DNA of 64,000 bases, from positions 3,425 to 67,424 of the forward strand of contig CAZPMS010000006.1 in the NCBI GenBank assembly GCA_964588165.1, in the 5' to 3' direction. Shown piece by piece: positions 1 to 64,000 of the stretch. A program made the position numbers and the translations under genes. Each line of letters opens with the position of its first letter. Position 1 is the first letter of the stretch. The notes beneath the pieces are model-generated. The model saw only the letters and a list, made by a program, of their open reading frames with translations. It made no database searches and was not told where the DNA came from. The DNA comes from an uncultured Gammaproteobacteria bacterium (GTDB lineage Bacteria; Patescibacteriota; Patescibacteriia; UBA1558; UBA10009).

Positions 1-643
1 CCCTTAAATAACCTTCCGAAAGCCTGGCGATATTTTCTAAAACTTTGCTTTCTACTTTAATTTTTTCCTTCTTGGCAATATATTCCAAGTGGGTGGCGAT
101 ATCGCCTATTGGCACCTTTCTGAAATCAAACCGCTGGCACCTGGAAATAATGGTTTCGGGAATTTTATGAATTTCGGTGGTGGCTAAAATAAATAAAGCA
201 TGAGCCGGTGGCTCTTCTAAAGTTTTTAACAAGGCATTAAAGGCCTCGGTAGTTAGCATGTGGACTTCATCTATAATAAAAACTTTATATTTGCCTTTTA
301 CTGGAGTATATTTTGTCTGCTCCCTTAGTTCTCTAATTTCGTTAATGCCTCTATTGGAAGCAGCATCAATTTCCACTAAATCTAAAAAGTTGCCCTCTCT
401 TACTTCCTTGCAACTATCACACTCACAGCAAGGTTCATTGCCTTTCCTGTTAGTACAGTTTAAAGTCTTAGCCAAAATTCTGGCAATAGTTGTTTTACCA
501 ATGCCCCTAGGGCCGGAAAATAAAAAAGCATGAGCCAGCTTGCCAGACTCAATTTCGTTTTGCAGGGTAACCTTAATGTGGTTTTGGGCGATAACTTCAG
601 CAAACTTACCCGGCCTGTATTTTCTATATAAAGTGGTAGACAT
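1..643 (-). CDS. dnaX: DNA polymerase III subunit gamma/tau, N-terminal ~214 codons (rest lies beyond window start)
   Basis: Absent from the ORF track because it is open at the window edge. Minus strand from ATG at 643 reads MSTTLYRKYRPGKFAEVIAQNH..FSGPRGIGKTT..IIDEVHMLT..LKTLEEPP..SRCQRFDF (clamp-loader AAA+ boxes). Track ORFs 258-533 and 540-749 are its antisense shadows. Confidence 0.9.
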   Translation of the reverse strand, partial: MSTTLYRKYRPGKFAEVIAQNHIKVTLQNEIESGKLAHAFLFSGPRGIGKTTIARILAKTLNCTNRKGNEPCCECDSCKEVREGNFLDLVEIDAASNRGINEIRELREQTKYTPVKGKYKVFIIDEVHMLTTEAFNALLKTLEEPPAHALFILATTEIHKIPETIISRCQRFDFRKVPIGDIATHLEYIAKKEKIKVESKVLENIARLSEGYLR

Positions 644-720
644 AAGCTATAAAATTTTAACAGAACGGATGATAAAAATCAACCTACAAAATTTACCTAT
701 TTCCATATTAAATTTAGCAG

Positions 721-761
721 AAAATAAAAAACCCCGCACGTTTTGTTAATATTACGTGCGG
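721..761 (-). terminator. Rho-independent terminator after islet ORF 1
   Basis: Stem CCGCACGT (734-741) / ACGTGCGG (754-761). The A-run 721-731 on plus gives a U-run after the hairpin on minus. Confidence 0.6.
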
Positions 762-785
762 AGTCAAAGCTCTAGAAGCTGGACG

Positions 786-1316
786 TTACACTACAAAAGC
801 CGCGGGGTCGCCGTGGCTGAAGTCATAACCAAGCCAGTGTCCAAGCCAGCCCCACCTGTCGTCGTCCCAGTAGAGGAAACGAACGCTTAGGTCGCCATTT
901 GGGTAGCGATATATGGTACCCCAGAAGAAGATACGTTTACTTTTCCATTCCTCAGGAATAAGGTACGGATAAGCAAGTAGGTAGTCAAGGACATTGGCGT
1001 TGAAAACGGGCTTACCTTTCAGCTCCTTGTAAAGCTCATTGCCTTCAATTGCACTATCACCTTCTTGCTTCTTGGAAAGATAGAAAGAAACCCCGTTGGG
1101 ATCCCATTCCAGCTGTCCGCCATTGGTATGCTCTTCGACTTTCCAGTCTTTGGGCGCGAAAGGTTTGGCATCGCAATCAATAATACTGGTACCTCTTAGT
1201 AAAATCTGCAAGCCGGCCTTGGTAATTCTTCCGCTCTCAATTTGAGCGAAAAACTCTTTTAGCTGAGCGGGCGTTGGAGCTTTTGGACCCCAGTCAGCAG
1301 CATGTGATCTATGCAT
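786..1316 (-). CDS. hypothetical protein, Trp-rich (GC-rich islet ORF 1)
   Basis: 176-177 aa ORF. ATG at 1316 lies 6 nt after AGGAGG (the track start is GTG at 1319). G+C is clearly higher than the flanks. Own promoter and terminator. No family recognised. Confidence 0.6.
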   Translation of the reverse strand: MHRSHAADWGPKAPTPAQLKEFFAQIESGRITKAGLQILLRGTSIIDCDAKPFAPKDWKVEEHTNGGQLEWDPNGVSFYLSKKQEGDSAIEGNELYKELKGKPVFNANVLDYLLAYPYLIPEEWKSKRIFFWGTIYRYPNGDLSVRFLYWDDDRWGWLGHWLGYDFSHGDPAAFVV

Positions 1317-1458
1317 CACACACCTCCTATTTTAAACACTTTGCTAGAGGACTACCCCTTGTAGTCATAGCCAGAAATTACCATCCTTCGACAAAATATA
1401 GGATAACAAGTAACTTTTGGCTATAACTACTAGATTAAATGAACTTAAAGAATATATT

Positions 1459-1487
1459 ATACTAGCATATTTTACTTATTTTGTCAA
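1459..1487 (-). promoter_or_regulatory. sigma70-type promoter of islet ORF 1
   Basis: Minus strand TTGACA (1487-1482), N17, TAGTAT (1464-1459). This leaves a ~140-nt leader with a long-range stem GTTATAGCCA/TGGCTATGAC before AGGAGG. Confidence 0.6.
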
Positions 1488-1610
1488 GTTTTTATACCGT
1501 CTCTATTAATCATACTTATTATGGTCATGCTATGACTTTAGCTTTCACCTAACCAAACCCAAAGCCAATAAAAATCAACTAGTGGAATTAAAAAAAGCTT
1601 TTCCTCAATT

Positions 1611-1693
1611 GTCATTTCGAGCTCCGTCGAGAAATCCCGTTATAAACAGTACGTTTTAATAACACGGGATCCCTCCGCTCCGGTCGGGATGAT
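1611..1693. mobile_element. 83-bp MITE, GTCAT-TIR family, copy 1
   Basis: Left arm GTCATTTCGAGCTCCGTCGAGAAATCCCGTTA. Right arm reverse-complements to ATCATCCCGACCGGAGCGGAGGGATCCCGTGTTA. Centre contains AGTACGT. Same length and layout as 57437-57519. Confidence 0.75.
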
Positions 1694-1705
1694 AAAAATC
1701 AAATC

Positions 1706-1736
1706 AAAAAACGGGGAATAAAATCCCCGCTTTTTT
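1706..1736. terminator. bidirectional hairpin terminator
   Basis: CGGGGA-ATAAAA-TCCCCG (1712-1729) flanked by an A-run and a T-run. Sits just downstream of the stop of 1750-2283 (minus). Confidence 0.7.
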
Positions 1737-1749
1737 AAATATCTTATAT

Positions 1750-2283
1750 CTATTTTTTATTGATAACGTTCTCTATGGCTGCCCATTGGCTATCGGCTCC
1801 TTTGGGCACCAAAATTACCACTTCATCGCCCTCGCCACCTTTAAAATAAGTAACCGAGGCCAAAATAACTTTAAAGGCTTTCTTTTCTGCTAAGGCACTA
1901 TATTCACCGGTGGCTTCATCCCTAATAAGCTTGCCTACTAAACGTTCTCTTTCTACCGGGCCGATTTGCTTGTAAATAAAATTACCGGCTTCATCTATAG
2001 TTAATTTTAAAATATCTCCCTCAACCAATTTTGATTTAGAAATATAGTTGGCAGGAACTGAATATTGCTTGCCATCCGGGCCGATCATTTTTTCACCATC
2101 AAACACGCCTTCTATTATTCTTTCATCGCCCTTTTTAGTTTCCTCGCCTACTACAGAAGCTTTTTTGGTAAAGTCAGTTTTATCTGTCGGGCCAATGCTG
2201 CCCCCTTCTAAAATAACTTTACATTTTTGCACTTGGATTTCAATATTATCCAAAATTTGTTTTAGTTCATTTACGTTTTTCAT
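1750..2283 (-). CDS. conserved hypothetical protein
   Basis: 177 aa AT-rich native-style ORF. No motif I can name. Confidence 0.55.
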   Translation of the reverse strand: MKNVNELKQILDNIEIQVQKCKVILEGGSIGPTDKTDFTKKASVVGEETKKGDERIIEGVFDGEKMIGPDGKQYSVPANYISKSKLVEGDILKLTIDEAGNFIYKQIGPVERERLVGKLIRDEATGEYSALAEKKAFKVILASVTYFKGGEGDEVVILVPKGADSQWAAIENVINKK

Positions 2284-2403
2284 ATTTATTTTTATTTAAT
2301 TTTATTTTGTTTTATATCTATTTTTGATAGTATTTTAAATATATCAGTAACAATAAAGCTGTCAATTAATATCTTGTTAATAAATTGTGAAAAAATAACA
2401 CCA

Positions 2404-2497
2404 ATAACACACGATGCTCACGAATGGCTCACAGATAGCGCGAGGATATATGTGCGCTATTAGTGTAATATCAGTGAGCAACAGTATTATTAGTGAT
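2404..2497 (+). repeat. noncoding element F, copy 1 (homologous to 47986-48077)
   Basis: Shares the exact 15-mer GTGCGCTATTAGTGT (2452-2466 vs 48031-48045), AGCAACAGTrTTATTAGT (2477-2494 vs 48057-48074) and ATAACAC..GATGCTC in the same order and orientation. Confidence 0.6.
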
Positions 2498-2504
2498 TAT
2501 TCTG

Positions 2505-5075
2505 TTACTTATTAGCAGTGTCCTGCGAAAGCTTCATCCTTTCCAAAATCTCCTGTTCTACAATATTCCTGTCTCGGCCGTACTTTAAGCGCGAAGCTTC
2601 TTTAACTTTAAAAACGATTGATTTATCACCAGGCTTTGGCGGATAAGTTTTAATGTTAAAAGCCGGCACGTTCTGGTTATCTATTAATAATTTTAGATAG
2701 GCGTTAAACTTAGGAATATTTATTAAATCATATTCATTAAAAACAGGGTTAAACTGTTTAGCCACTAGTTCGGCATCATCCGGGCCTATCCTAAAGGAAG
2801 CCATTGTACCTACATTGCCAAAAACAGAATCCCTGATAGAAGTATCGTTGCCTTTTACCAGCTGGCCCACATATTGGTGCGCCACAGTTAAACTTAATTT
2901 ATATTTTCTGGCTTCTGATAAAATTATAGAAATGCTTTCGGTAATGAAATTTTGGAACTCATCTATATATAAATAATAATCGTGCCGCTTTTCTTCTGGC
3001 AATTCTACTCTGGAGAGGGCGGATATTAGAATCTTGCCAACAACTACCATGCCCAATAAATTTGCGGACATATCACCAATGGTCCCTTTGGCCAGTTTAA
3101 TTAGCAAAATCTTTTTCTTGTCCATTACTTCTCTAAAATTAAAAGAACTTTTTTGCTGGGCAATAATCGGCCTTAATAAATCGCTGGAGACAAATGGAGT
3201 TAATTTACTGGTGATATAAGGAACCATATTAGCCAATGATGCTTCGCCGCCGGCTTTTTCTGCCTCTTTCTCCCAAAAATCCCTTACCACCGGATTTACA
3301 CATTTAGAAAGCTTGTATCTCCTAAAATTAGGGTCGGCTAAAACCTTGGGTACTTCCAATAAAGTTGAGCCGGACACAGGATCTTCCATCATTAGCAGCA
3401 TGGCATTACGCATATACTGTTCAAACATTGGGCCACCGGTGGCTTTAAGGTCGTAGAGCTTATCAAAAATATTTATCATTTCGTTTATCACGAAAGTTTT
3501 TTGTTCCGGCGTGCTAAACTCCAGCATATTAAGCCCGATAGGCCTCTTGGTATCAGCTGGATCAAACAAAATTACATCGTCTACTCTGCCTTCGGGGATA
3601 TGCTCCATTACTGTTTCTATTAAATCTCCGTGGGGATCTATAACGCAAACGCCTTGGTTATTTTTAATGTCTTGGATTATCATGTTGGACATAAAAACAG
3701 ATTTACCGGTACCGGACTTGCCAATTATATACATATGCCTTAAGCGGTCCGAACTTTTAATTCTTATTGGCGCTTTTATTCCCCGATATAAATTCTCTCC
3801 CAAAATAAGGCCCTCTTTGGGTAAATTAAGAGGCGGCGTGGCCTTCCTGGCTTCTAACCAATTTATATTAGGTGTTTCTGAAGAAGGCAAAGGCAAGTGC
3901 CATAGGCTGGCCATTTCTTCAGCATTTAAAATTAAACTTTTTTTTGGAATAAAACTTCTATGGATAAAATTGGAGATCAATTTGGGAACTTTAATAAATT
4001 TTGCTTTTTTAAATCCATTGCCATATTCATAAATATTAAACTGAGAAAAAGCATTAATAATATTTTCTAAATAAGCCTCGGCCTTTTGCCTGTTTGGAGC
4101 AGAAACCACTACCCTTATGTTTGCTTCCATGCCTGCCTTGCTGGTTTTTTCTTCAATACCTTTTACCACCTCTGCTTCCATGGGAGAAAGCATTCTTCTT
4201 TCATCTGCTTCTTCTATATTTTTAGAAGCATCCTTTTTAGTTTTAAAAAAGCTTAAAGTGCCAACCACAGCGTTGGTTAGCTTATCAAAAATATTGCCTA
4301 AGCCTGCTTTCCTTAAAGCTACACTTAATTTTTTACCCTGTTGCATTTCTCTTGCTACAATTACTCCTTTGCGATGCCAGCTTTTATAAGCAGACCTAGC
4401 CACCAGCTGAATGGCTGCTCCTGATTCTTCACCTATTTTTGAAAAAGCATTGGTTAAAGCATTTAACGGATCGCTATCAGACTTTTTGTAAGTTTTAATT
4501 GGAAAAATAAAATCTCTGCCAAACTTTAAATAACTGCCAACCACCACGCCCTGGGCAGAAAAAATATTATAGTCTTCTAACTCCTCTATCTGTGCAAAAG
4601 GGTAAGAAGCATGGATTTGCTGTTCTAGGGTATCTTTTAAATAATCAGGAATGGCTACATAAAAATTAATCTTGCCATTTTGGGTTACGATTTCTACAGA
4701 AAAATGGTCTGATCTGCCAAAGATCCAGCTCTTTGTCCCTCTCTGGGCTTTAAGGCCGCCTAAAACAGAAAAAATGTTTTCCGCTACACCTATTTGTTCT
4801 TGGATTGTTTGGGGGGAATCATCGGCACCTTCTTTTTTTAAATTTTCTTTAGGCACGGTAATGAGCAAAATTTTCATTTTTAAAGCAGAAGGAACCTTAT
4901 TGCTTTTGGCTAAAAAACTTCTAACAATTAAAAAGGCGGTTATTAAAACCACCAACAAGATAAATATTAAAATAAAAGCTAAAAACCAAGTATTTTCCAA
5001 AAGGGCATTAGCCTGGGCAGTAAAAGGCGAATTTGACTCTATAACTATTTGCAAGGCAAACAAAGTTAAATACAT
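2505..5075 (-). CDS. VirD4/TraG-family (type IV coupling protein-like) P-loop NTPase with N-terminal membrane anchor
   Basis: 856 aa. N-terminal TM segments, Walker A IGKSGTGKS, Walker B-like YYLYIDEFQNF, then AHQYVGQL. Assignment by motif only. Confidence 0.65.
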   Translation of the reverse strand: MYLTLFALQIVIESNSPFTAQANALLENTWFLAFILIFILLVVLITAFLIVRSFLAKSNKVPSALKMKILLITVPKENLKKEGADDSPQTIQEQIGVAENIFSVLGGLKAQRGTKSWIFGRSDHFSVEIVTQNGKINFYVAIPDYLKDTLEQQIHASYPFAQIEELEDYNIFSAQGVVVGSYLKFGRDFIFPIKTYKKSDSDPLNALTNAFSKIGEESGAAIQLVARSAYKSWHRKGVIVAREMQQGKKLSVALRKAGLGNIFDKLTNAVVGTLSFFKTKKDASKNIEEADERRMLSPMEAEVVKGIEEKTSKAGMEANIRVVVSAPNRQKAEAYLENIINAFSQFNIYEYGNGFKKAKFIKVPKLISNFIHRSFIPKKSLILNAEEMASLWHLPLPSSETPNINWLEARKATPPLNLPKEGLILGENLYRGIKAPIRIKSSDRLRHMYIIGKSGTGKSVFMSNMIIQDIKNNQGVCVIDPHGDLIETVMEHIPEGRVDDVILFDPADTKRPIGLNMLEFSTPEQKTFVINEMINIFDKLYDLKATGGPMFEQYMRNAMLLMMEDPVSGSTLLEVPKVLADPNFRRYKLSKCVNPVVRDFWEKEAEKAGGEASLANMVPYITSKLTPFVSSDLLRPIIAQQKSSFNFREVMDKKKILLIKLAKGTIGDMSANLLGMVVVGKILISALSRVELPEEKRHDYYLYIDEFQNFITESISIILSEARKYKLSLTVAHQYVGQLVKGNDTSIRDSVFGNVGTMASFRIGPDDAELVAKQFNPVFNEYDLINIPKFNAYLKLLIDNQNVPAFNIKTYPPKPGDKSIVFKVKEASRLKYGRDRNIVEQEILERMKLSQDTANK

Positions 5076-5083
5076 ATATAATT

Positions 5084-5611
5084 TTACTTTCTATTTTTTA
5101 AACCTAATATCCTATCAGCTTTTATTTTAGCTTCTTGTTCTAAAAAAAACCTGTTTACTCCAGGAATAATTTTAAGCCAGTTTATAATTAGTTCAAATAT
5201 TTTTTGTGTTTTAATTTTGGCAGCGCCTAAGAGTTGTGAAATTTTTGTAGCTGTTTCTTCGCCGGCCTTTCTAAATTCCTTCTGTTTTTCGGGCGGCATT
5301 TTGCTATAAACTTCAGCAAGGCCAGTTTCTAAAACACTCTCTATTTGCTTAAAATAGACTCCTTTAGCAACTACTGGCTGTGTTTTTATTGGTTTTGCCG
5401 GAACTGAGATTGGCGGTTCCTCTTTTTTGCCTTTTTTAAATTCCTGGTCAGCCGGCAAAGCCTCTGTTTTAACCTCCTGTTTTTGTTCAGGAACTAAATC
5501 TGGAATTTCTAAAATCTCGGGCTGTTTTTTTATAGCCTCTTTTTTAGGCAACTCTGAAGCAACTTCCAGCCCTGCCAGCGGATCTTCTATTTTATCTTGA
5601 TTTTTATCCAT
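5084..5611 (-). CDS. hypothetical protein (Lys/Glu/Pro-rich N-terminus)
   Basis: 175 aa ORF, 8 nt upstream of the ATPase gene on the same strand. No recognisable domain. Confidence 0.5.
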   Translation of the reverse strand: MDKNQDKIEDPLAGLEVASELPKKEAIKKQPEILEIPDLVPEQKQEVKTEALPADQEFKKGKKEEPPISVPAKPIKTQPVVAKGVYFKQIESVLETGLAEVYSKMPPEKQKEFRKAGEETATKISQLLGAAKIKTQKIFELIINWLKIIPGVNRFFLEQEAKIKADRILGLKNRK

Positions 5612-5655
5612 CTTAGCTTTTATTATACAATATTATTGGTTAATCTTCAATAAAA

Positions 5656-5664
5656 TGATATAAT
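5656..5664 (+). promoter_or_regulatory. extended -10 (TGaTATAAT) candidate for corA
   Basis: TGATATAAT lies 44 nt upstream of the corA ATG. No clear -35. Confidence 0.45.
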
Positions 5665-5707
5665 TTAAATGTAAAATACTACACACTACCAACTACAAAC
5701 TAATACC

Positions 5708-6640
5708 ATGCCAAAATCAAAAAACATCAAAGAGATTAAAACCAATAAAATGAAATGGATTTACTTAACCAATAACTCAAAAAGGGAAATTGATTATTTA
5801 AGGAACCATTTTTCTTTCCACCCATTAGATCTAGAAGATTGCCTTTCTCCGGCTCAACGGCCAAAGCTGGATGAATACCAAAACTATATTTTTATGATAA
5901 TGTCTTTCCCCTATTTTAACCGTTCTACCAGAGAAATACTGGCATCGGAAGTGGATTTTTTTATTGGCCCAAATTATTTAGTAACCGTTTCTGACGGCAA
6001 GCTGGCACCTTTAGCCAATTTTTTTGAACAATGCCAAATTAATGATTCTTACCGAGAAAAGTTTTTAGTTGATAGCCCGGCTTTTTTACTTTCAGAAATC
6101 TTAAATAAGCTTCAGCTTTACCTCCACCCAATGCTGGACCATATTCATGTTGATATCGAAAATGTCCAAAAAGTTATATTTGCCGGCTATGAAAAAAAGA
6201 TGGTTAAAGAAATTTTAATGGTTAAACGAAATATTATCAGCTTTAGAAAAATTATGCAGGCCCATAAAAACGTTATCCGCAAGCTCATTTCTAAAAAAGA
6301 AAAATTCTTTATTCCCAACACGGCTAATGTTTATCTTTCCAATAATCTGGAACAATCTAAAGATGTTTGGGATAATCTAGAAAGCCTTAAAGAAAATGTA
6401 GAAGCTTTGCATACAACCAACGAATCTTTAATTTCATTCAGGTTAAACGACATCATGAAAATTTTAACCATGATTTCTGTGATACTCCTGCCGATTAACT
6501 TAATTGCTTCCATTTTTGGCATGAACACGCCAATTATGCCTTTTATAAATAATCCAAACGGCTTTTATATTATTTTAGGCCTAATGTGCTGTTTGATAGT
6601 GTCTTTCTTCTTTTTCTTTAAAAAGAAAACTTGGCTATAA
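5708..6640 (+). CDS. corA: magnesium/cobalt transporter CorA
   Basis: 310 aa with two C-terminal TM helices and the signature FGMN (ASIFGMNTPIMPF). Confidence 0.85.
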   Translation: MPKSKNIKEIKTNKMKWIYLTNNSKREIDYLRNHFSFHPLDLEDCLSPAQRPKLDEYQNYIFMIMSFPYFNRSTREILASEVDFFIGPNYLVTVSDGKLAPLANFFEQCQINDSYREKFLVDSPAFLLSEILNKLQLYLHPMLDHIHVDIENVQKVIFAGYEKKMVKEILMVKRNIISFRKIMQAHKNVIRKLISKKEKFFIPNTANVYLSNNLEQSKDVWDNLESLKENVEALHTTNESLISFRLNDIMKILTMISVILLPINLIASIFGMNTPIMPFINNPNGFYIILGLMCCLIVSFFFFFKKKTWL

Positions 6641-6695
6641 ACTAGGTGGTAGTTAGTAGTTAGTAGATTCTTGATTAATTAAATATTGTTATATT

Positions 6696-6733
6696 AAAAA
6701 AGCCGTCCCGGATAAAACCGAAGGGCGGTTTTT
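6696..6733. terminator. bidirectional terminator between convergent corA and 6757-7173
   Basis: GCCGTCCC...GGGCGG stem (6702-6728) with an A-run before and a T-run after. Confidence 0.6.
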
Positions 6734-6756
6734 AATTTTAATCTACTCACTACAAC

Positions 6757-7173
6757 CTACTCACTAAATACAACTATCTCCTCATTAGTTTCTTCCAACA
6801 TATACCTTAAAGTATATACTTGGCCGTCGGACCAATAATAATAAGAAATATTTTCTGAAGCTGATGGATCTTGAGGAACTTCACCTAAAGCATTAACTAA
6901 AGCTTCATAACCATTGCTGGCTTCATCATTTTGGAAAGGAAAATTGTTATTTTGGCTATTATACTCTGTTAACTTGTTTTGAACAGCTTGAATATCTTCT
7001 TTTCTCTTAATATCTCTTTGTTTTACCAATTCTTTTTCATGATCTATGCCAGCCATAACTCCAGTACTAACCAAACCGATAATAGCTAAAGCTAACGGAA
7101 TAACTAAGATAACAGCACCTTTTTTATCTCGCCATGAGTAAATTTGAGAAGCGGATTTATTAGTTAAATTCAT
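6757..7173 (-). CDS. hypothetical membrane-anchored protein, pilin/pseudopilin-like C-terminal region
   Basis: 138 aa with an N-terminal hydrophobic helix. The RDIKRKEDIQAVQNKLTEYNSQNNNFP stretch resembles type IV pilin-like globular-domain openings. No G/FTLIE cleavage motif. Confidence 0.4.
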   Translation of the reverse strand: MNLTNKSASQIYSWRDKKGAVILVIPLALAIIGLVSTGVMAGIDHEKELVKQRDIKRKEDIQAVQNKLTEYNSQNNNFPFQNDEASNGYEALVNALGEVPQDPSASENISYYYWSDGQVYTLRYMLEETNEEIVVFSE

Positions 7174-7273
7174 ATTTTATTAGCTATATTTATATAGGTA
7201 ACTGAGGCATTATACTCTTTCTAAGAAAATCGTCAAGTTATCCTTGAAGTTAATTAAAATACATCCACGAGCT

Positions 7274-7312
7274 ATCTGCGGGTAATCTGGCGGGTAATCT
7301 GTGTTATCTGCG
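7274..7312 (+). repeat. phased heptamer array A (ATCTGCG, ATCTGGC, ATCTGTG, ATCTGCG)
   Basis: Heptamers start at 7274, 7285, 7297 and 7306 (spacing 11, 12, 9). The array ends 7 nt before TTGACA at 7319. Confidence 0.75.
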
Positions 7313-7318
7313 ACAGCA

Positions 7319-7347
7319 TTGACAAACCTGCTATTTTATGATAAGCT
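7319..7347 (+). promoter_or_regulatory. sigma70-type promoter of islet ORF 2
   Basis: TTGACA (7319-7324), N17, TAAGCT preceded by TG (extended -10-like). The leader contains CAACAAAAC-ATAGAGAGG before the ATG at 7397. Confidence 0.55.
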
Positions 7348-7396
7348 GATTTATTAAATTCTTTAACAACACCAACAAAACATAGAGAGGTCTACC

Positions 7397-8260
7397 ATGA
7401 GAAGAAGGTGGATAAAAATTGACGGTACTGATACCGTTATCCGCGGTAAAACGGTAACTTTGAATTTAGAGTTACCGAGTGAATTCCAAAACGTTCACAG
7501 TCGTGATTTGGTGATAAACTGTGATGAAGGAAATGTACTGATTTGTGAAAGGGATGGTATTCACATCGCACCGACCATTGAAGTTTTTCCTGATACTCCT
7601 GATGTTCTTACTTTGGAAGTTAAGGGTAAGCTCATTCATCAACCAACAACAAGGACTGATTCTGCAAAGGAAACCGGCAGAGGAGATCCTTACAAAGTTG
7701 GCGAGCCACAGGTGGAACCGATTTTCGCCGATCCTGATCCGGAAGCTGAAGAAGAAGCAGAACTGGAACAGATTGGTGAAAGAATTACTATCACCCAAGA
7801 AATGCCGGTATACGAAACCACTGAAATCCATCACTTTGAGGCTGAAGAAAATTATTCTGCACGCTTTACTTTCAGGGTGATTGATTCTCGGCCGCTGATC
7901 AAACGTAACGAACTCACTGAGCTTCGGTTTGAGCTACCTGATGGTTTCGGCAAAATCAATGAACATCATCTACCAAAGATTTTGGGAAAGGGCGCCTACG
8001 TTACCGAGTGGCAACAGATAGGCCAAGCCTTAACTGTTTCGGTGAAGACCAAAAAGTCTTCACCCGAGGAAATTACTCTGCGGGTTCGCGGCATGTGTGA
8101 AGGCGAACATACTGAGGAATTCTTCAAAATTGATGTAGAGCCGGAAACTGAAAAGGTTAAGAGAAAAACTCTTATAGCCTTGGCAATACTTCTGCTGATA
8201 GCTGCCAGCTTTGTTTCGGGCATATACATTTCTACTCTTTTCCCTCTGTTATTTCAGTAG
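7397..8260 (+). CDS. hypothetical tail-anchored protein with two beta-rich repeats and an acidic linker (GC-rich islet ORF 2)
   Basis: 287 aa. Internal repeat (..LTLEVKGK.. / ..ITLRVRGM..), DPDPEAEEEAELEQ linker and a single C-terminal TM helix. High G+C. SD GAGAGG. Confidence 0.6.
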   Translation: MRRRWIKIDGTDTVIRGKTVTLNLELPSEFQNVHSRDLVINCDEGNVLICERDGIHIAPTIEVFPDTPDVLTLEVKGKLIHQPTTRTDSAKETGRGDPYKVGEPQVEPIFADPDPEAEEEAELEQIGERITITQEMPVYETTEIHHFEAEENYSARFTFRVIDSRPLIKRNELTELRFELPDGFGKINEHHLPKILGKGAYVTEWQQIGQALTVSVKTKKSSPEEITLRVRGMCEGEHTEEFFKIDVEPETEKVKRKTLIALAILLLIAASFVSGIYISTLFPLLFQ

Positions 8261-8277
8261 ACCAAGTTAATTTCATT

Positions 8278-8311
8278 CCGTCGGTTAACACTAATAACCG
8301 GCGGTTTTTTA
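8278..8311 (+). terminator. Rho-independent terminator of islet ORF 2
   Basis: CCGTCGGTTA / TAACCGGCGG stem followed by TTTTTT. Confidence 0.7.
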
Positions 8312-8359
8312 TTTAAAAAAACTTAAAAATAAAAAATAGTAGATAGATATCCGCGGACT

Positions 8360-8409
8360 ATCAGTGATTAATCAGTGATCGTTCCGCGAATATCAGTGAA
8401 TTATCTATG
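8360..8409 (+). repeat. phased heptamer array B (ATCAGTG x3, ATCTATG)
   Basis: Heptamers start at 8360, 8371, 8392 and 8403 (spacing 11, 21, 11). The array ends 7 nt before TTGACA at 8416. Confidence 0.7.
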
Positions 8410-8415
8410 AAAAAC

Positions 8416-8444
8416 TTGACAAAATCAATAAATTATGCTAAATT
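8416..8444 (+). promoter_or_regulatory. sigma70-type promoter of islet ORF 3
   Basis: TTGACA (8416-8421), N17, TAAATT (8439-8444). The leader has the palindrome AATGTTgttgAACATT (8456-8471), ACATAGACAAAAC, and SD AAAGGAG. Confidence 0.65.
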
Positions 8445-8515
8445 ACAATGTTAAAAATGTTGTTGAACATTGACAAAAAAACGCTAAACATAGACAAAAC
8501 AAAGGAGTACTGAAA

Positions 8516-10882
8516 ATGGCTACCACCGCAAAAGAAGTAGCTGGCGCAGCCACTGCTACCTCAGCTGCCGCAGCCAGAGAACAATTCCGTTTGGAACTGT
8601 GGCAAGTTTTCCGCGACATTCTTATCGGCAAAGACAAGTGGGTTGATGAAGTTGCCAGAACCCATTACGAAAACCAATTCAAGGAACAGTTTTCGGAGAA
8701 ATACGACCTACTTCTGAAAATGCTTCATCCCGACAACCTAAGTACTACCGACCAGCATTGCCTGGATATGGTGGCCTTGGAACATGCCAAGTTGGCCGAT
8801 AAATCTTTGCACGAAAAGGATACGGCTAAGCTCATACCAGGGATGTTTAAAATCTTCTGCGACAAGTTGGAAGAAGTTATTGACTTGGCTACCGAAGGTG
8901 ATGAGTTTGACGTCATCAAAGCGCACACACTGCTCCGGGACAAACGCTGGATCGGTCAGGGCTTCTGGGCTCAAAGGCTAAAGGAAAACATGGGTGAAAT
9001 TCTCAAGCTGGGTTGGATTTCTGAAGGCCTGAGAAGATTTATCCAATCTCCTATCGTTCATGACTTCATGGAAGGAGCTGAACAGCCTTCCATCGATTTC
9101 TTTGAATGGGCCCAGCAGCATTACAACCTCGCAGCCAAAATACGCAGCGGAGCACCCAGTAATCGCCGTTACAGCAACAACCCCTTCAAAAACTTTTTTG
9201 TAGGGCTGCAGTTGATGATTGGTGTTGCTTGGAACTATCTGATGGTAGGCTTGGGCAAGGTGAACAAGTTAAGGCAACAGAATTGGCACAGGATTGGCAA
9301 AAGGACCTTCTGGACAACCATAATTGTTCTGGGTGTGGTCATTGCTTTCCTGATACTGCTGGGATTAGGAATCCACAACAGCTACTTCAAAAGTACCAAC
9401 TACCTTTGGCTTATTGCGACTGCTGGAATTCTACTGTTCATCATCTTTGCTACACTCAAGATTATTGAGGCTGCACTGGGATTGGCCATCTTCACGGTAC
9501 GCTTGGCTTTTGCTGTTATAGCTAGGCCGTCCCTCTGGACCGTTGAACAAGGCGGTAAGTTTATCTGGCAAGTTGGTACTTGGCCAATTGAATTTGGCTT
9601 TGACGCTATAACCGACACCTTTAAGGGGCTATTAATGTTCTTAGGGGTTGATATTGAGGACATTGAACGGTTAAGCGACAGAAAATTCGAACTGACTGAA
9701 GCTCAGAAATCTGCTTGGGGAGATTTAAGTAAACGAACAGAAGACTTGATGAAAGGCGCCCGCCAAACCAGTATTTTCATCACTGTCGGCTTCAAGTATT
9801 TTGCGGCGCTGATAACTTCCACTTCTTTCCTGATCTTGGCCAAATGGCAGTTTTCTGGCGTAGACTCCAGTGCGGTTTTGAACAATCCGGTTTTTGCTCT
9901 GCTGATTCTTTTCCTGCTGGGCTCGCTTTTCACCCATTTTGGAATCCGTGAATATCAGGCAAGAATTGCTAAAGCTACCGGCTTAGATGACAAAAAGCGC
10001 TCCTGGCGAACAGTTAACCGGATTGCTTTTGCTTGCCTTGTTCTGCTGATTCTGGCTGAATGGCGATTTGAAACCGTCACTAACGTCTGGTACTACAATG
10101 CCAGGCAATCAGCAGCCATAACCGAACACGCAAACCAAGAAAGGAGGCTTAAAACTGCGATTTGGGAAAAAAATCGCAGTGCAACAATTCATCGTGGAGC
10201 AACTGTATTTTTGGCAGAAACCGATACAGAAAACGATGATGAGTCTTACATCGTCATAACCGACTCAACTTTCAGCCGGCCAAATCCGAATGTGGTTTAT
10301 GTGGTAAAACCTGCCCTTGAGCAAAACGGCCAGGTATTTACTATCTACAACCCCATTGACCAAAATGGCATCAGGCAAGCAAGCCTGCAATACGCTGTTT
10401 TGGCTCAATATCTGGATCAGGTTACTCCAAACGAGGCAGCCCGCTTGCTGGCTACCAAAACTGAGGCAAAGCCATCATTAATGCCTAGCTCCATTACTTA
10501 CAATCCGAGCAAAGGCATGGCAGTGCTTGGGTATGTTAACACCGATGATGTTCTTTATCTGGATCCTGTCCAACTGTCACTACTTAGCTGTCCTGAAGAA
10601 AGCGATATTGGACTGAAAGGTACCCATGGTACACCGCGTAGCCGCCATGAAGATTGGCCTGAAGAATTCGTTGATCAGCGCATGCGGCTTGGCGCCCTGT
10701 TGGTGAAATTACCAGCTTATGGTTGGCAACCTTTGTACCAAGCCGAGTCATTCAACATCCGTGGCAGCGGAACAGCCATGGTCTGCGTTAATACGCGGCG
10801 TGGGCTTTTTGGCCTTAACGAAGGAGGAATGGTAGATATTGCTATCAGGCTGGAAACCTATGCCGAAATGGCACAACGTTAA
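8516..10882 (+). CDS. hypothetical polytopic membrane protein, 788 aa (GC-rich islet ORF 3)
   Basis: Long uninterrupted ORF at roughly 45-60% G+C in sampled stretches. Soluble N-terminal ~270 aa, ~8 hydrophobic helices, soluble C-terminal ~250 aa. No family recognised. Confidence 0.65.
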   Translation: MATTAKEVAGAATATSAAAAREQFRLELWQVFRDILIGKDKWVDEVARTHYENQFKEQFSEKYDLLLKMLHPDNLSTTDQHCLDMVALEHAKLADKSLHEKDTAKLIPGMFKIFCDKLEEVIDLATEGDEFDVIKAHTLLRDKRWIGQGFWAQRLKENMGEILKLGWISEGLRRFIQSPIVHDFMEGAEQPSIDFFEWAQQHYNLAAKIRSGAPSNRRYSNNPFKNFFVGLQLMIGVAWNYLMVGLGKVNKLRQQNWHRIGKRTFWTTIIVLGVVIAFLILLGLGIHNSYFKSTNYLWLIATAGILLFIIFATLKIIEAALGLAIFTVRLAFAVIARPSLWTVEQGGKFIWQVGTWPIEFGFDAITDTFKGLLMFLGVDIEDIERLSDRKFELTEAQKSAWGDLSKRTEDLMKGARQTSIFITVGFKYFAALITSTSFLILAKWQFSGVDSSAVLNNPVFALLILFLLGSLFTHFGIREYQARIAKATGLDDKKRSWRTVNRIAFACLVLLILAEWRFETVTNVWYYNARQSAAITEHANQERRLKTAIWEKNRSATIHRGATVFLAETDTENDDESYIVITDSTFSRPNPNVVYVVKPALEQNGQVFTIYNPIDQNGIRQASLQYAVLAQYLDQVTPNEAARLLATKTEAKPSLMPSSITYNPSKGMAVLGYVNTDDVLYLDPVQLSLLSCPEESDIGLKGTHGTPRSRHEDWPEEFVDQRMRLGALLVKLPAYGWQPLYQAESFNIRGSGTAMVCVNTRRGLFGLNEGGMVDIAIRLETYAEMAQR

Positions 10883-10892
10883 CAACAAACAA

Positions 10893-10932
10893 CCCCTTAT
10901 CATTTTTTCAAAATGATAAGGGGTTTTCTTTT
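10893..10932 (+). terminator. strong Rho-independent terminator of islet ORF 3
   Basis: 14-bp perfect stem CCCCTTATCATTTT / AAAATGATAAGGGG followed by TTTTCTTTT. Confidence 0.85.
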
Positions 10933-10978
10933 AAATAAATTTATTCTACAAACTACCAACTACAACCTACTCACTATA

Positions 10979-12097
10979 TTATAATCCTTCTTTTTCTAAA
11001 TCTTCCAATAACTTCTTTTGCTTCCGGCTTAAATTATCAGGCACTTCTACCTTTACTTCTACAATTAAGTCTCCCCTGCCTCGGCCTCTTAATTTATGGG
11101 AGCCTTTATTTTTAATATTAAATTGGCGTCCAGTTGGCGTACCAGCCGGAATTTTTAAACTTACTTTGCCGTCTAAGGTTTCTATCTGGACTTTATCGCC
11201 CAAACTGGCTTGAGAAAATTTAATGGTTTTAGTTGTATGCAAATTATCGCCTTCTCTGTTAAATATTTTATGGGGCAAAACCCTAACTGTTATATATAAA
11301 TCTCCGGCTGTGGAACCTTTTAAGCCAGCTTCGCCTTTACTGGTTAGCCTTACAGTTTCCCCGGTAGAAATTCCGGCCGGAATACCAACTTTAACCCTTT
11401 CTTTGCCTCTTACTATACCATTACCGTGGCACTTAGCACATTCTTTTTCCGGTTTTTTACCTTCACCCATGCAGGCTTCGCAAACAGCTGCTGTCCTAAA
11501 AGTGCCAAAAAAAGTATTTTGAGTTTTATTTACCTGCCCGGAACCGCCACAGGTTTTGCATCCGCTGATTTTAGTGCCTGGCTCTGCCCCATTTCCCTTG
11601 CATTTTTCACACAAAATATTTTTAGAAATATCCAAAGTTTTTTCTATACCAAAAATTGCTTCCTCTAAAGTAATATTTATGCCAGCTTCAATGTCTCTGC
11701 CTTTATAATTCCTTCTGGTTGCTTGTTGGCGTTGGCCACCGCCAAAAAAATCGCCAAAGATATCGCCCAAATCATCAATATTAATATTATAACTACCTTG
11801 TCTAAAACCACCTCCACCTGCTCCACCTTGCCTAAAGGCATCAGACCAGTTAAAACCGGCATCATAAGCTGCCTGGCCGCCCATGCCCTCAAAACTGGTT
11901 CCAAACTGATCATACTGCTTTCTTTTTTTATCATTGCCAAGAACCTGATAAGCTTCGTTTACTTCTTTAAACTTATCAGCATTGCCGTTGCCTTTATCCG
12001 GATGATGCTCATGTGCCTTTTTCCTAAAGGCTTTTTTTACTTCATCGGCAGTGGCGCTTTTCTCTACGCCCAATGTTTTATAGTAATCTTTTCCCAT
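10979..12097 (-). CDS. dnaJ: molecular chaperone DnaJ
   Basis: J-domain with HPD (HEHHPDKG), a G/F-rich region and four CxxCxGxG zinc-finger repeats. Confidence 0.95.
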   Translation of the reverse strand: MGKDYYKTLGVEKSATADEVKKAFRKKAHEHHPDKGNGNADKFKEVNEAYQVLGNDKKRKQYDQFGTSFEGMGGQAAYDAGFNWSDAFRQGGAGGGGFRQGSYNINIDDLGDIFGDFFGGGQRQQATRRNYKGRDIEAGINITLEEAIFGIEKTLDISKNILCEKCKGNGAEPGTKISGCKTCGGSGQVNKTQNTFFGTFRTAAVCEACMGEGKKPEKECAKCHGNGIVRGKERVKVGIPAGISTGETVRLTSKGEAGLKGSTAGDLYITVRVLPHKIFNREGDNLHTTKTIKFSQASLGDKVQIETLDGKVSLKIPAGTPTGRQFNIKNKGSHKLRGRGRGDLIVEVKVEVPDNLSRKQKKLLEDLEKEGL

Positions 12098-12110
12098 TAT
12101 AATATGTTAA

Positions 12111-12134
12111 GCCGACGGTTTTTAAACCGCCGGC
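12111..12134 (-). other. intergenic GC stem-loop between dnaK and dnaJ
   Basis: GCCGGCGGTTT / AAACCGTCGGC on the minus strand. No U-run, so more likely a processing or attenuating hairpin than a terminator. Confidence 0.45.
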
Positions 12135-12149
12135 CTGAACGTTTATTTA

Positions 12150-14084
12150 TTATTTATCTTCCTTGTCATCCGAAGAGGATGATTCCTTTACTTCTTCAAC
12201 TTCTGCTTCCACAGGTTCGTCTTTCTTTTCTTCTGATTGGTTTTCTTGACCTTCCTGACCTTCAGTTGGCTGTGCCTGCTCTTGCTGTTGTTTATACATG
12301 CTTTCACCAATTTTCTGGACAGTCTGGTTCATATCTTCCAAAGCCTTGTTAATAACTTCAGCATCTTCGCCATCTTTAACCTTTTTTAAGGCATCCATTT
12401 TTTCGGTTACTTCGGTTTTTACATCTTCCGGAACCTTATCAGCTGATTCCTTAAGTAGTTTTTCTGTTTGGAAGATTACTGAATCGGCATTGTTTTTAGC
12501 ATCAATTAAATCCTTTTTCTTTTTATCATCATCAGCATGAAGTTCAGCATCCTTTTTCATCTTTTCTACTTCATCTTTAGAAAGTCCGGATGAAGCGGTA
12601 ATGGTAATTGACTGTTCTTTACCTGTGGCTTTATCTTGCGCCTTAACGCTTAAAATGCCGTTGGCATCTATATCAAAGGTAACTTCCACTTGAGGAACGC
12701 CCCTTGGTGCCGGCGGAATTCCGGAAAGGATAAATCTGCCTAAAGTTTTATTATCTTGGGCCATTTCTCTTTCGCCCTGTAAAACATTAATTTCTACTGA
12801 TGACTGGTTATCGGCCGCAGTAGAAAAAATTTGTGTTTTAGAAGTTGGGATGGTGGTATTCTTTTCTATTAACGGAGTCCTTACGCCACCTAAGGTTTCT
12901 AAGCCTAGAGTTAAAGGAGTTACATCCAATAACAGCACATCTTTAACATCGCCTTGCAAAACACCAGCCTGGACTGCAGCTCCAAGTGCTACTACCTCGT
13001 CTGGATTAACTGAAATATTTGGCTTTTTGCCAAAATATTCCTCTACCTTCTTTAATACTAAAGGCATTCTGGTCATGCCGCCAACTAAAATTATTTCGTC
13101 TATATCTTCTTTTTTAAAGCCGGAATCTTTTATTGCTAATTCAACCGCTTTAAACGATTGTTCAACTAACTCTGTAGTTAACTCATCAAGTTTAGCTCTG
13201 GTTAATTTCATTACCAAATGTTTTGGCCCTGCCTGATCGGTTGTTATAAACGGCTGATTAATTTCAGTTTCAGTGGAAGTAGAAAGTTCTACCTTGGCTT
13301 TTTCTGCGGCTTCTTTAACTCTTTGCATGGCCATGGCGTCACCGGTTAAATCTATACCCTGGTCTTTTTTGAATTCAGCAATAATCCAGTTAATAACCTT
13401 CTGGTCAAAGTCATCACCACCTAAATGAGTATCGCCATTGGTGGATTTAACTTCTACAGTATCTTCAGAAACATCTAAAATAGAAATATCAAAAGTTCCG
13501 CCGCCAAGGTCATAAACTGCCAGCTGCTGATTTTTCTTTTTATCAAAACCATAAGCCAAAGCAGCGGCTGTTGGTTCATTAACAATACGCTTTACTTTAA
13601 AACCGGCAATTTCTCCTGCATCCTTTGTGGCTTGACGCTGTGAATCGCTAAAATAAGCCGGTACGGTAATAATGGCTTCTTCAATTTTTTCACCCAGTTT
13701 CTCTTCAGCATCAGCTTTTAGCTTCTGCAAAATCATGGCCGAAATTTCTTGGGGCGTATATTCCTTATCTCCCATTTTAACTTTAACGCCAGCACCTGAT
13801 TTGACGATTTTATAAGGCATGGTTTTAATGTCGTCTTGGACTTCTTTATCTTCAAACTTTCGTCCAATTAAACGTTTTATGGAAAACAAAGTACTTTCCG
13901 GATTGGTGACGGCTTGCCTTTTAGCCAGTTGGCCGGCTAACCTTTCGTTGGTTTTGGAAACAGCCACCATAGATGGGGTGGTTCTGTTGCCTTCTTTGTT
14001 TTCTAATATTTTTGGCTGTCCGCCTTCCATAACAGCCATGGCTGAATTTGTTGTTCCTAGATCAATACCTAATATTTTTGGCAT
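12150..14084 (-). CDS. dnaK: molecular chaperone DnaK (Hsp70)
   Basis: 644 aa. [17 protein letters not shown] and the full Hsp70 architecture, with an acidic C-terminal tail. Confidence 0.97.
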
Positions 14085-14181
14085 ATTTTTATTATTAATT
14101 ATTAATAATTGATGATTAATGACTTATGATCATACTTATAATTAATTGATCATAAATCATAGTCCATAAATTAATTTCAAT

Positions 14182-14229
14182 ATCTGCGAATAATCTGCGC
14201 GTCATCTGTGACCAATCTGCGTATCTCTT
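14182..14229 (+). repeat. phased heptamer array C (ATCTGCG, ATCTGCG, ATCTGTG, ATCTGCG, degenerate ATCTCTT)
   Basis: Heptamers start at 14182, 14193, 14204 and 14215 (exact 11-bp spacing), then 14223. Lies between the divergent dnaK start (14084) and TTGACA at 14238. Confidence 0.8.
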
Positions 14230-14237
14230 ATTAACTA

Positions 14238-14266
14238 TTGACAAATCCTGTAACTGTTGTTAAATT
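14238..14266 (+). promoter_or_regulatory. sigma70-type promoter of islet ORF 4
   Basis: TTGACA (14238-14243), N17, TAAATT (14261-14266). The leader has the palindrome TTGAAatgTTCAA (14270-14282), CAACAAAAC, and SD AAGGAG. Confidence 0.7.
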
Positions 14267-14306
14267 AACTTGAAATGTTCAACAAAACTTAACAAGGAGA
14301 TATCTG

Positions 14307-14762
14307 ATGGACCAGCATGTATTTACTTTGAAAGGACGCTTCTGGTGCCTTGGAGGCCTTAGCGTTCATAGGGCTTTATTAAGGCCAGCTGACTACCTGC
14401 AAGATCCTAGGCCGACTCTGGGCGAAATGACCAAGGCATTCTTTAACCTGATGCATCTGAAACTTGGCAGGCTCGAACTTCCTATCCAAAAGGGTGGCCA
14501 TGGAGAAATCTGGATTTTTTATCCTAATGGATCTGGATTTAAAATTGAATTCAGGGAAGGGAAATTATGCCTCATCCGTTTTGGCAAATTCAGTGATGAT
14601 AGTCTGGATGTAAAATATCATGAAAATATTCTCGCCAAAATACCAATAGGCTCCCTGCCTCCAGAAGCAATAAAACAAGATTTTGTGCTTGACAATGGAA
14701 TGATACTGAATCACGATTCAATATCTCAACTAGGAACTGTCTTTACTGGCCTAGCCGCCTAA
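14307..14762 (+). CDS. hypothetical protein (GC-rich islet ORF 4)
   Basis: 151 aa. Higher G+C than the flanks, with SD AAGGAG 7 nt upstream. No family recognised. Confidence 0.55.
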   Translation: MDQHVFTLKGRFWCLGGLSVHRALLRPADYLQDPRPTLGEMTKAFFNLMHLKLGRLELPIQKGGHGEIWIFYPNGSGFKIEFREGKLCLIRFGKFSDDSLDVKYHENILAKIPIGSLPPEAIKQDFVLDNGMILNHDSISQLGTVFTGLAA

Positions 14763-14778
14763 AGTACATTTTCATCCC

Positions 14779-14810
14779 AATGAAGAGTTTAACCGCTCTT
14801 CATTTTTTTT
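14779..14810 (+). terminator. Rho-independent terminator of islet ORF 4
   Basis: AATGAAGAG / CTCTTCATT stem followed by TTTTTTT. Confidence 0.75.
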
Positions 14811-14812
14811 CC

Positions 14813-15148
14813 TTAAAATCCTTTCAATTTTTCTATAAAAGAACTATCTTTATTAATTAACTGATGAATCTCTAAAACATTATCAGAAATAATTTCTGGC
14901 TCCAATGTATAATCCATAACTTCTATTGCTGAAAGATCTGTTAAAATTGCATTGCCGATTAAACCGTGCGGCATGGTCATAACCCTTACAATAATACTGG
15001 AAGAACAGTGGCCACAGGTTAAATATGCCAAAAAGCCTTGTTCGTTTTCATCCAATATTTCAATCTTGCCTTCGGTATAATCATGGTTGCAAACCGGGCA
15101 TTTTTGAACCAATTTCAAACTAAATTGTCCTTTTTGACTGTTATTCAT
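14813..15148 (-). CDS. hypothetical zinc-ribbon protein
   Basis: 111 aa with CPVCNH...CGHC cysteine pairs. Native AT-rich style. Sits in the heat-shock cluster. Confidence 0.5.
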   Translation of the reverse strand: MNNSQKGQFSLKLVQKCPVCNHDYTEGKIEILDENEQGFLAYLTCGHCSSSIIVRVMTMPHGLIGNAILTDLSAIEVMDYTLEPEIISDNVLEIHQLINKDSSFIEKLKGF

Positions 15149-15152
15149 TTAT

Positions 15153-15584
15153 TTATTTCTTATTTTTCTTTTTAATTTCCACTTTAACGCTTTTTGGTTT
15201 TAATTTCTCTTGTTTTGGAATACTTATCTTTAAAATACCGTCTTCATATTCTGCCTTGGCCTTATCACCGCTAACTGAAACAGGCAAAGCCACGCTCCTA
15301 TGGAATGAACCGGTTCTGACTTCTTTTCTATAATAACTTTTATCATCAATTTCAGTCTTTTTTTCAATTTTACCATCCATGGTCAAAATATCATTTTCTA
15401 CCGTGATATTTACATCCTCTGGCTTAACTCCTACAAGTGGCGCTTCTACTATTAAATTTTTTTCATCTTGATAAATATCCAAAGATGGTGCAAAACCACT
15501 CTGTCTGTTACCAGGAAAATTGGTTATAAATTTGTCCATTTCATCAAATGGTTCAAAGAATGGACTCCATCTTATTAATGTCAT
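15153..15584 (-). CDS. small heat-shock protein, Hsp20/alpha-crystallin family
   Basis: 143 aa. Alpha-crystallin domain pattern (DIYQDEKNLIVEAPLVGVKPEDVNITVEND..LPV..A.YEDGILKISIPK). Confidence 0.9.
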   Translation of the reverse strand: MTLIRWSPFFEPFDEMDKFITNFPGNRQSGFAPSLDIYQDEKNLIVEAPLVGVKPEDVNITVENDILTMDGKIEKKTEIDDKSYYRKEVRTGSFHRSVALPVSVSGDKAKAEYEDGILKISIPKQEKLKPKSVKVEIKKKNKK

Positions 15585-15602
15585 AGGATTATTAACTATT
15601 AA

Positions 15603-16106
15603 TTATTTTTTTGAAACGATAACTTGGGCTGGCTGTAAAACACTATCCTTTATTTTGTAGCCAGACTTTATCTCTTTAATTATGATATTATCAGTTTGAT
15701 CTGACTCTTCCTGGCCAACTGCCTCATGAAATTCGGGATTAAATTCTTCTCCCACTGTTTTTATCTCTTCAATAGCAAACCTTTTTAAAAATTGATCAAA
15801 TTCAGCTCTAATATGTCCAAGACCCTCTAACCATTCTTGGTCTGACTTTTCTTTAGGTTGATGGTTTAAGGCTAATTTAAAATGGTCATAAATTGTTAAA
15901 ACTTCCAATATAATTCCGGCGGTAGAATATTCAACCAGATCTTTTACTTTTTTATCTGATTCTTTTTTTAGATTTTCATAATCTGCCTGAGCTCTTTTCC
16001 AGCCATTTAAATATTCTTCACATTTAGACTGAAGCTCCTCAACTTTATCCTGATCCTTGTTTATGGATCCTTGTTTATGAATTTTATTTTTTTTTGTCTT
16101 TTCCAT
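15603..16106 (-). CDS. grpE: nucleotide exchange factor GrpE
   Basis: 167 aa. Coiled-coil N-terminus, RAQADYENLKK and a C-terminal beta domain typical of GrpE. Confidence 0.9.
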   Translation of the reverse strand: MEKTKKNKIHKQGSINKDQDKVEELQSKCEEYLNGWKRAQADYENLKKESDKKVKDLVEYSTAGIILEVLTIYDHFKLALNHQPKEKSDQEWLEGLGHIRAEFDQFLKRFAIEEIKTVGEEFNPEFHEAVGQEESDQTDNIIIKEIKSGYKIKDSVLQPAQVIVSKK

Positions 16107-16114
16107 TTTACCAA

Positions 16115-16804
16115 TTACTTATTACTAGTCACTAAATTAATTAAACCTAAATTTTTCTCATAATCCATTCTTATGGGCCCCAGGATTCCTAAAAGGCCAG
16201 TTTGCTTATTTAATTGCCATCTGCCTATAACACTGCTGCAATCTTGCCCAAAAGGATTTTCGGAACCTATCAATACTTGGGTTTGGCTAATGTCTTCAAA
16301 AATATCGGAAACTACTTGTTCTAAATGGTCAATTATTAAACTAATATTATAAACCATCTCTGTTTGTTTAAATTCCGGCTGCGAAAATAAGTTAGAAATG
16401 CCGGTATAATATATATTACTGTCTGAGAAAGCCACAATCACGGCATTATTGGAAAACTCAGCCATTTTTTTAGCAATTGACTTTATTGACTGTTCAACTG
16501 ACTCTTTTTTAAAAATATTAATTATTTTTTGAATTTCTTTTTGCTCGGTTGAATTTATTTTGCCATCCTTAATATGATTTTCTAAAAAATACTTGTAGCC
16601 TTTTTCGGTAGGAATTCTGCCGGCCGAAGTATGTGGCTGGATAATATAACCCTCTTTTTCTAAATCAGCCATTTCGTTCCTAATGGTAGCTGAAGAAACT
16701 CCCAGTTTGGATTTATCTTCCAATAATTTTGAACCTACCGGGCTGGCTTGTTTAATATACTGTTTAATTATTTGGCTAAGTAAAGCCTTTTTTCTCTCTT
16801 CCAT
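16115..16804 (-). CDS. hrcA: heat-inducible transcription repressor HrcA (short form)
   Basis: N-terminal wHTH PVGSKLL...SSATIRNEMADLEKEGYIIQPHTSAGRIPT. A CIRCE operator lies immediately upstream. Confidence 0.8.
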   Translation of the reverse strand: MEERKKALLSQIIKQYIKQASPVGSKLLEDKSKLGVSSATIRNEMADLEKEGYIIQPHTSAGRIPTEKGYKYFLENHIKDGKINSTEQKEIQKIINIFKKESVEQSIKSIAKKMAEFSNNAVIVAFSDSNIYYTGISNLFSQPEFKQTEMVYNISLIIDHLEQVVSDIFEDISQTQVLIGSENPFGQDCSSVIGRWQLNKQTGLLGILGPIRMDYEKNLGLINLVTSNK

Positions 16805-16819
16805 AGACTTGAGAATTAA

Positions 16820-16846
16820 CTAGCACTCAAGCCATATGAGTGCTAA
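16820..16846 (-). promoter_or_regulatory. CIRCE operator (HrcA binding site)
   Basis: Minus strand TTAGCACTC-N9-GAGTGCTAG. Matches the consensus TTAGCACTC-N9-GAGTGCTAA at 17/18 positions. Confidence 0.9.
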
Positions 16847-16849
16847 ATT

Positions 16850-16877
16850 AGTATAACATTTTAAAAAAGAGTGTCAA
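16850..16877 (-). promoter_or_regulatory. sigma70-type promoter of hrcA-grpE
   Basis: Minus strand TTGACA (16877-16872), N16, TATACT (16855-16850), directly abutting CIRCE. The -35 is embedded in the palindrome AGAGTGTTGACACTCT. Confidence 0.7.
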
Positions 16878-16903
16878 CACTCTGTTCAAATAATCATAAA
16901 AGA

Positions 16904-18151
16904 TTACTCGTTCCTTAAAGCAGTAATAGGATCCATTTTAGCCGCCTTTCTGGCTGGCACAAGGCCGAAAATTAAACCAATGGCGATAGAAACACTGGCC
17001 GCTATTAAAAGTGATTCCGGTTTAATTATAAACTCCCAATCCATACCCTGGCTTTTGGCACCGATTGATGTTATAAAAGATATTAAAATTCCTAAAATAA
17101 TTCCCAAGACTCCCCCGCTAAAGGTTAACACTACCGACTCCCATAAAAATTGCGATAGGATGCTTTTATAACTCGCGCCAACGGCTTTTCTTAGGCCTAT
17201 TTCATAAGTTCTTTCCGAAACAGAAACAAACATAATATTCATAATGCCCACTCCGCCAACAATTAAGCTGATGGCTACAATAGACATTAATAATAAAGTT
17301 ATACCGGCAAAAATAGCATCCCAAATTTCCATCATTTCTTCCATGGTAATTACGCCAAAATCATCTTTATTAGGATCGGTTATGCCATGCCTATCTCGCA
17401 TTAATAAAGTTATCTCCTCTGAAGTGGCTTTGCTTAATTCTTGATCTATCAAATTTCCCATAATAAACATAACGTGGTCTATGCCCATTACCAATTTTTG
17501 CAAAGTCCTCAATGGAATCAAAATCATATCATCCATATCCATATACATTATGGCGCCCCTTTCTTCCATTACTCCGATAACTTTGTAATTATTCTTGCCT
17601 ATTTTAATAGTTTCACCAACTGCATCACTTTCACCAAAATAGTCCTCTTTTATTTTTTTACCGATCACAGCCACCTTAGCTAAACTTTTATCCTCTTGGT
17701 CTGTAAAAAATCTACCTTCAGCTATTTCTGAAGTGTCTATATCTAAATATGAAGACGTAACTCCCCAAATCTGCTTCATATCCGATTCATCGTATTTTGT
17801 TACCATAGCCTGCCCGATTATGGCCGAATAGACATCAGAAATATTTGGGTGCTTTTTTACTGCATCAGCATCAGACTCTTTTAAAGTGGTTATACTTACG
17901 CCCATAACCATACTGGTGGCGTTTTCTGATGAAGCATGCGAGGTGCTGGGAGTTTTAACTTCTATTTCAATAAAATCAGATCCCCAGGCTTCTATTTGTG
18001 AAAGCATTAATCCCTTTAGGCTTTCACCAGCCGAAAATACAAGTATCACAGAAGTTATACCTATAACGATTCCTAATATAGTTAAAAAACTTCTTAACTT
18101 ATTTACGGTTAAGGCATTATAGGCGATCTTGATTGAACTTAAAAATCTCAT
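16904..18151 (-). CDS. ABC transporter permease, MacB/FtsX family
   Basis: 415 aa. N-terminal TM, large periplasmic domain, and three C-terminal TM helices with the FtsX-type motif ERTYEIGLRKAVGA. Confidence 0.85.
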   Translation of the reverse strand: MRFLSSIKIAYNALTVNKLRSFLTILGIVIGITSVILVFSAGESLKGLMLSQIEAWGSDFIEIEVKTPSTSHASSENATSMVMGVSITTLKESDADAVKKHPNISDVYSAIIGQAMVTKYDESDMKQIWGVTSSYLDIDTSEIAEGRFFTDQEDKSLAKVAVIGKKIKEDYFGESDAVGETIKIGKNNYKVIGVMEERGAIMYMDMDDMILIPLRTLQKLVMGIDHVMFIMGNLIDQELSKATSEEITLLMRDRHGITDPNKDDFGVITMEEMMEIWDAIFAGITLLLMSIVAISLIVGGVGIMNIMFVSVSERTYEIGLRKAVGASYKSILSQFLWESVVLTFSGGVLGIILGILISFITSIGAKSQGMDWEFIIKPESLLIAASVSIAIGLIFGLVPARKAAKMDPITALRNE

Positions 18152-18261
18152 TTTTCAAAAATTCTAAGCGCTAAATCTTAAATACTAAACATTTAATTAA
18201 TTAGAATTTTGAACATTTGAATTTGTTTAGAATTTAGAATTTAGAAATTATGATTTAACAA

Positions 18262-19497
18262 TTATTCATGTCTCAAGGCTTCTATAGGATCTAATTTTGC
18301 CGCCTTTTTAGCAGGGAAATAACCGAATATTAAACCAATAGCGCAAGAAACAACAAAACCTACAATAACTGACGAAGGAGTTACAACATAATTCCAACTA
18401 TATCCTAAATAATTAGCCACCATGGCTACAGCTCCAGAAAATATAGAGCCAAATAAAATTCCTGTTATTCCGCCAAGGATTGTAATAATAATAGCCTCTA
18501 TTAAAAACTGGCTTAATAAATTTTGTTTTGTGGCTCCAACAGCTTTTCTTAAGCCTATTTCTTTGGTTCTTTCTGTGACTGAAACATACATTATATTCAT
18601 AATGCCTATCCCGCCAACTAATAACGATATGGCAGCAATAGCTGCTAAGAAAAATTTAAGCGCATCGGTTATCATAGTTAACATTTCCAAAGCTTCTGCC
18701 TGATTCCTGACTTCAAAATCATCCTCTTTAGGATTTTTAATGCTATGCCTGTCTCTTATTACCTGATTAATTGCTTCGGTGGCAATTTCCATATTTTGGC
18801 TGTTATCTATTTTAGCCCTGATTAAACTAACATGGTTTATGCCCAATAAAAGCTTTTGGGCCGTTTTAAGCGGAATAAAAACATGTTCGTCTACACTTTC
18901 AAAAGCTACAGTTCCTCTTTCCTTCATTACTCCAATTACTTCAAAACTTTCCCGCTTAATTTTTATTTTATGCCCTATGGGGTCTTCGTCCTCAAATAAT
19001 TCTTTAGCTGCTTGGAAACCCAAAACCGCCACCCTAGAAATTCCCTTTTCTTCTTGCTCAGAAAAAAAATGGCCGTTTATAACAGCCGTATCTTCTATAT
19101 CTAAATAGCTTGCAGTGGTGCCTACAAAAGTTGTATCTAATTTCTGATTCTGCCAAGAAAGAGTTTCTATTCCCCTAACAAATGAGGTGGCCGCTAAAAC
19201 TTCCGGTACTTGCCTGGCTATAGCCAAGCCATCTTCATATTTTAAAGTTGTAACTGTTATGCCAAAAGCAGCAGCCGGCGGCCCATCATCAGAGGCATTG
19301 CCCGGCATAACGCTTAATAAATTAGAGCCTACTTTTTCTATTTGAGATAATATTAAACTCTGGGCTCCGGCCCCAACAGACATAATAATAATTACCGCCG
19401 AAATGCCAATAATAATCCCTAACATAGTTAGGGCACTTCTGGTTTTATTCGTTTTTAAACCAATAAAAGAAATATTGATTATGCCTCTTAAATTCAT
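18262..19497 (-). CDS. ABC transporter permease, MacB/FtsX family (paralog)
   Basis: 411 aa with the same architecture; ERTKEIGLRKAVGA. Confidence 0.85.
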   Translation of the reverse strand: MNLRGIINISFIGLKTNKTRSALTMLGIIIGISAVIIIMSVGAGAQSLILSQIEKVGSNLLSVMPGNASDDGPPAAAFGITVTTLKYEDGLAIARQVPEVLAATSFVRGIETLSWQNQKLDTTFVGTTASYLDIEDTAVINGHFFSEQEEKGISRVAVLGFQAAKELFEDEDPIGHKIKIKRESFEVIGVMKERGTVAFESVDEHVFIPLKTAQKLLLGINHVSLIRAKIDNSQNMEIATEAINQVIRDRHSIKNPKEDDFEVRNQAEALEMLTMITDALKFFLAAIAAISLLVGGIGIMNIMYVSVTERTKEIGLRKAVGATKQNLLSQFLIEAIIITILGGITGILFGSIFSGAVAMVANYLGYSWNYVVTPSSVIVGFVVSCAIGLIFGYFPAKKAAKLDPIEALRHE

Positions 19498-19501
19498 AAT
19501 T

Positions 19502-20221
19502 CTATTTAACTAATTTTCCGTTGGAAGTTGACCTCCTACTGGTAACTTTAGAATCGCTGACAGCTCTGCCGTCTCTTAGTTTAATAATTCTTTCGGCATG
19601 GTTAGCTGTATCTTGCTCATGAGTAACCAAAATAATAGTTTTGCCGCTGGCATTTAACTTTTCTAAAATTTCCATTACCTGGTCACCTGATTTTGAATCT
19701 AAATTACCGGTAGGTTCATCCGCAAAAATAATATCCGGATCATTAACTAAAGCTCTGGCAATGGCCACTCTTTGTTTTTCTCCACCCGAAAGTTGGTTAG
19801 AAAAATGTTCTAACCTATGTTCCAAGCTAACAGCCTTTAAAGCTTTTTTGGCCTTTTCATCACTTACACCTTGGCTACTATAAACTAAAGGCAGTTTTAC
19901 ATTTTCTAAAACCGTAGTTTTAGGCAGTAAAAAAAATGACTGAAATACAAAGCCAACTTCTTTATTTCTAATTTCAGCCAATTTATCTTCATCAAAATCT
20001 TTTGTTTCTTTATCTTTATATAAAAAATTGCCCGAAGAAAGCCGGTCTAAAAAACCAAAAATATGCATTAAAGTGGATTTGCCAGAACCAGAAGGCCCCA
20101 TTATAGCCACAAACTCTCCCATACTAATTTCCAAATCTATGCCATGCAAAACTTTGGTGACCACTTCATCAGTTATAAATTCTTTCTTTAAATCTGTAAC
20201 TTTTATCAATGACTTGCCCAT
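19502..20221 (-). CDS. ABC transporter ATP-binding protein (MacB/LolD-like)
   Basis: Walker A GPSGSGKST, signature LSGGEKQRVAIARAL, Walker B IIFADEPT. Confidence 0.92.
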   Translation of the reverse strand: MGKSLIKVTDLKKEFITDEVVTKVLHGIDLEISMGEFVAIMGPSGSGKSTLMHIFGFLDRLSSGNFLYKDKETKDFDEDKLAEIRNKEVGFVFQSFFLLPKTTVLENVKLPLVYSSQGVSDEKAKKALKAVSLEHRLEHFSNQLSGGEKQRVAIARALVNDPDIIFADEPTGNLDSKSGDQVMEILEKLNASGKTIILVTHEQDTANHAERIIKLRDGRAVSDSKVTSRRSTSNGKLVK

Positions 20222-20227
20222 AAAATT

Positions 20228-21889
20228 CTATTTACTGCTCTTTATATAGGTAACAACTTCATCTCCCTTATTAAGTCCATTAATTATTTCAATTAAACCG
20301 TCGTCTCCTCTTAAGCCTGTGGCAACATCTTTCTCTATCATCTGGCCGTTTTCCATTGTTCTAACAAAACGCCTGCCATAAGCTTCTATTACTGCTCTGG
20401 CCGGAATATAAATAGCATCTTCACGCTCAGCTGTAGTAACTGATAAATTAGCTGTCATACCCGACTTAACCTCGTCACTAATCTCGTCAAAAATTACTTT
20501 TACCTTATAATATACAACATCGTTAATAATGGTTTCGGCCGGATCAACTAAAGTTATATGTCCAACGAATATTTTTTCTTCGCCAAAAGCATCCAAGGTT
20601 ATTTCTGCCGCGTCGCCTGCCTTTACCTTAGCAATATCTGATTCCGGCACATCAACTTCAATTTCAAAATTACTTTCACCGATTATGGTTAAAACAGGCT
20701 CATTAGAACTTATATATTCACCTATTTCATAATTTATCTTGGTTACAATGCCTTCTAAGGGGCTTTTAATAGTATAATCGACTAAATCAGCAACTGCCTT
20801 TTGCAAACTTGCCTGAGCTTGCCTTAATTTAGCTTCATACAAATCCACATTATAATCTGTTGGGCCGGCCTGTTTTAATTCCAGTTCCGCCTGGGCAACA
20901 GCTAAAGCAGCTTCGGCTTTTTGAATTTCCGCCTGGGCAATTTCTACATTATTATCATATTCCAAAACTCCTGTTTGTAGATCGGATTTAATGCTTTGAA
21001 CGGAAGAGATGTTAGCTGAAACACTGGTTTGGTCAGCTGCTATATTAGTTTTAAATGTATCAATATTTGCCTGGGTTAAACTGCCACTTGGTAAAATATT
21101 AGAAAGTAAATCAAAAGTATCAAAAAGAGCTATACTTGCTTTGGTTAATACTTCATCAGTTTCTGTTAACAAAAATACCAGTTCATCAACTGTGCTATCC
21201 ATTGAATAATTATCAATTATATCTTCTAAAATATTCAGTTCGGCTATTCCGCTGTTATAACTGGCTTTGGCTTTTGTATGAGTTACTGGATGATTGCTAA
21301 ATTGGATAGTATAGGAATTATCATTAATAAAATCATCTATATCTTCTAAAGATTCCTTTGCCACAAAGATTGACTCATTAGCCTCATTAACAGCCTGCTC
21401 TTTTAAGGAAATTATATTCTGGTCTCTTTCACTTATGGCATGGCTTAAGGTGTCCTGTTTAGCGGCTAAATCTGCTTGAGCCTGGCTTACTTTAGCACTA
21501 GCTACAGCTATCTCTTCTGCTGTAGAACCGGCTATAATAGTTGCTAAATCAGCTTCGGCTTGGCTAACCCCGGCCTGGGCATTAGCTACCTGGCTGGCAG
21601 CCTGGCCAGATTGCAGTTCGGCCAGTATTTGACCTTTTTTAACCTTATCTCCTACTTTTAAATAAAGCTTGGCTAAATTACCGCTATTGGTAAAATTAAG
21701 GTTTGTTTCGGTAGCAGATTCAACTTTGCCAGTGGCTGAAACAGTTTGCACTAATAAGCCTTTTTCAGCAAAAGAAGTAACTATTTCTTCTGTATCTGTT
21801 TTGTTTAAATTACTATATATAATGCCTCCTGCAACTATCACAATTATAAAAATTATCCAAAAAACCTTGCTCTTAAATATTTTTTTCAT
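20228..21889 (-). CDS. periplasmic adaptor (HlyD/MacA-type membrane fusion protein)
   Basis: 553 aa. N-terminal TM, biotinyl-lipoyl-like segments flanking long Ala/Gln-rich coiled coils. Adjacent to the ABC genes. Confidence 0.75.
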   Translation of the reverse strand: MKKIFKSKVFWIIFIIVIVAGGIIYSNLNKTDTEEIVTSFAEKGLLVQTVSATGKVESATETNLNFTNSGNLAKLYLKVGDKVKKGQILAELQSGQAASQVANAQAGVSQAEADLATIIAGSTAEEIAVASAKVSQAQADLAAKQDTLSHAISERDQNIISLKEQAVNEANESIFVAKESLEDIDDFINDNSYTIQFSNHPVTHTKAKASYNSGIAELNILEDIIDNYSMDSTVDELVFLLTETDEVLTKASIALFDTFDLLSNILPSGSLTQANIDTFKTNIAADQTSVSANISSVQSIKSDLQTGVLEYDNNVEIAQAEIQKAEAALAVAQAELELKQAGPTDYNVDLYEAKLRQAQASLQKAVADLVDYTIKSPLEGIVTKINYEIGEYISSNEPVLTIIGESNFEIEVDVPESDIAKVKAGDAAEITLDAFGEEKIFVGHITLVDPAETIINDVVYYKVKVIFDEISDEVKSGMTANLSVTTAEREDAIYIPARAVIEAYGRRFVRTMENGQMIEKDVATGLRGDDGLIEIINGLNKGDEVVTYIKSSK

Positions 21890-21924
21890 ATGTTTATTAT
21901 TTTATTATTTACGTTTTAAAAATC

Positions 21925-23049
21925 CTATAGAGTCCAAATGGTATAAATAATGCCTCCAACAAAAATAAGGGAAAGTAAAAAAACTATAAGAGGACTTTTA
22001 GAAAGTTGATACTCTGGTTGGCGCTCTTTTTTATCAGCAACTTTTAAATACATTAAACCAATTAAAATACCTTCTATGCCGCCTCCAATGGCTCCAACAG
22101 TTCCCATCACCTTAACAAAATTATTTAACCCTAGTAAAAAAACAATGAGCGGTATACTAATTGTTAAAAACCAAGCAAGATTCCTATTAAAGTTAAAATC
22201 AAACCGATAGGTATTTTTTAGAGCAAGGCCCAGAGTTAAAAAACTGGTAGCCATAGTAAAAAAAGCAAACAGATTGGCAAAAATTAACATAGGCCTGCCC
22301 ATAACATCGCCCAAACCAATGGTGGCCACTTCTGTTATCCTACTGCCAGCCACGCCCACCACAATAATTGTAAAAACCAAATAAACAATAAAGGGAATAC
22401 TGGTACCTATGATTATGCTTTTTTTCACCAAATTCTCACGACCTTTTAAAACCCGCCTTAGTTGTGGTACAGCTGAAGCACCGCCAATAGAAAAAAAGAT
22501 GACTCCGTAAGGTATTAATAGTTTAGACGCATCAAAAACTGCTAAGTTAGCCCAATTTAAATCTTTAATTCCCCAAAAGGAAATAACCACAACAATAAAA
22601 AGAATGGCTATAGTTAATAAAAATTCAGTTTCCTTAATTATAACTAATCCTAAATAAACCAATAGCGAAGCAAAAGCGAAAAAAATTAAACTGTAAATAA
22701 AAGGATTGCCGCCCGTTAAAGCTGCCAAAACTTTTCCTTCGCCAATTAGATAAGCAAGCATTGCTCCGTAAAAACCAAAAACCACAGAGCCAAACATTAA
22801 ATATTTCCCTATCTTGCCTAAATATTTTTCAGCGTAACCTGTAAGTTGGTGGTGCCTCTCGGTGCTTAAAACAATCTCGCCAAGATGTAAGTTAATCAAA
22901 AGTACAGCTAAAAATATTACCAACATTAAAATTCCCCCGGTAATAAAGCCAGACTGGTAAATTACATAAGGAATTCCTAAAACGCCGGCGCCGATAATAG
23001 TGCCGACCAGAATTGAAATAGCTTCAAAAAATGGTAGTTTCTTTTTCAT
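21925..23049 (-). CDS. amino acid permease (aromatic/hydroxy amino acid permease-like)
   Basis: 374 aa, ~11 TM helices, N-terminal FEAISILVGTIIGAGVLGIPY motif. Confidence 0.65.
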   Translation of the reverse strand: MKKKLPFFEAISILVGTIIGAGVLGIPYVIYQSGFITGGILMLVIFLAVLLINLHLGEIVLSTERHHQLTGYAEKYLGKIGKYLMFGSVVFGFYGAMLAYLIGEGKVLAALTGGNPFIYSLIFFAFASLLVYLGLVIIKETEFLLTIAILFIVVVISFWGIKDLNWANLAVFDASKLLIPYGVIFFSIGGASAVPQLRRVLKGRENLVKKSIIIGTSIPFIVYLVFTIIVVGVAGSRITEVATIGLGDVMGRPMLIFANLFAFFTMATSFLTLGLALKNTYRFDFNFNRNLAWFLTISIPLIVFLLGLNNFVKVMGTVGAIGGGIEGILIGLMYLKVADKKERQPEYQLSKSPLIVFLLSLIFVGGIIYTIWTL

Positions 23050-24156
23050 TTACTGTTGCTCCTTTGGTAAATTACCATTTATCTTAGGAAAGATGTCTCC
23101 ATTTATATCACCTTGTTTTTCTTCTGTGGTGATAACTTCTTTTTGATAAATCTGGCCTGCTTCTAATATTGGTATGATTGTCATTTTTAGATTAACGGAA
23201 CTACCCAGTTCCTCCGAAAGCTGGTTGGTTAAACTATCCATCTGTTTGGGGGTTAAATTATTTTTTGCCCTAACCACAATTTCAATAAATAAAACATCAT
23301 CTCTACCGGATAACTTAATATCAGAAATTTCACTTTGGCTGACTCTTAAGTTTATTACCCCTCTGACTATTTTAATTTGTTGGTTGTTTTTTAAAGTATC
23401 GCTGGTGATTATAATAAGCGGAATAATTATTATTATTAAAAATACTACGGACCAAACTACATTATTGCGCCTTCTTTCTAAACTTTCCTCTCCTGAAAGC
23501 GGCTTAAATTTAGCCAATACAAAAAACAAGGCTGCCGAAAGGATCATGGCGATCAAATTAGAAACAAAAAGTAGAAGCGAACCGGCCGCCTGGCCAAGAT
23601 TTTTTTCTGCTAAAGAGAGGCCTACAACGCATAGGGGCGGCACAACGGCAGAAGCAATAACCACACCGGCGATAAAACTGCCCAAACCGGGATAAGAAAT
23701 AACAAAAGCGGCTACAAAACCGGCAGCCAAAGCAATAAACAATTCTAAAATAGTAGGTTGGGTCCTAGAAATAACTTCCATGCCAAATTCATTAAAAGGC
23801 AAAATTAATCCCATTAAATAGGCTACTAAAAGTATGGAAGCTGTAGCCTTAAATAAAGTGAATAGCGACTGCTCGAATAATCTTAAGCTGCCTCTTATCA
23901 TACTAAGGGCCATAGCCAAAATTGGCCAAACCAAAGGTGCCATTAACATGCCGCCGATAATCACAGCGCTGCTATTTAAAATCAGCCCCAAGGTGATTAT
24001 TATTCCGGCAAAAATAGTTAAAGTAAAAAAATCCAAATCTCCTTTGGCACTTTCTTTTATCTGTTCTAATACTTTCACGTGCCTTTCATCAGAAAGCCGG
24101 AAAACATTAAAAATTTTTCTAAAATTTAATTGCATCTTACTTATATAATAACACAA
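23050..24156 (-). CDS. hydrophobic membrane protein, DUF389-like
   Basis: 368 aa, multi-TM core with a soluble C-terminal domain. Family call is from overall pattern only. An internal Met (MQLNF) is an alternative start. Confidence 0.45.
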   Translation of the reverse strand: MCYYISKMQLNFRKIFNVFRLSDERHVKVLEQIKESAKGDLDFFTLTIFAGIIITLGLILNSSAVIIGGMLMAPLVWPILAMALSMIRGSLRLFEQSLFTLFKATASILLVAYLMGLILPFNEFGMEVISRTQPTILELFIALAAGFVAAFVISYPGLGSFIAGVVIASAVVPPLCVVGLSLAEKNLGQAAGSLLLFVSNLIAMILSAALFFVLAKFKPLSGEESLERRRNNVVWSVVFLIIIIIPLIIITSDTLKNNQQIKIVRGVINLRVSQSEISDIKLSGRDDVLFIEIVVRAKNNLTPKQMDSLTNQLSEELGSSVNLKMTIIPILEAGQIYQKEVITTEEKQGDINGDIFPKINGNLPKEQQ

Positions 24157-24169
24157 TTTATAAGATTAT

Positions 24170-25168
24170 CTAATCTAACCAAATATTGGCCGCAGCCTGC
24201 CAAATATCCACATCTCCTTGCTGTTTAAGCCAATACCACCACTCAACTCCCCATAAATAGATAGGGCTTAAGCCTGTCCTTTTGGAGTAACTTAAATTCT
24301 TACTAAAAATAATAGGATCCATAGAATGTTTTTGTTCTTCCAAGGAAGTTAAAAGTATCTGCCTAGAAACCCAGGGTTCCATTTGCATCTCTGAAATGAA
24401 TATTGAATCTACATCAGTTACAGCCCTTGCTAGTAAGCTTTTTAAATAATAATGAGCAGGAGGCAAGGGATAATAAAAATAACCAAACCATTTATTCCAA
24501 GTTATTCTATAAATACTGGAGCCTACCATATCACCCAAAGAGGAGCCCCTAAGCCAAGTGGAAAGTTCTCCGCTCTCGGTAATTACCACCGGGCGATCAT
24601 CAAGTGATTTAACTAAAGCCACCTCATTTTTATAAAAATCCTTATCCAGCCTAGGACATTCACCAAAAACAGCCAAGTAAGGTTCGTTCTCTACCTGCCA
24701 GGCAATAATAGATTTATAATCTTTAAAATGATTAACTGTTTTTTTAAGCAAGTTTAAAATATGTTCTTGGCGTTCTTCTTCATTGGAGCCAAAAATCCAG
24801 GTTGGCCAATGGCATTCCGGCCACCTGGGAACCCTATTGCCGATAGTTAACAATATTTCGCCTCCCCTTTTTTCCACCTCTTTGATTTGCCATTCCAAAT
24901 TAGAAAAATCATACTTCCCTTTAGCTGATTCAATTTTATCCCAATAAGCAATTAACCTAAATTTTTTAACGCCTAGATCATCCAAGATACTGGTAAATGT
25001 TTTTTGCCAATCAAGCTCTAATTCTTCAGCATACTTTTGGCTAAAAGTAACACCATATTCTATTACCTTGCCTTTACTAAAATCAGCTAAGTAAAGCCAG
25101 ACTATTGAAAATATAATTGCCAAAATAATAAATAAGGAAAAAACTTTTTTATAATAATTTTTAATCAT
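24170..25168 (-). CDS. putative glycoside hydrolase, TIM-barrel clan GH-A-like
   Basis: 332 aa, N-terminal anchor, WQVENEP (NEP acid/base motif) and the FRLIAYWDKIE pattern. Confidence 0.5.
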   Translation of the reverse strand: MIKNYYKKVFSLFIILAIIFSIVWLYLADFSKGKVIEYGVTFSQKYAEELELDWQKTFTSILDDLGVKKFRLIAYWDKIESAKGKYDFSNLEWQIKEVEKRGGEILLTIGNRVPRWPECHWPTWIFGSNEEERQEHILNLLKKTVNHFKDYKSIIAWQVENEPYLAVFGECPRLDKDFYKNEVALVKSLDDRPVVITESGELSTWLRGSSLGDMVGSSIYRITWNKWFGYFYYPLPPAHYYLKSLLARAVTDVDSIFISEMQMEPWVSRQILLTSLEEQKHSMDPIIFSKNLSYSKRTGLSPIYLWGVEWWYWLKQQGDVDIWQAAANIWLD

Positions 25169-25192
25169 AAATTTTAGCTACTAGATACAACC

Positions 25193-25222
25193 CCAGCCAA
25201 AGGCTGGTGAGCCTACGGCTCA
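25193..25222 (-). repeat. GC-rich twin-hairpin element, copy outside a tRNA
   Basis: Plus strand CCAGCCAAAGGCTGG + TGAGCCTACGGCTCA. The first hairpin is identical to that at 34325-34339. ATCTAG occurs on both sides. Confidence 0.7.
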
Positions 25223-25228
25223 TACTCG

Positions 25229-26137
25229 CTAGATTAGAATTAATACGATTCCTACAAACAAAACAGAGCTCCAAAGCAATTTTTGGAAAATAAATTTCTT
25301 TTTAATACTTTCTTTTAATACTTTGGGATAAAATTTTGACATCAAGTAAACCAAAAAGATTATAAAGAAAAACTGTATTCCATTTAAAGCCGATACTAAA
25401 ATTACATTGCCTAATTTAATAGCAACCTGCTGCAGAATTACTCCCAAGCTTCCAGCCAACTGGCCCAATAAAAAAGGCGCCCAAGGCTGCTTCTTTTTTT
25501 TAAACAGCTTTTTTTTCTTTCTTATTAAAACTTTAGACCATTTATTAAATAATGCCACAAACAAAACAGCGGCCATCACTGTAAACCATCTCATCCAAAC
25601 AAAAGCAGTAATAAAGGAGAGGTTATCATAGGCGATTTTACCAAAAACGTTAGAAGCACCCAACATTAAACTGGATACTATTACAAAAAGCCAGGTTTTT
25701 TTGTCCAGGTGGGTTTTTTTAAGCCCTACCTGTGAAAGCAAATAACTTCCGGCTACAATTAGCAGGGCACCAGCAACTCTTTTAACAGAAACAAGCTCTA
25801 TTTCTAAAAACCAAGAAAGAGCAAAAACTACAATTGGTATGAAACTTACTACAATAGGGTTGGATTTAGAAACTTCTGACCTGGCTATTGCTAAAAACAG
25901 ATAATAAAGTCCAAAAAATAATGAGCAGCCACCCGCCAATAGCACAGCTAACCAGCCGACGGGAAGATAAAAACCTTTTTCAAAAAAAATAAAAAAACTG
26001 CTGAGAACTCCTCCCAGCAATGATATGTAAAAAGCGAAAGAAACCGGCACTATCTTAGTTTTAGAAAGTAAATATTTATCAACCACAGCAGCTACCGCCA
26101 GAAGAAAAAAAGCAATTATGGATAAAATAAACCACAT
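25229..26137 (-). CDS. EamA/DMT-family transporter
   Basis: 302 aa, ~10 TM helices in two similar halves. Confidence 0.65.
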   Translation of the reverse strand: MWFILSIIAFFLLAVAAVVDKYLLSKTKIVPVSFAFYISLLGGVLSSFFIFFEKGFYLPVGWLAVLLAGGCSLFFGLYYLFLAIARSEVSKSNPIVVSFIPIVVFALSWFLEIELVSVKRVAGALLIVAGSYLLSQVGLKKTHLDKKTWLFVIVSSLMLGASNVFGKIAYDNLSFITAFVWMRWFTVMAAVLFVALFNKWSKVLIRKKKKLFKKKKQPWAPFLLGQLAGSLGVILQQVAIKLGNVILVSALNGIQFFFIIFLVYLMSKFYPKVLKESIKKKFIFQKLLWSSVLFVGIVLILI

Positions 26138-26139
26138 AT

Positions 26140-27492
26140 TTAATACTGTGAAATAGTTTCTAGTTTTTTAGCTTTGCCAATTTGCTTAGCCAATATTTTT
26201 TCTATATTATAGGTTCCCATTTTAGGGGCTTCTAAAAATCCTTGCGCGGCAGCCTCAGCCAGCCAGCCACTCCTAATGGCATCATCCAGCCATTCACTTG
26301 CATACCTTGGATCTTCTTGTTTTATGCCGGCGCCCAAATTAATCAGCCATCTTTGGTTAAATTCCTCTTGGGAGCCGATCGGCGGGGCAATTATAATTGG
26401 CAAACCAAGAGCGCAGTAAAAAGAAAGTTCCGAAGGCTTTGTCCATAAAATATCGGTTTTGGAAAGCAGGCTATTAAACTTTTTAAAATATTCTTCTTTT
26501 TCTCTTTCATAAAGGATGTTCACCCATTTGCCTAATTCATTAGATAATCCATTTTTTTTGATTGCCTGTTTAAAAAATTTATTTACCAAAGGGTGGATAC
26601 CGGCTATAAGATTCATTTTTAACTCATGATTTTTAATTTTACCAGCCAGCCGTTTAATTATTTCGGCTCCCAGTTCCCTTTGTGCCCCAGCTCCGCCAAC
26701 TGCAAAAGTTATAGTTAAAGGATGATTGCATTTTTTAGGAAAATTCTTTACCTTAAGTGTTTTTAATAAAGTATCTCGGTATTTATTGAGATAGTTTTTA
26801 TTGGGATCCAAATTTAATAATCGATGTTTTAGATCATCTCTAACCTTTTTAAAACTTGGCGCGCCAAGGTTAGCATCCGGCAAAGGAAAGCCGGTTAAAA
26901 AAATCCTTGATTTATCTACGCCATAAAGCTGCAGCCTATCGTAAACCCTAACATTTGGCACAAAATATTTTATCTTGCTCTTACTGGGCTCTGCCGAAAC
27001 CCAGGCCCGGCTGATATCTGCATCGCAGATTATGCAAAAAATGTCTCCAGGGTATTTGTGGACCTCCGCCATAATAGCTGTAGCAAAAAAAGAAGTTACA
27101 TATGGCAAATCAGATCTTTGGGAAACTTTTTCAATTAAATGCTTGCCCCATTTCTTATCTTTAATTACTCGAGTAGCCGAAAGTGTCTGGATTGAAGGCT
27201 TGGAAAGATCTCGCCTAGGATAAAAATTAGGAATTTCCTGAATTTTATTCATAATGCTAAAAAGTAGGTCCCCAAAAAAAGGTACTTTTTTAAAACGCGA
27301 GACAAATTCATAAAACTTTCTCTGGTTTAGCCAGATTTTCCTATCATATCTGGGAATGCCATTATAACTATTGGCATTAATAGTCCCCTGGTAAGCTTTT
27401 TTTCTTAACGGATGAGTAGCCCTTTGATGGCCATAGCCCATATCCACTGTAACCAGCCAATATTTTAATTTTTTTTTCTTTTTTAGAGGCAT
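26140..27492 (-). CDS. putative glycosyltransferase (MGDG-synthase/GT28-like), uncertain
   Basis: 450 aa. N-terminal DMGYGHQRA and later VGGAGAQ glycine motif resemble GT-B lipid glycosyltransferases. Weak call. Confidence 0.35.
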   Translation of the reverse strand: MPLKKKKKLKYWLVTVDMGYGHQRATHPLRKKAYQGTINANSYNGIPRYDRKIWLNQRKFYEFVSRFKKVPFFGDLLFSIMNKIQEIPNFYPRRDLSKPSIQTLSATRVIKDKKWGKHLIEKVSQRSDLPYVTSFFATAIMAEVHKYPGDIFCIICDADISRAWVSAEPSKSKIKYFVPNVRVYDRLQLYGVDKSRIFLTGFPLPDANLGAPSFKKVRDDLKHRLLNLDPNKNYLNKYRDTLLKTLKVKNFPKKCNHPLTITFAVGGAGAQRELGAEIIKRLAGKIKNHELKMNLIAGIHPLVNKFFKQAIKKNGLSNELGKWVNILYEREKEEYFKKFNSLLSKTDILWTKPSELSFYCALGLPIIIAPPIGSQEEFNQRWLINLGAGIKQEDPRYASEWLDDAIRSGWLAEAAAQGFLEAPKMGTYNIEKILAKQIGKAKKLETISQY

Positions 27493-27563
27493 TTTTTAAA
27501 CAAAAATTATGAGAATATTTCTTCCCTTTGTTATCTTTAATTATAACATTTTTTTGCTATTCT

Positions 27564-28952
27564 TTAAAATAATTTATCCCACAAAGTTATGAAGGAAAAT
27601 AAGCCAAAAAATAGAAAGGCTATTAGAAGTATTATCTTACGATATAATTTTGGATGAAAAACTTTAGGCAGAGTTTTAAAATTCATGATATTTACTAAAG
27701 CAATGTGGATAAACATGGCGAAGGCATTAATAACTGCTCCCAAAACAATTAGCATTTTGGGTTCATAAATATTAAAAAGAAAAAGAATAATGCCAAAAGC
27801 AATTTGTGACCATAAAAAAAGATAATAGATCTTGGAAAGATTTATTTTTACCTGTTGAGTATGGTCTGATCTTTCTAAAGCGAAATTTTCAGCCATTACT
27901 CTAGAGGTTGAATCCATTATTCCTAATTGTGTTTGAAAAAGCATAACCGAAACCATTAGCAAAAATAAAACACCAACTATTGGAACTAAACTTTTACCGA
28001 TAGCTAAACCTTCATTTATAACAAAGTTAATTCCAGTAGCATTAGATTCCAGGCCAAAAGTGGTGGTATATGAGAGAATCATTAATAAACACATGGCCAC
28101 AAAACCAACTAGCCAAAATACTAACAGATGTTCGGTATTAATCCTTTTCCACCAAATTTTAAACCGGCTGATGTTTTCTTCATTCAATTCAAATTTTTCT
28201 CCGGTAAGTTTTATCTGATTTTCTTTCTTGCTCTTAAACAGGCCTGATATTTTTTGTGAATACTTGCCCATGCCATAGCCTTTTTCCTTAATATAAATTG
28301 ACTGGGTAAGGTTTAAATTGCCTCCGGCTCCAGAATAAGCAAAGGCGCCAAAAAATGTGCCGATAGCTATGCCCAAGGGCAAAAATTGATAACCCTGCCC
28401 TATGCCTATAATCCCCCGCCCCAGTTCTACCCAATCAGCATTTTTGCTAAGCATTACCGCTAAGACTAAAATAAAAGGCACGCCAATAAAGATTATAGTT
28501 TTGGTAACCCTTTCCATAACTCCATAAACTGTTTTTCCCAAACTTAGAATTAAGCCTACTACTATTAAAAGTAAGATGGCAATCCATTTAAAATTTTCTA
28601 TGCCAATAACAAAAGCAAAAACCTTGGCCGATGCCGCTACAATTCCTGGCAGGCCAAAACCAACAAAGGTTGAAAAAATAAACCAATAAGGCGCCAGTTT
28701 AAATATTTTATTTAATCCAACAAAAACGCTTTCTCCTTTTATTAAGGCGTAGCGCTCAATTTCCATATTAATAAAAAACTGGAAAGTAATTCCCAACAGC
28801 GCTCCCCAAACAAGCCCTAAGCCGTAATTTGAAGCCAAGTAAGGCCATAATATAACCTCTCCCGAGCCCAAACCAAGGGCTAAAATAATAAAGCTCGGTC
28901 CTATGAGCTTTCTTAATCTGACTGGTTTAGGAAATTCTTTTGTTTGCTTCAT
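27564..28952 (-). CDS. Nramp-like membrane transporter (distant)
   Basis: Multi-TM protein. I moved the start to MKQTKEF (28952), 14 nt after the upstream stop; the track start 29045 would overlap the AMMECR1 gene by 80 nt. Confidence 0.45.
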   Translation of the reverse strand: MKQTKEFPKPVRLRKLIGPSFIILALGLGSGEVILWPYLASNYGLGLVWGALLGITFQFFINMEIERYALIKGESVFVGLNKIFKLAPYWFIFSTFVGFGLPGIVAASAKVFAFVIGIENFKWIAILLLIVVGLILSLGKTVYGVMERVTKTIIFIGVPFILVLAVMLSKNADWVELGRGIIGIGQGYQFLPLGIAIGTFFGAFAYSGAGGNLNLTQSIYIKEKGYGMGKYSQKISGLFKSKKENQIKLTGEKFELNEENISRFKIWWKRINTEHLLVFWLVGFVAMCLLMILSYTTTFGLESNATGINFVINEGLAIGKSLVPIVGVLFLLMVSVMLFQTQLGIMDSTSRVMAENFALERSDHTQQVKINLSKIYYLFLWSQIAFGIILFLFNIYEPKMLIVLGAVINAFAMFIHIALVNIMNFKTLPKVFHPKLYRKIILLIAFLFFGLFSFITLWDKLF

Positions 28953-28965
28953 CGCTATTATTATA

Positions 28966-29526
28966 TCACTTTTTATGACTTTCCCTAAAGACTTCCGCTT
29001 GATAAGTATAAATTTTAATTTTATCCGACTGCCAGCAATCAGCATACCAGCCTCCTTTTAAACACAGGCTGGACAAAAATTCATCTGTTGAGGAAAATCC
29101 ATGCCAAACCTGGGGTAAATAGGTTGACCCCTTGTTTCCTTGTTTTAATATTACTCCATCAATACCCGGCCTAAGCTTACTGACATCTTTAAGCCCTTGC
29201 GGAGCAGATAAAATTGATATTTCAACAATAATATTACCAAGCTCATTTAAAGACAATGGCAAAAACCTATCATCATAAAATCCGGCAGCCACGGCATTTT
29301 CTATAACACCCTGATAAAGTGGCTTAATAGGTTCGATATAACCAACACAGCCCCTTAGCTTGCCTTCTTTTTCTAAAGTGACAAAAACGCCCCTTTTTTC
29401 TTTAAGAGGCTCTGTAACTTCTGATTCATTAACTGACAGTTGTTGGCCGGTTTTAAAATAATACTCAATGGACTTACGGGCCAGTTTAAAAAGTAAAGTT
29501 ATGTTATTTTTATCAATCAATTCCAT
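28966..29526 (-). CDS. AMMECR1 domain protein
   Basis: 186 aa. GVFVTLEKEGKLRGCVGYIEP core motif. Confidence 0.8.
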   Translation of the reverse strand: MELIDKNNITLLFKLARKSIEYYFKTGQQLSVNESEVTEPLKEKRGVFVTLEKEGKLRGCVGYIEPIKPLYQGVIENAVAAGFYDDRFLPLSLNELGNIIVEISILSAPQGLKDVSKLRPGIDGVILKQGNKGSTYLPQVWHGFSSTDEFLSSLCLKGGWYADCWQSDKIKIYTYQAEVFRESHKK

Positions 29527-29581
29527 AATTTAATTATATCAAAAAAAGACGCAAAGTCCTTAATTTGAAATTTATTTATAA

Positions 29582-30061
29582 TTATACTTTTAATTTTTCT
29601 TTCACTTTATTTACAACATCTTCTAATTTCCAGTCGCTTTTAATTAAATAATCATAGGCGCCACTTTCTAACATTTCAGCAATCTTTTCCCTATCATTTA
29701 AAACTGTTAATACTATTACCTGGACTTTACTACCCCATGTATCTTTTCTTAATTCCTTTAACATCTTTACTCCGTTCATCTTCGGCATAATAATATCTAA
29801 CAAGATAATATCAGGATGCTCTTTAAATGCAATTTCTAACCCTTCCTGGCCGTTTTTTGCCTGAAAAACCCCGAAGCCGTCAATCTTTGGCATAACCAGA
29901 TCTAAAAAAAGCAAATCAAACTTTTCACTTTTTAACAAATTTAATATTTCTTCACCATTATAAGCAACTTTTACATCAAAACCGGCACTTTTTAGTTTTA
30001 ATTCCAAAGCTTTAGCCATGGGCTTTTCATCTTCTCCTATTAAAATTTTCTTATTTGGCAT
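29582..30061 (-). CDS. response-regulator receiver (REC) protein with an internal ~33-aa duplication
   Basis: ILIGEDE..., then two successive phosphoacceptor blocks: AYNGEEILNLLKSEKFDLLFLDLVMPKIDG and AKNGQEGLEIAFKEHPDIILLDIIMPKMNG. No output domain. Confidence 0.8.
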   Translation of the reverse strand: MPNKKILIGEDEKPMAKALELKLKSAGFDVKVAYNGEEILNLLKSEKFDLLFLDLVMPKIDGFGVFQAKNGQEGLEIAFKEHPDIILLDIIMPKMNGVKMLKELRKDTWGSKVQVIVLTVLNDREKIAEMLESGAYDYLIKSDWKLEDVVNKVKEKLKV

Positions 30062-30129
30062 AAAAAATAAAATTATTGTTGATATTATACCATTTTATAT
30101 AATTTTTGTAACTAAAATAACTATTTCAG

Positions 30130-31371
30130 CTATTCTTCAAAAATAAAATCCGGATAATAATTTCTGGCGTTCCACAATAGCCAGCCAGCCGTACTAGTGG
30201 CTGCTTCTGTTACATTAATCTGACTTTTGATTTTCTGATAGTCATATGTTGCACCTAAACTGAAAGCTTGGAGCCAAGGCCTTAATTTGCCTCTTTTTTC
30301 TTCTAAGGCAGGTGAACTTATATTTAAGCCATAGCTGACTACTTGGCCTGGATAAGCAGCCGGATTATCAAAACCCAAATAATTTGGCGGATAATGCGAA
30401 GGATAAACCATTGGGCAAATAAAATCAAAACTTTCTGCTGCATCAACTAGAACCTGTCCTATGCCTAAATCATAGCCCGTTTCCACGTTGTCCAAAACTA
30501 GACCGAACAAATCAACGGATATTTTAGTTTTATCCGAAAGTTGGCTGGAGGCATAAATAAAAAAATCTTTTAAGGCATCTGATCTGGTTTTGCCTTCTGG
30601 TAAATTATAGCTTAAGTTCCCAATAGGGCCATCGCTGGGATAGCGGATATAATCAAAATTAATTTCATCAAAGCCTAATTCAATTGCCTCCTTACTGATA
30701 GATAAGTTATAATCCCAAACTTCTTGCTTTTGCGGGTCGGACCAAGGCCTGCCTGCATAATTATGCCAAGTGTTGCCATTATAAGTTTTTAAAGCTAAAT
30801 CAGGATTGCTACCAACCAGCTTAGGATCCTGGAAAATAACCTGCCGGGCAATAACGTAAATTCCTGCTTGATGAAAATCATCTAAAACTTTTTCTACATC
30901 AGGCATATGTAAAGTAACTGCTCCAAACTGTTTAACTTCTTCTATATCTGTATTATATAAAACCCGTCCATAAGCATCTTTAATATCAATAACTACTGAA
31001 TTAATATAGCCAGCTGACATTTTTTCAATCAACTGGCTGCGAAAGTCGTCACGGCTGGCTGAATATGCTGTTAAATATATTCCTCTAACATATTCGGGAA
31101 GCTCAACATGATTTTGTTCTTCTTCTATTGGTTTAATAGTTTCTAAAATATTCTGTATTGGAAACTGGCTGAAATTAATAATTTGTTCAAATTTTAACAA
31201 TTGACTTTGTTGTAAAATAAAAAAGCCACTGGCAATTACTGCCACAGCAAAAATTGAATAATAAATTATGGTTTTATGTTTGTTTTCCACCTCTTTATCA
31301 TATCTTATTTTTGCTGGTTTGAAAACTAAAAAACCAGCCGACAAGGCGGGTGAACTTTTTAAAAAATACAA
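30130..31371 (-). CDS. putative glycoside hydrolase-like TIM barrel (DUF4015-like)
   Basis: 413 aa, N-terminal anchor, VRGIYLTAYSA...VVIDIKD pattern. Confidence 0.45.
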   Translation of the reverse strand: MYFLKSSPALSAGFLVFKPAKIRYDKEVENKHKTIIYYSIFAVAVIASGFFILQQSQLLKFEQIINFSQFPIQNILETIKPIEEEQNHVELPEYVRGIYLTAYSASRDDFRSQLIEKMSAGYINSVVIDIKDAYGRVLYNTDIEEVKQFGAVTLHMPDVEKVLDDFHQAGIYVIARQVIFQDPKLVGSNPDLALKTYNGNTWHNYAGRPWSDPQKQEVWDYNLSISKEAIELGFDEINFDYIRYPSDGPIGNLSYNLPEGKTRSDALKDFFIYASSQLSDKTKISVDLFGLVLDNVETGYDLGIGQVLVDAAESFDFICPMVYPSHYPPNYLGFDNPAAYPGQVVSYGLNISSPALEEKRGKLRPWLQAFSLGATYDYQKIKSQINVTEAATSTAGWLLWNARNYYPDFIFEE

Positions 31372-31374
31372 ACC

Positions 31375-31995
31375 TTATCCTTTAAAATCGTTTTTATATA
31401 TAAAATCTACAATATTTCGTATTTGACTCATGTACGGTAGATACATATCATGTAAAATGACTTTCTTTAATTGCCATTTTTCTATGTTTATATCCCGTTC
31501 AGATTTGTCACGATATTTAGCTTTCAACAATGCAATATTTTCAGGTGTATCAACCAAAATATTAAGATTGGATTGATTCTTAAAAATTATAGATGATAAT
31601 AACCCCTCAAAAAGAACTAATTTACATTTAGAAGCATCAATGTAAATTTCTTTATCTAACTCTCCGTTACTAATATTGTAACAATTTTTTTCTACAAATT
31701 TCTGTTTTTGTTTAATTTTTTCTAACACCTCCTGTGCCTTTTCTTTATTATACCAATCCATCAAAACACCTTTATCTTGCTCAAATTTATCTTTCCACTG
31801 TGTTCGAGGGATCTTGAAAAATAAATCCATCGTAAGTAAAATGGATTCTTTAAGGGAATATTTAATAATCTGATCTGCAAGATAACTTTTACCACTTCCT
31901 ACAATACCCTCAATAACTATAATAACTGGAAAATTTGTTTGCTCCTGTAAACTAATTATTTTTTGCTTAATTTTTTTAAATGTTACTGAGTCCAT
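31375..31995 (-). CDS. P-loop nucleoside/nucleotide kinase-like protein
   Basis: 206 aa. Walker A GIVGSGKS. Confidence 0.5.
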   Translation of the reverse strand: MDSVTFKKIKQKIISLQEQTNFPVIIVIEGIVGSGKSYLADQIIKYSLKESILLTMDLFFKIPRTQWKDKFEQDKGVLMDWYNKEKAQEVLEKIKQKQKFVEKNCYNISNGELDKEIYIDASKCKLVLFEGLLSSIIFKNQSNLNILVDTPENIALLKAKYRDKSERDINIEKWQLKKVILHDMYLPYMSQIRNIVDFIYKNDFKG

Positions 31996-32034
31996 AAAAT
32001 TCCCTTTTCAGTAATTAATATCTTATCATGCAAA

Positions 32035-32132
32035 TGGCAGGGATTTGCCCCGCTTTTCGTGAAAGGCGGGATAAAAACCCAGACCAACGGTTTTGGACCC
32101 AGCCCTTCGCGAAGGGCTGGGTGGAGACCCTC
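32035..32132 (-). pseudogene. ghost of tRNA-Trp 3' half carrying two GC hairpin insertions
   Basis: Minus strand GAGGGTCTCCA[CCCAGCCCTTCGCGAAGGGCTGGG]TCCAAAACCGTTGGTCTGGGTT[..CCCGCCTTTCACGAAAAGCGGGG]CAAATCCCTGCCA aligns to the tRNA-Trp anticodon stem through CCA. The 3' acceptor strand is mostly deleted. Confidence 0.75.
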
Positions 32133-32148
32133 AAAAATCATATTATTT

Positions 32149-32223
32149 TGGCAGGAGCGCTAGGATTTGAACCCAGACCAACGGTTTTGGAGACCGTCAT
32201 GCTACCATTGACACCACGCTCCC
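32149..32223 (-). tRNA. tRNA-Trp (anticodon CCA)
   Basis: 75 nt cloverleaf GGGAGCG..ACGGT-CTCCAAA-ACCGT..CTGGG-TTCAAAT-CCTAG-CGCTCCT-G-CCA. CCA is encoded. Confidence 0.9.
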
Positions 32224-32258
32224 ATCAAAAAAATATGATTATCTTAAATTTAATCTCT

Positions 32259-32483
32259 TTAAAAGACCATGATAAGCGATCCATATTGTTTTAGTTTTCT
32301 TTCCCTCACTTTGGCATCTATTTCTTTCTGATACGCTTCATAATAAAACAATTTGGGATTTTTCATCCGTTTAGTAGTATACACTTTTCCACTTTTATGT
32401 TCAGACAATCGTCTATTTAGGTTATTAGTATACCCTATGTATATTTTCCCATGATCATCAAGTTGTAAATAAACATAATACAT
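32259..32483 (-). CDS. small GIY-YIG nuclease-family protein (COG2827-like)
   Basis: 74 aa. YVYLQ..GKIYIGYTNNLNRRLSEH..YYE. Ends 36 nt upstream of tRNA-Trp on the same strand. Confidence 0.8.
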   Translation of the reverse strand: MYYVYLQLDDHGKIYIGYTNNLNRRLSEHKSGKVYTTKRMKNPKLFYYEAYQKEIDAKVRERKLKQYGSLIMVF

Positions 32484-32552
32484 AATCGCTTTTCTTAATT
32501 CTTAAAAATAGATATCAAAAAACACTACTTACCGATTACTGTTTACTAATAA

Positions 32553-32963
32553 CTAATTTCTCAGATACTGTTCAAGATTTAAATCATCAATAAGTTCTGG
32601 AAATTTCTTTAGCAAATAAACATGGCGATCTGTTCTTTCACCGGTAGCCTCATTAAACAGTGGGTTGCTGCCGGTATATACTGTATCTTTACTGTTACCG
32701 TATTTATTCAGGTTTTTTTCTTCCAGCCATTGGTCTATTTTTTCTTTGCCTTGTGAAGTGAGTTGAGCCACGAAATCATCAGCCCATCCTTCACCCTGTT
32801 CTTCCCACCAGTTTTGAGCTTCATCCAAACCTTGGTTGATTAGTAAAGGAGTTTTTTCTTCAACTTTAGTTTGCCAAGAAGCCAGCCAGGCAGAAATATC
32901 TTCATGCCAGATAAGGCCGACTAAAGCACCCATTATTATTATGAATAAAAGCGTCTTTATCAT
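32553..32963 (-). CDS. hypothetical secreted/anchored protein
   Basis: 136 aa, N-terminal hydrophobic helix, Trp/Glu-rich. Confidence 0.5.
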   Translation of the reverse strand: MIKTLLFIIIMGALVGLIWHEDISAWLASWQTKVEEKTPLLINQGLDEAQNWWEEQGEGWADDFVAQLTSQGKEKIDQWLEEKNLNKYGNSKDTVYTGSNPLFNEATGERTDRHVYLLKKFPELIDDLNLEQYLRN

Positions 32964-32981
32964 ACTTTTGATAAATTTAGC

Positions 32982-33137
32982 TTATTTAGTTTCTTTGTGG
33001 AGGGTATGTTTTTTACAATGTTTACAGAATTTCTTAAGTTCCAATCTTTCCTTTAAAGTTTTTTTGTTCTTTCTGGAATATTGGTTGACTCTTTTGCACT
33101 CTGTACATTCTAACTTTATCAAGTTATCTTGCGACAT
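32982..33137 (-). CDS. rpmG: 50S ribosomal protein L33
   Basis: Not in the ORF track (51 aa): [51 protein letters not shown]. Has the CxxC...CxxC zinc ribbon and the LHKETK end typical of L33. Confidence 0.9.
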
Positions 33138-33211
33138 AGTATTTTTAGTTAAATTACAAATTATTTAATGGCCGCGCCATGAAGTTTATGAGCGCAGCGA
33201 ATAATACTTCA

Positions 33212-33286
33212 TGGAGCCGAGAAGAGGAATCGAACCCCCAACCTACAGTTTACAAAACTGTTGCTCTACCATTGAGCTATCTCGGC
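33212..33286 (-). tRNA. tRNA-Thr (anticodon UGU)
   Basis: 75 nt GCCGAGA-TA-GCTC-AATGGTA-GAGC-A-ACAGT-TTTGTAA-ACTGT-AGGTT-GGGGG-TTCGATT-CCTCT-TCTCGGC-T-CCA. Confidence 0.9.
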
Positions 33287-33308
33287 GTGTATCTATTTTT
33301 AAAATGTT

Positions 33309-33415
33309 CCTACAGTTTATGCCGCCTTTAGGAGGTGGCAAAACTGTTGCTCCCTGCCCCGTTTACTCCAAACAAATGTGAGGAGTTATGCGGGGTACCA
33401 TTGAGCTACAACGGC
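33309..33415 (-). pseudogene. ghost tRNA-Thr(UGU), 5' two-thirds, different acceptor (GCCGTTG), two hairpin insertions
   Basis: GCCGTTGTAGCTCAATGGT[43-44 nt hairpin 33353-33396]GAGCAACAGTTTT[GCCACCTCCTAAAGGCGGC 33321-33339]ATAAACTGTAGG. T-arm and 3' acceptor are missing. Confidence 0.8.
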
Positions 33416-33553
33416 TCGTTAGACTCACGATGCCTCTCAACTTCGTTCGAGACACTCGACTTCTTCTTAATATATCTCATTATATATCTCATTAATAAAT
33501 TATGGTCGTAGGCCACGAGCGTAGTATCGAACAAAGTGAGATACGAAGTCGAG

Positions 33554-33638
33554 TGGTGGGCCGGGCAGGATTCGAACCTGCGAAGGCAGAGCCAACAGAT
33601 TTACAGTCTGTCCCGTTTGACCGCTTCGGTACCGACCC
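33554..33638 (-). tRNA. tRNA-Tyr (anticodon GUA), class II with long variable arm
   Basis: 85 nt GGGTCGG..ACAGA-CTGTAAA-TCTGT-TGGCTCTGCCTTC-GCAGG-TTCGAAT-CCTGC-CCGGCCC-A-CCA. Confidence 0.9.
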
Positions 33639-33882
33639 ACAAATTTTTAACTAGCTCCTTAAAGGCTCTTCCTCCTTTATAAGATTTTATCAGAAGCTCT
33701 CTTTTATATGCATCTTGTTTAGAAAAATATCTTTCCGAATAAACCAACTTCCAAGGGACACCTGATTTTGTTGATTTTACAAAACCTTTATTATGTCTAG
33801 CTAAACGATTAAATAAATTCTTACAATGACCTGTATAGTATCTATCTAAAGATTTACTATGCAATATATAAACTATAAACAT
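33601..33882 (-). CDS. small GIY-YIG nuclease-family protein whose 3' end is encoded by tRNA-Tyr
   Basis: IVYILHS..RYYTGHCKNLFNRLARH. ATG at 33882 (the track uses GTG at 33885). The last 38 nt are tRNA-Tyr positions 1-38, and the stop TAA is the GUAAA of the anticodon loop. Confidence 0.8.
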   Translation of the reverse strand: MFIVYILHSKSLDRYYTGHCKNLFNRLARHNKGFVKSTKSGVPWKLVYSERYFSKQDAYKRELLIKSYKGGRAFKELVKNLWVGTEAVKRDRL

Positions 33883-33896
33883 CACTTTTCATTTAA

Positions 33897-33995
33897 GATT
33901 TATGCCCGCCTATGGCGGCACCCCGCCGTAGGCGGTGGCAGTCTGTCCCGTTTATCCCGCCAAAGGCGGCGATTTGACCGCTTCGGTACCGACCC
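33897..33995 (-). pseudogene. ghost tRNA-Tyr 5' half (positions 1-41) with hairpin insertions in the D-loop and anticodon loop
   Basis: GGGTCGGTACCGAAGCGGTCAAA[TCGCCGCCTTTGGCGGGAT, TTT duplicated]AAACGGGACAGACTG[36-nt double hairpin 33903-33938]TAAATCT, then diverges into the GIY-YIG gene. Confidence 0.8.
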
Positions 33996-34086
33996 GATGG
34001 AGCCGTTGTGCGGACTCGAACCACAAACCCCTTCCTTACCCCCGCAAGATTTCGTTTCACTCAATCTGCGGGGCAAGCATGGAAGT

Positions 34087-34202
<116 letters not shown>

Positions 34203-34318
34203 AAGTGCTCCCTGCCCCGCTTACTCCGAACAAAAGTAGGAGTTATGCGGGGTACCAACTGAGCTACAACGGCAATAATGTTTTTTTAAAAAAACATATT
34301 CTTATGGCATAACTTCTT

Positions 34319-34371
34319 TCTACCCCAGCCAAAGGCTGGTCCGCCTCTGACGGAAACTGAGCTATGTCGGC
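34319..34371 (-). pseudogene. third tRNA-Thr-like 5' fragment (acceptor GCCGACA) with a twin hairpin in the D-loop
   Basis: GCCGACATAGCTCAGTT[TCCGTCAGAGGCGGA][CCAGCCTTTGGCTGG]GGTAGA, then decays. The perfect palindrome ATGTTTTTTTAAAAAAACAT (34279-34298) lies downstream. Confidence 0.65.
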
Positions 34372-34394
34372 ACGTTAGGCATTACTTTATTTAA

Positions 34395-35279
34395 CTATAA
34401 CTTCTCAATCACTTCCTTAAATTCTGATAATTTTTGATTTTCAGGATTAACTTCCTTTAACTGGCTAAAAGCCTTTAAAGCAGCACCTTTATCTCGGACT
34501 ATTATACTGACTTCTATCAAAAAGTCAAGAACTTTGGGGTTATTAGGCTCAATACTGGCAGCACGGCTAATTATTTCAAAGGCCTGTTCCGGCTCATCTA
34601 AATTTAAATATACTTCGGAAAGGTCCAAATAGCTGGAAATATCGGTTGAATCTAATTCTAAAGATCTCTGTAACTCCTGCTGGGCCTTTTTTAAATCACC
34701 TTTATCTGAAGCAATTTCACCCAAGCTCCGATAAACAGAAGAATCCTGATCGTTTAAATTTAATAGGAATTCAAAGGTTTCTTTAGCGTGTTCGTAATCT
34801 TTCTGTTCTAAATAAAGTTTGCCTAAGCCTTTATAGGCAATAGTGTTTTTATTATCAACCTGCAGGATTTCAATATACTTTTTTTCCGCTTCAGCATATT
34901 TGCCAAGTTTAGCTAAAGTTTCTGCTTCAGTTAAAAGCTGGTTAGTAAACTGCTGTTTATCAACTTTATCTTTAAAGCTTGATTTGAGCGTCTTGTGCCT
35001 GTATTTTTCCTCCAACTCTATCAAGCGCTGATACCAATTTTTAGATTTACTTATAATTAGTCTGCCCAAGGGTTTTAAAAATAATAATGATTTATCCAGA
35101 GTTCCTTTAAATCTTCTATCTAACCTTTCTTCTAAAATTTTTCTTTTTACCTGAAGCTGCTTTACCATGGGGGTTGCCTTAGAATTTACAGCTACTGCCT
35201 TGGGTACCTTCTTTAAAAAAATGTAAGCAATAACTCCCAAGCTAACTATAATGATTACTATTAAAACGTAAAAAAACAT
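34395..35279 (-). CDS. TPR-repeat protein with N-terminal membrane anchor
   Basis: 294 aa. Repeated AxxxYxxAL/GxYxxA TPR-like units (e.g. LGKYAEAEKKYIEILQVDNKN). Confidence 0.7.
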   Translation of the reverse strand: MFFYVLIVIIIVSLGVIAYIFLKKVPKAVAVNSKATPMVKQLQVKRKILEERLDRRFKGTLDKSLLFLKPLGRLIISKSKNWYQRLIELEEKYRHKTLKSSFKDKVDKQQFTNQLLTEAETLAKLGKYAEAEKKYIEILQVDNKNTIAYKGLGKLYLEQKDYEHAKETFEFLLNLNDQDSSVYRSLGEIASDKGDLKKAQQELQRSLELDSTDISSYLDLSEVYLNLDEPEQAFEIISRAASIEPNNPKVLDFLIEVSIIVRDKGAALKAFSQLKEVNPENQKLSEFKEVIEKL

Positions 35280-35284
35280 ATTTC

Positions 35285-36139
35285 TTAAATATTAAATAAA
35301 TTGGCTTTTTTTTCAACTACTTGGCTTACTGCTTCTATAGAAGGTTTTATAACTTCACGGGGGTCAACTAAATTCCCTTCCATTTTTATAGTTTGTTTTA
35401 AACTATTGGTAAAGGCAATTCTTAAATCGGTATCCACATTAATTACCCTAACGCCGCCGCCGATTGCCTTTTTAACTTGTTTATCTTCTACGCCAGAACC
35501 GCCATGCAGAACAATGGGAATATCAATTTCCTTAGTTATTTTTTTTAATCTGGCAAAATCAATATTTTCTTCTCCTACAAAATTACCATGCATGCTGCCA
35601 ATAGAAACAGCTACAGTATTAACCCCTGTTCTTTCTATAAATTCCTTAATCTGTTCTGGATTTGTCATTAACTTTTTTAAATCTTCTCCTTGCTGCATCT
35701 TTATAAGCCCTTCTTTGCCGTAAATGTTGCCCAATTCTCCTTGAACCCAAACTCCTTTTTCTTTAGCTATTTCCACTGCTTCTTTGGTTAGCTTTATATT
35801 TTCTTCAAAAGAATACTCTGAAGCGTCCATGTGGACAGAAGAAAAACCCAGTTCAACACAAGCCCTTAGAACTTCCAAATTTTTACCGTGATCTAAATGA
35901 ATGGCTATAGGCACATCTCCACTTTCTTTTTCTATGGTCTTCTTAATTAAACAGTACAAAGCCTCTAAACCGGCATACTTTATGGATTTTTCAGTAACTT
36001 GAATAATAGCGGGTAAATTTGACTTCTTTATTCCACTGACAATACCTTGGGTAACTTCTAAATTAAAAGTATTAAAAGCGCCTGCTGCTGTTTGGTTTTT
36101 TACTTTTTCTTCAACTATTTCTTTAATATGAGTTAACAT
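35285..36139 (-). CDS. fba: class II fructose-bisphosphate aldolase
   Basis: 284 aa with the HLDHG, SVHMDAS and VLHGGSG motifs. Confidence 0.9.
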   Translation of the reverse strand: MLTHIKEIVEEKVKNQTAAGAFNTFNLEVTQGIVSGIKKSNLPAIIQVTEKSIKYAGLEALYCLIKKTIEKESGDVPIAIHLDHGKNLEVLRACVELGFSSVHMDASEYSFEENIKLTKEAVEIAKEKGVWVQGELGNIYGKEGLIKMQQGEDLKKLMTNPEQIKEFIERTGVNTVAVSIGSMHGNFVGEENIDFARLKKITKEIDIPIVLHGGSGVEDKQVKKAIGGGVRVINVDTDLRIAFTNSLKQTIKMEGNLVDPREVIKPSIEAVSQVVEKKANLFNI

Positions 36140-36170
36140 AATATGATGATTGAAAACTGTTGATTGATGA

Positions 36171-36186
36171 TTGATGAATAATGATT
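36171..36186 (-). repeat. 16-nt upstream motif AATCATTATTCATCAA (copy 1, before fba)
   Basis: Exact 16-mer (plus strand ttgatgaataatgatt), also at 42099-42114 and 47831-47846. Each lies 10-32 nt upstream of a minus-strand start codon. Confidence 0.6.
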
Positions 36187-36223
36187 AAAAACTAATCAAT
36201 CATTAATTTTTAATTATTAGTTA

Positions 36224-36988
36224 TTAGCTCTGTTTAACTAATTCAATAAATGTATCCGGCTTTAATGAAGCTCCACCAACTAAAATACCGTCCACCGTTG
36301 GCTGAGAAGTAAAACTGTTAACATTTTCCGGGTTAACACTGCCGCCATAAGTGATGCTGGTTTTCTTATCGGCAATCTCTAAAGATAATTTATCCAATAA
36401 AACCTGCCGTATTACCCTGTTAGTATGTTCTGCTTCTTCTGCCTGAACAGCCTGGCCAGAACCAATTACCCAAACAGGTTCGTAAGCAATTACCAAATAA
36501 TCATCCGATAAAATTTTAACATCTGCCAATGCCTTATTAATCTGCTCCATAATCACAAAATCTTTTCTGCCTTCTTTCCTTTGTTCAAAAGTTTCACCCA
36601 CGCAGATAATGGGAATTAAATTATTTTTAAGGGCAGACAAAACCTTTTTATTAACCATTTCATCTGTTTCTTTTAAATACTGCCTCCTTTCGGAATGGCC
36701 AACAATAACATATTTACAACCCAGCTCCTTTAAAACTTTAGGTGAAACTTCGCCGGTAAAAGCGCCTTCATCGTCCCAAAAGCAATTTTGGGCGCCTAAA
36801 GATACTTTATTTGAATTTTTTACAACCTCGCCAATGGAAGCGATTGAATCAAAAGTTGGACACAGTATAACTTCCACTTTTCCTTCTGACCATTCATTTT
36901 CTTTTTCTACAATTTCTTCTGCCAGCTTAAGGCTTTCGGAAGGTTTAAGATTCATTTTCCAATTAGCAATTATAATTGTTTTTTTCAT
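36224..36988 (-). CDS. tpiA: triosephosphate isomerase
   Basis: 254 aa. IIANWKMN, VGHSERR, AYEPVWVIGSG. Confidence 0.95.
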   Translation of the reverse strand: MKKTIIIANWKMNLKPSESLKLAEEIVEKENEWSEGKVEVILCPTFDSIASIGEVVKNSNKVSLGAQNCFWDDEGAFTGEVSPKVLKELGCKYVIVGHSERRQYLKETDEMVNKKVLSALKNNLIPIICVGETFEQRKEGRKDFVIMEQINKALADVKILSDDYLVIAYEPVWVIGSGQAVQAEEAEHTNRVIRQVLLDKLSLEIADKKTSITYGGSVNPENVNSFTSQPTVDGILVGGASLKPDTFIELVKQS

Positions 36989-37007
36989 AATATTAAAATT
37001 TAAATTT

Positions 37008-37472
37008 TTAGAAAAAACTAAATATTCCCAAAGTTGCCAAAACCACCAAAACTGCGGAAAGGATAAGGCCGGTTATAATCAATAATAAAGCTCTATTTTT
37101 TGGAATGTCAAACAAATATGCGATTATAGCACCGGTCCAAAAGCCGGATCCTGGCAAAGGCACGGCCACAAATAAAATTAACGCCCACTGGCCATACTTC
37201 GTATATTTCTTTACCGCCCTATCTCTGGTTTTTTCAAAAATCCAGTTAAAAAATCTTTCTAAAAAACCAATATGCTTAGATAATAACTTAACCGCCGGAT
37301 CAATAAACTTAAGCAACAAATAACTGCCGATAAAACTGCCCAAAAGCGACCAAAGAACAGCTTGAAAAACAGACATTTTATAAACAACTATAGCCACAGG
37401 AATAGAAGCCCTAATTTCCCCTATAGGCAAAGCTGAAAGTAAAATTGTTAGTATTTCTGGTGGTAAATTCAT
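37008..37472 (-). CDS. small multidrug-export-like membrane protein (COG2426-like)
   Basis: 154 aa, 4 TM helices, N-terminal LPIGEIRASIPVA motif. Confidence 0.55.
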   Translation of the reverse strand: MNLPPEILTILLSALPIGEIRASIPVAIVVYKMSVFQAVLWSLLGSFIGSYLLLKFIDPAVKLLSKHIGFLERFFNWIFEKTRDRAVKKYTKYGQWALILFVAVPLPGSGFWTGAIIAYLFDIPKNRALLLIITGLILSAVLVVLATLGIFSFF

Positions 37473-37558
37473 CTTTAAAATAGCTTAAATTGCTAAATAT
37501 GTAAACATTTTAGGAGGTAAGGATGTTAGAAGGTTAGTTAAACCGACATCTTAGCATT

Positions 37559-38485
37559 CTAACTTTCTGACATACTAGTTTCTGGCCAATAATAGTTATC
37601 AAACGACCATTGTGATAAGGCTTTCACCTCTTGGAAACGGCTATCTTCTGTTTCGCTGCCTAAAACAACCACTAAAACCTCATGGCCATTATTATCAATA
37701 TTGCTTACTAAGCAGTAACCGGCTTCATCCAAAAAACCTGTTTTTCCGGAAACCACATTAAGGTAACTATTTAATAACCGGTCGGTATTTTTTAAGGTGT
37801 AGTTTCTGGGGGCATTTATGATGCTAAACTTATATTCTTTCTGTTTAGTGGCTGCCGCAATATCCGGTTGGCTTAAAGCCGTTTGGGCAAGTTTGATTAT
37901 ATCAAAGGCAGTAGAAACATTAGCGGGATCCAACCCAGTTGGTTCAAAAAAAATTGAATCAGACATGCCCAATTCTTGAGCCTTCTGGTTCATGGCTTCT
38001 ACAAACCCTTCTTCTGTAAGGCCAGTGGACCTTGCCAAAGCCATAGTTGAATTATTGGATGAAGCAACCAGCGAAGCATTAAACAAATCCTTTACATACA
38101 TTTTTTCTCCATTATAAACTCTTACTCGGCCACCTTCTCTGGAATCTGATTCTTGAATTGTAACTTCCGTTTGCCAGCCGGGATTATTATCCAAAAAAAC
38201 CAAAGCTGTCATTAATTTAGTAATACTGGCAATTGGACGGGCTTCTTCCGGGTTCTTCTGCCACAAAATAGAGTTGGTTCTTTTATCCACTACCATAGCC
38301 GAGGCAGCAGATATTTTTATACCCAAGGAACTACTATTTAATCTGTAAGGAGCATCTTTTTTATAAACAGCGCTGATTAAATTAATATTGCCTTCAACAT
38401 TGCTATCAATCGTTTGGGTAACAATGGCCGGTAAGGTAACCAGGCTATATAAACCTATTAAATTAGCTAAGATAGATAGTAACAT
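37559..38485 (-). CDS. D-alanyl-D-alanine carboxypeptidase (S11, PBP5/6-like)
   Basis: SITKLMT (SxxK), SSNN (SxN) and KTGF (KTG) motifs in the right order. Confidence 0.8.
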   Translation of the reverse strand: MLLSILANLIGLYSLVTLPAIVTQTIDSNVEGNINLISAVYKKDAPYRLNSSSLGIKISAASAMVVDKRTNSILWQKNPEEARPIASITKLMTALVFLDNNPGWQTEVTIQESDSREGGRVRVYNGEKMYVKDLFNASLVASSNNSTMALARSTGLTEEGFVEAMNQKAQELGMSDSIFFEPTGLDPANVSTAFDIIKLAQTALSQPDIAAATKQKEYKFSIINAPRNYTLKNTDRLLNSYLNVVSGKTGFLDEAGYCLVSNIDNNGHEVLVVVLGSETEDSRFQEVKALSQWSFDNYYWPETSMSES

Positions 38486-38855
38486 TAAAAGGTCCTTTAA
38501 TTAAATAAAAAATACTTTTAAAATCAGTAAAGATTAAAGAGAGCCATAACAGAATAATTCCAATTATTGATAAGTTTATAATCATAAAAATAAACATCCA
38601 AACAGCTGCCACATAATTGGTTTTTAACAAAGTCTTGGCAATTGGACGTGCCGTTAATATAATCAACACAACAACTAAAATTATATAAAAAAACTTTAAA
38701 GCAATCTGCAAATTATTCATCCCTATATTGTTAAGCAGACGTGATAGGACAAATAAAACAATCCAGCCAATAATAGCTACTACATAAACTTTAACGCTTT
38801 CAGCTAAAGAAATCTGCCATAGTCTTTTTAATTTATTTTGATACTTTTTACTCAT
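38463..38855 (-). CDS. hypothetical membrane protein
   Basis: 130 aa, 3-4 hydrophobic helices. Overlaps the next gene by 23 nt. Confidence 0.45.
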   Translation of the reverse strand: MSKKYQNKLKRLWQISLAESVKVYVVAIIGWIVLFVLSRLLNNIGMNNLQIALKFFYIILVVVLIILTARPIAKTLLKTNYVAAVWMFIFMIINLSIIGIILLWLSLIFTDFKSIFYLIKGPFNVTIYLS

Positions 38856-38976
38856 ATGATTTTTCGTCAGCGGTTAGCGAAAAGTCTGCGAAAGTTCGTG
38901 CGATATGTGATGTTAGCGAATTACGCATACCGCGCTGACACAACTGACCAATCGCAAACCGCGAACAATAATTTAT

Positions 38977-39579
38977 TTATTGATCACTACTTACCTCCAC
39001 CTTAACAACCTTATCTTCTTTTGCTTCTTGCTGGCTGACTTTACTATCCAGCAATTTATGTAAATTCTCATCACTATTTAGTTTTTCAAAATCGGGCAAA
39101 TCTACCACTGAATTTATGCCTAAGTGTTTAAGGAAGTCCATAGTGACTGAATAAACGGTTACGCCTTTTTGCTTGCTGTATTCCGCTTCTACCAAACCTC
39201 TAATCATTAAGTTCCTTAAGATTAGGCTGCAGTTAACGCCCCTTATCTGTTCCATTTCGGCTTTGGATACCGGCTGACGGTAAGCAACTATAGTCAAAGT
39301 TTCCAATGAAGGTTCTGTTAGTTCACCGGTTATATCATCTTTTAAATAAGTTTTAACCAAATCGGCATTGGCTGGATTAGAAGCCAGCTGGACTGAATTA
39401 TTATTTTTAATCAGCCTGATTCCCCCGCCATTTTGGTTGTATTCCTGATTTAACTGGACTAAAACTTCTTCTATCTTTTTTGGTTTAACTTTTAATATTT
39501 CTGCCAGTTTTTTTACGGAAATTGGTTTTGAAGTTACCAGTAATATACTTTCCAGTTGTGACTTTAATTGGTCTGACAT
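38977..39579 (-). CDS. scpB: segregation and condensation protein B
   Basis: LESILLVTSKPISVKKLAEIL..., two wHTH-like halves. Downstream of scpA. Confidence 0.85.
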   Translation of the reverse strand: MSDQLKSQLESILLVTSKPISVKKLAEILKVKPKKIEEVLVQLNQEYNQNGGGIRLIKNNNSVQLASNPANADLVKTYLKDDITGELTEPSLETLTIVAYRQPVSKAEMEQIRGVNCSLILRNLMIRGLVEAEYSKQKGVTVYSVTMDFLKHLGINSVVDLPDFEKLNSDENLHKLLDSKVSQQEAKEDKVVKVEVSSDQ

Positions 39580-39600
39580 TTTAATTATTGATTATTTATT

Positions 39601-40314
39601 TTAATTATCATCTTGATGGCCATTTTTTTGAACAGTAATATCAGTAAATAAACCGCTCTGATCTACACTGATGGTTCGCTGTTTAACCAACTCCAGCATA
39701 GCTAAAAATGAAACTATCACTTCTGTTTTATCACCATTATTTAAAATATTCTTAAAGTTAAAAGAAAACTTTTCCATAATCATATTTTTTATATGTTTGA
39801 TCTTCTCGCCGATGGAAATAGTTTTTTTAATAACATCTTTAGGCAAATTTACAATTGGCTCTAATCTTTTTACAATTCTTTCAAATATTAATCCTAAATC
39901 CTTGGACCTTAGCTTTTCCGGTGGACTAAACCTAGGTGTAAATACCCTAATTGGCTTAGCTCTAGTAAACATAAAGCTCTCTTGCTTAAGCATCTGTTTT
40001 ATTTTTTTTGAAGCATCAAAATATTCTTTATAAATTTTTAGCTGGCGTTCCAAGGAACCCTCGTCTTCATCTTCAAAATCCAAACTTGGCATTAAAACTT
40101 TTGACTTTAATAGTAGAAGTTTTGAGGCAACAACTAAAAAGTCTGCCACCTCGCCCGGATTCATTTCTTCTGCTTCATTTACATAAGTAATAAACTGGTC
40201 AGCTACTTTAGCCAAAGAAACTTCCGTAATATCCATTTCCTGGTCTTCTATCAATTTCAATAAAAGGTCCAGAGGACCCTCAAATTGTTCCAGTTGTATT
40301 TTATATGTTGACAT
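39601..40314 (-). CDS. scpA: segregation and condensation protein A
   Basis: MSTYKIQLEQFEGPLDLLLKLIEDQEMDITEVSLAKVADQF. I prefer the ATG at 40314 over the track's TTG at 40329. Confidence 0.85.
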   Translation of the reverse strand: MSTYKIQLEQFEGPLDLLLKLIEDQEMDITEVSLAKVADQFITYVNEAEEMNPGEVADFLVVASKLLLLKSKVLMPSLDFEDEDEGSLERQLKIYKEYFDASKKIKQMLKQESFMFTRAKPIRVFTPRFSPPEKLRSKDLGLIFERIVKRLEPIVNLPKDVIKKTISIGEKIKHIKNMIMEKFSFNFKNILNNGDKTEVIVSFLAMLELVKQRTISVDQSGLFTDITVQKNGHQDDN

Positions 40315-40484
40315 ATCGCAAAAACGCAAAAAATTGAAAACGCAAAATTTTTCTACTATATTTTTGCGTCAAAAGTTGTTTACAACTCTTTTAATCTCCA
40401 ATGTTGGTTTGGAAAAATTTAATAATAATCCTAATTTCAATCCAGTTGTTTTTAAATATGATAATAACTGCGCTTTATGTACAG

Positions 40485-41048
40485 TTATCTTTTCTTTTTC
40501 ACTTTAGTATTTTTTCTCTTTGGCTTTTTTGTGGTTCTGCGTTTTTGCGCTTTTGCGGTCTTCGCGCCTTTGCGTTTAATCTTCTTTATTTCTGAAAATA
40601 GATGGACTATTGGCTCTTCCAACTTTTTATAATCATTAACTGTCATTTTGATGCTTTCCACCAATGAACCTCCGGAAAAAATTACTTTCTTTACTTTGTC
40701 AAAACCCTTATCTAGAATAACTTCAACTTTATGGATAGAACCAAATCCGGTTAATGAACCGGGCTTAATTTTAAAAGCTTTAATAAGTTCCGCTTCTTTT
40801 GGAATAACCACTTTTTTGGCCTTAAGGGCTTTTTTTAATTTAGATAAATTTACGTTCTTGTCTGAAGCCAAAATTAACAAATAATAGTTCTTATCAGCTT
40901 TAACAACTAATGACTTGGCGATTTCATCTAATTTGACTTTAAGAGTTGCCGCAGCATCAAAGGCAGTATAAACTTTTTTATGCGGTACAATTTCGTATTT
41001 TACTTTTTTATCATCTAAATGTTTTAGCACTTTCTTTGAAGTTGACAT
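40485..41048 (-). CDS. YbaK/aminoacyl-tRNA deacylase-domain protein with a Lys/Arg-rich C-terminal tail
   Basis: The YbaK-like core covers ~150 aa. The last ~35 aa (KKIKRKGAKTAKAQKRRTTKKPKRKNTKVKKKR) are encoded by a reiterated CGCAAAA-type word tract. Confidence 0.7.
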   Translation of the reverse strand: MSTSKKVLKHLDDKKVKYEIVPHKKVYTAFDAAATLKVKLDEIAKSLVVKADKNYYLLILASDKNVNLSKLKKALKAKKVVIPKEAELIKAFKIKPGSLTGFGSIHKVEVILDKGFDKVKKVIFSGGSLVESIKMTVNDYKKLEEPIVHLFSEIKKIKRKGAKTAKAQKRRTTKKPKRKNTKVKKKR

Positions 41049-41064
41049 ATATTTTAATTTAATT

Positions 41065-41123
41065 ATCTGCGGAATATCTGCGTGTCATCTGCGCCTGCCC
41101 GCCTATTGCGGGGTCAATCTGCG
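41065..41123 (+). repeat. phased heptamer array D (ATCTGCG x4) interrupted by a GC hairpin
   Basis: ATCTGCG at 41065, 41076, 41087 and 41117 (spacing 11, 11, 30). The CCCGC-CTATT-GCGGG hairpin lies between them. The array is 17-75 nt upstream of the minus-strand start at 41048. Confidence 0.75.
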
Positions 41124-41429
41124 TTATCTTTTTCCCTTTTTAAATTGAAAACTTTTTTGTTCGCCTAATAACTTTTTAGCAATTAAACGACCTTTAGGTG
41201 TTAGGCTTACTTCTTTAATAAACCACTTATGCTGAGTTCTTTGGCCATAACCGACCATTAAACCCTTATCAATTAATCTATCTATGCTTTTTGAAATTAT
41301 TTTAACCTGTTCTAATTTTGATGGAGTTTTTTTGCCGTTGTAATATTTATGGTAACGGCTGCGTAAAATCTTATTCCTTTGCCCAAAACTTTCTTTAAGT
41401 ATAAATTTTTGTAGGGCTGAAAGCTTCAT
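41124..41429 (-). CDS. hypothetical small basic protein (possible wHTH)
   Basis: 101 aa, Lys/Arg-rich. ATGA overlap with the upstream HD gene. Confidence 0.45.
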   Translation of the reverse strand: MKLSALQKFILKESFGQRNKILRSRYHKYYNGKKTPSKLEQVKIISKSIDRLIDKGLMVGYGQRTQHKWFIKEVSLTPKGRLIAKKLLGEQKSFQFKKGKR

Positions 41430-42088
41430 GCTAATTTAAATTTATTTATTTCTAAGCTGAATTTATAACCTAAATATTCTGCCGAATGCCGACAATAAAC
41501 CATCCTGGCGGTAAATATTTCAAAATAATTCATTGGCTGGGTAAACTTGGTATCAATTGTTAAATCAAGAGTGATGGTTTTTTTGCCATTATTTATTTTA
41601 AGTTGGTTGTCCTTAACAGCATAATTAACTCGGTCATGGATATCCGCTTTTATTTTATCCATCTTTTTAGTTAAAACCCGGCTACGATGAACATCGGACT
41701 TATCGGCAATTATGGCAGCTGCAGAAACTTTACTCATTATATTTATATCTTCTTTATCATGGGCCACAATGGCTTCCATAATGTCAGAAACCTGTTTAAC
41801 ATCTTTGTTATTGCCAAAAACCTGATGGAATAAAAGCCCAGCCCAATAATGATGGTAAGTCCTGCCTAAAAAATTACCCATATCATGGCAATAGCCGGCT
41901 ATCTTGGAATTTTCCGTATCAACTTTGCTAAACTTTAAATTCCTGGCAATTTTTCCTGCCCTATCGGCCACAATGCCCACGTGCCTAAAACCATGGTCAG
42001 TATAACCAATATCTTTTAAATATCCAGCTGACTGTTTTATAAACTGCTGGATTTGCGGATTAGCTTTTACTTGTTCAAAGGTTATCAT
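41426..42088 (-). CDS. HD-domain phosphohydrolase
   Basis: 220 aa. H..HD pattern (FRHVGIV...GYCHDMGN). Confidence 0.75.
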   Translation of the reverse strand: MITFEQVKANPQIQQFIKQSAGYLKDIGYTDHGFRHVGIVADRAGKIARNLKFSKVDTENSKIAGYCHDMGNFLGRTYHHYWAGLLFHQVFGNNKDVKQVSDIMEAIVAHDKEDINIMSKVSAAAIIADKSDVHRSRVLTKKMDKIKADIHDRVNYAVKDNQLKINNGKKTITLDLTIDTKFTQPMNYFEIFTARMVYCRHSAEYLGYKFSLEINKFKLA

Positions 42089-42098
42089 GATTTAATAA

Positions 42099-42114
42099 TT
42101 GATGAATAATGATT
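42099..42114 (-). repeat. 16-nt upstream motif AATCATTATTCATCAA (copy 2, before the HD gene)
   Basis: Exact copy, 11 nt upstream of the ATG at 42088. Confidence 0.6.
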
Positions 42115-42123
42115 CATGACTGA

Positions 42124-43506
42124 TTATTTAATCTTTATCCCTAATTCTTTAAGTTGGTCTTTATCCACTTCCGATGGTGAATCCATCAATGGATCTCTAT
42201 TATCAGAAGTTTTTGGAAAAGCCATTACTTCTCTTATGCTGGTTTCGCCCGCTAAAATTGCGATTAATCTATCTAGGCCAAAAGCAATACCTCCATGAGG
42301 CGGAACACCATATTTGAAAGCCTCTAAAAGATGTCCAAACTTATCTTTAATTTCCTTATCTTTATGGCCTAAAACTTCAAAAATTTTATAAAGAATTTTA
42401 GGATCAGAAGTTCTAATAGAGCCGCCGGCAATTTCTTGGCCGTTTAAGGCTAAATCATATTGTAGGGCCCTAACATCTTTTAAGTCACCTTTTTCTACTT
42501 TATCTAAATCTTCGGAATTAATAGCGGTAAAAGGATGATGAGCTGCACCCCAACGCTTATCGCCTTCTTTATATTCAAACATCGGAAAATCAGTTACCCA
42601 AACAAAGGCTAATTCATTATCATCTTCTTTGTTTTTTCTAACATCTGGCTTGTCAGACTTATACTTTTCTATAGCTTCTTTATGTGTCATTCTAGAAATA
42701 CTCATTTTGGCTTCTGGCTTAACTTTGGCAACAACTGACTTTATCAATTTTTCTATCAAAGAAATAATTTCTTTTTGATTTACAAAGCTCATTTCCATAT
42801 CCAGTTGAGTAAATTCCGCTTGCCTATCGCCTCTTTGGTCTTCATCTCTAAAACATCTAACTATTTGAAAATATTTTTCCATCCCGGCAATCATTAACAT
42901 CTGTTTGTACTGTTGTGGGCTTTGAGGCAAAGCATAAAAATTTCCTTTAAAATTTCTTGAAGGAACTAAAAAATCTCTTGCGCCTTCGGGTGTAGACTTA
43001 GAAAGAAATGGGGTTTCTATTTCTAAAAAATCTTCTTTATAAAAGAATTCTCTAATAGTTTTAATAACTTCGTGCCTTAATTTAATATTTTTCTGCATTC
43101 TTTCATGCTTTAAGTCTAAATATCTGTATTTAAGCCTAAGTTCTTCGTTAGCTTGCCTATCTTCATTATCAATCTCAAATGGCGGAGTTACTGCTTCTGA
43201 TAAGATTTTGACTTGCTTAGCCAATACCTCAACTGTACCGGTTGGTATATCTTTATTAACCTGCTTATCACCTCTTTTATTGACGGTGCCGTTTATTTCT
43301 AAAACATATTCAGGTTTTATGTTCTTGATAATTTCGGCTGAATCTTTATCCAGTTCTGATGGCACCAGGACAACCTGAACAATGGCAGATTTATCTCTAA
43401 GGTCTACAAACATTATCTTGCCCATTTTCCGGACGCTATGCGCCCAGCCGGCCAGCAAAACTTCTTTATTAATTTGTTTAGTTGTTTCTATATTATTTAT
43501 TTTCAT
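42124..43506 (-). CDS. aspS: aspartate--tRNA ligase (compact form without the large insertion domain)
   Basis: 460 aa. OB-fold N-terminus, class II motif 2 FRDEDQRGDRQAEFTQLDMEMSF, motif 3 GGIAFGLDRL. Confidence 0.92.
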   Translation of the reverse strand: MKINNIETTKQINKEVLLAGWAHSVRKMGKIMFVDLRDKSAIVQVVLVPSELDKDSAEIIKNIKPEYVLEINGTVNKRGDKQVNKDIPTGTVEVLAKQVKILSEAVTPPFEIDNEDRQANEELRLKYRYLDLKHERMQKNIKLRHEVIKTIREFFYKEDFLEIETPFLSKSTPEGARDFLVPSRNFKGNFYALPQSPQQYKQMLMIAGMEKYFQIVRCFRDEDQRGDRQAEFTQLDMEMSFVNQKEIISLIEKLIKSVVAKVKPEAKMSISRMTHKEAIEKYKSDKPDVRKNKEDDNELAFVWVTDFPMFEYKEGDKRWGAAHHPFTAINSEDLDKVEKGDLKDVRALQYDLALNGQEIAGGSIRTSDPKILYKIFEVLGHKDKEIKDKFGHLLEAFKYGVPPHGGIAFGLDRLIAILAGETSIREVMAFPKTSDNRDPLMDSPSEVDKDQLKELGIKIK

Positions 43507-43519
43507 ATTTTACCTCTAC

Positions 43520-43600
43520 GTCATTCCGAGCGAGGCTAAACCCTCGCCTTAACGTTTAAATTATTAAAAAATTGTTTAACGAAGAATTCAGCTTATCATT
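43520..43600. mobile_element. degenerate GTCAT-TIR MITE (copy 3)
   Basis: The left arm GTCATTCCGAGCGAGGCTAAACCCTCGCCTTAACG is clear. The right arm TAACGAAGAATTCAGCTTATCATT is only weakly related. Total length is ~81 bp, like the 83-bp copies. Confidence 0.4.
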
Positions 43601-43632
43601 CTAGTTTTTATATTTTTAGTTTTCATAAATTA

Positions 43633-43875
43633 TTACTCAACTGATTGACGTTCAATATCTTCCTCATGACTGGTAACAGTATCGCCCCAATCTCCATCTG
43701 TTTGATCAAGAGTTGGCTTGGTTCCGGTAGCCCTGTCTTTTTTAGGGGGTTGTTGAGTATCTTCCAAAAAAGCAGCGGCAACCTCCGGATCATTTGGTAC
43801 ACCAGATTGATCTAATAAATCTTTAGCCTCTGGTGGTATCTCCCCTCCGTTTTCAAATGATTTTCCGTCAAACAT
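43633..43875 (-). CDS. hypothetical acidic Pro/Asp/Glu-rich protein
   Basis: 80 aa. Intermediate G+C and no SD. Bracketed by GTCAT-type arms at 43520 and 43924 in the same orientation. Confidence 0.4.
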   Translation of the reverse strand: MFDGKSFENGGEIPPEAKDLLDQSGVPNDPEVAAAFLEDTQQPPKKDRATGTKPTLDQTDGDWGDTVTSHEEDIERQSVE

Positions 43876-43923
43876 ATTTTTATTGGTTAATTAATTATTA
43901 TTTTTTTTGTATTCTACTACTAC

Positions 43924-44299
43924 GCCATTCCGAGCTTGTCGAGGAATCCCGTTATTCCGGAAAGACGATTTTTAAATTCTTATTAACTCGCTTTATTAAA
44001 TCCAATTTTTTAAAACGACTCCATTTTTTTAACTGTTTTTCTCTATCAATCGCTTCAATAATACTTTCATAACTTTCAAAATAAACTAATTCATCAACAT
44101 TATATTTTTTAGTAAATCCTTTTAATTTTAATTGATGTTCATCTAATCTTCTAGCTAAATCATTGGTAACTCCTATATAAATCACTGTTCTCCTATGATT
44201 CATTAAAAAATAGACGTAAAATTCTTTTTGTAACACATTTTAAACTTTCCTACCCTGATACATTTATTAACGGGATCTCTCCACCTTGGTCGAGATGAC
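43924..44299 (-). mobile_element. GTCAT-TIR element carrying a GIY-YIG gene (putative autonomous partner of the 83-bp MITEs)
   Basis: Plus-strand left arm GCCATTCCGAGCTTGTCGAGGAATCCCGTTA (43924-43954). The right arm 44268-44299 reverse-complements to GTCATCTCGACCAAGGTGGAGAGATCCCGTTA. The ORF stop TAA lies inside the left arm. Confidence 0.7.
43952..44236 (-). CDS. small GIY-YIG nuclease-family protein (COG2827-like)
   Basis: 94 aa. FYVYFLMN..VIYIGVTNDLARRLDEH..FTKKYNV..LVYFE. Confidence 0.85.
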   Translation of the reverse strand: MLQKEFYVYFLMNHRRTVIYIGVTNDLARRLDEHQLKLKGFTKKYNVDELVYFESYESIIEAIDREKQLKKWSRFKKLDLIKRVNKNLKIVFPE

Positions 44300-44309
44300 G
44301 TCTGAGAAA

Positions 44310-45599
44310 CTACGGTTTTAATCTGGTAATCATTCTAGGAAATGGAATTGTTTCCCTAACATGTTTAGTACCGCAGATCCAGCCAACCAGCCTTTCTAAG
44401 CCAACGCCGAATCCGGAATGAGGCACACTACCGTATTTTCTTAAATCCAAATACCATTGGAAATCTTTTATAGGCAATTTGTGTTCTTTAACTCTTTTGA
44501 GTAAAGTGTCATAATCATCCTCACGTTGACTGCCGCCGATAATTTCACCAAAACCTTCTGGGGCTATCATATCATCACAAAGTGCCAACTTGCCGGACTT
44601 ATCGCGCTTCATATAAAAAGCTTTAATGGCTGCCGGCCACTTATCTACAAACACCGGCACATCTGAATCTTTGGTTAATAAAGTCTCATCATCGCCGCCT
44701 AAATCCTCGTTATCTTTAATATCTGATCCAAGTTTTTGAAGTTTTTTTACAGCCTCTTTGTGTGTCATTCTTACAAATGGAGCTTTGATTTTTTTAAGCT
44801 TAGCAGTATCCCGTTCTAAAATCTCTAATTCCTTTTTATTTTCTGAAAGTACCTTTTTAACAATATATGAGACTAACTCTTCCTGGATCTTCATATTTTC
44901 TTCATGTTCAACAAAGGCTGCTTCTGCGTCCATCATCCAAAATTCTGTAAGATGCCTGCGGGTTTTGGATTTCTCGGCTCTAAACACTGGGCCAAAGTCA
45001 AAAACCTTGCCTAACGAAAATATGGCCGCTTCTATATATAACTGTCCTGATTGCGAAAGGTAAGCTTTGCCTAGGTCAAAATAATCCAGTTCAAATAAAG
45101 TTGTGGTGCCCTCACAGGCGTTGGGAGTTAAAATCGGCGAATCAATCTTAATATAGCCCTGGTTATTTAAAAATTCGTAAATTGAGTTTATGATGGTGTT
45201 CCTAACTTTTTGGATGGCCCACTGTTTGTTTGAACGTAGCCATAAATGACGATTATCCAATAAAAAATCCGGTCCATGCTCTTTTTTGGAAATCGGATAT
45301 TCTTCAGCCACCTGGACTAATTCAATATCGCTGACTTGGAGTTCATATTCTTCCTTTTTTGGATGTTTACTTATTTTTCCAGATAATATAGCTGACGATT
45401 CTTGAGTGATTTTCTCAACTTCCTTCCATACCTTGCCAGATACTTCCTTTTTATTAACAATGGCCTGAATAAAACCAGAACCGTCTCTAACCTGTAAAAA
45501 ATAAAGGCTTCCGGAAGATCGGAAGTTATAAATCCAGCCCTGAATTTTTGCTTCTTTACCCTCAAATTCAGAAGCTTTCGTAATTGTAATTTTTTCCAT
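44310..45599 (-). CDS. asnS: asparagine--tRNA ligase
   Basis: 429 aa. OB-fold N-terminus, FRAEKSKTRRHLTEFWMMDAE (motif 2), GFGVGLERL (motif 3). Confidence 0.92.
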   Translation of the reverse strand: MEKITITKASEFEGKEAKIQGWIYNFRSSGSLYFLQVRDGSGFIQAIVNKKEVSGKVWKEVEKITQESSAILSGKISKHPKKEEYELQVSDIELVQVAEEYPISKKEHGPDFLLDNRHLWLRSNKQWAIQKVRNTIINSIYEFLNNQGYIKIDSPILTPNACEGTTTLFELDYFDLGKAYLSQSGQLYIEAAIFSLGKVFDFGPVFRAEKSKTRRHLTEFWMMDAEAAFVEHEENMKIQEELVSYIVKKVLSENKKELEILERDTAKLKKIKAPFVRMTHKEAVKKLQKLGSDIKDNEDLGGDDETLLTKDSDVPVFVDKWPAAIKAFYMKRDKSGKLALCDDMIAPEGFGEIIGGSQREDDYDTLLKRVKEHKLPIKDFQWYLDLRKYGSVPHSGFGVGLERLVGWICGTKHVRETIPFPRMITRLKP

Positions 45600-45652
45600 A
45601 AGTTGTAGATATTATACTATTTTTTGACTATTTTGTGAAGTTAATGATTGTA

Positions 45653-45681
45653 TTGACTAAACTAAGTTAACGTGTAAAAAT
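45653..45681 (+). promoter_or_regulatory. candidate promoter of islet ORF 5
   Basis: TTGACT (45653-45658) with TGtAAAAAT about 15-17 nt downstream. A second TTGACT lies at 45624. Weaker than the other islet promoters. Confidence 0.4.
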
Positions 45682-45736
45682 ATCCCTATTGTACATTACA
45701 AAACATACATCGTTTAACTAGCTGGAGATTAGAACC

Positions 45737-46354
45737 ATGAAGAAAGTTTTTGGAGTCTTAGCCGTTCTTTTATGCTTTCTGCTGTTGGTAGCTACCTTTG
45801 CCTTCCCATTCTGGAACGATAATCGGTTGGCCGTCAAAGAGCGCAGCGAAGCCATTGTAGCTGCTCAGGAATTCACCGTTGAAGGCCAATTGCTGGCTAC
45901 CGTTCACTATTCACTGGAAGGTATTGAAACCAAGGGAGAATTTAACCAGACTTTCATTGAACTGGTAAACCAACAAATTCCCTCCTACAACGACGCCGGC
46001 CAACGGCTGATAACCTATTGCTATATAGCCGGCCAAGAATCGTCTTCACAGCAAGAAATCTTATTGGCCAAACAGAACCTTAAGCCTTGCCAGAATTCGA
46101 TTATGATATTTTTGGCAAATTCCGAAGGGAAAACAAATTGCTACTTGATTATTGATAATTATTGGTCGAGCAACATGCCTGCAATTATGGGAATGTTTAT
46201 GAAGCCGAATACTGGACCGCTAACAGAGACTTTTACAGCTTTGATGATTGGCGCAACAATAAAAATTCCTTCAACTGTTTTATTGACCGGTGGCTGGATT
46301 CCCAATAACCTGGTGTATTTCTCCGATGAACAAATCCCTTATTTAACCAGTTAA
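45737..46354 (+). CDS. hypothetical secreted/anchored protein (GC-rich islet ORF 5)
   Basis: 205 aa. N-terminal signal/anchor MKKVFGVLAVLLCFLLLVATFAF. SD GGAG. Higher G+C than the flanks. Confidence 0.55.
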   Translation: MKKVFGVLAVLLCFLLLVATFAFPFWNDNRLAVKERSEAIVAAQEFTVEGQLLATVHYSLEGIETKGEFNQTFIELVNQQIPSYNDAGQRLITYCYIAGQESSSQQEILLAKQNLKPCQNSIMIFLANSEGKTNCYLIIDNYWSSNMPAIMGMFMKPNTGPLTETFTALMIGATIKIPSTVLLTGGWIPNNLVYFSDEQIPYLTS

Positions 46355-46372
46355 TTATTTGACCACCTCTAT

Positions 46373-46410
46373 CCGCCAAGCTACTTATGCCTGGCGGTTT
46401 TTATTTTTTT
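46373..46410 (+). terminator. Rho-independent terminator of islet ORF 5
   Basis: CCGCCAAG...CCTGGCGG stem followed by TTTTTATTTTTTT. Confidence 0.7.
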
Positions 46411-46558
46411 ATAAAACTTTTAATTTCTTCTGAAGTTAATTCCCGCCAATTTCCAGGCGGTAAATCTTCCATTTTAATGCTACCAACTCTGATTCTTTTC
46501 AAACTGACCACTTCATAGCCTATATTTTCTACCATCCGCCTTATTTGCCTATTCCAGC
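46401..46558 (-). pseudogene. orphan 3'-terminal fragment of the rluB-type pseudouridine synthase gene
   Basis: An open frame without a start: GWNRQIRRMVENIGYEVVSLKRIRVGSIKMEDLPPGNWRELTSEEIKSFIKK*. A ~103-bp block (46456-46558) is near-identical to 47193-47295 inside the live gene. Confidence 0.85.
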
Positions 46559-46562
46559 CCTA

Positions 46563-46591
46563 TTGACAATATTTTTAATATATGATATTAT
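46563..46591 (+). promoter_or_regulatory. sigma70-type promoter of islet ORF 6
   Basis: TTGACA (46563-46568), N17, TATTAT (46586-46591). Starts 5 nt after the end of the duplicated rluB block. Confidence 0.65.
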
Positions 46592-46619
46592 TTATTATTC
46601 GATCTTTCTTTATTGACCA

Positions 46620-46640
46620 TTTAGTACTAATAGTACTAAA
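46620..46640. promoter_or_regulatory. 21-bp near-perfect palindrome in the islet-6 leader (operator-like)
   Basis: TTTAGTACTAATAGTACTAAA (two TAGTACTA palindromes) between the -10 and the SD. Confidence 0.45.
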
Positions 46641-46682
46641 CTTCAAAAGAGTGAAAAGTGCCAAACCACAGTGAGGGAAATT

Positions 46683-47096
46683 ATGAGGTATCCGAACTCT
46701 TTTCTGAAGAATGGTCCGCTTTATGTGGTCATTCTAGCTGCTCTCGTTTTCGTAACGGGGTTTGTTCAGTACAACAGCGACAGCCATCACTTCAGCATTC
46801 AGCACGAAACTTTCGTCGCAGGCGACAACCAGGCCTCATTGATCGGCTACACAGTTGCTGATCTGGAAAATTATGGGCAACGTTACCTTGAAGCCAAGTA
46901 TCCTGGGACATCCCAACTGCCACGCTTCGTAAACGTGGCATTAGGAATGATACCTGTACTACTTCTTCCACCAAACATTTTTTGGTCGCCAGCAATCATT
47001 CTTACATTTATGCTATGCGGAATCTGCGGAATATTGCTTACCGGAATAATTTCTAACCGCAATATGAATTGCCTCAAACCAACTTTATCACAATAA
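46683..47096 (+). CDS. hypothetical membrane protein (GC-rich islet ORF 6)
   Basis: 137 aa from the ATG at 46683, with SD GAGGGA (the track starts at GTG 46671). About 3 TM helices. Higher G+C. Confidence 0.5.
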   Translation: MRYPNSFLKNGPLYVVILAALVFVTGFVQYNSDSHHFSIQHETFVAGDNQASLIGYTVADLENYGQRYLEAKYPGTSQLPRFVNVALGMIPVLLLPPNIFWSPAIILTFMLCGICGILLTGIISNRNMNCLKPTLSQ

Positions 47097-47125
47097 ACAA
47101 TGAGAGGTACAAATTTTCTAAACGA

Positions 47126-47821
47126 TCATCCTCTGAAAGCCTCGGCAAATGCTGAGGCTTTTTCTTTTTCTGTAAGATTACGCCACTTACCGGGCGGTAA
47201 ATCTTCCATTTTAATGCTACCAACTCTGATTCTTTTCAAACTAAGCACCTCATAGCCTATATTTTCTACCATCCGCCTTATTTGCCTATTCCAGCCTTGG
47301 TGGACTACAATTCGTAATTTATTATCCGAAACTCTTAAAATCTTATCGGCCTTGGCAATTCCCTCCCTCAACTTGATGCCCTGTCTCAATTTTTTAATTG
47401 ACTGTTCATTAATTACTTGTTCAGTTTCTACTAAATATTCTTTTTCATGTTTGAACTTGGGATGCATTATTTTATTGGCAAAGTCGCCGTCATTAGTAAG
47501 GATAATCAAACCGGATGATTCTACATCTAACCTGCCAACCGGATAAATTCTTTCTTTAATATCAATCTTTTCTATAATATTATCTCTTTTTGTCTCATCA
47601 GTTGTGCAAATAACACCAACCGGTTTATGGTAAGCAATGTAAATTGATGACTGATGATTAATGATTAATTTTTTTCCGACCTTAACTTCATCAGTCTCAT
47701 CAACCTGGCTACCAAGTTCGGCTATCTCATCATTAATAAAAACCTTGTTTTGTTTTATTAGTTCATCAGCTTGCCTGCGTGAACAGTGTCCGCTTTCGGC
47801 TAAATATTTGTTTATTCTCAT
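47126..47821 (-). CDS. rluB: 23S/16S rRNA pseudouridine synthase, RsuA/RluB family
   Basis: S4 domain MRINKYLAESGHCSRRQADELI, catalytic VGRLDVESSGLIILTNDG. The C-terminal ~10 aa derive from islet sequence. Confidence 0.88.
   Translation of the reverse strand: MRINKYLAESGHCSRRQADELIKQNKVFINDEIAELGSQVDETDEVKVGKKLIINHQSSIYIAYHKPVGVICTTDETKRDNIIEKIDIKERIYPVGRLDVESSGLIILTNDGDFANKIMHPKFKHEKEYLVETEQVINEQSIKKLRQGIKLREGIAKADKILRVSDNKLRIVVHQGWNRQIRRMVENIGYEVLSLKRIRVGSIKMEDLPPGKWRNLTEKEKASAFAEAFRG
47139..47170 (+). terminator. terminator of islet ORF 6, embedded in the rluB 3' coding end
   Basis: GCCTCGGCA-AAT-GCTGAGGC followed by TTTTTCTTTTTC. Its reverse complement encodes the last residues (ASAFAEAFRG) of the live rluB gene. 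Confidence 0.7.
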
Positions 47822-47830
47822 ATTTAATGA

Positions 47831-47846
47831 TTGATGAATAATGATT
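47831..47846 (-). repeat. 16-nt upstream motif AATCATTATTCATCAA (copy 3, before rluB)
   Basis: Exact copy, 10 nt upstream of the ATG at 47821. Confidence 0.6.
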
Positions 47847-47854
47847 AATGAATT

Positions 47855-47936
47855 ATCTGTGAGTAATCCCTACCTTCCGGCAGGCAGGCGTGGGTCATCT
47901 GGTGGGTAATCAGTAAATATCTGTGACTTATCCGTG
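47855..47936 (+). repeat. phased heptamer array E (ATCTGTG, ATCTGGT, ATCAGTA, ATCTGTG, ATCCGTG) with a GC hairpin insert
   Basis: Heptamers start at 47855, 47897, 47909, 47919 and 47930. The hairpin CCTACCTTCCGGCAGGCAGG lies at ~47868-47887. The array abuts TTGACC at 47937. Confidence 0.65.
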
Positions 47937-47965
47937 TTGACCCTATTTTAACAGATTTAACTATA
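47937..47965 (+). promoter_or_regulatory. candidate promoter facing element F copy 2
   Basis: TTGACC (47937-47942), N17-19, ACTATA/TATATA. No plus-strand ORF follows. Confidence 0.4.
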
Positions 47966-47985
47966 TAAAACTAATTTTTTCACAT

Positions 47986-48077
47986 ATAACACGAATGCTC
48001 GCTATTCTTTTACAGATTACACACTAATCCGTGCGCTATTAGTGTTTTATCCGTAAGCAACAGTGTTATTAGTTATT
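47986..48077 (+). repeat. noncoding element F, copy 2 (possible sRNA or cis element)
   Basis: Homologous to 2404-2497 (see that feature). Lies between candidate promoter E and the islet-7 terminator. Confidence 0.55.
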
Positions 48078-48087
48078 TACGCATAAA

Positions 48088-48122
48088 TGAAAAAGCCACC
48101 CATTATAGAGATATGAGCGGCT
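48088..48122 (-). terminator. Rho-independent terminator of islet ORF 7
   Basis: Minus strand AGCCGC...GUGGCU stem followed by UUUUUC. Confidence 0.6.
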
Positions 48123-48150
48123 TATTATGTTCTTCTTTTGAGTTGACGTT

Positions 48151-48645
48151 TTACTTTTTCAGCTTCTTGCCGAAGCCTTCATTGTCAAGAAATGTGAGCG
48201 CTTCAATCCAGAGAATGGCCTTAGCCATTTCTTGTGCGACACACTTCACGTTTCGACCACCAGGACCGTAAGTGAATTTACTGACACCCAGCGGGTATTG
48301 AGTACTGAAAGAGGCAATAATACCCTCAGTCATTTTCTGTTTTCCGCTGGTCTCGATAATTTGAGTTACGATTGGCCACTTAAAGTCATCACGGGTATGG
48401 TTGGATACCACTGCCCCGACTACCATCCCAAGGTTCCAGTTGACATCGCGTAGATGATCAAGCCCTTTGCCCTCAGCAAGCCACTCGTTGACCACCGTTT
48501 TTACTATTGGCCAGCTCCATTGCCAGCAACCAACTCCCACCAGAAGCAAATCACGATTGTCATGTACTCGAATGCCAGCCTTAGAAAACTTTATAAAGTT
48601 TTCTTTTAAAGCCCTTTCCTCTCGATTCTTCTCTTTGAAAGTCAT
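48151..48645 (-). CDS. hypothetical protein (GC-rich islet ORF 7)
   Basis: 164 aa, preceded by AGGAGGAG 3 nt upstream... of the ATG. Higher G+C. No family recognised. Confidence 0.55.
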   Translation of the reverse strand: MTFKEKNREERALKENFIKFSKAGIRVHDNRDLLLVGVGCWQWSWPIVKTVVNEWLAEGKGLDHLRDVNWNLGMVVGAVVSNHTRDDFKWPIVTQIIETSGKQKMTEGIIASFSTQYPLGVSKFTYGPGGRNVKCVAQEMAKAILWIEALTFLDNEGFGKKLKK

Positions 48646-48703
48646 CTTCTCCTCCTAACAATAAGGGGATTATGCTGCGCCACCATTAGCACAGTCTGTT
48701 TAT

Positions 48704-48732
48704 AATGTAACATATTTTTATATTTATGTCAA
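48704..48732 (-). promoter_or_regulatory. sigma70-type promoter of islet ORF 7
   Basis: Minus strand TTGACA (48732-48727), N17, TACATT (48709-48704). Confidence 0.65.
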
Positions 48733-48747
48733 GTTTTACTGGATATC

Positions 48748-48776
48748 AAAAAACTCAATAAAATTGAGCCTTTTTT
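48748..48776. terminator. bidirectional hairpin terminator downstream of tRNA-Asn
   Basis: CTCAAT-AAA-ATTGAG flanked by A6 and T6 runs. Confidence 0.6.
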
Positions 48777-48777
48777 A

Positions 48778-48954
48778 TGGCTGCCGGGGCTGGATTTTCA
48801 CCCCGCCGTATTGGCTGTGGAGACAGGACTCGAACCTGTAACATTCGCATTAACAGTGCGACGTTCTACCATTGAACTACTCCACAACTAATGTAGATAG
48901 ACGAAAATACTGCCCGCCAAAGGCGGGTCCGCCCTTGGCGGAAACTACCCGGCA
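48778..48954 (-). pseudogene. outer (disrupted) tRNA-Asn-like gene enclosing the intact tRNA-Asn
   Basis: The 5' piece is TGCCGGG-TA-GTT[twin hairpin 48913-48942]CAGTA (48954->48908). The 3' piece is ...CCCGGCA-G-CCA (48809->48778). The acceptor halves TGCCGGG/CCCGGCA are perfectly complementary. The anticodon arm is missing. Confidence 0.7.
48812..48886 (-). tRNA. tRNA-Asn (anticodon GUU)
   Basis: 75 nt TGTGGAG-TA-GTTC-AATGGTA-GAAC-G-TCGCA-CTGTTAA-TGCGA-ATGTT-ACAGG-TTCGAGT-CCTGT-CTCCACA-G-CCA. A U1-A72 pair also occurs in E. coli tRNA-Asn. Confidence 0.9.
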
Positions 48955-48977
48955 AACTTGTTCGCCGAAGAGGCGAA

Positions 48978-49003
48978 ATAAAAAACCCGCCGAACTTGGC
49001 GGG
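48978..49003 (-). terminator. Rho-independent terminator downstream of the GerMN lipoprotein gene
   Basis: Minus strand CCCGCCAAGTTCGGCGGG followed by TTTTTTAT. Confidence 0.7.
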
Positions 49004-49156
49004 ATTATTACTTTTTACTAAATAACAACTCACCAAGTTCTAAACCGGTTATTATTGTTTAAATTGTTGTCTTTTCTTAACATATTAATAATTTATCAGA
49101 TTTAATCTATTTGTCAACTCTTCCTAGTTACTAATTACCAGTTACTAATTACCAAC

Positions 49157-50077
49157 TTATGGCTGCAAAGCAGACTGGCTATCCCCTTCTACCTGGATTT
49201 CCACCTCTTTAATTTCTAAATCAGTAACTTCATTTAAAGACATTAAAGTTTTGGCTATCTGGCTCCTGCGCATTTCCATTAAACAACTGCCTCCGCCTTC
49301 ATTTAAATCAGCATTAAAATTAACAATGGCCTTATTATCTTCATAACCAAATGACCTGATCCTGGTATTAATTGGGATAGCAGTTAATAAATTTTCCTGT
49401 TCCAGATCTTCCGGAACCGAAAGCTGAATTAACAACTTTATAATTTCCGGGATTAAACCTAAATCTTCACTAGGCCTTCTAATTGTGGCCGTTTTTACGG
49501 CTGTAGCCTCACAGTTAAAATTTTCTAAACTGGCACTATCAAAATAAAGTTTAACTGTAATATTTTGGCCTTTTTTAGTTGAATCAAACTTAGCAAACGA
49601 GAAGTCGCTTATAAACTTGGCAAATTCAGCTGAGCCCGGTTTGCTATTAGTAACTAAAATTATAAATTCTCCGGTTTCAATTATTGCACCTTCAAACCTG
49701 TTATTATCATTTGTAGTACCAAATAAACTTGTGGCCAAACTGGCAAAAACTTCTGTTTGGCTTTGGCTTTCTATATTATAATCTTTTAAGACTTCGTCTG
49801 CCGTTGTTTGATAAAAAATCTCTACCTTGGTAGTTTCTTCTAGATTTGAAAAACTGACTTTATCGTTAAAACCCTCTAAATTTCCAGTGGAAGTTTCTTC
49901 AACTAAATTATTATTCAAATACCTGGCAGTAAAAGAAAACTTTTCAAAAAGCTCACTTCGATAAATCTCGTAGCTAATTTCAGTCTCTTTTAACTGATCA
50001 TCTTCTTGTTTATTTAAAAAACAACCACTTATTATCAGTGGCACTATTAATAATAGCAATAAATAATATTTCTTCAT
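49157..50077 (-). CDS. lipoprotein with C-terminal GerMN-like domain
   Basis: Signal plus lipobox (LIISGC). The C-terminus GGGSCLMEMRRSQIAKTLMSLNEV..VEIQVEGDSQSALQP resembles GerMN domains. Confidence 0.6.
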   Translation of the reverse strand: MKKYYLLLLLIVPLIISGCFLNKQEDDQLKETEISYEIYRSELFEKFSFTARYLNNNLVEETSTGNLEGFNDKVSFSNLEETTKVEIFYQTTADEVLKDYNIESQSQTEVFASLATSLFGTTNDNNRFEGAIIETGEFIILVTNSKPGSAEFAKFISDFSFAKFDSTKKGQNITVKLYFDSASLENFNCEATAVKTATIRRPSEDLGLIPEIIKLLIQLSVPEDLEQENLLTAIPINTRIRSFGYEDNKAIVNFNADLNEGGGSCLMEMRRSQIAKTLMSLNEVTDLEIKEVEIQVEGDSQSALQP

Positions 50078-50079
50078 AT

Positions 50080-51591
50080 TTAGTGTTTAAAAGCTCTAAT
50101 TTTTGTAAAGACCATAGCCATTTTAAGTTCATCTGCTGCGGCAATTACTTCTTCATCTTTTATTGATCCTCCAGGCTGTACAATAGATTTTATCTCATTT
50201 TGGGCTAACTTGTCAATACTATCTCTAAATGGAAAAAATGCATCAGAAGCTACTGCACAGCCCTTAATATTTTCAGCTGCTTTTTTAATAGCCATATCCA
50301 CAGCGTCTACCCTGGACATTTGTCCGGCACCTATTCCTACTGTGGCTCCTCCTTTTACCAAAACAATAGCGTTGGACTTTACATGCTTAACAACTTTCCA
50401 GGCAAATAATAAATCTTTTAATTGATTTTCTGACGGTTTTTCTTTAGTAACGATTTTTAAATCTTTTTGACTAAGTTGATGGTTGTTATAATCCTGCTCT
50501 AAAATCCCACCAACCACTTTTTTATAATCTTTTTGATTCTTGATTATGGATAATGGGTTATTGATTTTCAAAATCCTAATATTCTTCTTTTGCTTTAAAA
50601 TATTGAGTGCCTCAGCTTCATAATCCGATGCTATAACAATTTCTGCAAAAACTTTGTTGATTTCTTCAGCAATCTCTTTGGTGCATTCTCTATTTAAAAT
50701 TATAATTCCGCCAAAAGCTGAAAGAGAATCAGCAGCATAAGCTTTTTTAAAAGCTTGGGTGATGTTATCAGCTACCGCACAACCGCAAGGGTTAGTATGT
50801 TTAATTACTGCGGCTGCCGGTTCATCAAACTCTCTGATTAGATTTAAAGCACCATCAGCATCTAAAATATTGTTATACGAAAGTTCTTTTCCATGAAGTA
50901 CCTCCGCATTAATAATGCCTTGCCCCTTGTTACCTGCCCCTTGTTCCTCAAAAAGAGCAGCTTTTTGATGTGGATTTTCACCATACCTTAAATTATATAG
51001 TTTTTTAAAGTTAAGTGACAAATTCTTTCCTCCTGAAAAATAATCGGCAATCATAGCATCATAATCAGCCGTATGACAAAATGCTTTATAAGCCAATTCC
51101 TTTCTTAAATCTTTCAGTCTTTCAATCTTTTTATCTTCAACTTCAGACAAAGCTTCCAAAATCATATTATAGTCCTCAACATCACTGACAACTGTAACGT
51201 CTTGATAATTTTTAGCTGCCGCTCTTAATAAAGTAACACCGCCAATATCAATATTTTCTATGCCTGGCTCTTTGTCAAATTGATATAAATTACAGACTAC
51301 TAAATCAATAATAGGTATCTTATTGTCTTCGGCCTGATTAAGATGATCTTCTTTTGATCTATCAGCCAGAATCCCGCCAAATATCTTGGGATGTAAAGTT
51401 TTAACCCGGCCATCCATAATTTCCGGAAAGCCGGTAATTTCTTCCACCTTTTTTAGATTTTTGATGCCTTCCCCCTTTAATAATTTATACGTACCGCCGG
51501 TAGAAATTATTTCATAATCCAAAGAAACCAAACTCTTGGCAAATTCAGCTAAACCTTCTTTATTGCAAACGCTGATTAAAGCTTTTTTCAT
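50080..51591 (-). CDS. purH: bifunctional AICAR transformylase / IMP cyclohydrolase
   Basis: 503 aa. MGS-like N-terminus (ALISVCNKEGL..), GRVKTLHP, and a C-terminal AICARFT domain ending FKH. Confidence 0.95.
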   Translation of the reverse strand: MKKALISVCNKEGLAEFAKSLVSLDYEIISTGGTYKLLKGEGIKNLKKVEEITGFPEIMDGRVKTLHPKIFGGILADRSKEDHLNQAEDNKIPIIDLVVCNLYQFDKEPGIENIDIGGVTLLRAAAKNYQDVTVVSDVEDYNMILEALSEVEDKKIERLKDLRKELAYKAFCHTADYDAMIADYFSGGKNLSLNFKKLYNLRYGENPHQKAALFEEQGAGNKGQGIINAEVLHGKELSYNNILDADGALNLIREFDEPAAAVIKHTNPCGCAVADNITQAFKKAYAADSLSAFGGIIILNRECTKEIAEEINKVFAEIVIASDYEAEALNILKQKKNIRILKINNPLSIIKNQKDYKKVVGGILEQDYNNHQLSQKDLKIVTKEKPSENQLKDLLFAWKVVKHVKSNAIVLVKGGATVGIGAGQMSRVDAVDMAIKKAAENIKGCAVASDAFFPFRDSIDKLAQNEIKSIVQPGGSIKDEEVIAAADELKMAMVFTKIRAFKH

Positions 51592-51593
51592 AT

Positions 51594-51622
51594 TTGACTG
51601 ATTTACTTATTTTTGATAATTT
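51594..51622 (+). promoter_or_regulatory. candidate promoter of the 30-codon mini-ORF
   Basis: TTGACT (51594-51599, overlapping the purH start region), N17, TAATTT. Confidence 0.45.
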
Positions 51623-51654
51623 TTAATTATACTGTTCTTTACTAGGAGTTTAAG

Positions 51655-51747
51655 ATGAGCGATGAAAAACCAGATACCGAACAAGATGAGCCCACCCCAG
51701 CAGAATTAAGTGGAATGGGACTAGCACATGATTTGTGCGGCAAATAA
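51655..51747 (+). CDS. 30-aa acidic peptide ORF (GC-rich mini-islet 8), coding status uncertain
   Basis: MSDEKPDTEQDEPTPAELSGMGLAHDLCGK. AGGAG lies 6 nt upstream and a hairpin terminator follows. The G+C is far above the surrounding spacer. Not in the ORF track. Confidence 0.3.
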   Translation: MSDEKPDTEQDEPTPAELSGMGLAHDLCGK

Positions 51748-51759
51748 CATCTACCCAGG

Positions 51760-51788
51760 ACCGCCTCTTTACTAAGTTGCGGTTTTTA
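51760..51788 (+). terminator. terminator after the mini-ORF
   Basis: ACCGC...GCGGT stem followed by TTTTTAT. Overlaps the purN stop codon. Confidence 0.5.
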
Positions 51789-52370
51789 TTTCGCCTCTTC
51801 AGCGAACATTTTAATGCCTTCTAAAATAACTTGCTGTTCTAATTTTTGAACCTTATTTCTTAATGACTCTACGGTTTCATTTTCAACAATTTTAACTTTT
51901 TTTTGAATAATGGTTGGGCCCCCGTCCAAATCTTCATTTACAAAATGCAAAGTGCAACCGCTTTCTTTTTCTTTATTAAATAAAACTTCTTTATGAACAT
52001 CCAAATCCATACCCGGATATTTAGGCAACAGCGAAGGATGAATGTTCATTATTCTATTTTTATACGGATTGATAATAACTGATGTCATTATCCGCATATA
52101 ACCAATTAGTACTATCAAATCAATTTTATGCTCCTGGCAAACCTTTAAGCATTCTGCATCAAATTTTTCTCTGTTTTTATTTTTTTGATTAATGTAGATG
52201 GTATTAATACCGGCTTTACGGGCACGTTCCAAAGCATAACAATCTTTTTTATTGGATAAAACAAACTTTAAATCAGCAAACTCAAGATTACCAGATTCCT
52301 TAGCGTCAATTATAGCTTGTAAATCTGTTCCTTTGGTTGAAGCAAATACTGCTAAATTGATTTTATTCAT
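51786..52370 (-). CDS. purN: phosphoribosylglycinamide formyltransferase
   Basis: 194 aa. LAVFASTKGTDLQAII, MNIHPSLLPKYPG, and the ESGCTLHFVNEDLDGGP pattern. Confidence 0.92.
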   Translation of the reverse strand: MNKINLAVFASTKGTDLQAIIDAKESGNLEFADLKFVLSNKKDCYALERARKAGINTIYINQKNKNREKFDAECLKVCQEHKIDLIVLIGYMRIMTSVIINPYKNRIMNIHPSLLPKYPGMDLDVHKEVLFNKEKESGCTLHFVNEDLDGGPTIIQKKVKIVENETVESLRNKVQKLEQQVILEGIKMFAEEAK

Positions 52371-52381
52371 AATTTTATCGA

Positions 52382-52557
52382 CGAGGATAAATTCCTCGCC
52401 TGCGGAATATTATATTTATTAGCGAGGCTAAACCCTCGCCTGAACGATCTACTATCCCCAAAGTTGAGCAGAGGGTTTAGCCTCTGCATAAAATCCGTAG
52501 ACTATAAATGTAATAAATTACTTAACAAAATACCGTAACAGAGGAATTTATCCTCTG
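52382..52557. repeat. four-hairpin composite repeat filling the purD-purN spacer
   Basis: H1 CGAGGATAAATTCCTCG (52382), H2 GCGAGGCTAAACCCTCGC (52422), H3 GCAGAGGGTTTAGCCTCTGC (52468), H4 CAGAGGAATTTATCCTCTG (52539). H3 resembles rc(H2) and H4 resembles rc(H1). H2 plus its flank equals the arm at 43527-43554. Confidence 0.65.
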
Positions 52558-52562
52558 CAAAT

Positions 52563-53933
52563 TTAAGACTTTAATTCTTCCATCATCTTAATTCTTTTTT
52601 CTATCAATTCCTTAGTTCCAATATCCGGCCTATAGAAAACCGGACCGGTTATCTTTTTTATTTCTGCTTCTACCATTTTTTCTGCTTCATATAAATCTTC
52701 ATGAATACCCACTAATGCCACGGCCCTGGAACCGGCTAGATACAGGCCGTCTTCTCTTTGATCGACTGAGGCATAAAAAACTTTAACTTTAGACTGGTCT
52801 ACTTTAGAAACATCAATCTTTTTATCTTTGGTAGGATTTTCCGGATAACCTTCTGGCACTACATATTTACAGACTGTAGATTTTTTTTGAAGCTCTGGCT
52901 TTAATTGATCTAAATTACCGTTAATAATGGCTGAACATATTTCTAAAAAATCTGCTGATTTGTTGGCGGGAAAAGTTTTAGGCGGGAAAAGTGGCAACAC
53001 ATTCATGGCCTCTGGATCGCCTAACCTGGCATTATACTCAATCAGTTTGACTCCATTCTTAGTTAGCATAAAACCGCCATACAAAAATCCCTTATAGCTT
53101 TTACCAAACTTCTTTTTTAAAGCAACAGCCGTAGCTTCATTTACCCGACGGGCTTCTTTAATATCTTCTTCATCTAAAAATGGTAAAGAAAAATCTGCCA
53201 TAGAATAAGAACCCATGCCACCGGTATTAGGTCCTTTATCATCTACTAGAGCTCTTTTATTATCTTGAACCGCTGGCAGATGTAATAAATGTTCGCCATC
53301 ACAAAAACTCATCAAACTAAATTCCTGGCCAACCAATTTTTCTTCTATAACAACCTTATGACCTGATTCAAAATGTTTTTTTATAATCTCCAGGCCTTCG
53401 TTCATATTTTTAAAATGGTCGCCAGCCACAGTTACTCCTTTACCGCCAGCTAAACCGTCTTGTTTAATTACAAAATTTTCTTCCAAATGTTGAATCCAGT
53501 CTTCTACCCCTTCCATATCTTCACCCAGTCCTTCGCGAAGAGCTGGGTCAAAAACCATAAACTCGGGACTGCCATTTATTTTATAATCCTTAAATAATTC
53601 ACGAGTGAAGGCTTTACTGGTTTCTATCTGGGCTAAATCCTTGTCCGGGCCTACTGATGGAATGCCAACTTGGGATAAAACATCTACTACTCCTTGGCCT
53701 AAAGGAGCTTCTGGACCGATAAGGCAAAAATCAATAGATTTTTCGGTGGCATAACTAACTATAGAAGTATTATTTTTAAGCTCGCCAACTTTATAATCAG
53801 TTGCCAGCTCTTTAGTGCCTGGATTTGTGGATGAGGCAAATACATAAAGCTCTATTTCTTCTTTAGAAGATTTTAAAACAGAAGCCATGGCATGCTCTCT
53901 GGCACCAGAGCCAACTAACAAAACTTTTTTCAT
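52563..53933 (-). CDS. purD: phosphoribosylamine--glycine ligase
   Basis: 456 aa, ATP-grasp. VLLVGSGAREHA, GLAGGKGV, NARLGDPE. Confidence 0.93.
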   Translation of the reverse strand: MKKVLLVGSGAREHAMASVLKSSKEEIELYVFASSTNPGTKELATDYKVGELKNNTSIVSYATEKSIDFCLIGPEAPLGQGVVDVLSQVGIPSVGPDKDLAQIETSKAFTRELFKDYKINGSPEFMVFDPALREGLGEDMEGVEDWIQHLEENFVIKQDGLAGGKGVTVAGDHFKNMNEGLEIIKKHFESGHKVVIEEKLVGQEFSLMSFCDGEHLLHLPAVQDNKRALVDDKGPNTGGMGSYSMADFSLPFLDEEDIKEARRVNEATAVALKKKFGKSYKGFLYGGFMLTKNGVKLIEYNARLGDPEAMNVLPLFPPKTFPANKSADFLEICSAIINGNLDQLKPELQKKSTVCKYVVPEGYPENPTKDKKIDVSKVDQSKVKVFYASVDQREDGLYLAGSRAVALVGIHEDLYEAEKMVEAEIKKITGPVFYRPDIGTKELIEKRIKMMEELKS

Positions 53934-55420
53934 AATAATGAAGATTTACCGTGGTTATTATTAATATTTGATCTTTCTTGCTTTCTTCGTTTTTCTATTT
54001 CAACTAAAACTTCTTCGTTTATCTCTTCGGTTGGATATTTGCCATCAAAATAAGCGCAGTGCGGCCGGCTGAATTTTAGTTTTCCTTTCCTGGTTACTGC
54101 CTCTATTAAATCATCTAAATCTTGATAAATTAAAACATCTGCTCCAATACTTTGCTGTATTTCTTCTACACTGCGGTCGTAGGCAATATATTCTTCTCTG
54201 GTAGGCAAATCTATGCCATAAATATCCGGCCATCTAAGAGGCGGGCTGGCTGAGCCAAAATAAACTTTTTTAGCTCCATTCTCCCTCATTAACTTAACTA
54301 TATGCCTGGATACATTACCTCTAACAATACTATCATCTACTACCAATACGTTTTTATTTTTGATTTCTTGCTTAATGGCTGATAATTTATATTTGTTGGC
54401 TTTTTGCCTGGCTTCTTGGCCCGGCATTATAAATGTCCTGCCAATAAAAGGATTTTTGTAAATACCCTCTGTATATCTAACTCCTAATTCATTAGCGCAA
54501 GATAGGGCTGCTGTAGTAGCACTTTGCGGTGCCGGAATTACCACATCAATATCTAAACCGGGATGTTCTCTTTTAATTTTTTTAGCTAAGTTTTGGCCCA
54601 TTCTTAATCTGGATCTATATATGCTAACTCCGTTTAAGAATGAATCTACTCTGGCAAAATAAACATATTCAAAAATACAAGGCTTAAATTCTTTCTCTGT
54701 AACTCTTTTAGTTTTAACTTCTCCGTTTAAATCAATAAAAACAACCTCTCCTGGTTCTATGTCCCTATAAAAATCGTAGCCTAAAATTTGCAACATGGTA
54801 TTTTCGGAAGCAAAAATATGTTCAGTTTTAAAACTGGTTTTCCTCTGGCCCCAAATTAGCGGCCTGATTCCATGAGGATCTCTAAAAACAACCATTCCCT
54901 TATCGGCAATCATAGAAACTACAGAGTAAGCCCCTTTTACTCTTTTATGAACACTGCTCACTGCCTGGCAAACTGAATCAAAAAAATCACGATGGCAAAA
55001 CCGCGAAAGTTCATAAGCAAAAACATTTAAAATTACCTCCATATCACTGCTGGAATTTGTATGCCTTAGATCATTTTTAAACAACTCTTCCTTAAGCTGC
55101 CAATAGTTATAAACATTGCCATTATAGGCCATAGAAATTCCATAGGGAGAATTAACGTAAAATGGCTGGACTTCTTCTTTAGTAATAGCACCTACTGTAG
55201 GATACCTAACCTGTCCAATACCCATATTGCCTTTGAGATCAAAAATATCTTCTTGAGAGAAAACCTCTCTTACCAAGCCTAGCCCCCTTTTTTGATGAAA
55301 ACACTTATTATAGGTGGAAATGCCAGCACAATCCTGGCCCCGATGCTGCAAGGCCAATAAACTTTCATATAATTCTGTAGAAACTTGACCATTGCCAATT
55401 ATTCCGGCTATTCCGCACAT
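53930..55420 (-). CDS. purF: amidophosphoribosyltransferase
   Basis: The start is moved to MCGIAGIIG (55420), the Ntn-hydrolase Cys1 signature. The PRTase motif VLVVDDSIVRGN is present. Confidence 0.93.
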   Translation of the reverse strand: MCGIAGIIGNGQVSTELYESLLALQHRGQDCAGISTYNKCFHQKRGLGLVREVFSQEDIFDLKGNMGIGQVRYPTVGAITKEEVQPFYVNSPYGISMAYNGNVYNYWQLKEELFKNDLRHTNSSSDMEVILNVFAYELSRFCHRDFFDSVCQAVSSVHKRVKGAYSVVSMIADKGMVVFRDPHGIRPLIWGQRKTSFKTEHIFASENTMLQILGYDFYRDIEPGEVVFIDLNGEVKTKRVTEKEFKPCIFEYVYFARVDSFLNGVSIYRSRLRMGQNLAKKIKREHPGLDIDVVIPAPQSATTAALSCANELGVRYTEGIYKNPFIGRTFIMPGQEARQKANKYKLSAIKQEIKNKNVLVVDDSIVRGNVSRHIVKLMRENGAKKVYFGSASPPLRWPDIYGIDLPTREEYIAYDRSVEEIQQSIGADVLIYQDLDDLIEAVTRKGKLKFSRPHCAYFDGKYPTEEINEEVLVEIEKRRKQERSNINNNHGKSSLL

Positions 55421-55483
55421 AAATTTTATAATTAATGAACCATGATCAATAATCAATTATTATCATGGTTTATGGTTTATAGA

Positions 55484-56839
55484 TTATTTAATATACTTAT
55501 CTACCAGCTTACTGGCTAAACCGATATAATTTTCCGGGGTAAGCTTTAGCAGCTGATCCTTTGCCTGTTTGCTTATCTTTAAACTTCTAATGAATTTATG
55601 AAGCTCAATTTTATTTATAGTTTTTCCTCTGGTTAATTTTTTTAAAGCCTCATACGGTTTAGGATAGCCTTCTTTTCTTAAAACCACCTGGATTGGTTCG
55701 GCTAAAAGCTGCCATTGGTCTGATAATTCCTCTGCTACTTTTTGTTTATTTACTTCTAAACGTGATAAGCCTTTTAAAGTTGATTTTAAGGCCAATAAAC
55801 TATAGCCAATGGCCACGCCTTGGTTTCTCAATACTGTACTATCAGAAAGATCACGTTGCATCCTGGAAACTGCTAATTTTTCTGCTAAATGATTTAGAAT
55901 TGAGTTGGACAGCCCAAGATTACCTTCACTATTTTCAAAGTAAATTGGATTTACCTTATGGGGCATGGTTGATGAACCGACTTCTCCCTTAACTTTTTTC
56001 TGTTTGAATATGCCACGACTGATATAAAGCCAGATATCTTGATCTAAATCTTTGATAATATTATTAACTCTTATTAAATGATGGTAAGCTTCAGCTGATC
56101 CGTCATGAGGCTCTATTTGAGTTGTTAAAGGATTAAATTCAAGGCCGAATGATTCAATAAAATTTTTGCTAAAGCCAAGCCAGTCTACTTTTGGATAAGC
56201 AACCAAATGGGCACTCCAATTACCAACTGCTCCGGAAAATTTTCCTTTTAACGGCAACTGATTAATTTGATCATTGATTCTCTTATAAAAAACTGCTAAC
56301 TCCTTGCCAATGGTAGTTGGGCTGGCTGGCTGGCCATGGGTTAAAGCCAGTAGTGGAGTCCTGCGATGCTTGACTGCTGTTGACCTTAGTTCTTTCAATA
56401 ATTTATTTAAAGATTTTTTATAAGTAGCTAAGCCATCTTTTAACATTAAGGTGTAAGCCAGATTATTTATATCTTCTGAAGTTAAGCCGAAATGAATAAA
56501 TTCCTGATAGTCTTCCAATCTTTTAATCTTCTTAATCTTCTCCTTCAAATAATATTCAACCGACTTAACATCATGATTAGTTGTTTTTTCTATCTTCTTA
56601 ACTTTCTCAGCCTCCTTTATATCAAACTTTTCATAAATAGTTCTAAGTAGCACTCTTTCTTCGTCTGTGAATTCCCGCACTTCCGGAATTTTTGATTCGT
56701 TGGATAAGGCGATTAAATATTCCACTTCAACCTTAAGCCTGTACTTCATTAAAGCACTTTCAGAAAAAATTGAGTTTAGTTCTTTAACCTCATTATAATA
56801 ACGACCATCCAATGGAGAGATTGATGTTAAATTTGACAT
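55484..56839 (-). CDS. purB: adenylosuccinate lyase
   Basis: 451 aa. ISPLDGRY, the fumarate-lyase signature GSSTMPHKVNP. Confidence 0.93.
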   Translation of the reverse strand: MSNLTSISPLDGRYYNEVKELNSIFSESALMKYRLKVEVEYLIALSNESKIPEVREFTDEERVLLRTIYEKFDIKEAEKVKKIEKTTNHDVKSVEYYLKEKIKKIKRLEDYQEFIHFGLTSEDINNLAYTLMLKDGLATYKKSLNKLLKELRSTAVKHRRTPLLALTHGQPASPTTIGKELAVFYKRINDQINQLPLKGKFSGAVGNWSAHLVAYPKVDWLGFSKNFIESFGLEFNPLTTQIEPHDGSAEAYHHLIRVNNIIKDLDQDIWLYISRGIFKQKKVKGEVGSSTMPHKVNPIYFENSEGNLGLSNSILNHLAEKLAVSRMQRDLSDSTVLRNQGVAIGYSLLALKSTLKGLSRLEVNKQKVAEELSDQWQLLAEPIQVVLRKEGYPKPYEALKKLTRGKTINKIELHKFIRSLKISKQAKDQLLKLTPENYIGLASKLVDKYIK

Positions 56840-56946
56840 AAATGATTAAATTACCAATTAACAATTTCCAATAACCAATAAAATTCCAATTCTAAATTTA
56901 ATAATTTTTAATTTATTGGATATTGGTTATTGTAAATTAGATATTA

Positions 56947-57393
56947 TTAAAAGCTTTCTTTTATTTCCTTGATCTTATTTTTAACTTTATTTTGGATTGA
57001 CTCATCGGCCAAACCAAATATCCTAGCACAGGCAGCAGCCACATTTTTAGGATCCAAAACTGTAAGTACCGGCGTATCAGAAGGCATTTGCAAAGTTGAA
57101 TTAATGTTTACCATCATGTCTGATTTATCTTTAAAAGGCGGACAGGCAATAACCGGATGGACGGAATTGGCAGCCACTACTCCGGAAAGGCCGTTTGACC
57201 TACCGGCAATAGTTACGTAGACCAAATCTTTTTCCTTATTATTATTTTTTACAATTTCAAAAACCTTTTCCGGCACTTTATGGGCCGAAGCTATAATGGT
57301 TTCTGATTCTAAATCCCATTTCTTTAATTCCGATGATATTTTGTCAGCCCAATCTTTATCGGACGGACTGCCCATTATTAGAATGACTTTCAT
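56947..57393 (-). CDS. purE: AIR carboxylase/N5-CAIR mutase catalytic subunit
   Basis: 148 aa. IMGSPSD...ASAHK..P...AGRSNGL pattern. Confidence 0.85.
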   Translation of the reverse strand: MKVILIMGSPSDKDWADKISSELKKWDLESETIIASAHKVPEKVFEIVKNNNKEKDLVYVTIAGRSNGLSGVVAANSVHPVIACPPFKDKSDMMVNINSTLQMPSDTPVLTVLDPKNVAAACARIFGLADESIQNKVKNKIKEIKESF

Positions 57394-57436
57394 AAATTTA
57401 TGAATAAAAAATGTTATGGAAAACTTTACTTCTATC

Positions 57437-57519
57437 TGTCATCCTGAGCTTGCCGAAGGATCCCGTTACTTTTAGTACGTGCTATATAATACGGGATTCC
57501 TCAATGTAACTCAGAATGA
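57437..57519. mobile_element. 83-bp MITE, GTCAT-TIR family, copy 2
   Basis: Left arm GTCATCCTGAGCTTGCCGAAGGATCCCGTTA. The right arm reverse-complements to GTCATTCTGAGTTACATTGAGGAATCCCGTA. Centre contains AGTACGT. The outer flanks AAACTTTACTT / AAGTAAAGTTT are also inverted. Confidence 0.8.
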
Positions 57520-57544
57520 CAAAAAGTAAAGTTTTACCTGATTA

Positions 57545-58546
57545 TTATACAAGATAACCGCTTTTTTTCAAATTTTCTTCTATTCTATCCTTAATACTAC
57601 CCTCTTTGGCCTTAAACTGTTGGCCAGTTATCATTTCATACAGTTTTATATATCTGGATGAAAGTTCCACGACAAGCTCTTTAGGGGCTTCTGGCAGTTT
57701 TTCGTCATTATACGGATCACAGTGATCTTTAAACCACAATCTTAAAAATTCCTTATCAATATTATCAGGTTCTTTGCCATCTGATATTCTTTGTTGATAA
57801 GACTCTGCCAGCCAATACCTGGATGAATCCGGCGTATGGATTTCATCTATAAGCATAATATTACCTTCTTCATCCTTTCCGAATTCATATTTGGTATCAA
57901 CTAAAATTAAGCTGTTTTTGCTGGCTACTTCTTGGCCGAATTTAAAAAGTTCCATAGCTTTTTGGGAAATATAATCCCACTCTTGGGCAGTAGCAAAATG
58001 TTCCAACAAAATATCATTTTTGGAAATATTCCTGTCATGTTTTTCAAATTTAGTGCTGGGCGTAATTATTGGTTCCGTAAACTTTTGATTCTTCATCATA
58101 CCTTCTGGAAGTTTATTGCCGCAGAATTCCCTAACGCCTTTTTGATAATTAGTCCAAACTGCTGTATCAGTAGAACCAGTCATGTATCCCCTAACAATTA
58201 CTTCAAACGGAAACACTTTACATTTTTTACCAACTACTACGTTAGGATCAGGAATATCTAAAACAAAGTTGGGAATAATATTTTTAGTTTGCTTAAACCA
58301 CCAGGCGCTTGTTTGGTTTAGAACTTGGCCTTTAAACGGAATTGAGGCTAGCACTCTATCAAAAGCTGACTGCCTATCAGTTGTAATTAAAATTATTTTA
58401 TCTTCTGCTTGTCCTGAACCAGCTTTAGCTTGGTGCTGGATAAAATAGGTATCCCTTACTTTACCTGTCTTTTTTTCACCAAGGCCTTTAAAGTCAATCT
58501 CGGTTAAAACGTTATGAATGTTTTTTTCAATAATTTTTTTATCCAT
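57545..58546 (-). CDS. purC: SAICAR synthetase (long form)
   Basis: 333 aa. GKVRDTY..., ILITTDRQSAFD, LILVDTKYEFG. Confidence 0.9.
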   Translation of the reverse strand: MDKKIIEKNIHNVLTEIDFKGLGEKKTGKVRDTYFIQHQAKAGSGQAEDKIILITTDRQSAFDRVLASIPFKGQVLNQTSAWWFKQTKNIIPNFVLDIPDPNVVVGKKCKVFPFEVIVRGYMTGSTDTAVWTNYQKGVREFCGNKLPEGMMKNQKFTEPIITPSTKFEKHDRNISKNDILLEHFATAQEWDYISQKAMELFKFGQEVASKNSLILVDTKYEFGKDEEGNIMLIDEIHTPDSSRYWLAESYQQRISDGKEPDNIDKEFLRLWFKDHCDPYNDEKLPEAPKELVVELSSRYIKLYEMITGQQFKAKEGSIKDRIEENLKKSGYLV

Positions 58547-58559
58547 ATTATTATTTTAA

Positions 58560-59123
58560 TTATTTTCTAGCTTGTTTAAGGGCTCCTGCATACCATTCCA
58601 GTTCATCTAAAAAATTAACTACCCGCTTATTATATTTTTCATCCAAGGCTTTGCCATTTTCATCAAAAGCATCATTAATCCCGGAAACCATAAAGGAAGT
58701 TGGAATACTAGATGCGCCAAGTTCACCCATTACCGCCCTCAAAGGATTTAAAACTCTAACCCCAGCAAACGGACCTGCAGAATAAGTTACAATTCCACTG
58801 GGCTTGTAATGATATTCAGCTTGAAAATGGTCTAAAATATTTTTTAAAACCGGCGGCACACCATGATTGTATTCACCGGAAACCAATACAAAACCATCGG
58901 CCTGCTCTAAAACCTGATGGACTTTTTCTATGGGCTCTGGAGCTTTGCCAGCATCATATTCCTTATACATTTTATCTAGCATAGGCAAATTAAATTCCAG
59001 TTGATCAACTAGTGTAACTTCGTGTCCGCGCTCTTTTAACTGGTTGGTAATAAATTTTGCCAGTTTAGTGCCCTGGCGTTCGGTCCTTACGGAACCGTAA
59101 ATTACTGCAATATTTAAAGACAT
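58560..59123 (-). CDS. NADPH-dependent FMN reductase family protein
   Basis: 187 aa. IAVIYGSVRTERQGTKLAKF and SGEYNHGVPPVLKN patterns. Confidence 0.7.
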   Translation of the reverse strand: MSLNIAVIYGSVRTERQGTKLAKFITNQLKERGHEVTLVDQLEFNLPMLDKMYKEYDAGKAPEPIEKVHQVLEQADGFVLVSGEYNHGVPPVLKNILDHFQAEYHYKPSGIVTYSAGPFAGVRVLNPLRAVMGELGASSIPTSFMVSGINDAFDENGKALDEKYNKRVVNFLDELEWYAGALKQARK

Positions 59124-59134
59124 AATTTTATTGG

Positions 59135-59533
59135 TTAATTTTTTTTTTCACTGAGAACTTCTTCTATAGTTCTCTTTTTTATAATTAAAGGATGATAATA
59201 AAAAACTGATTGATTATTAAATTCACCTACAAGATATATTTTCAACTTCTTATCTTTAGCCTGAAGCGCTAAAGCCATTCCCAGTTCCACATACTTTCCC
59301 CTGCCTTCAGCAGGATCGGTAAATAAAATAAATACATCTGCTTCCAATAATCCATCTAAATCCCTCACTGCTCTAAAGCTGGCTTCTTCTGATTTGGCTT
59401 CCCTTTCTTTAGTAGAAATCGGCACGTCATTGAACCACTCAACAACGATTTCATGTCCTGATTTTTTAACCAGATCTGCTGCCTTAACAACTTCTTCTTT
59501 GCTTTCTAAAGTTCCGGCCAAATAAACTTTCAT
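59135..59533 (-). CDS. nucleoside 2-deoxyribosyltransferase-like protein
   Basis: 132 aa. MKVYLAG... Rossmann-like start and an acidic motif after beta-4. Weak call. Confidence 0.45.
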   Translation of the reverse strand: MKVYLAGTLESKEEVVKAADLVKKSGHEIVVEWFNDVPISTKEREAKSEEASFRAVRDLDGLLEADVFILFTDPAEGRGKYVELGMALALQAKDKKLKIYLVGEFNNQSVFYYHPLIIKKRTIEEVLSEKKN

Positions 59534-59535
59534 AA

Positions 59536-60771
59536 TTAATAATTTTCAATTGATTGAGAAAAAGGATTTGCTAAAATATTTGATTCTAAAATTTTCTGCC
59601 AGTCATCTGCTGAACATTCAACTTCCCACAAAACTCCATTTTTTATTGAACTGATCTCGGACATATTTAATCTATTATTTAATGTATCAAGTTTTGCCTG
59701 CCCCGTAAAATCGTCTTTGTATCTAGTGAGTAGTTTGTAGGTGGTAGTGAGTAGTTTTGATTTGTCATTAATATAAGGAATCTCCTTATTGGTATTTAAC
59801 AGTTCGTTTGATTTTATTAATTGGTCCACAAACTGTTCTGACTGATCAATAGATTGAATTTCCCAATGAGTATAACGTTTAACTTTGACGCCACTAAAAC
59901 CAAGGTTATTTAAAGCAGTTTGAAGGGTTTCTGCTTCATTGTCGGTAATTATAAGTTCAACCAACATTTCCATAGCCTCTTCCGGTTTTTTATATTCCCC
60001 ATTTTGAATTTGATTATTAAAATTTTGTATCTTGTCTGTTTCTTGCTTCTTGTTTCTTGCTTCTTGTTTATCTAAATAAGCTTTCATTGATTCAAATATA
60101 ATCTGTCCATCATCCGTTCTTTCCGGATGAGGCATTAAAGCTAAAACATTACCAGCCGGATTGCTAACTCCGGCTAAATTATAAACAGCACCATTGGGAT
60201 TAATAGGAAATTGATCTTTTACTTCCCCATTTTTGTCACAATACCTAAAAACTGTCTGGCCATTTTCTTTTAATTGATTTAAGACATCCTCATTAATAAC
60301 AAACCTGCCTTCACCATGGGCAATGGGTAATCCAAAATGATGGCCTTGTTTATAATTATTAAAAGCTGATCTTCCTGACTGAACATCATTTTTAATTCTA
60401 ACCCAAATATTTAAATAACCATGGTTATTCCAAGCCAAGGATGATCCTAAATGGTGGTTTTCTAATCCAGGAATCAATCCAGATTCAACCAAAATCTGAG
60501 CGCCATTACATATACCAATAACCGGCTTGCCTTTGGCTGACTCTTGTTTAACAATATCCATCAAAGGATCCCGGCCGGCAATAGCGCCTGACCTTACTCT
60601 ATCTTCGTAACTAAAACCACCGGCAATAAAATAACCGTCAAATTCCTTTAATTTATTATAATCATCGTTCCATCTAAAAAATTCCGCGTCCATACCGGCT
60701 TTTTTTATAGCCCGAGCTGACTCGTACTCACAATTAGTGCCGGGAAATTGAATAATAGCTATTTTATGCAT
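59536..60771 (-). CDS. purQ: FGAM synthase glutaminase subunit PurQ fused to two PurS-like repeats
   Basis: The N-terminal ~230 aa are a class I GATase (IAIIQFPGTNCE, GICNGAQIL, MPHPER). The C-terminal ~150 aa contain two PurS-like units ending LLNTNKEIPY and ILANPFSQSIENY. The linkers are encoded by reiterated word tracts. Confidence 0.85.
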   Translation of the reverse strand: MHKIAIIQFPGTNCEYESARAIKKAGMDAEFFRWNDDYNKLKEFDGYFIAGGFSYEDRVRSGAIAGRDPLMDIVKQESAKGKPVIGICNGAQILVESGLIPGLENHHLGSSLAWNNHGYLNIWVRIKNDVQSGRSAFNNYKQGHHFGLPIAHGEGRFVINEDVLNQLKENGQTVFRYCDKNGEVKDQFPINPNGAVYNLAGVSNPAGNVLALMPHPERTDDGQIIFESMKAYLDKQEARNKKQETDKIQNFNNQIQNGEYKKPEEAMEMLVELIITDNEAETLQTALNNLGFSGVKVKRYTHWEIQSIDQSEQFVDQLIKSNELLNTNKEIPYINDKSKLLTTTYKLLTRYKDDFTGQAKLDTLNNRLNMSEISSIKNGVLWEVECSADDWQKILESNILANPFSQSIENY

Positions 60772-60773
60772 AA

Positions 60774-61607
60774 TTAATTTGTATCAATATTATTTTGTAG
60801 TTCTTCATTGGAAATAAATTTTGGCCAATTCGGAAGTTGTTGATTACTGTATCTGATAACCTCTGCTTGTGGGGTTTTCTTTTTCCTAATTTCTTCTCTA
60901 TCTTTTATTTCATCTAAAATACCGAATAACATTCTAAAGCTTCCATTATGCCCGGAAACTAAAATTTTTATTGGTCGGTTATTTTGTTCTTGAAACTTTT
61001 GGGCTAATTTATATACATCATTTAAAAACCAAATAAGTTTCCCCAGCACCATTGAATAATTTTCACCGCCTGGAAAAAATCTGCCATAAGAGAATCCCTT
61101 AGCTTTTTCTTCGGCTGCCAATGAATCTTTTTTCTGGCCACCATATTCACCGTAACACCTCTCATTTATTCTTTGATCGATAACAAACCTTTCTTCAGGA
61201 ATTTCTATACCAGCTGACTTTAAAGTTTCTCTGACAGTAACATCAGTTCTGCTCAAACCAGATCTAACTACCAAATCAAATTCTTCTCCTTCTAAATTTT
61301 TACCCATAGCCTGAGCCTGTTCATAACCTTTCTCGGTTAATTCAGCATCAACTGTTCCGGTAAATTTTTTTGCCTCATTATGGGTTGTTTGGGTATGCCT
61401 GATAAATGAAAAATCTATTGCTGTTTTACCAATCTCTTCTTTTAACTTTAAATATTGCTGATATAAATATTCTATTTTGGGTAAAATTTCTCTTAAAATA
61501 TCCGGAGTGGGAATATCTTCTAAATTTTTAGACAAGGTTGAAGCACTTTCCCATAGTTCTCTAATAGAAATTCTCTCTTGCTCAAATTGTGGACCCTCTT
61601 CGTTCAT
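60774..61607 (-). CDS. histidine phosphatase (phosphoglycerate mutase-like) family protein
   Basis: 277 aa. FIRHTQTTHN (RHG-type motif) and a later SGHNGSF (H of the catalytic pair). Confidence 0.65.
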   Translation of the reverse strand: MNEEGPQFEQERISIRELWESASTLSKNLEDIPTPDILREILPKIEYLYQQYLKLKEEIGKTAIDFSFIRHTQTTHNEAKKFTGTVDAELTEKGYEQAQAMGKNLEGEEFDLVVRSGLSRTDVTVRETLKSAGIEIPEERFVIDQRINERCYGEYGGQKKDSLAAEEKAKGFSYGRFFPGGENYSMVLGKLIWFLNDVYKLAQKFQEQNNRPIKILVSGHNGSFRMLFGILDEIKDREEIRKKKTPQAEVIRYSNQQLPNWPKFISNEELQNNIDTN

Positions 61608-61629
61608 GTTTAAATTAATTTATTGCTGA

Positions 61630-61766
61630 CAGATTTTAAATCTTTTTTATATGATGCGGACAGATTTTAAATCTGCCCCTTTCTTACCGCTAACCACTTT
61701 ACCTATTTCGAAAACTTTCTCACCTGATTTTTCCAATTCTGAACGAACAGATTTTAAATCTGCCCC
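61630..61766. repeat. three copies of the 15-bp palindrome CAGATTT-T-AAATCTG at the purM 3' end
   Basis: Copies at 61630-61643 (14/15), 61661-61675 and 61748-61762. The last two are embedded in the 20-mer ACAGATTTTAAATCTGCCCC, 87 bp apart. Confidence 0.75.
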
Positions 61767-62684
61767 GACGATTAATACCATGCCAATGCCCATATTAAAA
61801 ACTCTATACATTTCTTCTTCTGCCACTTCTCCAACTTTTTGGATTAATTTAAAAATTGGCAGTATGTCCCAGGAATGTTTTTTTATCTCAACAGATAAAC
61901 GTTTTGGCAAAACTCTGGGAATATTATCTATAAATCCACCGCCAGTTATATGAGCAATACCGTTTATTTTTTCAACTAAAGGCAAAACTGACTTTACATA
62001 AGATTTATGTGGCATAGCCAACTCTTTGCCTAAACTAAAATTCAGTTCATCAAAATGGCTATCGGCCGTGTAATTATTTGCTTCAAAAAATATCTTTCTA
62101 ATTAAAGATGCGCCGTTAGTATGCATGCCGGATGATGCTAATCCCAGTAAAACATCACCTTCTTTAATTTTTTCACCGGTGATTATTTTATCTTTTTCTA
62201 CAATACCCGTAATACAGCCGGCTACATCATGTTCGCCTTTAACGTAGACTCCCGGCATTTCTGCAGTTTCTCCGCCAATTAAACTGACTCCGTTTTCCAT
62301 GCAGGCTTTGGCCATGCCTGTAACTATTTCTTCTATTTCTTTAGGATCAAGCTTATCGGCAGCTATGTAGTCTAAAAATGTTAAAGGTTTAGCTCCTTGG
62401 CACAAAATGTCATCACAGCAATGGTTAACAATATCCTCACCAACAGTTTCTAGGTTACCAACCATTTTGGCAACTTTAAGCTTAGTGCCTACGCCGTCTA
62501 TGCTTTGGACTAAAATTGGTTGGTTATAATCTTTTAATTGGCTGGCATCATACATGGCTCCAAAGGAACCTAAACCGGTAACCACATTGGCATCAAAAGT
62601 GGCCTTTACTTTATCTTTTATTTTATTTACTGCTTCATTACCGGCATCTATGTTAACACCAGAAGATTTATAACTAATTGACAT
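61647..62684 (-). CDS. purM: AIR synthetase (phosphoribosylformylglycinamidine cyclo-ligase)
   Basis: 345 aa. YKSSGVNIDAGN, DGVGTKL, GGETAEMPG. The C-terminal GADLKSVRII repeats an internal GADLKSVR. Confidence 0.93.
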   Translation of the reverse strand: MSISYKSSGVNIDAGNEAVNKIKDKVKATFDANVVTGLGSFGAMYDASQLKDYNQPILVQSIDGVGTKLKVAKMVGNLETVGEDIVNHCCDDILCQGAKPLTFLDYIAADKLDPKEIEEIVTGMAKACMENGVSLIGGETAEMPGVYVKGEHDVAGCITGIVEKDKIITGEKIKEGDVLLGLASSGMHTNGASLIRKIFFEANNYTADSHFDELNFSLGKELAMPHKSYVKSVLPLVEKINGIAHITGGGFIDNIPRVLPKRLSVEIKKHSWDILPIFKLIQKVGEVAEEEMYRVFNMGIGMVLIVGADLKSVRSELEKSGEKVFEIGKVVSGKKGADLKSVRII

Positions 62685-62746
62685 ATTTTTTACTTATTAA
62701 AAATATTTTAACACCGGCTTGTCCGCCGAAGCCTTGGCGTAGGTGG

Positions 62747-62787
62747 GCATCAATATTAACGCCTGATGATTTATAATCTATTGACAT
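62747..62787 (-). pseudogene. duplicated purM 5' end (first ~14 codons)
   Basis: Minus strand ATGTCAATAGATTATAAATCATCAGGCGTTAATATTGATGC (MSIDYKSSGVNIDA) versus the real MSISYKSSGVNIDA at 62684-62644. A GC hairpin (~62714-62735) lies between the copies. Confidence 0.75.
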
Positions 62788-62808
62788 ATTTTATTTATTA
62801 TATAATAT
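62781..62808 (+). promoter_or_regulatory. sigma70-type promoter of islet ORF 9
   Basis: TTGACA (62781-62786, the reverse complement of the duplicated purM ATGTCAA), N16, TAATAT. Confidence 0.55.
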
Positions 62809-62847
62809 ATATTAATTCGTACCTTTAAACCAACGAGGATTAAAAAA

Positions 62848-63345
62848 ATGCGTTTACGCAGCAGTGTTTTTCTAGCTTTATTACTGTTTTTGCTGTTTGG
62901 TTGTGGATTTATGTTTGAAGAACCGGAACAACCGACCTTTGAAGAAACCCTGAATCTAGTCCAACAATATACCTTTGAAGGGACGGTAGAAAAAACAGAA
63001 ATGCCCATATTTGATACCATTATCATATCTGCAAAGTCTGGAGGAAGAATATACACAATAGGGGTAATGAATCCCAACTGGATCTACTATAACCAAATGG
63101 ATCCTATTGCCCAGTTTGAAAACCCCTTTGATTATGAAAATGTTCATAATCTAAAAAATCAGTTAACAACTGGCTCCCGAATCCGTATTGCTATTAATCA
63201 AGCTCTACCAATTGAATGCAGTGTCCCTTTCAGACTAGTTTACGCAAATAATGATAGTATTCCTTATATCGACTATTTCCTCGAAGGTTTTACTATTCCA
63301 GCATATTTTTCTCCAACTGGTATTACTGAAATACCAATTCCTTGA
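62848..63345 (+). CDS. hypothetical lipoprotein (islet ORF 9)
   Basis: 165 aa. Signal peptide with lipobox LLFGC. SD GAGG. Sits between purM and purL on the opposite strand. Confidence 0.55.
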   Translation: MRLRSSVFLALLLFLLFGCGFMFEEPEQPTFEETLNLVQQYTFEGTVEKTEMPIFDTIIISAKSGGRIYTIGVMNPNWIYYNQMDPIAQFENPFDYENVHNLKNQLTTGSRIRIAINQALPIECSVPFRLVYANNDSIPYIDYFLEGFTIPAYFSPTGITEIPIP

Positions 63346-63361
63346 ATAACTCATTTTCCAA

Positions 63362-63389
63362 ACAGATAGCTTAGGCTGTCTGTTTTTCT
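63362..63389 (+). terminator. terminator of islet ORF 9
   Basis: ACAGATAGC / GCTGTCTGT stem followed by TTTTTC. Confidence 0.6.
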
Positions 63390-63400
63390 TATTTAAAAAA

Positions 63401-64000
63401 CTAATTATTCATTTTATCCCTTAAACCGTTCAACCATTTATCTGCCATTTCTTGAACTGATAAATTGATAATTTCTTGTACCGACGCAATGTCATCCTGA
63501 GCGGAGCCAAAGGATTGCGTCGCTACCTTTAGCGACTGACCACCAGTCTTACCTATTTCAATAGCTTCAATATTATATTTCTCACAAATCTTCTGTACCG
63601 ACGCAACATCCTTAGTTTCTAAAACAAAGCCGCCTGTTTCGGAAAATAATTTCCCTGACGGATAAATTCCGTCAGCTGCGGTTTGGGTGAATTCTATTTC
63701 GCAGCCAATTTTATTTTTCCCATTCCCGCCAAAACACATTTCAGCAAGAGCAACTGCCAATCCACCGTCTGATATATCATGGCAAGCCAACAGTAATTCA
63801 TTATCAATCATATCTGTTACTGCATATATTTGATTTTCTGCCTCTTTAAAATCAGGCTTTGGCACATTGGCACCTAACTCGTTATGGATTTGATAGTAGA
63901 CCGAACCGCCCAGTTCATCTTTACGTTGGCCAATTAATAAAATTGACGAACCGGTTTTTTTAAATTCCATAGTAATGGCCTTATTATAATCCTGAATTCT
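63401..64000 (-). CDS. purL: FGAM synthase II (PurL), C-terminal part; gene continues beyond window end
   Basis: ..LLACHDISDGGLAVALAEMCF.. is typical of the PurL C-terminal AIRS-C domain. The frame stays open to position 64000, and the track start at 63970 is only an internal Met. Confidence 0.88.
   Translation of the reverse strand, partial: RIQDYNKAITMEFKKTGSSILLIGQRKDELGGSVYYQIHNELGANVPKPDFKEAENQIYAVTDMIDNELLLACHDISDGGLAVALAEMCFGGNGKNKIGCEIEFTQTAADGIYPSGKLFSETGGFVLETKDVASVQKICEKYNIEAIEIGKTGGQSLKVATQSFGSAQDDIASVQEIINLSVQEMADKWLNGLRDKMNN
63482..63522 (-). repeat. GTCAT-type hairpin element inserted in frame within purL
   Basis: Plus strand CGACGCAAT-GTCATCCTGAGCGGAGCCAAAGG-ATTGCGTCG, translated as ..ATQSFGSAQDDIAS... 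The 12-mer GTACCGACGCAA is repeated at 63478 and 63595. Confidence 0.6.

Follow-up and report, generated by a model that had tools for sequence, protein, structure and literature searches.

I-TevI and SegB join a nuclease domain to a sequence-specific DNA-binding domain, SegB being the larger of the proteins compared here, with its DNA-binding portion set apart. Paquin, Laforest and Lang are said to have described in 1994 a mobile endonuclease ORF, Allomyces atp6-ORF360, that carries a piece of its target gene. Integrase islands duplicate part of a tRNA gene, which is thus functional after insertion. Among short repeats, Rickettsia palindromic elements sometimes lie in frame within proteins, and MITEs produce target-site duplications. 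SegB, a free-standing and site-specific GIY-YIG endonuclease of the phage T4 tRNA cluster, cleaves a related genome within the tRNA region, and as a result its own tRNA region is preferentially inherited (PMC2330249). Exchange of host gene fragments through intron mobility has also been reported (PMC7315562). In the paper on tRNA introns in Patescibacteria there is no mention of palindromes, hairpins, pseudogenes or duplications, and the word fragment appears just twice, for the detection of fragmented rRNA and for PCR products. A description of GIY-YIG/tRNA-Trp modules, or of the palindrome treated below, was not found in the searchable literature.

Here we analyzed such a module in a stretch of DNA of 64 kb, hereafter the window. 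On balance, a mobile cassette widespread among Patescibacteria appears to have left a degenerate copy in this region, one that can probably no longer move. Related loci are designated by L and three digits.

Results

Layout of the module in the window

The preliminary description of the window had combined a 74-aa GIY-YIG ORF, a tRNA-Trp and a decayed copy of the tRNA 3' half into one nuclease-tRNA module. All three lie on the minus strand (Table 1). The ORF exists as described and matches Pfam PF01541 with E=7.8e-13 and 49 bits (cut-off 22.6); Y5, Y15, G17, R25, H29 and E61 are present and are invariant in the alignment with relatives. Its length is that of a damaged gene, however. Related nucleases have 81 aa and the C-terminus GSSYHGLLKRLxxK. 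A 1-nt deletion near 32276 shifts the frame after residue 69, so that GSLIMVF and a stop replace GSSYHGLLKRLNLR and its stop, the C-terminal helix is lost and the domain is incomplete. The ancestral stop codon TAA is found at 32241..32239, 15 nt ahead of the tRNA. This comparison identifies the 74-aa ORF as a gene for an 81-aa, UPF0213-like GIY-YIG protein of a single domain that has suffered a frameshift near its C-terminus.

The close arrangement of the parts was confirmed: the gap between ORF and tRNA-Trp measures 35 nt (32258..32224), and the spacer from the live tRNA to its copy 18 nt rather than about 16. The leader/trailer inverted repeat lengthens the acceptor stem of the live tRNA-Trp; in L133, L016 and L009 tRNA-Trp is flanked by analogous repeats of different sequence. 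According to a Pfam search the neighbors of the module are a PRK-like kinase, DUF4015, L33 and an unknown 136-aa protein. The same sequence was recovered on contigs from several samples, with 99.6–100% identity across six retrieved loci, so the module is not an assembly artefact. Three small GIY-YIG ORFs are present in the window, two of them adjoining tRNA genes.

Table 1. Coordinates of the nuclease-tRNA module and of palindrome copies in the window
Feature	Position	Strand	Basis
GIY-YIG nuclease ORF, 74 aa	32483..32259	-	Pfam GIY-YIG PF01541 match
Out-of-frame remnant of ancestral C-terminus, YHGLLKRLNLR	32239..32276	-	DNA read against intact L133 ortholog
Inverted repeat, leader half, AATCATATT	32232..32240		pairs with 32136..32144
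tRNA-Trp(CCA), CCA encoded	32223..32149	-	ARAGORN; Rfam tRNA 55.4 bits, E=3e-10
Inverted repeat, trailer half, AATATGATT on minus strand	32136..32144		inverted-repeat search
tRNA-Trp ghost, nt 28 to 3' CCA	32130..32035	-	alignment to tRNA-Trp
TCCA left copy, target duplication (U33 + anticodon CCA of ghost)	32122..32125	-	DNA reading
PAL, 24-bp perfect palindrome CCCAGCCCTTCGCGAAGGGCTGGG, between tRNA nt 36 and 37	32098..32121		palindrome search
TCCA right copy, target duplication	32094..32097	-	DNA reading
Second 28-nt insertion, TTTA + TCCCGCCTTTCACGAAAAGCGGGG, ghost T loop, nt 55/56	32048..32075	-	alignment
Second PAL copy CCCAGTCCTTCGCGAAGAGCTGGG (53524..53547), in frame in purD	53521..53550		motif scan

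A ghost of tRNA-Trp

The tRNA copy, which we call the ghost, reads in order GGGTCTCCA-PAL-TCCAAAACCGTTGGTCTGGGTT-28-nt insert-CAAATCC-(8 nt missing)-CTGCCA, PAL being the palindrome of Table 1. The claim of a second copy running from the anticodon stem to CCA held up well: with both 28-nt inserts removed, 36 of 37 positions are identical to nt 25–61 of tRNA-Trp, and the gapped local score of 45 compares with 17.5 ± 3.2 (maximum 33) in 2000 dinucleotide shuffles. The missing 8 nt fall in the T-stem/acceptor 3' strand. The ghost is not a functional tRNA: ARAGORN made no call on it, and in an Rfam cloverleaf scan of 30000–36000 with E up to 10 only the four live tRNAs scored. A split or intron-containing functional tRNA was discarded as a candidate, since the ghost has no 5' half and carries the 8-nt deletion. 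A permissive Rfam scan of the ghost gave no intron family and no group I intron fold, and no known RNA family was matched by the ghost or its hairpins. No terminator-like site and no T-run terminator were predicted at the local hairpins, near which promoter-like matches occurred at shuffle level only.

Ghost and live tRNA-Trp of the window are the same allele. The window itself therefore does not show that the live copy is an incomer, and the replacement proposed in the preliminary description finds its support in relatives instead (see below).

A mobile palindrome

PAL is the sole perfect GC-rich palindrome with arms of at least 12 nt in the 64 kb; counting the flanking A/T it spans 26 nt (32122..32097). 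Its position in the anticodon loop of the ghost, with TCCA on both sides, is as first described, and this duplication is the signature of a PAL insertion. The hairpin in the T loop, CCCGCCTTTCACGAAAAGCGGG, fits the PAL motif GCCYTTCRCGAARRGC, which marks the second insertion as a degenerate palindrome of the PAL type. The motif gave six strand-wise matches at three sites of the window, compared with 0.32 expected. PAL-type insertions also occur in the ghost T loop of L133 and L067, with homologous flanks (GGGTTTTAATCCAGCC), and in that of L016 and L033. The copy in purD is flanked by a TCA/TCA duplication and adds nine residues, DPALREGLG, which are missing from all 12 closest PurD homologs and from B. 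subtilis-type PurD structures; the empty site in purD is deduced from these 12 homologs.

PAL was found in at least 120 metagenomic stretches and at no fewer than 105 distinct sites, and nested PAL-in-PAL copies occur. Exact 4-nt direct repeats adjoin PAL at 37 of 105 sites among the matches listed (0.41 expected) and a 5-nt repeat at just one of the 105; the duplicated sequence is mostly TCAA/TTGA or TCCA. Neither GIY-YIG nor tRNA-Trp is nearby at about 80 of the 105 sites among the matches listed. PAL has terminal inverted repeats, a target duplication of fixed length and dispersed copies with an empty site, as is expected of a MITE-like element. Both hairpins of the window, correctly noted before, are not signs of decay; they were inserted as members of a family of mobile palindromic repeats that makes 3–4 bp target duplications. 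No RAYT, transposase or cognate autonomous partner of PAL was identified, and by association only the GIY-YIG gene may be considered for this role. Since PAL is far commoner than nuclease modules, the link between the two could be indirect. Viral contigs contained neither PAL nor the nuclease clade, so no transfer vector was identified.

The ghost and its hairpins might also be a selected functional element, such as a structured 3' trailer of tRNA-Trp, a terminator, a processing signal, or else an operator or recombination site whose palindrome is bound by the nuclease or another factor. PAL is still a perfect palindrome in the window, and its differences from the copies in L133 and L016 are symmetric and preserve pairing. 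The palindromy runs through the center TCGCGA, suggesting recognition by a dimeric DNA-binding protein, and elsewhere PAL often abuts TTGACA -35-like boxes (16 of 105 sites among the matches listed) or terminator-like A/T runs. The remainder of the ghost is visibly decaying, however, with its 8-nt deletion and degenerate second hairpin, and its position relative to the genes varies, being upstream in most loci and downstream in the window. As neither a T-run terminator nor an Rfam family was found at the window ghost, and the in-frame purD copy cannot be a terminator, we consider a selected function distinctly improbable.

Conservation of the module among relatives

Adjacency of nuclease and tRNA is massively enriched, as the notion of a module predicts. 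In 20 of 39 protein-seeded loci a tRNA-Trp follows the nuclease ORF directly, 0–60 nt downstream on the same strand; a further locus of the 39 has tRNA-Arg(CCT) in this place, and in two tRNA-Trp lies directly upstream of the ORF. In a wider set tRNA-Trp follows 31 of 61 ORFs of the nuclease clade. The related ORFs keep their full length of 81 aa, and their dN/dS values of 0.06–0.31 show that the nuclease of these relatives is under purifying selection.

Every complete module contains a tRNA-Trp fragment split by PAL, usually in the form GGTCTCCA-PAL-TCCAAAACC. PAL occupies tRNA nt 36/37 in nearly all modules, at least 17 relatives carry it at the same tRNA position as the window, and no module was seen without it. 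Ghost ends cluster at the bases of the anticodon arm, and the short tRNA scraps adjoining PAL are constant across modules. In the usual layout the ghost is the 5' part of the tRNA (nt 1 to about 43) and lies upstream of the nuclease gene. The downstream ghost of the window, previously described as a displaced 3' half, is real but belongs to a minority form, present at 3 of about 30 loci; L133 and L016 also have it. The full form occurs in L080/L094 and L009, where the order is PAL, tRNA scrap, 81-aa GIY-YIG gene, complete tRNA-Trp, tRNA scrap, PAL. The window ghost is best read as the remainder of a cassette with ghosts on both sides.

Integrase insertion classically leaves a 3' part of the tRNA as a direct repeat, and the ghost could accordingly be the att-site scar of an element that once sat in the 3' end of tRNA-Trp and was later lost. 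We rejected this reading as extremely improbable, because tRNA and ghost are only 18 nt apart and no recombinase family appears among the Pfam matches of the neighboring genes. Moreover, the repeat starts within the anticodon stem, and dozens of loci that bear a nuclease gene instead show a palindrome interrupting it at the same point.

Allele mismatches and host relationships

Several relatives combine a live tRNA-Trp with ghosts of another allele. In L080 the outer upstream 5' half and the outer downstream 3' half, when rejoined, are recognized as tRNA-Trp by ARAGORN. The outer 3' half agrees at 33 of 36 positions with L008/L018-type tRNAs but at only 26 of 35 with the live tRNA of L080 itself, showing that a PAL-bounded cassette was inserted into another, resident tRNA-Trp allele between nt 36 and 37. 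In L133, the syntenic relative of the window locus, the 3' part of the ghost agrees with the live tRNA of the window (33/36) better than with its own (27/35); the scrap ahead of PAL agrees with the live tRNA of L133 at 27 of 29 positions. The ghost of L040 is of the host type (the L33 protein of L040 is 78% identical to that of L015), while its live tRNA differs. L133 and L040 likewise indicate tRNA replacement, so that this part of the earlier proposal stands for three relatives. Identity of the GIY-YIG proteins does not track identity of the host L33 proteins (r=0.13). Both a host-incongruent distribution (r=0.13) and a foreign co-transferred flank (L080, L133, L040), the marks of a homing gene, are thus observed.

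No empty/occupied polymorphism at the window locus was found among close relatives. An exact look-up of the nuclease protein returned near-identical copies of the window locus only, the L33 protein had no record, and the downstream gene has one homolog (61%), in another context.

These alleles bear on a further explanation, in which tRNA-Trp, with or without the nuclease gene, was duplicated in tandem and the spare copy was hit by PAL, because tRNA loops hold its preferred TCCA/TCAA targets, and decayed; the GIY-YIG gene would be a co-transcribed neighbor with another role that moves nothing. Ghost and live tRNA are identical over their shared part in L007, L009, L015 and L030 as in the window, and one ghost can hold several PAL variants (L011, L018), as would be expected if PAL, an independent and widespread element with its own target preference, struck a spare copy. 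Purifying selection on the nuclease would suit a host gene. Tandem duplication does not predict ghost alleles differing from the live tRNA in L080, L133 and L040, nor the placement of PAL exactly at nt 36/37 in nearly all modules and its absence from none. The constant scraps beside PAL and the uncoupling of nuclease similarity from host L33 similarity also argue against it, and we regard it as possible, though unlikely.

Discussion

The full form of the cassette lies within a resident tRNA-Trp between nt 36 and 37, and either end of it is bordered by a copy of the resident TCCA. If the region is derived from such a cassette, disruption of the resident essential tRNA-Trp would be tolerated because the cassette supplies a working one. 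The resident halves would persist as ghosts, the 5' ghost upstream and the 3' ghost downstream, until the repeated tRNA parts recombine with each other and only one-sided forms are left. The common trimmed form would have kept the upstream ghost, and the window, L133 and L016 the downstream ghost only. PAL is a 24-bp palindromic insertion element that spreads on its own with 3–4 bp duplications at T(N)NA and has also inserted in purD and in the ghost T loop. The cell from which the window derives would use the live tRNA-Trp (32223..32149), next to a ghost of dead DNA and a nuclease without its C-terminal helix.

We infer that the GIY-YIG protein drives the spread of the cassette. It could cut cassette-free tRNA-Trp, or cruciforms of PAL and the anticodon arm, and repair would then copy the cassette in; alternatively the cassette may move by the transposition-like route of solo PAL. 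Against a homing reading, the 81-aa nuclease consists of the catalytic domain only and has no DNA-binding domain. The live tRNA also keeps the anticodon-arm sequence of any presumed target, which leaves self-immunity without an explanation. A more far-reaching proposal, which we think rather unlikely, would make the 81-aa GIY-YIG protein a structure-specific nuclease that cuts the anticodon-arm and PAL cruciform, or the ends of PAL, and mobilises a new DNA element. PAL-nuclease-tRNA-PAL would then be autonomous, and the solo 24-bp PALs, which number in the thousands, would be its minimal non-autonomous derivatives. The element would survive in an essential single-copy tRNA gene by bringing a replacement on which the host comes to depend.

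Genomes of CPR bacteria are tiny and usually contain single tRNA genes. If the cassette interpretation is correct, these bacteria harbor a selfish cassette which overwrites a tRNA gene that they need and provides a copy in exchange, and tRNA alleles could be replaced horizontally in this way. The same interpretation would explain why small GIY-YIG genes lie beside tRNAs in the window, and why tRNA fragments occur in the tRNA cluster of the window and at several related loci. PAL may be among the smallest mobile DNA elements. In genome annotation, tRNA pieces split by PAL should be treated as pseudogenes, and PAL copies explain odd 9-residue protein insertions.

Relation to known systems

The closest solved relatives of the nuclease by profile are proteins of the UPF0213/YhbQ type, which fall in the same size class and have no extra domains. 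A profile of 11 relatives matches the UPF0213 structures 1zg2 (BH0048, E=1.4e-6) and 1ywl (EF2693, E=8e-5), at an identity so low that a common functional family is unproven. The family has no NCBIfam equivalog, and neither a function nor a tRNA linkage of UPF0213 was found in the searchable literature. Like the window nuclease, SegB is encoded by a GIY-YIG gene set among tRNA genes, but it is phage-encoded and leaves no ghost or palindrome (PMC2330249), whereas the cassette nuclease is encoded on bacterial chromosomes and is absent from viral contigs. Unlike SegB, the cassette nuclease is a bare catalytic domain of 81 aa that always occurs with a PAL-split tRNA fragment.

PAL resembles REP/REPIN sequences, MITEs and Rickettsia palindromic elements in being short, palindromic and repeated at dispersed intergenic sites. 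It shares in-frame insertion with the Rickettsia elements and target-site duplication with MITEs. With 24 bp in two 12-bp arms it is smaller than any MITE known to us, and it is common to many deeply divergent CPR lineages rather than species-specific. As in integrase islands, a partial duplication keeps the tRNA functional, but the cassette has no integrase, its breakpoint lies in the anticodon loop or arm instead of the 3' att core, and it carries a nuclease gene, about 250 nt long, as cargo. The tRNA introns of Patescibacteria share the phylum, the anticodon-loop target and the logic of a selfish element, although here the tRNA is restored by duplication and not by splicing. The best analogue for the working of the cassette would be the mitochondrial endonuclease ORFs, which likewise enter an essential gene, replace the displaced part and leave the resident part as an adjoining pseudogene. 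The cassette differs from these in its tRNA target, in the replacement of half or all of the tRNA, in the separate palindromic repeat at its junctions and in its bacterial host.

A palindrome-split tRNA-Trp fragment beside a damaged nuclease gene

The locus combines a short GIY-YIG ORF, a live tRNA-Trp and a dead partial copy of this tRNA, the ghost. In the ghost, a 24-nt perfect palindrome lies between GGGTCTCCA and TCCAAAACCGTTGGTCTGGGTT; there follow a 28-nt insert, which holds a second hairpin, then CAAATCC and CTGCCA, and between these last two elements 8 nt of the T-stem/acceptor strand are absent. Without both inserts, 36 of 37 positions agree with tRNA nt 25-61. The resemblance to tRNA-Trp claimed in the preliminary description withstood comparison with shuffled controls: the gapped score was 45 vs 17.5 +/- 3.2 (maximum 33) for 2000 dinucleotide shuffles, so that by alignment the likeness is beyond chance. 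No other perfect GC-rich palindrome of such size occurs across the 64 kb. Since this DNA recurs on contigs of several samples, the locus is not an assembly artefact.

Features of the window (positions in window coordinates)
Feature	Position	Strand	Remarks
GIY-YIG ORF, 74 aa	32483..32259	minus	Pfam GIY-YIG domain, E=7.8e-13
Live tRNA-Trp(CCA)	32223..32149	minus	ARAGORN; Rfam 55 bits; 35 nt past ORF
Partial tRNA-Trp (ghost)	32130..32035	minus	18-nt spacer to live tRNA-Trp
Leader/trailer inverted repeat	32136-32144 / 32232-32240		lengthens acceptor stem of live tRNA-Trp
tRNA-Thr(TGT) ghost	33310-33415	minus	5' two-thirds; just upstream of live copy
Live tRNA-Thr(TGT)	33286..33212
tRNA-Tyr region	33554-33993	minus	5' ghost with D and anticodon loop hairpins, then second GIY-YIG ORF
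Second GIY-YIG ORF, 94 aa	33885..33601	minus	final 12 codons and stop inside live tRNA-Tyr
Live tRNA-Tyr	33638..33554
Old tRNA-Thr(GGT)	33995-34270	minus	acceptor GCCGTTG/CAACGGC; split by live copy
Live tRNA-Thr(GGT)	34179..34104
Fragment like 48910-48975	~34330-34390
Hairpin GCGAGGCTAAACCCTCGC, 18 nt	43530-43547; 52422-52439		identical copies, far apart
Third small GIY-YIG ORF, 94 aa	43952-44236	minus	between aspS-like and asnS-like genes; no adjoining tRNA
Candidate tRNA 5' fragment	48910-48975	minus	upstream of tRNA-Asn
tRNA-Asn	48886..48812
purD	52563..53933	minus
Second PAL, in purD	53524..53547		TCA/TCA flanks; region 53521-53550

The genome is CPR/Patescibacteria-like (GC 36%; homologs named Microgenomates, Parcubacteria and Levybacteria), and the locus is the native neighbourhood of tRNA-Trp and rpmG, the gene of ribosomal protein L33. 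Where relatives have the ghost downstream, the leader/trailer repeat around the live tRNA differs in sequence while complementarity is kept (GTCTTAT/ATAAGAC in L133, AAGGAATGGGG/CCCCATTCCTT in L016; L-numbers denote related loci from genome and metagenome scans). Such a repeat is likewise found in L009.

In relatives the nuclease has 81 aa and a C-terminus GSSYHGLLKRLxxK. In the window ORF one nucleotide is missing near 32276, and a shifted frame still encodes the lost C-terminus as far as a TAA (32241..32239) 15 nt ahead of the tRNA; catalytic positions are retained. The relatives' ORFs are unbroken, with dN/dS of 0.06-0.31. Judged from these reading frames the gene is damaged in the window, and healthy and demonstrably under selection in relatives. 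The closest solved proteins are the single-domain UPF0213 GIY-YIG proteins 1zg2 and 1ywl, UvrC and I-TevI matching weakly; no DNA-binding domain was found in the nuclease. Neither its clade nor the palindrome was detected in the viral contigs searched. The third GIY-YIG ORF of the window groups outside the tRNA-Trp clade. Related ORFs (49% identity) of the cultured Firmicutes Mediannikoviicoccus and Lagierella (L022-L026) lie within rRNA operons, ~650-730 nt downstream of tRNA-Ala/tRNA-Ile.

Conservation of the module

A protein-seeded scan with one genome per species yielded 39 loci. The adjacency of GIY-YIG gene and tRNA on which the preliminary description had built its module proved hugely enriched: tRNA-Trp starts 0-60 nt past the ORF on the same strand in 20/39 loci. 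One further locus has tRNA-Arg(CCT) in that place and two have tRNA-Trp directly upstream of the ORF. L33 is encoded just upstream in 11 loci, which therefore represent the native tRNA-Trp site.

The usual layout in relatives is tRNA-Trp nt 1-36 ending in GGTCTCCA, a 24-26 nt palindrome with the consensus (A)CCCAGCCnTTCGCGAAnGGCTGGG(T), TCCAAAACC plus a few nt, 15-40 nt, the nuclease ORF, 0-15 nt and a complete tRNA-Trp. Among distinct tRNA-Trp loci the ghost lies upstream in 21 (plus 2 cut by the contig), downstream in 3 (window, L016, L133) and on both sides in 2 (L009, L080), with L029 and L033 likewise two-sided by eye. One-sided forms would readily result from recombination among repeated tRNA parts. 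All complete modules contain a palindrome of this type, termed PAL, within the tRNA-Trp fragment. Of the upstream ghosts, 15/16 stop at tRNA nt 40-48, and of the downstream ghosts, 4/7 start at nt 25-29; the breakpoints thus fall at either base of the anticodon arm. At the sequence level, the architecture of the module and its conservation are well established by this census.

PAL as a mobile element

An exact-pattern scan of metagenome contigs gave at least 120 stretches, corresponding to at least 105 distinct PAL sites. About 25 of those listed are tRNA-Trp ghosts adjoining a GIY-YIG gene; the others are intergenic or within ORFs. An exact 4-nt direct repeat flanks PAL at 37 of the 105 listed sites vs 0.41 expected (TCAA/TTGA 23, TCCA 11, TAAA 2, CAGG 1), a 5-nt repeat at one site alone, and these 4-nt repeats are a target-site duplication at T-N-N-A. 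PAL nested inside PAL also occurs among the listed sites. The survey demonstrates that PAL is an independent mobile element. TCCA was indeed present on both sides of the palindrome in the ghost, as first reported together with its hairpins; given the 4-nt duplications at PAL sites, this repeat is an insertion signature rather than decay.

The second PAL of the window added 27 nt in frame to purD (PAL plus the TCA duplication), and the nine extra residues, DPALREGLG, are missing from 12/12 closest PurD homologs (63-75% identity; 445-447, 443 or 438 aa vs 456) and from B. subtilis-type PurD structures. Its target TCTTCA/AAAACC resembles the tRNA-Trp anticodon loop TCTCCA/AAACC. The T-loop insert of the window ghost is a degenerate member of the PAL family; PAL-type insertions occupy the ghost T loop in L133 and L067 (homologous flanks) and also in L016 and L033. 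Being common to the window, L133, L067 and L016, the element is probably older than their split. A functional hairpin or operator would explain why palindromy is well preserved, with symmetric C..G to G..C changes among the window, L133 and L016, but we consider this improbable because the position of PAL varies, the rest of the ghost is decaying, a terminator signature is absent and the purD copy is in frame.

PAL often abuts a TTGACA box followed by a TATAAT-like box ~17 nt on, as TTGA-PAL-TTGACA (L053, L089, L107, L121, L132, L137, L143 and others), so that it apparently lands in promoter -35 regions or contributes to them. In L067 (3305-3397) and L138 the T-arm region of the tRNA-Trp ghost is a 60-nt perfect palindrome including flanking tRNA sequence, which suggests that palindromes can grow through fold-back copying.

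Entry of the cassette into resident tRNA-Trp genes

Replacement had initially been read from the window alone. Here ghost and live tRNA are the same allele, and the window is therefore silent on which copy came in. In L080 (duplicate: L094) an upstream 5' ghost and a downstream 3' ghost enclose, in this order, PAL, nuclease, live tRNA and a further PAL. ARAGORN calls a tRNA-Trp when the outer ghost halves are rejoined, the 3' half matching the L008/L018 type at 33/36 positions vs 26/35 for the live tRNA of this locus. Thus a resident tRNA-Trp, different in allele, encloses the PAL-bounded nuclease and live tRNA, and its TCCA stands at either outer edge. L133, the closest syntenic relative of the window (same upstream ORF; intact nuclease, 72% identical), has a ghost whose 3' part matches the live tRNA of the window (33/36) better than its own (27/35), while the scrap before PAL matches its own (27/29); this ghost is therefore a junction of cassette-type and resident-type sequence. 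In L040 the ghost is of the host-lineage type (L33 78% identical to that of L015) and the live tRNA of another. Nuclease and L33 identities are uncoupled (r=0.13), the window and L030 sharing 84% for L33 and 54% for the nuclease. By these allele comparisons, insertion of the cassette into a different tRNA-Trp allele is clearly documented. Local tRNA duplication with opportunistic colonisation by PAL accounts for the window taken alone, but it fails on L080, L133 and L040 and leaves the universal PAL position at nt 36/37 unaccounted for, so that we regard it as rather unlikely. An integrase scar is ruled out by the 18-nt spacer and by the lack of a recombinase in the Pfam results for adjacent genes.

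Under cassette insertion, the most likely history that we infer for the window copy starts with an ancestor of the window, L133 and L016, whose rpmG-tRNA-Trp locus would have received a PAL-bounded cassette of nuclease gene and tRNA-Trp; the left end of this insertion (upstream ghost and PAL) would then have dropped out. Later, on the way to the window, a frameshift would have struck the nuclease gene, and the ghost would have been trimmed to nt 28 on its 5' side and deprived of 8 nt near the 3' end; in L133 the live copy would have been replaced later.

Homing and transposition both fit the data as routes of cassette movement. By homing, the nuclease would cut either a tRNA-Trp lacking the cassette or a cruciform of PAL and the anticodon arm, whereupon repair would copy the cassette with the tRNA halves as homology arms; the lack of a DNA-binding domain and the putative target retained in the live tRNA speak against this. 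By transposition, the cassette would move as a PAL-PAL composite via the mobiliser of solo PAL. This explains the outer TCCA duplication directly, but there is no known transposase, and the 2-nt 3' overhangs which, to our knowledge, all GIY-YIG enzymes characterised so far leave would not yield a 4-bp duplication.

Further tRNA fragments and hairpins

Both the D loop and the anticodon loop of the old tRNA-Thr(GGT) contain GC-rich hairpins, and an 11-nt inverted repeat, TGCCAATAGCC/GGCTATTGGCA, which reads as a split 22-nt palindrome, brackets the live copy. This tRNA-within-tRNA design is also seen for tRNA-Thr(TGT) in L021 (2750-2925), with 17-nt inverted flanks. The tRNA-Thr(TGT) ghost of the window contains a 38-nt D-loop hairpin, homologous to that of the tRNA-Thr(GGT) ghost, and a 19-nt anticodon-loop hairpin. 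A GIY-YIG ORF directly ahead of tRNA-Tyr is likewise found in L016 and L008. Upstream of tRNA-Asn, two hairpins (TCCGCCAAGGGCGGA and CCCGCCTTTGGCGGG) come side by side after GCCGGGTAGTT; this stretch is a candidate for a further tRNA 5' fragment bearing insertions in the D loop. The duplicated 18-nt hairpin may belong to another small repeat family or be a shared terminator.

Relation to known systems

Neither the module nor PAL turned up in the literature searched, including the Patescibacteria tRNA-intron paper. PAL is similar to REP, MITE and Rickettsia palindromic elements. If PAL proved to be mobilised by the tiny nuclease, the system might well be more unusual than these. The nuclease differs from homing endonucleases in having no DNA-binding domain, and homing is a candidate role. 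Allomyces atp6-ORF360 is a mitochondrial endonuclease ORF with a replacement piece of its target gene, and it is such ORFs that the cassette would resemble most in function. It would also function much like T4 SegB, which is sited within a tRNA cluster (PMC2330249).

Follow-up and report, generated by a model that had tools for sequence, protein, structure and literature searches.

Probable debris of small selfish elements built around minimal GIY-YIG nucleases at the tRNA genes of a Patescibacteria contig

Four of the five tRNA genes in the window (the whole stretch of DNA analysed here, 64,000 nt), and probably all five, are accompanied by relics of tRNA genes, which we call ghosts; all features described below lie on the minus strand. 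Two nuclease genes are left in the window, one at tRNA-Tyr and one at tRNA-Trp, each with a tRNA ghost. The tRNA-Tyr ghost (33896..33995) covers positions 1-42 and equals the intact gene except for two inserts, a D-loop hairpin (33952-33972) and an anticodon-loop double hairpin (33903-33938). Between this ghost and the intact tRNA-Tyr(GUA) (33554..33638) lies the GIY-YIG ORF g1 (33601..33882, 93 aa), which overlaps the intact gene by 38 nt, its stop codon being the TAA of the anticodon loop. The second ORF, g2 (32259..32483, 74 aa), is situated 35 nt 5' of the intact tRNA-Trp(CCA) (32149..32223), a gene with a 9-bp inverted repeat on its flanks (AATCATATT). The tRNA-Trp ghost (32035..32130) is a 3' part running from the anticodon arm to CCA; it has an 8-nt deletion and carries a 25-nt anticodon-loop palindrome (32097-32121, with CCA duplicated) and a T-loop hairpin (32047-32075). 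The probable relic is the one at tRNA-Asn (48910..48953), a double hairpin (48910-48942) after GCCGGGTAGTT that ends 24 nt 5' of the gene. Its hairpin module is homologous to that of fragment 3 described below, and its tRNA-like part is short and weak.

The original prediction, made from this DNA alone, had recognized an old pair of Thr copies with the common acceptor GCCGTTG, an intact pair with GCCGAGA and a third fragment with GCCGACA. All were located as copies of GCCGNNNTAGCTCA, of which the minus strand holds five (0.01 expected, 0/100 shuffles): GCCGAGA at 33286 and 34179 (the intact genes), GCCGTTG at 33415 and 34273, and GCCGACA at 34371. Every other sequence statement of that prediction was also borne out, and the pieces that it took for tRNA ghosts are genuine. 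Positions 1-4 and 8-14 are invariant across all five copies and in most relatives too; information resides only in acceptor positions 5-7. The tRNA-Thr(UGU) ghost (33309..33415) is a 5' part only (positions 1-46, acceptor 5' strand GCCGTTG), interrupted in the D loop by a hairpin (33353-33395) and in the anticodon loop by a 19-nt insert (33320-33338). It lies upstream of the intact tRNA-Thr(UGU) (33212..33286; acceptor GCCGAGA/TCTCGGC; 73 bits) and is missing from the same position in the related loci L088, L091 and L094. The other GCCGTTG copy carries a homologous hairpin at the same D-loop position, as predicted, and the bounds are now 33353-33395 and 34211-34252. The two hairpins (42-43 nt, ~90% identity) start right behind GGTA, finish with CAGG and are followed by GAGC; both form stable folds (z = -3.6 and -4.0, respectively). 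The Tyr and Thr(UGU) ghosts also have a homologous anticodon-loop insert at TG^TAAA, and the 19-nt insert resembles the Tyr-ghost double hairpin in collapsed form.

At tRNA-Thr(GGU), an intact gene is nested within a disabled one. The outer gene (33998..34273, acceptor GCCGTTG/CAACGGC) is complete and holds three inserts. The D-loop insert (34211..34252) is a 42-nt GC-rich two-level hairpin ending in CAGG (-20 kcal/mol). The anticodon-loop insert (34040..34077) is a 38-nt hairpin behind ATG (z = -4.2), whose ends are similar to the D-loop hairpin in inverse orientation. The anticodon-stem insert (34086..34202, 117 nt) consists of a left arm (34180-34202), an intact tRNA-Thr(GGU) (34104..34179; acceptor GCCGAGA/TTTCGGC; 67.6 bits; GCCGAGATAGCTCAGTTGGTAGAGCACTTCC...CCCCGTTTCGGCTCCA) and a right arm (34086-34103). 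Its arms form a perfect 11-bp inverted repeat, TGCCAATAGCC/GGCTATTGGCA, that extends the acceptor stem; an inverted-repeat search gives 27-nt arms with 81% complementarity, and CTT is duplicated at both junctions. With the inserts in place the outer gene yields no tRNA call, and in-silico excision of all three gives a sequence that ARAGORN recognizes as a canonical 76-nt tRNA-Thr(GGU). The inner and outer genes are identical at positions 8-46 and differ in the acceptor stem and T arm. Upstream of the outer gene lies fragment 3 (34316..34371), a ghost of the 5' part of a Thr(GGU)-type gene (GCCGACATAGCTCAGTT) with a D-loop double hairpin (34325-34354) followed by GGTAGAAAG. Over ~55 nt it is near-identical to L094 ghost B (1593-1650), a ghost that sits immediately 5' of a GIY-YIG ORF and then an intact Thr(GGU) gene. 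The spacer between fragment 3 and the outer gene (34274..34315) holds ATGTTTTTTT where the ORF of L094 starts (ATGTTTTTTGTT...), and to judge from this alignment it is probably the scar of a deleted GIY-YIG ORF. The view that the ghosts are remains of earlier gene copies thus stands, as does that of up to three generations at Thr(GGU), the layers being fragment 3, the outer gene and the nested inner gene.

Both ORFs encode GIY-YIG proteins (PF01541, cut-off 22.6; 8.4e-12 and 45.7 bits for g1, 7.8e-13 and 49 bits for g2), and the catalytic residues Y5, Y16, G18, R26, H30 and E62 do not vary among 15 tRNA-linked proteins that represent several phyla. A profile of the tRNA-linked nucleases matches the UPF0213 proteins 1ZG2 (BH0048) and 1YWL (EF2693) at 1.9e-17 and 1.1e-12, SLX1 at 5e-6 and I-TevI at 2e-3, which places the predicted nuclease in the bacterial SLX1-like (UPF0213) family, nearer to UPF0213/SLX1 than to the I-TevI/UvrC branch. 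The minimal single-domain size is likewise that of UPF0213: the ORFs encode 74-94 aa, match PF01541-type models only and have no auxiliary domain. In particular, a Seg-type C-terminal DNA-binding domain is absent, the protein stopping behind the catalytic core, and NCBIfam models of group-I-intron endonucleases score far under their cut-off. A second nuclease subfamily, g3, shares ~38% identity with the Tyr-linked g1. Viral contigs gave neither relatives of the nuclease nor a match to the inner Thr(GGU) allele, and we rejected a phage link.

Eighty loci were collected from one-genome-per-species contigs with the nuclease protein as the sole query. A same-strand tRNA gene lies within 100 nt in 63 of the 80 loci and within 300 nt in 70, whereas by our rough estimate well under 1% of random genes would have such a neighbour. 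In 40/70 loci, against 8.3 expected, the tRNA beside the best-matching nuclease has the same amino acid specificity. The ORF (~75-95 codons) has the same orientation as the tRNA and is usually separated from it by anything from a few nucleotides to a few tens. In 57/80 loci the ORF is bracketed, with the tRNA on one side and on the other a partial duplicate, scored as 12 nt or more of exact identity to that tRNA. These bracketed loci have two layouts. In type A (28 loci), a tRNA 5' part reaching to about position 35-45, most often ending near position 35, precedes the ORF and the complete tRNA, and the ghost sometimes includes 10-12 nt of upstream flank (L008, L094). In type B (29 loci), the complete tRNA precedes the ORF and a 3' part from about position 44, where most begin. 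The breakpoints fall in the anticodon and variable loops, outside the acceptor stem. The tRNA genes involved are varied, and the hosts comprise Patescibacteria, Bacteroidota, Ignavibacteria, Cloacimonadota, Omnitrophota, Planctomycetota, Chloroflexota and Acidobacteriota. An assembly artefact is ruled out, since the same architecture recurs in independent assemblies that include complete and isolate genomes (L007, L065 and L074).

In every ghost the anticodon arm is spoiled by a GC-rich hairpin, either inserted or as a replacement. The double hairpin of the Tyr ghost is fully conserved in pairing among 8 ghosts from 7 genomes (100% paired, 3 compensatory pairs), while its loop length ranges between 3 and 45 nt. 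The window is enriched in small CCGCC/GGCGG hairpins, with 37 found versus ~7 in shuffles and few outside tRNA loci. A promoter and terminator scan gave sites no more frequent than in shuffles and no GC hairpin resembling an intrinsic terminator. Two further ideas about the Thr D-loop hairpin were dropped. As a dispersed repeat it has just two copies in the window, and the match of its inner stem (AACTCC...GGAGTA) to the ancestral Thr(GGU) anticodon stem does not recur in the hairpins of relatives and is possibly coincidental.

Selection on the structure of the hairpin stems is one of several observations that would suit functional interrupted copies, either intron-bearing or split tRNAs that are spliced or assembled, or ghosts acting as tRNA-like processing signals for a polycistronic transcript. 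The outer Thr(GGU) gene is complete with its inserts exactly in loops, and type B ghosts retain the T arm and the acceptor 3' strand and have a conserved stem where the anticodon arm would be; some of them are even called as tRNAs by ARAGORN (L038, L044, L058 and L060). We nevertheless regard functional copies as very improbable. An intact copy stands beside every ghost, and the ghosts of Thr(UGU), Tyr and Trp are missing half of the tRNA, with the 8-nt deletion in the Trp ghost besides. The inserts are simple hairpins of 19-43 nt, absent from clean relatives, and bacteria are not known to have machinery that would splice them. Archaeal multi-intron and split tRNA genes have short inserts in the D, anticodon and T loops, and their pieces are flanked by complementary sequences. 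The ghosts share short loop inserts and pieces with complementary flanks, yet they come from a bacterium (rpmG cluster), the interrupted copies being either redundant or cut short, and full exons are found only in the outer Thr(GGU). To the eye, the borders of the hairpins showed no obvious bulge-helix-bulge pairing. An archaeal-type intron or split tRNA was rejected on the incomplete exons. Group I introns, some with homing endonucleases, occur in tRNA anticodon loops at 34/35-35/36, including 35/36 in Patescibacteria (10.1101/2025.07.03.662931), the same host phylum and target region as here. The present inserts, however, are too short and have no ribozyme, the covariance-model core used as criterion being ~180 nt or longer: cmscan of 31500-35500 against Rfam at E<=1 returned four tRNAs only, with no intron family and no tRNA within the ghosts. 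A group I intron is thereby rejected, and here duplication of the gene preserves function where an intron would rely on splicing. The processing-signal version is compatible with the explanation that we prefer, namely that the ghosts derive from selfish elements.

Comparison with related genomes shows the arrangement to be both patchy and mobile. Orthologous loci were reached through protein homologues, and a metagenome scan with the TPR neighbour gave 7; the L33 protein of the window has no exact-match record, so near-identical strains are not part of the comparison. Tight tRNA clusters without a nuclease ORF are found in L088, L093, L098/99, L100 and L102, whereas tRNA-Tyr with ghost, hairpins and ORF is found in the window, L091, L094-96, L002, L004 and L008, and hence the orthologous Tyr site is both occupied and empty among relatives. 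Between L091 and L094, a single genome pair with only 79 codons of nuclease ORF, dS is 0.066 for the nuclease ORF versus 0.79 for TPR, 0.60 for TIM, 0.40 for a 135-aa gene and 0.33 for rpmG. Because this dS is 5-12 times below that of host genes, the nuclease gene has moved horizontally. In several locus pairs, moreover, the tRNA-ORF-ghost unit is the sole alignable block. Precise loss via the direct repeats could account in part for the patchy distribution.

These data bear on a simpler account, in which the ghosts arose by plain local duplication and gene conversion, the GC-rich palindromes are an unrelated REP- or MITE-like family that collects in non-functional DNA, and the GIY-YIG genes just happen to use tRNA promoters. 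The common acceptor and hairpin of the Thr ghosts are what conversion between loci 860 nt apart should produce. Similar small GC hairpins also occur in intergenic DNA far from tRNAs (25193-25221, 41094-41112), and ghost arrays without any ORF exist in L031, L066 and L004. What such an account leaves unexplained is the bracketed ORF of the 57 loci, spread over many phyla with clustered breakpoints, together with the low dS of the ORF and the conservation of hairpin position and stems along with the ORF in distant hosts. Even fragment 3, which has no ORF, has an ORF-bearing homologue. We therefore consider local duplication as the whole explanation distinctly unlikely.

How the acceptor stems changed is a separate question. 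The original prediction read the Thr copies as successive waves of allele replacement, and in its fullest form this means that foreign tRNA-Thr alleles (GCCGACA, then GCCGTTG, then GCCGAGA) arrived in two or three waves at both Thr genes, the nuclease reading the acceptor stem and each new allele being resistant. As first stated, it made no connection between the ghosts and the GIY-YIG genes of this cluster. At Thr(GGU) turnover is upheld. The acceptor of the disabled outer gene is the normal one in relatives, with GCCGTTG intact at 9 orthologous Thr(GGU) loci (L088, L090, L091, L093, L094-96, L098/99, L100, L081 and L002), and the inner GCCGAGA/TTTCGGC occurs at Thr(GGU) in none of ~16 related loci. 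At Thr(UGU) the proposed polarity fails. Since its acceptor and T arm match those of the orthologues in L088, L091 and L094-96, the intact Thr(UGU) gene is the ancestral allele of the lineage, GCCGAGA being normal for Thr(UGU) in the closest relatives; the odd copy is the upstream ghost with its Thr(GGU)-type acceptor, and nothing was replaced there. The acceptor pattern of old and new Thr copies instead looks like a reciprocal swap of positions 5-7 between neighbouring Thr genes, and exchange between paralogues, the alternative that the prediction itself had named, fits the pattern of old GCCGTTG and new GCCGAGA as well as imported alleles do. One conversion tract fails to explain the whole, because the D-loop bases of the two Thr ghosts, between the common acceptor and the common hairpin, are isoacceptor-specific.

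Nested tRNA-in-tRNA arrangements with no nuclease gene alongside are found at Thr(GGU) in the window, at Tyr in L082 and at Tyr and Pro in L083. In all of them the acceptor stem has switched while the central part is unchanged, and the alleles of L083 Tyr alternate A>B>A; together with the three layers at Thr(GGU) and the nuclease genes in the cluster, this favours waves of foreign alleles. Ghost and intact copies also differ in L081 Trp and in L094 ghost B, but in most loci their acceptors are identical (L002, L004, L081, L090 and L082). The breakpoints at positions 35 and 44 lie away from the acceptor stem, no result linked the acceptor differences with a recognition site of the nuclease, and no donor genome was found for the inner allele, which a search of viral contigs did not find either. 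Successive foreign alleles as the general explanation are thus unlikely in our judgement, if less so than local duplication. The identity of inner and outer Thr(GGU) at positions 8-46, with a different acceptor and T arm, is predicted by neither simple import nor simple duplication. The flanking inverted repeats differ from case to case. Copies of a MITE or TIR transposon carrying a tRNA would have terminal inverted repeats in common and a target-site duplication; the window cassette has its 11-bp inverted repeat and duplicated CTT, and the repeats of L082 Tyr, L083 Tyr and L083 Pro are unrelated in sequence. Such repeats are not a general tRNA feature, as only the nested cases stand out among 163 tRNAs of these genomes. 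Given that no nuclease gene adjoins the nested cases and that their inverted repeats vary, they may have been made by another mechanism.

Taken together, we think it probable that the ghosts are debris of small selfish tRNA-gene elements built around a minimal GIY-YIG nuclease. Such an element would enter a tRNA gene close to its anticodon loop or variable loop, thereby interrupting it, and restore a working gene with a duplicated tRNA segment. The putative nuclease would cut the unoccupied tRNA gene, and the break would be repaired from the occupied copy, as in homing, or by one-ended invasion and end joining that leave a partial duplication; later deletion of the ORF would leave ghost/tRNA pairs without one. 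Against this reading count the missing DNA-binding domain of the proteins and the intact tRNA adjoining an ORF, which displays no visible change able to shield it from its own putative nuclease. Applied to the window, a g3-subfamily element may have entered Thr(GGU) and left fragment 3 before its ORF was lost. Hairpins would then have disabled the outer gene, with its ancestral acceptor GCCGTTG, together with an entire new Thr(GGU) copy located in the loop of one of these hairpins. The g1 family now at Tyr may also have made the Thr(UGU) ghost, where its ORF was lost, and the common acceptors and D-loop hairpin of the Thr ghosts would stem from exchange between the Thr loci, not from two imported alleles. 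A bolder version is conceivable, to which we give somewhat less than an even chance: that these are undescribed cross-phylum selfish elements whose SLX1-like GIY-YIG nucleases home into many tRNA isotypes and duplicate part of the target while a hairpin disables the displaced copy. Repeated rounds in Patescibacteria would have produced Russian-doll tRNA genes, each with a new acceptor, in an arms race between tRNA alleles and nucleases that possibly involves recognition of DNA cloverleaf or hairpin structure.

Several known systems share parts of this anatomy. Integrative elements that recombine at att sites through a tyrosine integrase target tRNA genes, restore the gene with an element-borne copy and leave a direct repeat on the far side. 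Type B looks exactly like such an integration, with a tRNA target, a restored gene and the ghost as far-side repeat. Unlike these elements, only a GIY-YIG ORF and no tyrosine or serine recombinase lies between the repeats, the unit measures ~300-400 bp, type A duplicates the 5' part, and the ghost is further disabled by hairpins; an integrase-type island was rejected for want of a recombinase gene in a unit of ~330 bp. The T4/T6 GIY-YIG endonuclease SegB cleaves tRNA genes internally, is statistically enriched beside tRNA genes covering many isotypes, and through the breaks it makes drives tandem, segmental amplification of tRNA-Tyr (PMC2330249, PMC13096335). The genes described here resemble SegB and other free-standing GIY-YIG genes of T4-like phages in lying among tRNA genes, in presence/absence polymorphism and in horizontal spread. 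They differ in that the proteins are half the size and without the DNA-binding domain that confers specificity on classical GIY-YIG homing endonucleases, in belonging to the SLX1-like/UPF0213 branch on bacterial chromosomes with no relatives found in viral contigs, and in the partial duplicate of the target tRNA that brackets the ORF, its anticodon arm bearing a conserved hairpin. A 2006 phylogenomic study of the superfamily described UPF0213 as ancient, mostly vertical and of repair type, with tRNA genes unmentioned (PMC1564403), whereas the genes here behave as mobile tRNA-gene passengers. A full-text literature search of incomplete coverage found no description of tRNA-linked UPF0213 genes or of nested tRNA genes.

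If the proposed reading is true, many bacterial UPF0213/SLX1-like proteins, long annotated only as hypothetical repair nucleases, would gain a concrete role, and a very small nuclease with possibly structure-guided targeting would be a potential tool. Partial duplication of the target would be a third route into an essential RNA gene, beside self-splicing and integrase-borne att copies. It would also account for pseudogene fragments of tRNAs, for pseudo-tRNA calls and for tRNAs that seem absent or doubled in metagenome-assembled genomes, and would offer a mechanism for tRNA allele turnover and concerted evolution within tRNA clusters.

The window (36% G+C) carries a bacterial tRNA cluster on the minus strand at 32000-34400, upstream of and around rpmG, in which four intact tRNA genes are called by both ARAGORN and Rfam; the fifth tRNA of the window, Asn (48812-48886), is supported by the same two tools. 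Beside the intact genes lie ghosts, i.e., relic, partial or interrupted copies, none of which matched tRNA models or any Rfam family at E<=1. Read along the minus strand, the cluster opens with fragment 3 (34316-34371), a Thr-type 5' end whose D loop holds a double hairpin, a module also present upstream of tRNA-Asn. The outer Thr(GGU) (33998-34273) is a complete gene interrupted by a D-loop hairpin (34211-34252), a 117-nt insert (34086-34202) in which inverted-repeat arms flank the intact inner Thr(GGU) (34104-34179) and CTT occurs in duplicate at the junctions, and an anticodon-loop hairpin (34040-34077); in silico removal of the three inserts yields a canonical tRNA-Thr(GGU). It is followed by a Tyr ghost (33896-33995; tRNA positions 1-42) with a D-loop hairpin and an anticodon-loop double hairpin, by the 93-codon GIY-YIG ORF g1 (33601-33882) and by intact Tyr (33554-33638), into which g1 extends. 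A 138-nt spacer (33416-33553) leads to the Thr(UGU) ghost (33309-33415; positions 1-46), with a D-loop hairpin and a 19-nt anticodon-loop insert, and a 22-nt spacer (33287-33308) to intact Thr(UGU) (33212-33286) and rpmG. Further along lie a second GIY-YIG ORF, g2 (32259-32483), intact Trp (32149-32223) and a Trp 3' ghost (32035-32130) with an anticodon-loop palindrome and a T-loop hairpin. The 138-nt spacer contains long-range inverted repeats (CTCGACTTCG.../...GAAGTCGAG) and a tandem AATGAGATATAT repeat, and structured GC-rich sequence lies 3' of Tyr in relatives too.

The g1 and g2 products consist of a GIY-YIG domain and no other. With the g1 protein as sole query, species-representative genomes yielded 80 loci from many phyla; a same-strand tRNA gene lies within 100 nt of the ORF in 63 of the 80 and within 300 nt in 70, and in 57 the ORF stands between a tRNA and an exact partial copy of that tRNA. 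Two layouts are about equally frequent: type A, as at the window Tyr, in which a 5' part reaching to about position 35 is followed by the ORF and the tRNA, and type B, in which the tRNA is followed by the ORF and a 3' part from position 44. Type A ghosts carry a hairpin in the anticodon loop, and in type B ghosts the anticodon arm is swapped for a conserved stem, TCCCGA...TCGGGA, regardless of the tRNA (Ala, Lys, Leu, Thr or Met). For 40 of 70 loci the tRNA beside the most similar nuclease is specific for the same amino acid, as against 8.3 expected, an excess to which the kinship of related hosts contributes. Catalytic residues are kept across the tRNA-linked family, which profile searches (1ZG2, 2e-17; 1YWL, 1e-12; SLX1, 5e-6; I-TevI, only 2e-3) assign to the bacterial SLX1-like UPF0213 proteins. 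The overlap of g1 with tRNA-Tyr spans 38 nt (33601-33638), the stop being the anticodon-loop TAA (CTGTAAA); it is probably incidental, because the ORF of L094 ends just upstream of the tRNA (L numbers denote comparison loci, found as nuclease homologues or by a TPR anchor). The ORF of L091 also appears to extend into the tRNA.

Serial ghost arrays occur in L031, L066, L050 and L004. In L031 (2485-2947; Bacteroidota), tRNA-Lys positions 1-26 are repeated five times, about 72 nt apart with a last gap of 99 nt; in L066 (2346-3445; Bacteroidota), three near-complete tRNA-Ala copies, each with a T-loop insert of about 50 nt, precede the intact gene, a GIY-YIG ORF and one further ghost with a replaced anticodon arm. 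ARAGORN calls pseudo-tRNAs overlapping or directly 3' of the ORF end in L038, L044, L058 and L060 (~3213-3317), as Phe, Thr or an undetermined type with a 4-base anticodon; these are type B ghosts, which would be mis-annotated as tRNA genes.

Orthologous loci were gathered with the TPR gene upstream of the cluster as anchor (35-70% protein identity). The closest, L088, has a clean cluster of Thr(GGU), Tyr, Thr(UGU) and rpmG, free of ghosts and of a nuclease gene, and closely packed tRNAs without a nuclease gene are found in L093, L098/99, L100 and L102. The ghost, double hairpin, g1 ORF and Tyr recur as in the window in L091, L094-96, L002, L004 and L008, with an additional second-generation Tyr ghost in L004. 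Between L091 and L094, dS is 0.79 for TPR, 0.60 for TIM, 0.40 for a 135-aa gene and 0.33 for rpmG, as against 0.066 for the g1 ORF (dN/dS ~0.4); in this one genome pair, over 79 codons, the element is therefore much younger than the host split. A common tRNA-Tyr 5' half links the element-bearing L091, L094, L004 and L008, from distant classes, and is absent from closer relatives without the element, the pattern that co-conversion during homing would produce. For several pairs of loci, alignment is confined to one block whose borders are exactly the 5' end of the tRNA and the 3' end of the ghost. In L081 (6838-7278), a Trp ghost upstream of the GIY-YIG gene resembles the window Trp allele in D arm and anticodon stem, and clearly differs from the intact Trp downstream, which is the allele of L093 and L100. 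In L091 (2920-3135), TCGGGTC comes right after Thr(GGU), where tRNA-Tyr starts in the window, and is followed by about 210 nt of palindromic GC-rich sequence, which may be a still older insertion layer, and then by the Tyr ghost.

The original prediction had read the Thr copies as successive waves of allele replacement at one locus. The observation behind it is real and far beyond chance: the 5' motif GCCGNNNTAGCTCA has five copies on the minus strand against 0.01 expected, two with GCCGAGA (the intact Thr genes), two with GCCGTTG and one with GCCGACA, and both GCCGTTG copies carry a homologous, stably folding hairpin of 42-43 nt, about 90% identical, at the same D-loop position. Layered replacement holds for Thr(GGU). 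Intact Thr(GGU) has GCCGTTG as its acceptor in L088, L090, L091, L093, L094-96, L098/99, L100, L081 and L002, so the outer gene is the ancestral allele; the inner gene, with GCCGAGA/TTTCGGC and a new T arm, is unique within the loci sampled. For Thr(UGU), however, the predicted polarity is wrong. Intact Thr(UGU) of L088, L091 and L094-96 has GCCGAGA/TCTCGGC and the same T arm as in the window, indicating that the window's intact copy is the ancestral gene, and its ghost, absent from the relatives, is a recent piece, Thr(GGU)-type at positions 5-7. The two Thr genes do have acceptors in common, as noted, and imported alleles explain this no better than exchange between the two Thr loci. Fragment 3 is nearly identical to ghost B of L094, which lies directly 5' of an ORF of a second nuclease subfamily (g3, with ~38% identity to g1) and of intact Thr(GGU); the window has lost this ORF, and ATGTTTTTTT is left at its former start.

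Inverted repeats are not a general feature of tRNA surroundings, being present at only a few of 163 tRNAs. In each clear case a tRNA lies within an earlier copy of its own isoacceptor (Thr(GGU) of the window, the Tyr of L082, the Pro of L083 and, at two levels, the Tyr of L083), and in every one inner and outer copies have the central part in common and differ in the acceptor stem, the allele order at L083 Tyr being A>B>A. From these layouts, a different acceptor could possibly enter only by whole-gene insertion, because partial-duplication insertions must reuse the resident acceptor strand. The Russian-doll tRNA-Tyr of L083 (3220-3500) and L082 (1209-1460) alternates GGGCAGG and GGGTGG(A/G) from outermost to innermost, each new copy flanked by 18-19-bp inverted repeats starting CCCGCACCA. 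At L083 4590-4830, an older Pro gene with a G1-C72 acceptor, unusual for Pro, and D-arm and T-loop hairpins holds intact tRNA-Pro(CGG) in its anticodon stem, with CTCGCTCTGT/ACAGAGCGAG as flanking repeat.

The double hairpin of the Tyr ghost, aligned in eight ghosts, is paired in 104/104 base-pair cells, with three pairs showing compensatory changes and loops of 3 to 45 nt; selection therefore acts on the stems as structure, whether of DNA or of RNA. The D-loop hairpin present in the window, L002 and L004 is missing from L008, so hairpins accumulate over time. The 19-nt insert of the Thr(UGU) ghost, CCACCTCCTAAAGGCGGCA, resembles the Tyr double hairpin CCACCGCCTA...AGGCGGGCA in collapsed form, and both occupy the same site, TG^TAAA, which ties this ghost to the family of g1 elements. 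In the Thr ghosts the D-loop hairpins are of a class ending CAGG, also found in ORF-less ghosts of L002, L004, L090 and L094; since the right arm beside the nested Thr(GGU) likewise ends GGCAGG, that gene seems to lie within the loop of a hairpin of this class. The hairpins may guard the ghost against cleavage or against recombining with its intact copy, or may serve in the processing or stability of RNA; a search of the ghost hairpins for terminator-like character found none. Away from any tRNA, an intergenic hairpin of the same class at 41040-41112 ends CAGGC (CCCCGCAATAGGCGGGCAGGC) and is surrounded by four CGCAGAT copies about 10-12 nt apart. Another intergenic gap (25193-25221) holds two adjoining small GC hairpins, GAGCCGTAGGCTC and CCAGCCTTTGGCTGG, the latter having the sequence of one arm of the fragment 3 double hairpin.

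The data show the anatomy, the link to tRNA genes, the conservation of breakpoints, active site and hairpin stems, presence or absence at orthologous sites and the young age of the element. For the underlying mechanism we propose that the nuclease would break a tRNA gene free of the element, close to the anticodon or variable loop; repair templated by an occupied copy, or one-ended invasion and then end joining, would copy the ORF with the adjoining tRNA segment, leaving a ghost; ghost and intact copy may later exchange sequence, and the ORFs would subsequently decay or be deleted. ORF-less ghosts contain inverted copies of tRNA 5' fragments (L002 1985-2005), which fit fold-back repair of breaks. 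Being no more than a minimal domain of SLX1-like type, the nuclease could conceivably recognise DNA structure (cloverleaf or hairpin) and not sequence.

Among studied systems SegB of T4/T6 comes nearest: this GIY-YIG enzyme cleaves within tRNA genes, is enriched next to them and drives tRNA-Tyr amplification (PMC2330249, PMC13096335); however, one defining feature of Seg-type enzymes is a DNA-binding domain that the window-type proteins lack, and the two represent different branches of the superfamily. Integrase att sites restore the tRNA in a similar way, but the elements here have no integrase, and in Patescibacteria group I introns occupy that loop position too, but these introns splice (10.1101/2025.07.03.662931). 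A 2006 superfamily survey treats UPF0213/SLX1-like proteins as vertically inherited repair-type nucleases and does not mention tRNA linkage (PMC1564403), and our literature search found no description of the tRNA-ORF-ghost arrangement. The nuclease genes are the key to the ghosts, which are explained by a tRNA-resident GIY-YIG element; this element, undescribed as far as the search showed and widespread, is the larger finding.
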